A stretch of DNA of 6,603 nucleotides, from contig JAEOSI010000128.1 of NCBI GenBank assembly GCA_016840425.1, forward strand, positions 1 through 6,603, read 5' to 3'. Below, in pieces: positions 1 through 6,603 of this stretch; positions within the stretch are counted from its first letter, which is position 1; each line of letters opens with the position of its first letter. The notes beneath the pieces were generated by a model, which was not told where the DNA came from, did not search any database, and was given only the letters and a program-made list of their open reading frames with translations. The DNA comes from Candidatus Wukongarchaeum yapensis (lineage in GTDB: Archaea; Asgardarchaeota; Wukongarchaeia; Wukongarchaeales; Wukongarchaeaceae). The position numbers and the translations under genes were made by a program.

Positions 1-1196
1 AGTTCAGGGAGTTTATCTGTATCTTTTGAAGGTTCAGGTTTGGAAACAGTCTCTGTTAAAATCTTTAAATCTTCTGCTTCAATATTAAAAACACATGCTT
101 TCCCCTCACTAGATTTACACTCACTTTCAACCACTTCTAAAACTTTAAACCCAAAACCTTCAAAGATTCCATGAATAACGCCTGCAGACCAATTACACAA
201 ACCAACACTTTCACCATGCCCTTTAATAAAACTACACAACCAACACTCTTCATCCCTCAAAACCCCGCTAATTTTTCCCTCATCCCTACGAGAAAAACTT
301 GCTTGAACTTTTGTCCCAAAAAAATTAAACCAAAACCTTTTAACAAATTCTTCCAAAAAATCATCGCTTATATCCTTATTAGGCAAGTCAAGGAGACTTA
401 AGAGCTTAAAAGTGACATCTCTTCCACACTTATAAAAATCCTTTGAAGAAAAAGCCTTTGAAGAAAAAGCCTTACGAATACTCCCATAAACCAAAGAACA
501 TCCAAGAGGATACTTTCCCCCACTAAAAGAAGGTAAAAAACCCTTAACTCGATCAACTAAACGTTTAAACCAACCTGCACCACTATCCTTAACCAAACCT
601 CCAAGGAATAAACGATTAAAATCTTCATCTACCCTTTCCATATCAAGCTCAACAACCTCCTCCCGACCAAACCTACCAACAACAAGTCCTTCATCACCCT
701 TCCTCTCCACAATTTTTGAGAAACCTAACTCCTTTTTTCCCCTAAAACTCGAAAAAATCCTCTTAAAAATTGCGGGAAGATCATCATAAGAACTCTCATC
801 CTTCACTTTAGAAACCGCTTCTCGCAACAATTCTCTAATAACTTTCATATTCTCATTATCCCTCCCCTCAACCACCATAACCGCCATGTGCGGAAGTAAT
901 GCCCCTCTCTTCCCGAGAAGAGGCACATGTTCTACGATCACCACATCGTCTTCCCGGCTAAAAGTATCAGTAAACTCTGAGGCCACTTGTATCAGGCCAA
1001 GCCTTGCAGGATCATTAGCCTCGTAAGCAAACCAAGAACCTCTTGAAGAATAAAAATGACGCATAGCTGTTCCTATAACCTCATCAAACCAAAATGTGTA
1101 AATACCCACAATTCCAAGAGAATCAAGACACTTCTTTGTTTCTTCGTCAAAATCAATGGAAACAGGCTCTATTTTCATCCTTTCTATTCCCACCAT
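1..1196 (-). CDS. Longin/uDENN-like domain fused to a V4R (TRAPP Bet3-like) domain; partial, 3' end lies beyond the left edge
   Basis: Manual translation: open minus frame from an in-frame stop at 1263-1265 to the left edge, first ATG at 1196 (alternative ATG 1178), at least 398 aa. N-terminal region GIVGIYTFWFDEVIGTAMRHFYS...PARLGLIQVASEF...VVIVEHV...HMAVMVVE...MKVIRELLREAVSKV...LPAIFKRIFSSF (about 1115-744) fits the longin beta-beta-alpha-beta-beta-beta-alpha-alpha pattern and the uDENN-type FD-x3-G opening. C-terminal region FYKCGRDVTFKLL...EEFVKRFWFNFFG...ECWLCSF...LCNWSAGVIHGIFEGFGFKVLEVVESECKSSEGKACVFNI (about 440-80) carries the V4R C...C...G...E-x-C-x6-7-C-x-F signature. A P/S/K/T/D-rich linker (TETVSKPEPSKDTDKLPE) follows at the edge. 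CDS and V4R calls are firm; the longin call is less so. Confidence 0.8.
   Translation of the reverse strand, partial: MVGIERMKIEPVSIDFDEETKKCLDSLGIVGIYTFWFDEVIGTAMRHFYSSRGSWFAYEANDPARLGLIQVASEFTDTFSREDDVVIVEHVPLLGKRGALLPHMAVMVVEGRDNENMKVIRELLREAVSKVKDESSYDDLPAIFKRIFSSFRGKKELGFSKIVERKGDEGLVVGRFGREEVVELDMERVDEDFNRLFLGGLVKDSGAGWFKRLVDRVKGFLPSFSGGKYPLGCSLVYGSIRKAFSSKAFSSKDFYKCGRDVTFKLLSLLDLPNKDISDDFLEEFVKRFWFNFFGTKVQASFSRRDEGKISGVLRDEECWLCSFIKGHGESVGLCNWSAGVIHGIFEGFGFKVLEVVESECKSSEGKACVFNIEAEDLKILTETVSKPEPSKDTDKLPE
440..473. repeat. Perfect 15-bp tandem duplication, in frame within gene 1
   Basis: ctttgaagaaaaagc at 441-455 and 456-470, plus a partial ctt; encodes AFSSK twice (KAFSSKAFSSK) on the minus strand. 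Confidence 0.9.
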
Positions 1197-1266
1197 TTTT
1201 TCATTCCAAATATCTACAAAAACCAAAAACTCCTTAAAGATCCCATAAGTAAATAAATATAATTAA

Positions 1267-1280
1267 AAAACTTAAGTTTT
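1267..1280. promoter_or_regulatory. Perfect 14-bp palindrome in the divergent intergenic region, possible operator
   Basis: AAAACTTAAGTTTT is its own reverse complement and lies between the divergent starts at 1196 and 1440. The function is inferred. Confidence 0.3.
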
Positions 1281-1374
1281 ACCCAAGAAAAAACTGTTTT
1301 AAGAAAGATTTCAGCGGAAAAACCTTTTAACACATTTTTTTCCTTCTATGAAAGGTTCTTCATCGACCATCGCT

Positions 1375-1388
1375 AAAAAATATAAATA
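1375..1388 (+). promoter_or_regulatory. Putative archaeal BRE/TATA promoter for GTPase 1
   Basis: A-rich run followed by TATAAATA (1381-1388), about 50-60 nt upstream of the start codon. Confidence 0.4.
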
Positions 1389-1439
1389 ATGTGAAAAACT
1401 TTTCTTACCCGCTGAGAGGTAAAAAGTGAGAATTGTTAG

Positions 1440-2054
1440 GTGAACTCTTTGGAAAATGGCGCGAAAAACAGGTACCTTTGGAAGATACTTCTTTTGGGTG
1501 ATGGCAGCGTAGGAAAAAGTAGTATCAGAAGCGTCTTTATAGGCGAAGAGTTTAAAGAGATGATGCGCGCCACCATAGGCGCAGATATAACAAAAAAAAC
1601 CATGGATATAAACGGCAACATGATCACCTACATAATATATGACCTCGCAGGACAACCACACTTCGAAGTCGTTCGAGATCTTTTCTACCTAGGAGCCCAA
1701 GGAGCTCTCCTAATATTCGACATAACCAATAAAAGATCCCTTTACAACATACAAGGAGGATGGGTTAAAAACCTGTACCGCCTAGCAGGACACGTCCCAG
1801 CAGTTCTTATAGGAAATAAAATAGACCTCGAAGCAGAAAGGACCGTCACAAAAGAAGACGTAGAAGAACTACTAAAAACGATCTTAAACAACCACACAGA
1901 AAATCTCACCTACATCGAAACAAGTGCAAAAACCGGGGAAAACATAGAAAAACCCTTCATAATCCTTGGAGAACTCATACTAAAAATGAAAAATAAACAA
2001 AAAAGAAAAATACAAACACAAACAAAACATCCCCGAAAATCCACCATAAAATAA
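1440..2054 (+). CDS. Rab-like small GTPase (Ras superfamily), paralog 1
   Basis: G1 GDGSVGKSS, G2 ATIGAD, G3 YDLAGQ, FYLGAQGALLIFDIT, G4 NKID, G5 ETSAK. Basic C-terminal tail, no Cys prenylation motif. The start may be TTG at 1449, which has AGGTGA (1438-1443) as an SD-like motif 5 nt upstream. Confidence 0.95.
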   Translation: MNSLENGAKNRYLWKILLLGDGSVGKSSIRSVFIGEEFKEMMRATIGADITKKTMDINGNMITYIIYDLAGQPHFEVVRDLFYLGAQGALLIFDITNKRSLYNIQGGWVKNLYRLAGHVPAVLIGNKIDLEAERTVTKEDVEELLKTILNNHTENLTYIETSAKTGENIEKPFIILGELILKMKNKQKRKIQTQTKHPRKSTIK

Positions 2055-2149
2055 AAAATAACCTTCTTCAAAAACTTAAAAAATTATCCAAAATAATAAA
2101 CAAAATAATAGTTTGTTCATTTTATTAGTTGATTTAAAACGAGTTTGCC

Positions 2150-2166
2150 CCCTTTTTTTAAAAGGG
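2150..2166 (+). terminator. Short hairpin containing a T7 run, possible terminator after GTPase 1
   Basis: CCCTTTT-TTT-AAAAGGG (7-bp stem, 3-nt loop), about 100 nt after the stop at 2054. Confidence 0.25.
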
Positions 2167-2286
2167 AAGGAGATAAAAAAACAACAATACTTTTAAAACA
2201 CACCGCCCTAAAATTTCTGCAAAGCTAACCCAAAAAATCAAAAAAAAACATTAACATAAAAACGGTCAAATGATGCGTGGGGCGCT

Positions 2287-2841
2287 ATGGAAACTTCGCT
2301 TAAAAAAAAGAATTCAAAGACGGTTCATCGCCTTTGGACGCGCAGGTATAAGTGCATATGTTTGGGAGAATGGTCGGTAGGAAAAAGCTCCATCGCGAAA
2401 AGATTTTGCGACGGAACCTTCTCAGGAACATATCTACCCACCATAGGATGCGACTTCTTAACAAAAATAATAAAGATCGAAAACGAGACCATAAAGCTCA
2501 TAATATGGGATATTGCAGGACAAAGACTCTTTGCAAGCTTTAGAAGAGACTTCTACGAAGGAGCCCAAGGCGCCCTCCTAATCTTTGACATAACAAGACC
2601 AGAAAGCCTCCCACCCTTAAAAGAATGGAAGGAAGAAACCTTAAACGTTTGCGGAGAAATACCCTTCGTAATGTGCGCAAACAAAATAGACCTAGAAAGC
2701 ATGATAAGCAAAATAGAAGCACAAAAATTCGCAGAAAAAATAGACACACCCCTCCTATACACAAGCGCAAAAACCGGAGAAAACATAGAAGAAGCCTTCA
2801 CCCTCCTCACAGAAAAAATGTACAAAAACAAAAAAAACTAA
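2287..2841 (+). CDS. Rab-like small GTPase (Ras superfamily), paralog 2
   Basis: G1 GEWSVGKSS, G2 YLPTIGCDF (RabF1-like IGxDF), KLIIWDIAGQ (RabF2-like plus G3), FYEGAQGALLIFDIT, G4 NKID, G5 TSAK. Basic N-terminal extension, no prenylation motif. Confidence 0.95.
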   Translation: METSLKKKNSKTVHRLWTRRYKCICLGEWSVGKSSIAKRFCDGTFSGTYLPTIGCDFLTKIIKIENETIKLIIWDIAGQRLFASFRRDFYEGAQGALLIFDITRPESLPPLKEWKEETLNVCGEIPFVMCANKIDLESMISKIEAQKFAEKIDTPLLYTSAKTGENIEEAFTLLTEKMYKNKKN

Positions 2842-2977
2842 ACCATAAAAAACAAAAAAATCACCGAAATGGTCCAAAAAATAATGACATAACTCCTATT
2901 TCTACTGTTTTATATTACTATAATCTCTTTTTGAAATTCTGGAAAAATAAGACGAAAAAATAAAAAACAAGCATACC

Positions 2978-2987
2978 TATATAAATA
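2978..2987 (+). promoter_or_regulatory. Possible TATA box for the surface protein gene
   Basis: TATATAAATA in the 2842-3060 intergenic region; other TTTAAA candidates exist at 3017-3022 and 3051-3056. Confidence 0.25.
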
Positions 2988-3060
2988 TTAGAGAAGGAAT
3001 AAGAAAACCTCATTTCTTTAAAATTAAAACAAGATCTAAAAAAACTCTGCTTTAAACCTG

Positions 3061-5340
3061 GTGGTACACCTTATGGAAAAAACAATCAAGAAAAAAACGA
3101 TCTTAAGATTAACAACCTTTATCCTAATCATCACACTCCTCATACCCCTATCTACCCCCTTATTCGATGAAAAAATAAACGAAGAAAACCAACTACAAGA
3201 AGTAAGTCTAGAATTAGACGTTATAACAGGAGATCTCTCAGCAAGACTTTCAGTCACTCCTGATCCAGCTATAAGAAAGCCTAATATGAATCCGATCCAT
3301 GTCATAGGATGGCTTCATGTAGGAAGCTATAACATTCCGGATGCGACTATATATGTCCTCTGGAATAATACTGAGGTCAACACTGGTACAACAGGTAGTG
3401 ATGGCACTTTTGACATTCCTCTTACTTTCAACCATATTAGGTATCGAGAAATCGGTAATATTAACGTAACAGCATGGTACAAAGGAGGAGAGTCCACTTT
3501 GCCAATAGCGACCTCCGAATTTATAACAGTTTATGCAACCTCTATGATGGTTATTAGTCTTTCTTCTCAAATCGTTAATCCTGGTGGTTCGTTTGATGCT
3601 TCTTTAACACTTTCATATGATAATGGTACACGTTTAGCTGGAGCTAATGCGTATCTTAGGTTATGGAATGGTACGGAATATGGACCTCAAGTAACAGATT
3701 TTAATGGACAAACAACTTTTACAATTGATGTAAATATTTCTGAATCTACAGGCTTTGATAAACCTGTTAGGGGAGCTGCTGATGTTAGTACTATACCAGG
3801 GGTTTCTCCATATCTTTTAGGAAGTGCTGGTATAATTGGTGATACTTGGGCTAATAATACAGCAAATATAGACGTTCTAATAATTGCTATTATAACTTTT
3901 GATGTTAGCGCTGATACTATCATTGGTAACTTACCTAATCCGCCAGTTCCGCCAACTATTCCTGAAGCATATAGAGGTACTTATTATGTGTGTCTAAATG
4001 GTACACTAAAAGATTCTTTTGGCCAACCAATAGTTGGGGAACAAGTCCAAGCAGCAATAGATGGTCAAGCTGTATCCGGTGCAATTAATTTTACAGGGGT
4101 TGGAGGATATTTTGAAATCGTCTTCCTTCTACCAATAACCACTGCAGTCAAAAATGTTAATATGACTGTAACAGAGAACAATGATACTCTTGATTCTGCT
4201 TCTGATGAAAAACCTCTTCGAGTTCTTGCAGGAACATATCTTAATAACGTTGATAAGGATCTTGATTTTTATTACAGAGGCGAAATCCTCTATGTGTATG
4301 GTAATCTTTATGATGATCAAAACAATCCTGTTACTTCAGAATTTGTTTCAGCTTTCCTTACTAACCAGAGTATCGGTTATAACTCTCCTACTTATGCAGA
4401 TCAAACGGATGGTTCTGGTTATTTCTCAATAGGAGTTGATACAAGCAGTGTACCTGCAGGAAACAGCTCCTGTGATTTGAACGTTACTTTTTATGGAGCA
4501 CCACCCCATTATGATCCGTCTTCTCTTGGCTTTTTTATTATTGTTAACTTTTTTACAAATTTTGATTTTACAGAAATCTTTCTCGGAGGCGTTTCTATAG
4601 ACGATTTATCAACGCTTGAAAAATCTACTGATTATAATGTGGAAGTACGGCTTGTGGATGAGTTTGGAAGATCTATAACAGGAAGAACAGTTGAAATCTT
4701 CTGGGATGGAAATAGTATTCTTAATACGACCACCGATGCTTCAGGAAAAGTTTACACTTCGTTCATTACAAGTGATTATAGCACCGATCTTCTTCCCTTA
4801 CAGTTTTCTTTCTATTACTTAGGTGGTTTCCAGCAATACATAGAGACCTATGATTTCTCTTTGAATAATATAGCGCCAACAATAGATAATTTCAGCGCTG
4901 AACCAGGAGAAGTTGTGATTGGAGAATCTTGCACGATAAGTGTAATAGGGTCAGATGATGGGCCTCTCTCTAATGTTACTTTAGTGTTAACTGATCCTGA
5001 TGGTAATGAGACCAGGGTGACACAGCAAGTAACCACTTCTTTAAACTTTGACATAGAATTCGTTATAGATACTTCTCAATCTGAATATGATGTTGTAGGT
5101 AATTGGACCTTCTACCTTATTGTTATTGACAGAGAAGGAGAATCTAGCTTTTCAGCCCAAGGACAGTTTACTGTAATAGAAAAGGAAGGCATGGATATTG
5201 GCGATCTAACCCTTGTTGTAGCTATTATAGCTGCTAATGTGTTAGCAGCAACTTCAGGCTACTTCATCGCAGGAAAGATAAGGGCTCAAGGGGGTTTAGG
5301 TCCATTTTTACACAGCTTAAAGACCAAATTCAAAAAATGA
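3061..5340 (+). CDS. Membrane-anchored cell-surface protein with tandem Ig-like / invasin (Big_1-like) beta-sandwich repeats, probably N-glycosylated
   Basis: N-terminal basic plus hydrophobic signal or anchor (KKKTILRLTTFILIITLLIPL). C-terminal TM helix (LTLVVAIIAANVLAATSGYFIAG) and short basic tail. Five repeats resembling G-x-L-x-D-x2-G-x-P-I-x4-V...T-D-x2-G-x-F plus a final Ig-like unit (NIAPTIDNF...NWTFYLIVIDREG). 18 N-x-S/T sequons counted by hand. ATG 3073, preceded by GGTGG, is the more likely start. Confidence 0.85.
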   Translation: MVHLMEKTIKKKTILRLTTFILIITLLIPLSTPLFDEKINEENQLQEVSLELDVITGDLSARLSVTPDPAIRKPNMNPIHVIGWLHVGSYNIPDATIYVLWNNTEVNTGTTGSDGTFDIPLTFNHIRYREIGNINVTAWYKGGESTLPIATSEFITVYATSMMVISLSSQIVNPGGSFDASLTLSYDNGTRLAGANAYLRLWNGTEYGPQVTDFNGQTTFTIDVNISESTGFDKPVRGAADVSTIPGVSPYLLGSAGIIGDTWANNTANIDVLIIAIITFDVSADTIIGNLPNPPVPPTIPEAYRGTYYVCLNGTLKDSFGQPIVGEQVQAAIDGQAVSGAINFTGVGGYFEIVFLLPITTAVKNVNMTVTENNDTLDSASDEKPLRVLAGTYLNNVDKDLDFYYRGEILYVYGNLYDDQNNPVTSEFVSAFLTNQSIGYNSPTYADQTDGSGYFSIGVDTSSVPAGNSSCDLNVTFYGAPPHYDPSSLGFFIIVNFFTNFDFTEIFLGGVSIDDLSTLEKSTDYNVEVRLVDEFGRSITGRTVEIFWDGNSILNTTTDASGKVYTSFITSDYSTDLLPLQFSFYYLGGFQQYIETYDFSLNNIAPTIDNFSAEPGEVVIGESCTISVIGSDDGPLSNVTLVLTDPDGNETRVTQQVTTSLNFDIEFVIDTSQSEYDVVGNWTFYLIVIDREGESSFSAQGQFTVIEKEGMDIGDLTLVVAIIAANVLAATSGYFIAGKIRAQGGLGPFLHSLKTKFKK

Positions 5341-5404
5341 AACGGTAATAAATCCCCTCTCAACGCCCCTTTCTTTAAAATTTTTTAGTCCTTTATAAGG
5401 GGAG

Positions 5405-5433
5405 TTTATTTTCCTTCTTTCTTCTTTATTTTT
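5405..5433 (+). terminator. Pyrimidine/T-rich tract, possible archaeal terminator after the surface protein gene
   Basis: tttattttccttctttcttctttattttt, 65-93 nt after the stop at 5340, preceded by CCCCT...AGGGG inverted elements (5354-5402). Confidence 0.35.
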
Positions 5434-5475
5434 GTAACCAATGGTTTTTTATTTGGGTTGGCGGGTTTTGCTTTT

Positions 5476-5481
5476 AAGGAG
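5476..5481 (+). promoter_or_regulatory. Shine-Dalgarno-like ribosome binding site of polB
   Basis: AAGGAG 9 nt upstream of TTG 5491, the first possible start after the in-frame TAG at 5482-5484. Confidence 0.55.
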
Positions 5482-5490
5482 TAGATATTT

Positions 5491-6603
5491 TTGGAGAAGT
5501 TAAAGTTTTGGCTCCTTGATATTAATTATAAGATGGAAGAAGGGCTTCCTATTATCTATTTATGGGGGAAGGATGAGCGTTCAAGGACGATACTTGTTAG
5601 AGAGGAAGGATTTCGCCCCTATATCTATCTACGTTTAAATGAAGGAGCGAACTTAGATAGAGTTATGGAAGAGGTTAGAAAGCTTTCCGGTGAGAAGAAT
5701 CCTATCCTTAAGGTTGAGCCTGTTAAAAAAAGTTTTTTTGGTAAAGAAGTTACTGTGGTAAAAGTTACTTGTACAAGTCCTCCGATGGTTCCTGTTTTAA
5801 GGGAGGAAGCAAGTAGAATTGAAGGTGTTTTGGAGTATCTTGAGGCAGACATAAGGTTTACACAGAGATATCTGATTGATATGGATTTTTTCCCTTGTTC
5901 TTGGGTTGAAATTAAGGTCGAAAAACGAGAAGAGAAAACAATAAAGAAAGGAAAAAAAGAAGGAGAAAAGAAAGCAGGAGTTAAGCGTTCTTTAAACGTT
6001 GATGAGATTTTTGTTTTATTAAAGCCACCAGAGCCTTTGGAGGAGGAGAGTAAAAGCCTAGATGTACCCCTTTTAAAAGTTTTTGTTTTTGATATTGAAA
6101 CCTATAATCCTCGAGGTACACCTTCTGCCGAAGTAGATCCTACGATAATTGTGGGTTTCTTATATTCAGAAGAAAGTAATGGGGAAGAGGTTGGTCAGGT
6201 TAAACTTTTTACAGCAGATAAGCTTGATGATAAGAAAGTTATCAAGGATTTTTCCAAGTTTTTGATAGATTGTGATCCAGATATTGTTATGACGTATAAT
6301 GGCAACTTTTTTGACTGGCCTTATCTTTTAGAGAGGGCTAAGAAAAACAAAGTGAAATTAATTGTCGGGAGAGATGGTTCTGAGCCCCACGCCTCAACTT
6401 ATGGTCATATAAGCGTTACTGGCCGGGGAAACGTGGATCTTTACGATCTTGCCAGGCAACTTTACGAGGTTAAAAGGAAGACTTTGGAGAATGTTGCAGA
6501 ATACTTAGGTGTTACAAAGATAAGTGAACGGGTTGAAATTAATAAATTGGATATTTGGAAGTTCTGGGACGATGAAAAGAAAAGAGAGACTCTCTTAAAT
6601 TAC
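5491..6603 (+). CDS. polB: Archaeal family B DNA polymerase (PolB3-like); N-terminal and 3'-5' exonuclease domains, partial, runs off the right edge
   Basis: Manual translation, 371 codons open to the edge: MEKLKFWLLDINYKMEEGLPIIYLWG...FRPYIY...PPMVPVLRE...LEADIRFTQRYLID...ExoI FDIETY (6088-6105), ExoII YNGNFFDWPYL (6295-6327), GRGNVDLY...KRKTLENVAEYLG, with ExoIII beginning at the edge (LLNY). Residues matching the archaeal uracil-binding pocket (LDINY, RPY, VP, EADI) are present. Confidence 0.96.
   Translation, partial: MEKLKFWLLDINYKMEEGLPIIYLWGKDERSRTILVREEGFRPYIYLRLNEGANLDRVMEEVRKLSGEKNPILKVEPVKKSFFGKEVTVVKVTCTSPPMVPVLREEASRIEGVLEYLEADIRFTQRYLIDMDFFPCSWVEIKVEKREEKTIKKGKKEGEKKAGVKRSLNVDEIFVLLKPPEPLEEESKSLDVPLLKVFVFDIETYNPRGTPSAEVDPTIIVGFLYSEESNGEEVGQVKLFTADKLDDKKVIKDFSKFLIDCDPDIVMTYNGNFFDWPYLLERAKKNKVKLIVGRDGSEPHASTYGHISVTGRGNVDLYDLARQLYEVKRKTLENVAEYLGVTKISERVEINKLDIWKFWDDEKKRETLLNY

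Follow-up and report, generated by a model that had tools for sequence, protein, structure and literature searches.

A longin–Bet3/V4R fusion gene head-to-head with two Rab-like GTPase genes in Candidatus Wukongarchaeum yapensis, a candidate small-GTPase regulator

Background

The core of the eukaryotic TRAPP complex is composed of Bet5/TRAPPC1, Trs23/TRAPPC4, Bet3/TRAPPC3, Trs31/C5 and Trs33/C6 (PDB 3cue, 7kmt). The preliminary description of the window studied here (6,603 nucleotides, the whole of contig G000:C127) proposed that a gene at its left end unites two TRAPP folds in one chain and encodes a "proto-TRAPP GEF" for the GTPases encoded beside it. Is this protein a TRAPP-like exchange factor, a small-GTPase regulator of another kind, or a protein unrelated to its neighbours?

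Locus layout and gene model

The arrangement described, in which a fusion of longin-like and V4R/Bet3-like parts (gene 1) lies head-to-head with two Rab-like GTPase genes, was confirmed, with a spacer of 243 bp:

3..1196, minus strand: gene 1 coding sequence (longin, linker, V4R/Bet3-fold domain, acidic Pro-rich tail), from homologue starts and dN/dS
1197..1439, no strand: divergent AT-rich spacer with a separate TATA-like box for each direction, from the sequence and same-genus comparison
1440..2054, plus strand: Rab-like GTPase 1, GTG start, from Pfam Ras, PDB matches and G motifs
2287..2841, plus strand: Rab-like GTPase 2, from Pfam Ras, PDB matches and G motifs

The minus-strand open reading frame of gene 1 extends over 3..1226, and the homologues start at the ATG at 1196 (MVGIERMKIEP...) or at 1178 (MKIEP...); with the latter start the spacer measures 261 bp. 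Its central 130 bp or so are nearly invariant among same-genus relatives. Since the window is a whole contig, its end deprives gene 1 of the last 11-12 codons or so. The missing 3' end was supplied by contig C269 (94% identical) and by protein P0004 (410 aa, 98% identical), giving a full product of about 420 aa that includes a 55-residue linker. On the 3' side of gene 1 are CofE and pterin-binding genes, and no small membrane-protein genes adjoin it.

The overall dN/dS of gene 1 (0.25-0.30 against L003 and L006) indicates that the gene is under purifying selection. By part, the values were 0.16-0.19 for the longin, 0.21-0.35 for the V4R domain and 0.45-0.48 for the linker, which is the least constrained part. 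At least five clusters at 90% identity, drawn from many samples, preserve an uninterrupted frame, and P0008, encoded on a short contig, carries the V4R half on a quite different N-terminus. One metatranscriptome library contained contigs covering pieces of gene 1 and of both GTPase genes, a weak hint that all three are expressed.

The longin domain

To the N-terminal domain belong the following features:

741..1163, minus strand: longin domain, P0004 residues 12-152, a0-b1-b2-a1-b3-b4-b5-a2-a3, from AF2, VIA-align, Foldseek and profile
1068..1073, minus strand: Gly42-Thr43 in the b1-b2 loop, at the site of the family's invariant GP motif, from alignment and PMC12290439
906..911, minus strand: Lys96-Arg97 in the b4-b5 loop (LLGKRGA), identical in four orthologues

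The earlier assignment of this part to the longin fold was borne out by the AF2 model of residues 12-152, which is confident (pLDDT 84, pTM 0.80). Its elements are a0-E29-38-E42-50-H55-73-E78-81-E84-94-E100-110-H117-129-H134-150, and the predicted structure thus displays the b-b-a-b-b-b-a-a order and the five-stranded sheet sandwiched by helices that define longins. All of the best 50 VIA-align rows fall in the longin/roadblock/profilin group of related folds (Z 7-8.8); the strongest matches are C9orf72 (Z 8.8), AP sigma/mu and Npr2 (Z 8.3-8.8), and sedlin, Trs23 and synbindin, at Z 7.0-7.4, do not rank above other longins. Foldseek returned NPRL2, Ykt6, C9orf72 and DENND11. None of the Pfam longin families, including Sybindin (PF04099) and Sedlin (PF04628), matches the domain even at E 10.

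A profile built from seven stand-alone Asgard longins, without gene 1, matches gene 1 with an E value of 1.2e-10 across profile positions 10-137, and the alignment to these proteins is coherent. On the strength of this match we assign the domain to the Asgard GP-motif longin family. The GP motif has been tied to the GAP longins FLCN, NPRL2, SMCR8 and C9orf72 and is absent from TRAPP longins (Traffic 2025, PMC12290439). In the b1-b2 loop, all 31 relatives have GP and all four gene 1 orthologues have GT, so that gene 1, its proline lost, is a divergent and possibly non-catalytic member. Arg97 may be regarded as a candidate arginine finger. A TRAPP-type (Bet5/Trs23) longin was ruled out by the GP-motif profile match, the C9orf72/Npr2 fold ranking and the lack of a Sybindin or Sedlin match.

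A paralogue on contig C63 has both GP and an arginine, in the layout of an NPRL2-like longin plus winged helix.

Linker, amphipathic helix and V4R/Bet3-fold domain

The remainder of gene 1 comprises the following features:

576..740, minus strand: linker, P0004 153-207, a charged low-confidence stretch plus one helix, from the model and dN/dS
519..584, minus strand: Gly-flanked basic amphipathic helix (GAGWFKRLVDRVKGF..), from alignment and model
57..575, minus strand: V4R/Bet3(TRAPPC3)-fold domain, P0004 208-380, from Pfam, Foldseek and stand-alone relatives
93..245, minus strand: five conserved cysteines, C318-x2-C321, C334, C360 and C368, from alignment

W209, F210, K211 and R216 of the amphipathic helix are invariant, and its basic character suggests a possible membrane-binding element. 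The C-terminal domain scores below the Pfam gathering cut-offs, with 27.0 bits for V4R (PF02830, E 4.7e-6, cut-off 31) and 22.2 bits for TRAPP/Bet3 (PF04051, E 1.2e-4, cut-off 27). Its nearest stand-alone Asgard relatives, which align across the whole domain, exceed the PF04051 cut-off with 31-37 bits. The V4R domain of MsvR matches at E 1.5e-3, and the source annotations of homologues read "4-vinyl reductase" or "predicted hydrocarbon binding protein". In prokaryotes, V4R domains are generally taken to sense small molecules or the redox state.

The order of elements, alpha-alpha-beta-beta-alpha-alpha-beta-beta, is that of Bet3, in a model whose pLDDT is only 50-69 there. With this low-confidence model Foldseek found TRAPPC6, Thor-TRAPPC3 (7yh3), Bet3, H-NOX and MJ1460 at E 1e-4 to 2e-3, the TM scores by target for TRAPPC6, TRAPPC3, Bet3 and V4R being 0.43-0.59. 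The five cysteines are invariant, stand in register with those of stand-alone Asgard TRAPP-like proteins and probably form a Zn site, which in Thor-TRAPPC3 consists of four cysteines (PMC10933270). The Bet3-fold domain is followed by a disordered, conserved acidic tail.

The neighbouring GTPases

Both neighbours match Pfam Ras (E 1e-42 for GTPase 1 and 1e-44 for GTPase 2), and among solved structures those closest to them are the Thorarchaeota Rab 7ezb, Rab8, Rab35 and Rab1, in agreement with the Rab-like identity first proposed for them. The G motifs are intact in both: G1 GDGSVGKS, G3 DLAGQ, G4 NKID and G5 SAK in GTPase 1; G1 GEWSVGKS, G3 DIAGQ and G4 NKID in GTPase 2. The C-terminal tail of GTPase 1 is polybasic, and a C-terminal Cys prenylation motif is absent from the ends of both proteins. 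From these sequence features we class them as Rab-like GTPases, not bona fide Rabs.

Distribution and gene linkage

The full-length gene 1 protein was found in genus g1 only; outside its own genus, no relative appeared at E 1e-3 among 1.8 billion representatives. The expectation that the linkage to GTPases would be conserved across relatives did not hold, because the adjacency is likewise confined to that one genus, at dS 0.26-0.39, where the whole flank is syntenic and the CofE, pterin-binding and tRNA-synthetase neighbours are kept equally well. Since dS is low and housekeeping neighbours are kept too, this synteny carries no weight.

Homologous longin genes, on the other hand, immediately follow GTPase genes, in the same orientation, in three other Asgard genera/families, at distances from 16 bp to a 4-bp overlap. 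Genus g19 has a Ras/Rab-like GTPase in the upstream position (L041, L042), and genera g18 and g10 have an Arf-like one (L054, L055, L062, L063). These operons give independent support to a functional tie between the GP-motif longin family and small GTPases. Other longin-V4R fusions of the phylum (265-320 aa) occur without GTPase neighbours, and their N-terminal domains have no detectable similarity to the gene 1 longin.

What gene 1 may do

We see an even chance that gene 1 encodes a lineage-specific small-GTPase regulator, one of the GAP class or a binding platform being likelier than a TRAPP-like GEF. Such a gene would have arisen by domain shuffling from a GP-motif longin, a flexible linker and a Zn/Cys V4R domain of the Bet3/TRAPPC3 fold. 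The longin would pair with a second longin, either its own copy or the GP-motif paralogue on contig C63, and together the two would bind the switch surface of a small GTPase; GTPase 1 is the likeliest partner and GTPase 2 a possible one. The part of the Bet3-fold domain may be to dimerise, to scaffold, or to sense a ligand or the redox state, and the helix in the linker may keep the protein at a membrane. It is because of the longin class that a GAP-type role, or that of a non-catalytic GAP partner (GP -> GT; candidate Arg97), is favoured over a TRAPP-type GEF. Several points count against a regulator of the adjacent GTPases. Genes that diverge from separate promoters do not form an operon; the adjacency is confined to one genus of low divergence; the proline of the GP motif has been lost; V4R domains of prokaryotes mostly pass for sensors; GTPase 2 has two paralogues elsewhere in the same genome, and two of these three GTPase-2-like genes have no adjoining longin or V4R gene; and GTPase 1 has no clear orthologue elsewhere, its top matches being 43-48% identical, similar to its own paralogues. 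A more specific version, which we hold to be very unlikely, casts gene 1, with its GP -> GT change, as the non-catalytic partner in a longin GAP heterodimer acting on the adjacent Rab-like GTPases, with the C63 paralogue as catalytic half and the Bet3-fold domain and amphipathic helix scaffolding at the membrane. If true, it would be an archaeal hybrid with GATOR1/folliculin-type GAP parts and a TRAPP part in one machine, and would suggest a common Asgard tool-kit behind these eukaryotic systems.

The TRAPP-like alternative would be a single-chain minimal TRAPP, in which two copies of the protein assemble with their longins paired and Bet3-like domains on the flanks, and serve the adjacent Rab-like GTPases as their GEF. 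In TRAPP the nucleotide pocket is opened by the Bet3 C-terminus (PMC10152722), and the flexible acidic tail of gene 1 would act likewise, prying open switch I. The union of both TRAPP folds in one chain and the Rab-like neighbours, the parts of the original proposal that stand, agree with this reading, as do the sedlin, Trs23 and synbindin matches of the N-terminal domain (Z 7.0-7.4), the Pfam TRAPP scores of the nearest C-domain relatives and the conserved disordered tail. The part that does not stand is the longin, which belongs to the GP-motif (NPRL2-C9orf72) class, a class that excludes TRAPP longins (PMC12290439), and which lacks a Pfam Sybindin or Sedlin match even at E 10. Moreover, the TRAPP arrangement calls for a pair of unlike longins together with some four Bet3-family subunits in fixed order, and the linkage to the GTPases is restricted to one genus. 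We therefore hold a minimal TRAPP to be distinctly unlikely.

Somewhat unlikely, in our estimate, is an adaptor that senses a ligand or the redox state and has nothing to do with the GTPases encoded beside it, whose adjacency would be a lineage-specific accident; the V4R domain would bind a small hydrophobic molecule or sense redox through its Zn/Cys site, and the longin would serve in protein-protein or membrane docking. The annotations of the homologues, the MsvR match and the conserved five-Cys cluster fit such a sensor, the synteny with the GTPases is uninformative, other longin-V4R fusions lack GTPase neighbours, and Asgard ESP architectures are often narrow, shuffled products (10.1101/2020.10.19.343400). 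However, homologous longins recur in operons with GTPase genes in other Asgard families, and GP-class longins act on GTPases in every case studied (PMC12290439). With about 19 small-GTPase ORFs in the genome, or about 1% of an assumed 2,000 or so genes (an estimate), a GTPase at a given neighbour position is unlikely by chance, although the window itself was chosen post hoc, and gene 1 is adjoined by two GTPase genes. That gene 1 is a recent, functionally unimportant shuffling product, or a decaying gene with no specific role, appears highly improbable: its restriction to one genus, the degenerate GP motif and the different N-terminus of P0008 would suit such a gene, but at least five clusters keep the frame open, dN/dS is 0.16-0.35 across both domains, the cysteines are invariant and pieces are present in an RNA library.

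Comparison with known systems

A Heimdallarchaeota longin-TRAPPC3 fusion, MBD3190748.1, was modelled with AF2 by Tran, Akil, Senju & Robinson (2024, Commun Biol 7:273, PMC10933270; Fig. 9g and Suppl. Fig. 10g), who saw in it an indication that longins, TRAPPC3 and GTPases are functionally linked. The longin-Bet3/V4R fusion per se is thus already published, and the Rosetta-stone argument first made for this locus, correct in that both folds are fused, repeats their inference and is not new. Gene 1 has the same N-terminal longin and C-terminal TRAPPC3/V4R fold in one Asgard protein, and is probably a fusion independent of MBD3190748.1, known here by its published description. Unlike the other longin-V4R fusions of the phylum, gene 1 is longer, contains the 55-residue linker, lies beside Rab-like GTPases and has a longin of a different subfamily.

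The gene 1 longin resembles the GP-motif GAP longins of Asgard archaea and eukaryotes in its fold, closest to C9orf72, Npr2 and NPRL2, in profile-level homology and in the linkage of its relatives to Arf-like and Rab-like GTPase genes. It differs from them in having GT for GP and only a candidate catalytic arginine (Arg97), and in being joined to a Bet3/V4R domain, whereas the partner in GAP-longin proteins and fusions, among them the "NPRL2-like longin" fusions of Liu et al. (10.1101/2020.10.19.343400), is a DENN domain, an NPRL2 C-terminal domain or a two-component domain.

With the TRAPP core, gene 1 shares the combination of longin and Bet3 folds, Rab-type GTPases as clients or neighbours, and a flexible tail behind the Bet3 fold. 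TRAPP, however, assembles separate subunits into a hetero-octamer and uses sybindin/sedlin-type longins, whereas gene 1 is a single chain with a longin of another class and a predicted Zn/Cys site in its Bet3 fold. The Cys-x2-Cys...Cys...Cys...Cys pattern is in register with that of Thor-TRAPPC3 (PDB 7yh2, 7yh3) and stand-alone Asgard TRAPP/V4R proteins, and the C-domain model matched 7yh3 and 7yh2 in Foldseek at E 2e-4 to 4e-4. These proteins are dimers of about 150-190 aa, in contrast to the longin-fused gene 1 domain, which stays below the Pfam cut-offs.

Significance

These comparisons show that the fusion of a longin to a Bet3/V4R fold took place on more than one occasion in Asgard archaea, with different longin classes. 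This supports a real functional affinity of the two folds and argues against any single fusion as the direct ancestor of TRAPP. Asgard small-GTPase genes generally lie outside operons with roadblock, longin or TRAPPC3 genes, and for this reason Asgard GTPases are hard to match to their regulators (PMC10933270); which GTPases partner the GP-motif Asgard longins is a question posed in the Traffic 2025 paper (PMC12290439). The locus studied here offers a concrete candidate pair, a fusion of GP-class longin and Bet3 fold beside Rab-like GTPases, and the GTPase-then-longin operons of other Asgard families provide further candidate pairs, with Ras/Rab-like GTPases in one family and Arf-like GTPases in two.

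Organization and conservation of the locus

The window is one entire contig (C127) of a metagenome-assembled genome that comprises 2.16 Mb in 277 contigs and is 92% complete. The preliminary description placed a fusion gene (gene 1) head-to-head with two Rab-like GTPase genes, and our analysis of the open reading frames, the Ras-family matches and the 243-bp spacer between gene 1 and GTPase 1 confirmed this arrangement:

3..1226, minus strand: gene 1, open reading frame of the longin-linker-V4R/Bet3 fusion; start codon according to homologues, ATG at 1196 or 1178
1440-2054, strand opposite to gene 1: GTPase 1, Ras family
2287-2841, strand opposite to gene 1: GTPase 2, Ras family

The final 11-12 codons of gene 1 are missing at the contig end and are present in C269, a strain-variant contig of 94% identity, and in the 410-aa orthologue P0004, whose residue numbering is used here. 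At NCBI, homologues are found under "Candidatus Wukongarchaeota archaeon" (98% identical) and "Candidatus Hodarchaeota archaeon" (83%), which places the source among the Asgard archaea. Gene 1 is a real gene, since its frame is intact in five 90%-identity clusters from many samples and dN/dS against two relatives is 0.25-0.30 for the whole gene, with 0.16-0.19 for the longin part, 0.21-0.35 for the V4R part and 0.45-0.48 for the linker. The locus was found in metagenomes of marine sediment, mangrove and marsh from 14 studies. Short contigs of one metatranscriptome library match parts of all three genes; such matches are not proof of transcription and give a weak hint that the genes are expressed, and the stretches without coverage are uninformative.

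The first 765 bp of C269 (C269:1-765) correspond to window positions 1-774 and repeat the 3' half of gene 1 with 94% identity, followed by CofE and pterin-binding genes; strain heterogeneity probably broke the assembly within gene 1. Another homologue, P0008 (342 aa, from a 1,307-bp ENA contig), has a V4R half that is 73% identical and a signal-peptide-like, beta-rich N-terminus without a longin. This protein represents a genuine second architecture, unless its contig was chimerically assembled. The middle of the divergent spacer contains a perfect 14-bp palindrome (AAAACTTAAGTTTT, 1267-1280), within a block of about 130 bp that is nearly invariant among same-genus relatives despite a coding dS of 0.26-0.39. 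The palindrome could serve as an operator or have arisen by chance in AT-rich DNA.

The remainder of the window, on the plus strand, encodes:

3061-5340, plus strand: protein of 759 aa; signal/TM segment at the N-terminus, repeats of Ig-like/macroglobulin-like type, TM helix at the C-terminus
5491-6603, plus strand: family B DNA polymerase, N-terminal part (exonuclease domain, E 3e-28), cut by the contig end

The repeats of the 759-aa protein show weak Pfam matches to MG4, Big_1 and CarboxypepD_reg, and it is probably a cell-surface protein.

Domain composition of gene 1

Full-length gene 1, searched against 5.8 billion clusters and 1.84 billion representatives, matched only its own family, and the full-length protein was not found outside its own genus, g1. 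The N-terminal domain and its stand-alone relatives match no Pfam or NCBIfam family, and phmmer together with a profile of the C-terminal domain gave no meaningful match among PDB sequences. The AF2 model of the whole protein was poor (pLDDT 46.5, from an alignment of six near-identical sequences) and was used solely for the order of secondary structure elements and, with caveats, for Foldseek.

When residues 1-165 were compared with 400 Asgard genomes, one by one, stand-alone proteins of 136-185 aa gave weak matches that ran from end to end. A longin profile generated from seven of these proteins, with gene 1 left out, matches gene 1 with an E of 1.2e-10, and also the N-termini of Asgard proteins of about 250 and 400 aa, in 80 of the 400 genomes; a word-index search with the profile retrieved six proteins. 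With a 35-sequence alignment, the N-terminal domain was modelled by AF2 at pLDDT 84 and pTM 0.80, and the predicted succession of elements, a0-b1-b2-a1-b3-b4-b5-a2-a3, corresponds to the longin topology. In the VIA-align comparison of this model with 48,161 PDB chains, the top 50 were all longin/roadblock/profilin-type folds, including C9orf72 (Z 8.8 over 131 residues), AP2 sigma/mu (8.5-8.8), VAMP7 (8.6), Npr2 (8.3), a Lokiarchaeal longin (8.1), sedlin (7.4), Trs23 (7.2), Mon1-Ccz1 (7.0-7.2) and synbindin (7.0). Foldseek returned NPRL2, Ykt6, C9orf72, DENND11, SMCR8, AVL9 and an Asgard "Folliculin/SMCR8 longin domain-containing protein". The model confidence and these structural matches bear out the earlier proposal of an N-terminal longin fold, at the level of prediction.

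For the C-terminal domain, the Pfam models V4R (E 4.7e-6) and TRAPP/Bet3 (E 1.2e-4) give matches that stay under their curated cut-offs, and the V4R end of MsvR matches as well. Its nearest relatives elsewhere in the phylum are stand-alone proteins of 157-188 aa that align over the whole domain and exceed the PF04051 cut-off (31-37 bits, against 27). Five invariant cysteines (C318-x2-C321, C334, C360 and C368) are in register with these relatives, a pattern consistent with the zinc site solved in Thor-TRAPPC3 (Tran et al. 2024, PMC10933270). The low-confidence model of the domain has the Bet3 element order, and its Foldseek matches (E 1e-4 to 2e-3) were TRAPPC6, Thor-TRAPPC3 (7yh3, 7yh2), Bet3, Trs33, H-NOX and the MJ1460 V4R; this modelling counts only as supportive evidence for a Bet3 fold.

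Between the two domains there is a further element:

519-584, minus strand: basic amphipathic helix flanked by Gly (GAGWFKRLVDRVKGF), in which W, F, K and R are invariant

It is possibly a membrane-binding element.

Classification of the longin domain

In all 31 relatives aligned with the gene 1 longin, the b1-b2 loop ends in Gly-Pro. This GP motif was described in 2025 as specific to the GAP longins FLCN, NPRL2, SMCR8 and C9orf72 and to one class of Asgard longins; adaptins, DENND proteins and the subunits of TRAPP are reported to lack it (PMC12290439). Abundant "NPRL2-like longin" domains with varied fusion partners, in narrow Asgard subsets, were described by Liu et al. (10.1101/2020.10.19.343400). 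By homology, the longin of gene 1 is a divergent member of the GP-motif class, with GT in place of GP in all four orthologues. A Lys-Arg pair is conserved in its b4-b5 loop, and we infer that Arg97 is a candidate arginine finger.

The single other member of this family in the genome, on contig C63 (C63:3466-4665, minus strand; about 390-400 aa; orthologue L053:1438-2643), keeps GP and a conserved Arg, has a winged-helix-like C-terminus without V4R, and shows no GTPase neighbour. Its layout is similar to that of NPRL2/NPRL3.

Association of longin genes with small GTPase genes

Within g1 the order gene 1, GTPase 1, GTPase 2 is kept, but the genes that flank gene 1 on its other side (CofE, pterin-binding, SIS and tRNA-synthetase) are kept as well, and dS does not exceed 0.26-0.39, so this synteny is no evidence for a link with the GTPases. 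In the synteny survey outside the genus, no GTPase 1 orthologues distinct from paralogues were found. Two paralogues of GTPase 2 lie on other contigs of the genome, C114:4821-5417 and C187:8-1039 (both minus strand; about 81% and 74% DNA identity), neither near a longin or V4R gene. The C187 paralogue has DIAGL, with Leu replacing the catalytic Gln, and is extended by about 150 aa at its C-terminus. At the level of the gene, conservation of the linkage in relatives speaks neither for nor against the pairing proposed in the preliminary description.

At the family level, longin genes homologous to that of gene 1 directly follow a small-GTPase gene on the same strand in three further genera, which belong to three different families:

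Loci with a small-GTPase gene upstream of a longin gene
g19: L041:876-1953, L042:817-1950; Ras/Rab-like GTPase; e.g. 16-bp gap
g18: L054:1096-2480, L055:758-2223, L062:853-2220; Arf-like GTPase; e.g. 4-bp overlap
g10: L063:997-2350; Arf-like GTPase; adjacent, co-oriented

Outside g1, 6 of 28 loci show such a pair, whereas the base rate for any one neighbour is roughly 1%, given the 19 GTPase ORFs of this genome. Because kin are not independent, the six count as about three extra lineages, and they provide independent support for a link between the longin family and small GTPases. No V4R/Bet3-like gene was found within 1.5 kb of the 28 other family members.

Relation to other longin-V4R fusions

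The fusion of a longin with TRAPPC3, and the Rosetta-stone inference drawn from it, were already published for a Heimdall protein, whose AF2 model has a longin at the N-terminus and TRAPPC3 at the C-terminus (Tran et al. 2024, PMC10933270). Other longin-V4R candidates in the phylum have 265-320 aa; of six that were checked, five have a C-terminal V4R that scores at the Pfam cut-off or higher, and two show weak Fuz/Mon1-longin hints. Gene 1 differs from them in longin class and in neighbourhood, and, since their N-domains show no similarity to its longin family, it looks like an independent fusion.

One 320-aa Asgard protein (L088:877-1836, on G154:C381) has a strong C-terminal V4R (60 bits) and an N-terminus that begins with an FD..GP-like motif (YFDNLEGPIP), with a longin-profile match that is not significant (E 7). 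This protein may be another fusion of a GP-type longin with V4R.

Possible function of gene 1

We give about an even chance to gene 1 being a lineage-specific GTPase regulator or platform. Its longin would pair with itself or with the C63 paralogue, the pair would engage GTPase 1 and/or GTPase 2, the Bet3/V4R domain would dimerise or act as a sensor, and the conserved basic linker helix might bind membranes. A complex prediction with two longin copies and GTPase 1, run without controls, gave a median score of 0.31 against a mark of 0.32, which speaks neither for nor against binding. In eukaryotic longins of this class, paired domains form GAP pockets, and the motif that marks catalytic GAP partners, GP, is degenerate in gene 1. 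A role as GAP or GAP partner is somewhat more likely than one as GEF.

The preliminary description had proposed a single-chain, TRAPP-like GEF acting on the adjacent GTPases. Gene 1 does possess both folds and a flexible tail, but its longin belongs to the class that builds GAP pockets in eukaryotes, and we consider this function quite unlikely. In TRAPP, Trs23 forms the Rab-binding face, to which Bet5 and two copies of Bet3 also contribute, and the flexible C-terminus of Bet3 forces switch I open (PMC10152722). That gene 1 encodes a ligand or redox sensor or adaptor unrelated to the neighbouring GTPases is rather doubtful, and a functionless product of shuffling is very improbable.

The value of the gene 1 locus lies in candidate regulator-GTPase pairs that are open to testing, and in the two-gene operons with a GTPase followed by a GP-motif longin. 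In the literature consulted we found no report of these operons, and they may be better assay targets than the divergent pair of the window. They bear on the question, posed in PMC12290439, of which GTPases are the partners of the GP-motif archaeal longins.

Follow-up and report, generated by a model that had tools for sequence, protein, structure and literature searches.

A longin–V4R/TRAPPC3-like fusion protein encoded beside two Rab-like GTPases in an Asgard archaeon

Introduction

In eukaryotes, Bet3/TRAPPC3, TRAPPC6 and TRAPPC5 act with the longins Bet5/TRAPPC1, Trs23/TRAPPC4 and sedlin as the Rab1/Rab11 GEF TRAPP, and longin or roadblock platforms dock GTPases in TRAPP, Mon1-Ccz1, DENN, FLCN, GATOR1 and MglB. 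Asgard genomes encode many Rab-like GTPases as well as many longin, roadblock and V4R/TRAPPC3-like proteins. A single-chain longin–TRAPPC3 fusion, MBD3190748.1 from Heimdallarchaeota, has been presented as an AF2 model (Tran, Akil, Senju & Robinson 2024, Commun Biol, PMC10933270), and the crystal structure of Thorarchaeota TRAPPC3 (Thor-TRAPPC3) contains a zinc bound by four Cys, the zinc cysteines being lost in eukaryotic TRAPPC3 (PMC10933270). In MK-D1, the genes for Rab-like, longin, roadblock and V4R/TRAPPC3-like proteins are generally unclustered (Tran et al. 2024, PMC10933270), which leaves no way to assign a regulator to a particular GTPase.

Here we analyse a 6,603-nt stretch of Candidatus Wukongarchaeum yapensis DNA (contig JAEOSI010000128.1; hereafter the window). 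A minus-strand gene at its left end encodes a longin-type domain, a flexible linker, a conserved hairpin and then a V4R/TRAPPC3-superfamily domain with a five-cysteine site, and stands next to two genes for Rab-like GTPases.

Gene limits and conservation

The continuous minus-strand frame claimed by the initial annotation is present, spanning 3..1226 and open at the left end of the window. Its coding sequence (3..1196, minus strand) holds 398 of about 410 predicted residues, the 3′ end being lost at the contig end; because the frame leaves the contig there, the ORF track omitted the gene except as open-ended. The ATG at 1196 is the start in the gene calls of the orthologues (MVGIERMKIEP...), which agrees with the upper limit of the span first proposed, 78-1196; its lower limit, position 78, is the end of the Pfam V4R match (78-251). 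The motifs quoted at that stage are all found: CGRDVTFKLL at 399-428, EEFVKRFWFNFFGTKV at 306-353 and LCNWSAGVIHGIF at 162-200.

Full-length orthologues are 406-410 aa long and 80-98% identical to the window protein. They, a partial copy of the gene on contig C269 (94% identical) and environmental contigs all place the stop codon 11-12 codons past base 1; the environmental contigs are independent and bridge the contig end, with one loose end reading IPSPVLPKPL. A further domain had been expected past the low-complexity edge, and this is refuted: the C-terminal remainder is 11-12 residues, which complete a Pro/Glu/Lys-rich tail whose beginning (residues 379-398; 3..62, minus strand) lies in the window.

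Measured against an 84%-identical orthologue, dN/dS is 0.28 for the whole protein, 0.17 for the N-terminal domain and 0.23 for the C-terminal domain, and both domains are under purifying selection. The variable, low-complexity linker between them (residues 151-182; 651..746, minus strand) has a dN/dS of 0.75, a pLDDT below 50 and indels among orthologues. Public records hold around 27 near-full-length copies across many samples and sources. The names given to the protein there are ‘4-vinyl reductase’ or ‘predicted hydrocarbon binding protein’. One relative, P0006, differs at its N terminus.

N-terminal longin-type domain

Residues 9-150 (747..1172, minus strand) are predicted to adopt a longin-type fold, supported by AF2, VIA and Foldseek. 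The AF2 model, built from a 20-sequence alignment (pLDDT 82.8, pTM 0.78), has the topology a0-b1-b2-a1-b3-b4-b5-a2-a3, with elements E29-38, E42-50, H55-73, E78-81, E84-94, E100-110, H117-129 and H134-150. These follow the longin order b1-b2-a1-b3-b4-b5-a2(-a3), with an extra helix of roadblock type (H18-26) ahead of b1.

A wide VIA comparison gave Z values of 8.9-8.0 to AP2 mu, C9orf72, a Loki Rag C-terminal domain, AP sigma, SEA/NPRL, a Loki longin and the FLCN complex, and nearly all of the best 50 rows were longin, roadblock or related profilin folds. The best value, 8.9, falls in the tool’s ‘middling’ range, longin and roadblock rows lie within 1 Z of each other, and the best Foldseek E-value is 3.7e-3. 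DENN-type longins score Z 8.6 (C9orf72) and 7.4 (DENND10), tied with AP mu/sigma (8.2-8.9) and NPRL (8.2); atlas TM values are 0.65 to C9orf72 and 0.54 to DENND11/Avl9. The TRAPP longins sedlin (7.4), Bet5 (7.3) and synbindin (7.1) rank under the AP, C9orf72, NPRL and Rag domains.

Neither residues 1-170 nor the proteins homologous to this domain match any Pfam family; the Pfam Robl_LC7 model matches 14 other places in the genome and not this one. What follows the longin-type domain is a linker and a V4R/TRAPPC3 fold, with no DENN core or dDENN. Of the ‘longin/uDENN-like’ description in the initial annotation, the longin part is borne out in general, by the well-scored model and by Z values of 8-9 to AP mu/sigma, C9orf72, NPRL and Asgard longin and roadblock domains, and uDENN in particular cannot be singled out among candidates within 1 Z.

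C-terminal V4R/TRAPPC3-superfamily domain

Between linker and V4R core lies a conserved helical hairpin (residues 183-228, DxDFNRLFL...WFK; 513..650, minus strand) with many invariant columns among the orthologues; in a low-confidence model (model range 182-405) it aligns with helices at the N terminus of the sensor domains of MopR and PoxR. The domain itself comprises residues 229-378 (63..512, minus strand), and Pfam, Foldseek and VIA support its membership of the V4R/TRAPPC3 superfamily.

The full-length AF2 model derives from six near-identical sequences (mean pLDDT 47.8) and serves for coarse fold matching of the C-terminal domain only, showing a V4R/H-NOX-like alpha/beta fold in which most of the core has a pLDDT of 57-77. 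With this low-confidence model, the best Foldseek matches are Thor-TRAPPC3, TPC6 and TRAPPC3, and VIA Z values are 11-11.5 to MopR/PoxR (MopR 11.5), 8.4 to Thor-TRAPPC3 and 8.2 to MJ1460, with TPC6/TPC6B (10.2-10.6) and Bet3 (10.2-10.4) tied. A search of PDB sequences with phmmer and one with a profile of the domain yielded no meaningful matches.

Pfam V4R (PF02830) scores 27.0-27.6 bits on the whole protein and 31.6 bits on the six-frame fragment 78-251, against a gathering threshold of 31 bits. Pfam TRAPP (PF04051) scores 21.2-24.6 bits (78-362) in all six family members, covering profile positions 55-152 only and not reaching its threshold of 27 bits; for scale, Thor-TRAPPC3 proteins of the crystallised type score 26.3-31.9 bits, and the genome’s own stand-alone TRAPPC3-type gene (C172:4282-4800) gives no match. 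That this is the only V4R domain in the genome to match Pfam TRAPP was not taken to indicate a special affinity, as the same search misses the C172 gene of Thor-TRAPPC3 type. The genome has about 13 V4R domains, which occur in numerous fusions with thioredoxin, KaiC and wHTH.

In profile comparisons, hhalign gave 97% (E 8e-11, 40 bits) to ordinary V4R versus E 4e-7 and 18 bits to Thor-TRAPPC3. In a tree of non-eukaryotic sequences only, the domain stands alone on a long branch of a polytomy, outside a 99/96-supported clade of Asgard TRAPPC3-type proteins that includes the C172 gene; yet joining it to that clade by constraint costs a delta lnL of 2.0 and is not rejected (AU p 0.41).

Five cysteines form a putative zinc site (93..245, minus strand): C318 (243-245), C321 (234-236), C334 (195-197), C360 (117-119) and C368 (93-95), all with codons confirmed in the sequence. 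C318 and C321 make up a CWLC motif, giving the V4R-type CxxC...C...C...C arrangement in the C-terminal beta/alpha part. All five are invariant among orthologues and align one to one with the invariant cysteines of Thor-TRAPPC3, and they also align with V4R cysteines. Judged from this alignment, the site probably binds zinc.

The V4R-type second domain and its cysteines, proposed at the outset, are supported, along with a reproducible sub-threshold TRAPP match of 21-24.6 bits. The proposed TRAPPC5/6-like features are not shown: no TRAPPC5/6-specific signal was found, and the quoted motifs are shared across the superfamily. Nor do the results establish an intermediate between V4R and TRAPP: profiles prefer ordinary V4R, MopR/PoxR ties with Bet3/TPC6, and the branch is long and isolated.

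Relatives

Both domains are sequence orphans of a narrow single clade. A word-indexed search returned five close orthologues and nothing else, and exhaustive phmmer over 1.84 billion representatives found the protein’s own cluster and one fragment, with no other relative. Sequence homologues of the N-terminal domain form a stand-alone Asgard family (hhalign 94%, E 9.5e-8, 138 columns) of unannotated proteins of 136-183 aa from Asgard genomes labelled Njordarchaeales or related to these (alignment A5; P0008, P0032-P0040), sharing the motif LG..G...FD...G(P). Members are single-domain or joined to TM and wHTH-like regions (L052, L054, L055), and none was seen joined to V4R. A search with the profile of this family added nine more small proteins only, none with a Pfam family.

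In another Asgard family (three genomes of one genus), stand-alone homologues follow a Rab-like GTPase gene on the same strand, starting 17-55 bp downstream of it; 12 of the 16 stand-alone homologues have no GTPase within about 1.5 kb. A merged two-domain alignment (A6) was discarded, as MAFFT spread the N-domain homologues across the C-terminal domain. The N-terminal domain has no detectable homology to those of two other longin-like–V4R fusions, with hhalign at 0.2% (L059) and 3.6% (L076, the counterpart of a gene on the genome’s own contig C196).

Rab-like neighbours

The fusion gene stands head-to-head with two Rab-like genes, an arrangement kept in every relative recovered. The first (1440..2054, plus strand; 204 aa; Pfam Ras 145 bits) encodes a GTPase with a polybasic C terminus and no C-terminal Cys, whose best PDB matches are a Thorarchaeota Rab, Rab8A and Rab10; it is syntenic in loci L003-L007. 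The second (2287..2841, plus strand; 184 aa; Pfam Ras 150 bits) best matches Rab35, the Thor Rab, Rab23 and Rab1, and is syntenic in L006 and L007. This synteny is within a narrow clade only (dS ~0.27), in which conservation of gene order is the default. The divergent genes are separated by a 243-bp AT-rich spacer (1197..1439; GC 0.34) whose TATA-like runs suggest promoter function.

With only about 19 genes for Ras-like GTPases in the genome, direct adjacency to one is expected for roughly 2% of genes. At the other V4R/TRAPPC3-like loci examined, no GTPase gene lies within about 1.5 kb, save in one weak case (L073). A faint tblastn match on contig C7, adjoining a GTPase gene, was rejected as chance; it sits in a transposase-like ORF. 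Metabolic genes, F420 ligase-like and pterin-binding, lie downstream on the same strand. Each of the three genes is touched by contigs of a single RNA library (250-658, 1509-1756 and 2435-2600), a weak hint of transcription, with DNA carry-over possible; stretches of the window outside these contigs are uninformative.

Complex prediction with two copies of the N-terminal domain and the first Rab-like GTPase scored 0.42 versus 0.19 for the best control, which the tool classes as ‘weak support’. Of 80 solved complexes, 58 reached its pass mark, as did 2 of 110 mismatched pairs; scores of 0.60 or less at that mark comprised just 7 of the 80 solved complexes and both passing mismatched pairs, and, according to the tool, most passes of this class are wrong unless a good prior backs them. 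Contact agreement was at least 55% and partner pLDDT at least 75; one of three runs scored 0.01. The pass may stem from solved longin– or roadblock–GTPase complexes that the predictor had learnt.

Possible functions

On balance, we lean towards reading this two-domain protein, about 410 aa long and specific to its Asgard lineage, as a regulator of a neighbouring Rab-like switch. By analogy with the longin and roadblock platforms of TRAPP, Mon1-Ccz1, DENN, FLCN, GATOR1 and MglB, the longin module, probably dimeric, would dock one or both of the adjacent Rab-like GTPases. Dimerisation, and possibly a pocket for a hydrophobic ligand, would come from the V4R/TRAPPC3-like module. The protein would set the nucleotide state or localisation of the switch, acting as a TRAPP-type regulatory unit in which longin and Bet3 folds are fused; that it belongs to the eukaryotic TRAPP family is not shown. 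As to activity, a GEF is a tentative assignment, a GAP an unlikely one, and a scaffold or effector, if anything, slightly less probable again. We also think it unlikely that this is a minimal, self-contained exchange factor of TRAPP-like type, pairing via both domains into a flat oligomer similar to the eukaryotic TRAPP core and activating the adjacent GTPase or GTPases, perhaps when a lipid or hydrophobic ligand occupies a zinc-stabilised pocket.

Several observations stand against a GTPase regulator. The genes are divergent and not co-transcribed; synteny is confined to a narrow clade; 12 of 16 homologues lack a nearby GTPase; downstream genes are metabolic; one complex run scored 0.01; and the C-terminal model comes from six near-identical sequences. 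V4R domains elsewhere are, to our knowledge, small-molecule sensors without a link to GTPases.

Such a sensor is the alternative that survives best, possible if somewhat doubtful: the V4R domain of a small-molecule or metal sensor would bind a hydrophobic ligand, the longin-type domain would signal elsewhere and the GTPase neighbourhood would be incidental. It would account for the top structural Z to the phenol sensors MopR/PoxR/DmpR (11-11.5), the preference of profiles for ordinary V4R, the names in public records, the metabolic downstream genes and the spread of about 13 V4R domains over varied fusions, typical of sensor shuffling; ligand binding has also been proposed for Asgard TRAPPC3/V4R proteins (Tran 2024, PMC10933270). 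It leaves aside, however, that most longin and roadblock folds serve as platforms for GTPases, that N-domain homologues occur in GTPase operons of another lineage, that two Rab-like genes are kept alongside and that complex prediction gave a pass, if a weak one.

More improbable is a true single-chain proto-TRAPP, with a C-terminal domain of the Bet3 family (TRAPPC3/5/6), an N-terminal domain akin to Bet5/Trs23 and direct kinship to the eukaryotic Rab GEF core. The TRAPP match of 21-24.6 bits recurs in all six family members but stays under the gathering cut-off, and V4R models score higher. Foldseek ranks Thor-TRAPPC3, TPC6 and TRAPPC3 best and VIA gives Z 10.2-10.6 to TPC6B, Bet3 and TPC6, and the AU test does not reject a grouping with TRAPPC3-type proteins of Asgard archaea (p 0.41), whereas the unconstrained tree leaves the domain outside the 99/96 clade that holds the C172 gene. 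Similarly, the N-terminal domain resembles sedlin, Bet5 and synbindin (Z 7.4, 7.3 and 7.1) but is outranked by AP, C9orf72, NPRL and Rag domains. Rab-like neighbours would suit this origin; the retained zinc cysteines, unlike eukaryotic TRAPPC3 (PMC10933270), do not.

That there is no functional gene here at all, but a chance frame, pseudogene or assembly chimera, as the contig end within the gene, the 94%-identical partial copy and the divergent P0006 N terminus might suggest, is effectively refuted by the roughly 27 near-full-length copies from many samples and sources, the dN/dS of 0.28, the confidently folded N-terminal domain and the independent contigs crossing the contig end.

Comparison with known systems

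Because a longin–TRAPPC3 fusion from Heimdall is already published, the window protein is a further variant of such fusions. MBD3190748.1 has the same order of N-terminal longin and C-terminal TRAPPC3/V4R folds in one Asgard chain, compared here by fold only; the window protein differs in its conserved hairpin and Rab-like neighbours, neither of which is described in PMC10933270. In a longin–TRAPPC3-type fusion of 296 aa (L059), the C-terminal domain falls in the TRAPPC3-type clade and the N-terminal domain has no detectable similarity to that of the window protein, which therefore looks like an independent fusion.

Thor-TRAPPC3 (PDB 7YH2, 7YH3) shares the fold of the C-terminal domain (Foldseek rank 1) and its five aligned cysteines, so that a zinc site is expected, but is a stand-alone 157-aa homodimer; only the last ~60 residues align (18 bits by profile), and an orthologue of its type is separately present in the genome on contig C172. 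The bacterial sensors MopR/PoxR/DmpR (5KBI, 5FRW, 6IY8) give the highest structural Z (11-11.5) over 157-165 aligned residues that include the preceding helices, and V4R domains of this group, archaeal MJ1460 (2OSO) among them, share a Cys-based metal site and the best profile match (hhalign 97%, E 8e-11); in MopR/PoxR/DmpR, however, V4R feeds AAA+/HTH transcription activators, whereas here it is joined to a longin fold, with no DNA-binding domain.

C9orf72/SMCR8, NPRL2/3 (GATOR1/SEAC), FLCN/FNIP, AP mu/sigma and the Loki roadblock-longin 8YQG have the b-b-a-b-b-b-a-a core of the N-terminal domain, and together with the Loki Rag-like roadblock C-terminal domains (8YL2, 9M28) they align over 104-131 residues with Z 8.0-8.9. 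The window domain differs from these longins in lacking sequence similarity or a Pfam match, in its extra N-terminal helix and in being followed by a V4R fold and not a DENN core.

In the eukaryotic TRAPP core, longin and Bet3 folds also co-occur, as separate proteins of a hetero-oligomer, whereas the window protein unites both beside Rab-like genes in a single chain with zinc cysteines retained. The locus is a concrete, testable candidate for a regulator–GTPase pair or trio. Should it prove otherwise, it would join the lineage-specific reshuffling of domains that earlier work has described for Asgard longins. Binding together with exchange or GAP activity would bear directly on the origin of TRAPP-type Rab regulation, and an exchange factor of the TRAPP-like type considered above would preserve, in a living archaeon, the way in which longin and Bet3-fold modules began to cooperate on a Rab before there were eukaryotes.

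Extent of the gene and its product

The window covers the first 6,603 bases of contig C127. The gene lies on the minus strand (positions 3–1196) in a stop-free frame that spans 1226 to base 3 and is open at the left end; the ATG at 1196 is the start in the gene calls of orthologues (MVGIERMKIEP). The three motifs and the cysteines quoted in the initial annotation are present where it placed them. Against an 84%-identical orthologue, dN/dS is 0.28 for the whole gene (N-domain 0.17, C-domain 0.23, linker 0.75), which indicates purifying selection.

A further domain had been expected beyond the window edge, to be recovered from the left flank. Four observations concur that the protein stops just past that edge with no added domain. 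First, contig C269 of the same bin (2.16 Mb, 92% complete) carries a 94%-identical copy of window positions 1–774 that extends further left, and its frame stops 11 codons beyond the edge. Second, full-length orthologues have 406–410 aa and end in ...DKLPEIPSPVLPKPLEE. Third, environmental contigs span the contig end, and the loose end reads IPSPVLPKPL when translated. Fourth, the next genes past the protein are an F420-ligase-like and a pterin-binding one.

The matching part of C269 (1–765) is a second copy of the 3′ two-thirds of the gene, and the contig carries on into the syntenic downstream genes; co-assembly of two strains, and not a duplication, is the most likely cause of the break within the gene. 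A relative on a 1,307-base ENA contig (P0006) keeps the linker hairpin and C-domain and has an unrelated signal-peptide-like N-terminus in place of the longin-type domain; this may be genuine variation, or the short contig may be chimeric.

A predicted longin-type platform at the N-terminus

Residues 1–170 matched no Pfam family. A weak match to P0008, from a Njordarchaeales-labelled genome, led to a family of stand-alone proteins of 136–185 aa in three other Asgard families, to which the N-domain (residues 9–150) aligned profile to profile over 138 columns with 94% probability (E 9.5e-8), the query sequences being excluded from the target. AF2 on a joint 20-row alignment gave a model (pLDDT 82.8, pTM 0.78) with the topology a0-b1-b2-a1-b3-b4-b5-a2-a3, in which the elements follow each other as in longins and are preceded by a helix of the sort seen in roadblock domains.

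The best Foldseek rows (E 4e-3 to 4e-2) were Loki Rag-like C-terminal domains, GATOR1/SEAC subunits, AP sigma, Ykt6 and a Lokiarchaeota longin domain. A Foldseek-independent search returned the AP2 mu N-domain (Z 8.9), C9orf72 (8.6), Loki Rag C-terminal domains (8.6 and 8.4), SEA/NPRL (8.2), Loki longin (8.1) and the FLCN complex (8.0), with sedlin (7.4), Bet5 (7.3) and Mon1–Ccz1 (7.3) in lower rows; these Z values are middling and tied, agreeing on the class and not on the subtype. In an Atlas shape search, C9orf72 matched at TM 0.65 and DENND11/Avl9 at 0.54. The fold searches support a longin-type platform, and of the 'longin/uDENN-like' label the first half stands, uDENN being indistinguishable among the tied values.

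Copies of this domain family also occur in other settings. A 393-aa paralogue in the source genome (contig C63, 3463–4644, minus strand) matches the family over its first ~130 residues (E 7e-10); its other 260 residues match no Pfam family, and it could be a regulator combining a longin with a larger domain. Njordarchaeales-like genomes (loci L052, L054 and L055) encode proteins of 250–320 aa that begin with a transmembrane helix and, after a middle region, end in a copy of the domain.

Rab-like neighbours and a possible GTPase regulator

Across a 243-bp AT-rich spacer the gene faces the divergent Rab-like 1 (1440–2054, plus strand, 204 aa), followed by Rab-like 2 (2287–2841, plus strand, 184 aa). 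The best solved relatives of both are a Thorarchaeota Rab and eukaryotic Rab8, Rab10, Rab35 and Rab1; the genome has ~19 Ras-like GTPase genes. Both keep their position in all relatives with sufficient flank, which is weak evidence alone because these relatives are close (dS ~0.27). More telling is an arrangement in a second lineage, where three genomes of one Asgard genus pair a Rab-like GTPase gene with a co-directional N-domain homologue (136–151 aa) lying 17–55 bp beyond it (L049:834–1911, L050:814–1914 and L056:1501–2560); by their layout these pairs are candidate GTPase–regulator operons. The remaining N-domain homologues and the other V4R loci examined were without such a GTPase neighbour within about 1.5 kb, apart from one weak case at L073. 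In one RNA library, contigs fall on the fusion gene and on both Rab-like genes, a weak hint of transcription.

Further along the plus strand, a 759-aa protein (3061–5340) has a hydrophobic helix at each terminus and weak Ig-like, macroglobulin and carboxypeptidase-regulatory matches, and probably sits at the cell surface. Next comes a family B DNA polymerase (5491–6603), of which the window includes the N-terminal exonuclease part before the gene runs past the right end.

The chain combines two folds and has a cysteine cluster and, ahead of the V4R core, a helical hairpin, both of them conserved; the Rab-like neighbours of its gene are conserved too. The longin-type module would dock one or both Rab-like GTPases, the V4R/TRAPPC3-like module would dimerise and may hold a hydrophobic ligand, and together they would let the protein regulate the GTPase switch. 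On balance, we lean towards a functional link between the protein and the GTPases.

Complex prediction with two N-domains and Rab-like 1 returned 'weak support', scoring 0.42 (best control, 0.19), with at least 55% of contacts agreeing between runs and partner pLDDT of at least 75, and with one run of three at 0.01. In calibration, 58 of 80 solved complexes passed, as did 2 of 110 mismatched pairs, yet passes scoring 0.60 or less comprise only 7 of the 80 solved complexes and both of those mismatched pairs. Prior exposure of the predictor to solved longin or roadblock–GTPase complexes may account for the pass.

A divergent V4R/TRAPPC3 domain at the C-terminus

The C-domain (residues 229–378) had been proposed to lie between generic V4R domains and TRAPP subunits. 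Its Pfam matches are near or below cut-off: V4R (cut-off 31 bits) scores 27–27.6 bits on proteins and 31.6 on a six-frame fragment, and TRAPP (cut-off 27 bits) 21.2–24.6 bits over profile positions 55–152 in each of the six family members. By comparison, Thor-TRAPPC3 proteins of the crystallised type reach 26–32 bits for TRAPP and 10–15 for V4R, and ordinary Asgard V4R domains 35–110 for V4R and nothing for TRAPP, so that on Pfam scores alone the domain does look intermediate. That position is not firm, because both hhalign (ordinary V4R, 97%, E 8e-11; Thor-TRAPPC3, 92.8%, E 4e-7) and local HMM scores (40 versus 18 bits) prefer ordinary V4R, because a Pfam TRAPP search of the genome wholly missed its own Thor-TRAPPC3-type gene on contig C172, and because every profile alignment was confined to the last 60–75 residues.

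The C172 gene (4282–4800, minus strand) encodes a stand-alone 172-aa protein that matches the Thor profile at full length with 62 bits. Across the 2.16-Mb genome (contigs C116, C123, C117, C191, C159, C189 and C86), at least 11 ORFs share ~13 V4R-type domains, with thioredoxin–V4R–V4R and KaiC–V4R fusions among them.

Structural comparison used a full-length model of low confidence, built on six near-identical sequences. Foldseek ranked Thor-TRAPPC3, TPC6 and TRAPPC3 at the top; VIA tied the bacterial V4R sensors MopR, PoxR and DmpR (Z 10.5–11.5, residues 182–405) with TPC6B, Bet3 and TPC6 (Z 10.2–10.6, residues 231–378), and gave Thor-TRAPPC3 8.4, the archaeal V4R protein MJ1460 8.2 and H-NOX ~7. 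The main rival, a ligand sensor without connection to the GTPases, would fit the sensor matches and the preference for ordinary V4R profiles; the Rab-like neighbours and candidate operons speak for a link, and we consider the rival unlikely.

An all-Asgard tree, computed by maximum likelihood from 34 V4R/TRAPPC3-like domains, has a TRAPPC3-type clade (support 99/96) that unites the Thor proteins, the C172 gene and, from another lineage, the C-domain of the longin-like–V4R fusion L059. The window's C-domain falls outside it, as an isolated long branch within a polytomy; constraining it to the clade lowers lnL by 2.0 units, which the AU test does not reject (p 0.41). Each of its five cysteines pairs in the alignment with one invariant cysteine of Thor-TRAPPC3, whose crystal structure has zinc coordinated by four cysteines; in eukaryotic TRAPPC3 a hydrogen bond replaces the site (PMC10933270). 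Since these cysteines are kept and eukaryotic TRAPPC3 lost the site, the C-domain is, by its sequence, archaeal-type as regards the putative zinc site. A true proto-TRAPP relationship, compatible with the constrained tree and at odds with the long branch and the profile preference, is quite improbable. The C-domain belongs to the V4R/TRAPPC3 superfamily, as a divergent member of ambiguous placement, and nothing in profiles, structure or tree points to TRAPPC5 or TRAPPC6 in particular, as the initial annotation had proposed.

Elsewhere, a second, divergent V4R-like gene directly follows each Thor-TRAPPC3-type gene (L060:1989–2540, L062:1824–2423, L063:1882–2442 and L068:883–1449); these second genes form their own clade (support 100/99), which suggests that the adjoining proteins may pair as heterodimers.

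Distribution and comparison with known fusions

Its near relatives carry the label Candidatus Hodarchaeota or Candidatus Wukongarchaeota archaeon, and in public records the protein appears as hypothetical, as a '4-vinyl reductase' or as a 'predicted hydrocarbon binding protein'. The DNA is present in metagenomes of marine sediment, mangrove and marsh. Exhaustive phmmer against 1.84 billion representatives found no relative outside this narrow clade, and 400 sampled Asgard genomes added only weak domain-level matches.

Asgard genomes fuse longin domains to many partners (Liu et al., bioRxiv 10.1101/2020.10.19.343400), and alongside the Thor-TRAPPC3 crystal structure one Heimdall longin–TRAPPC3 fusion was presented as an AF2 model (PMC10933270). 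L059 (1501–2388, minus strand, genome G009) has 296 aa, and its N-terminus resembles longin or roadblock domains (Atlas features, 0.94 to Asgard longin and roadblock clusters); it probably represents the fusion type of Tran et al. 2024. Its C-domain lies within the TRAPPC3-type clade, whereas the window's lies outside, and the two kinds of fusion appear to be independent. The genus of the source genome has another longin-like–V4R architecture (contig C196, 321–1736, plus strand, and L076 in genome G002; ~470–497 aa), with a GP-motif N-terminal domain in which no sequence relation to the window's N-domain is detectable, a winged-helix region and a C-terminal divergent V4R. New here are a fusion whose two domains are both sequence orphans, the membership of its N-domain in a small unannotated protein family, and its fixed Rab-like neighbours, which published work describes as generally lacking in MK-D1.
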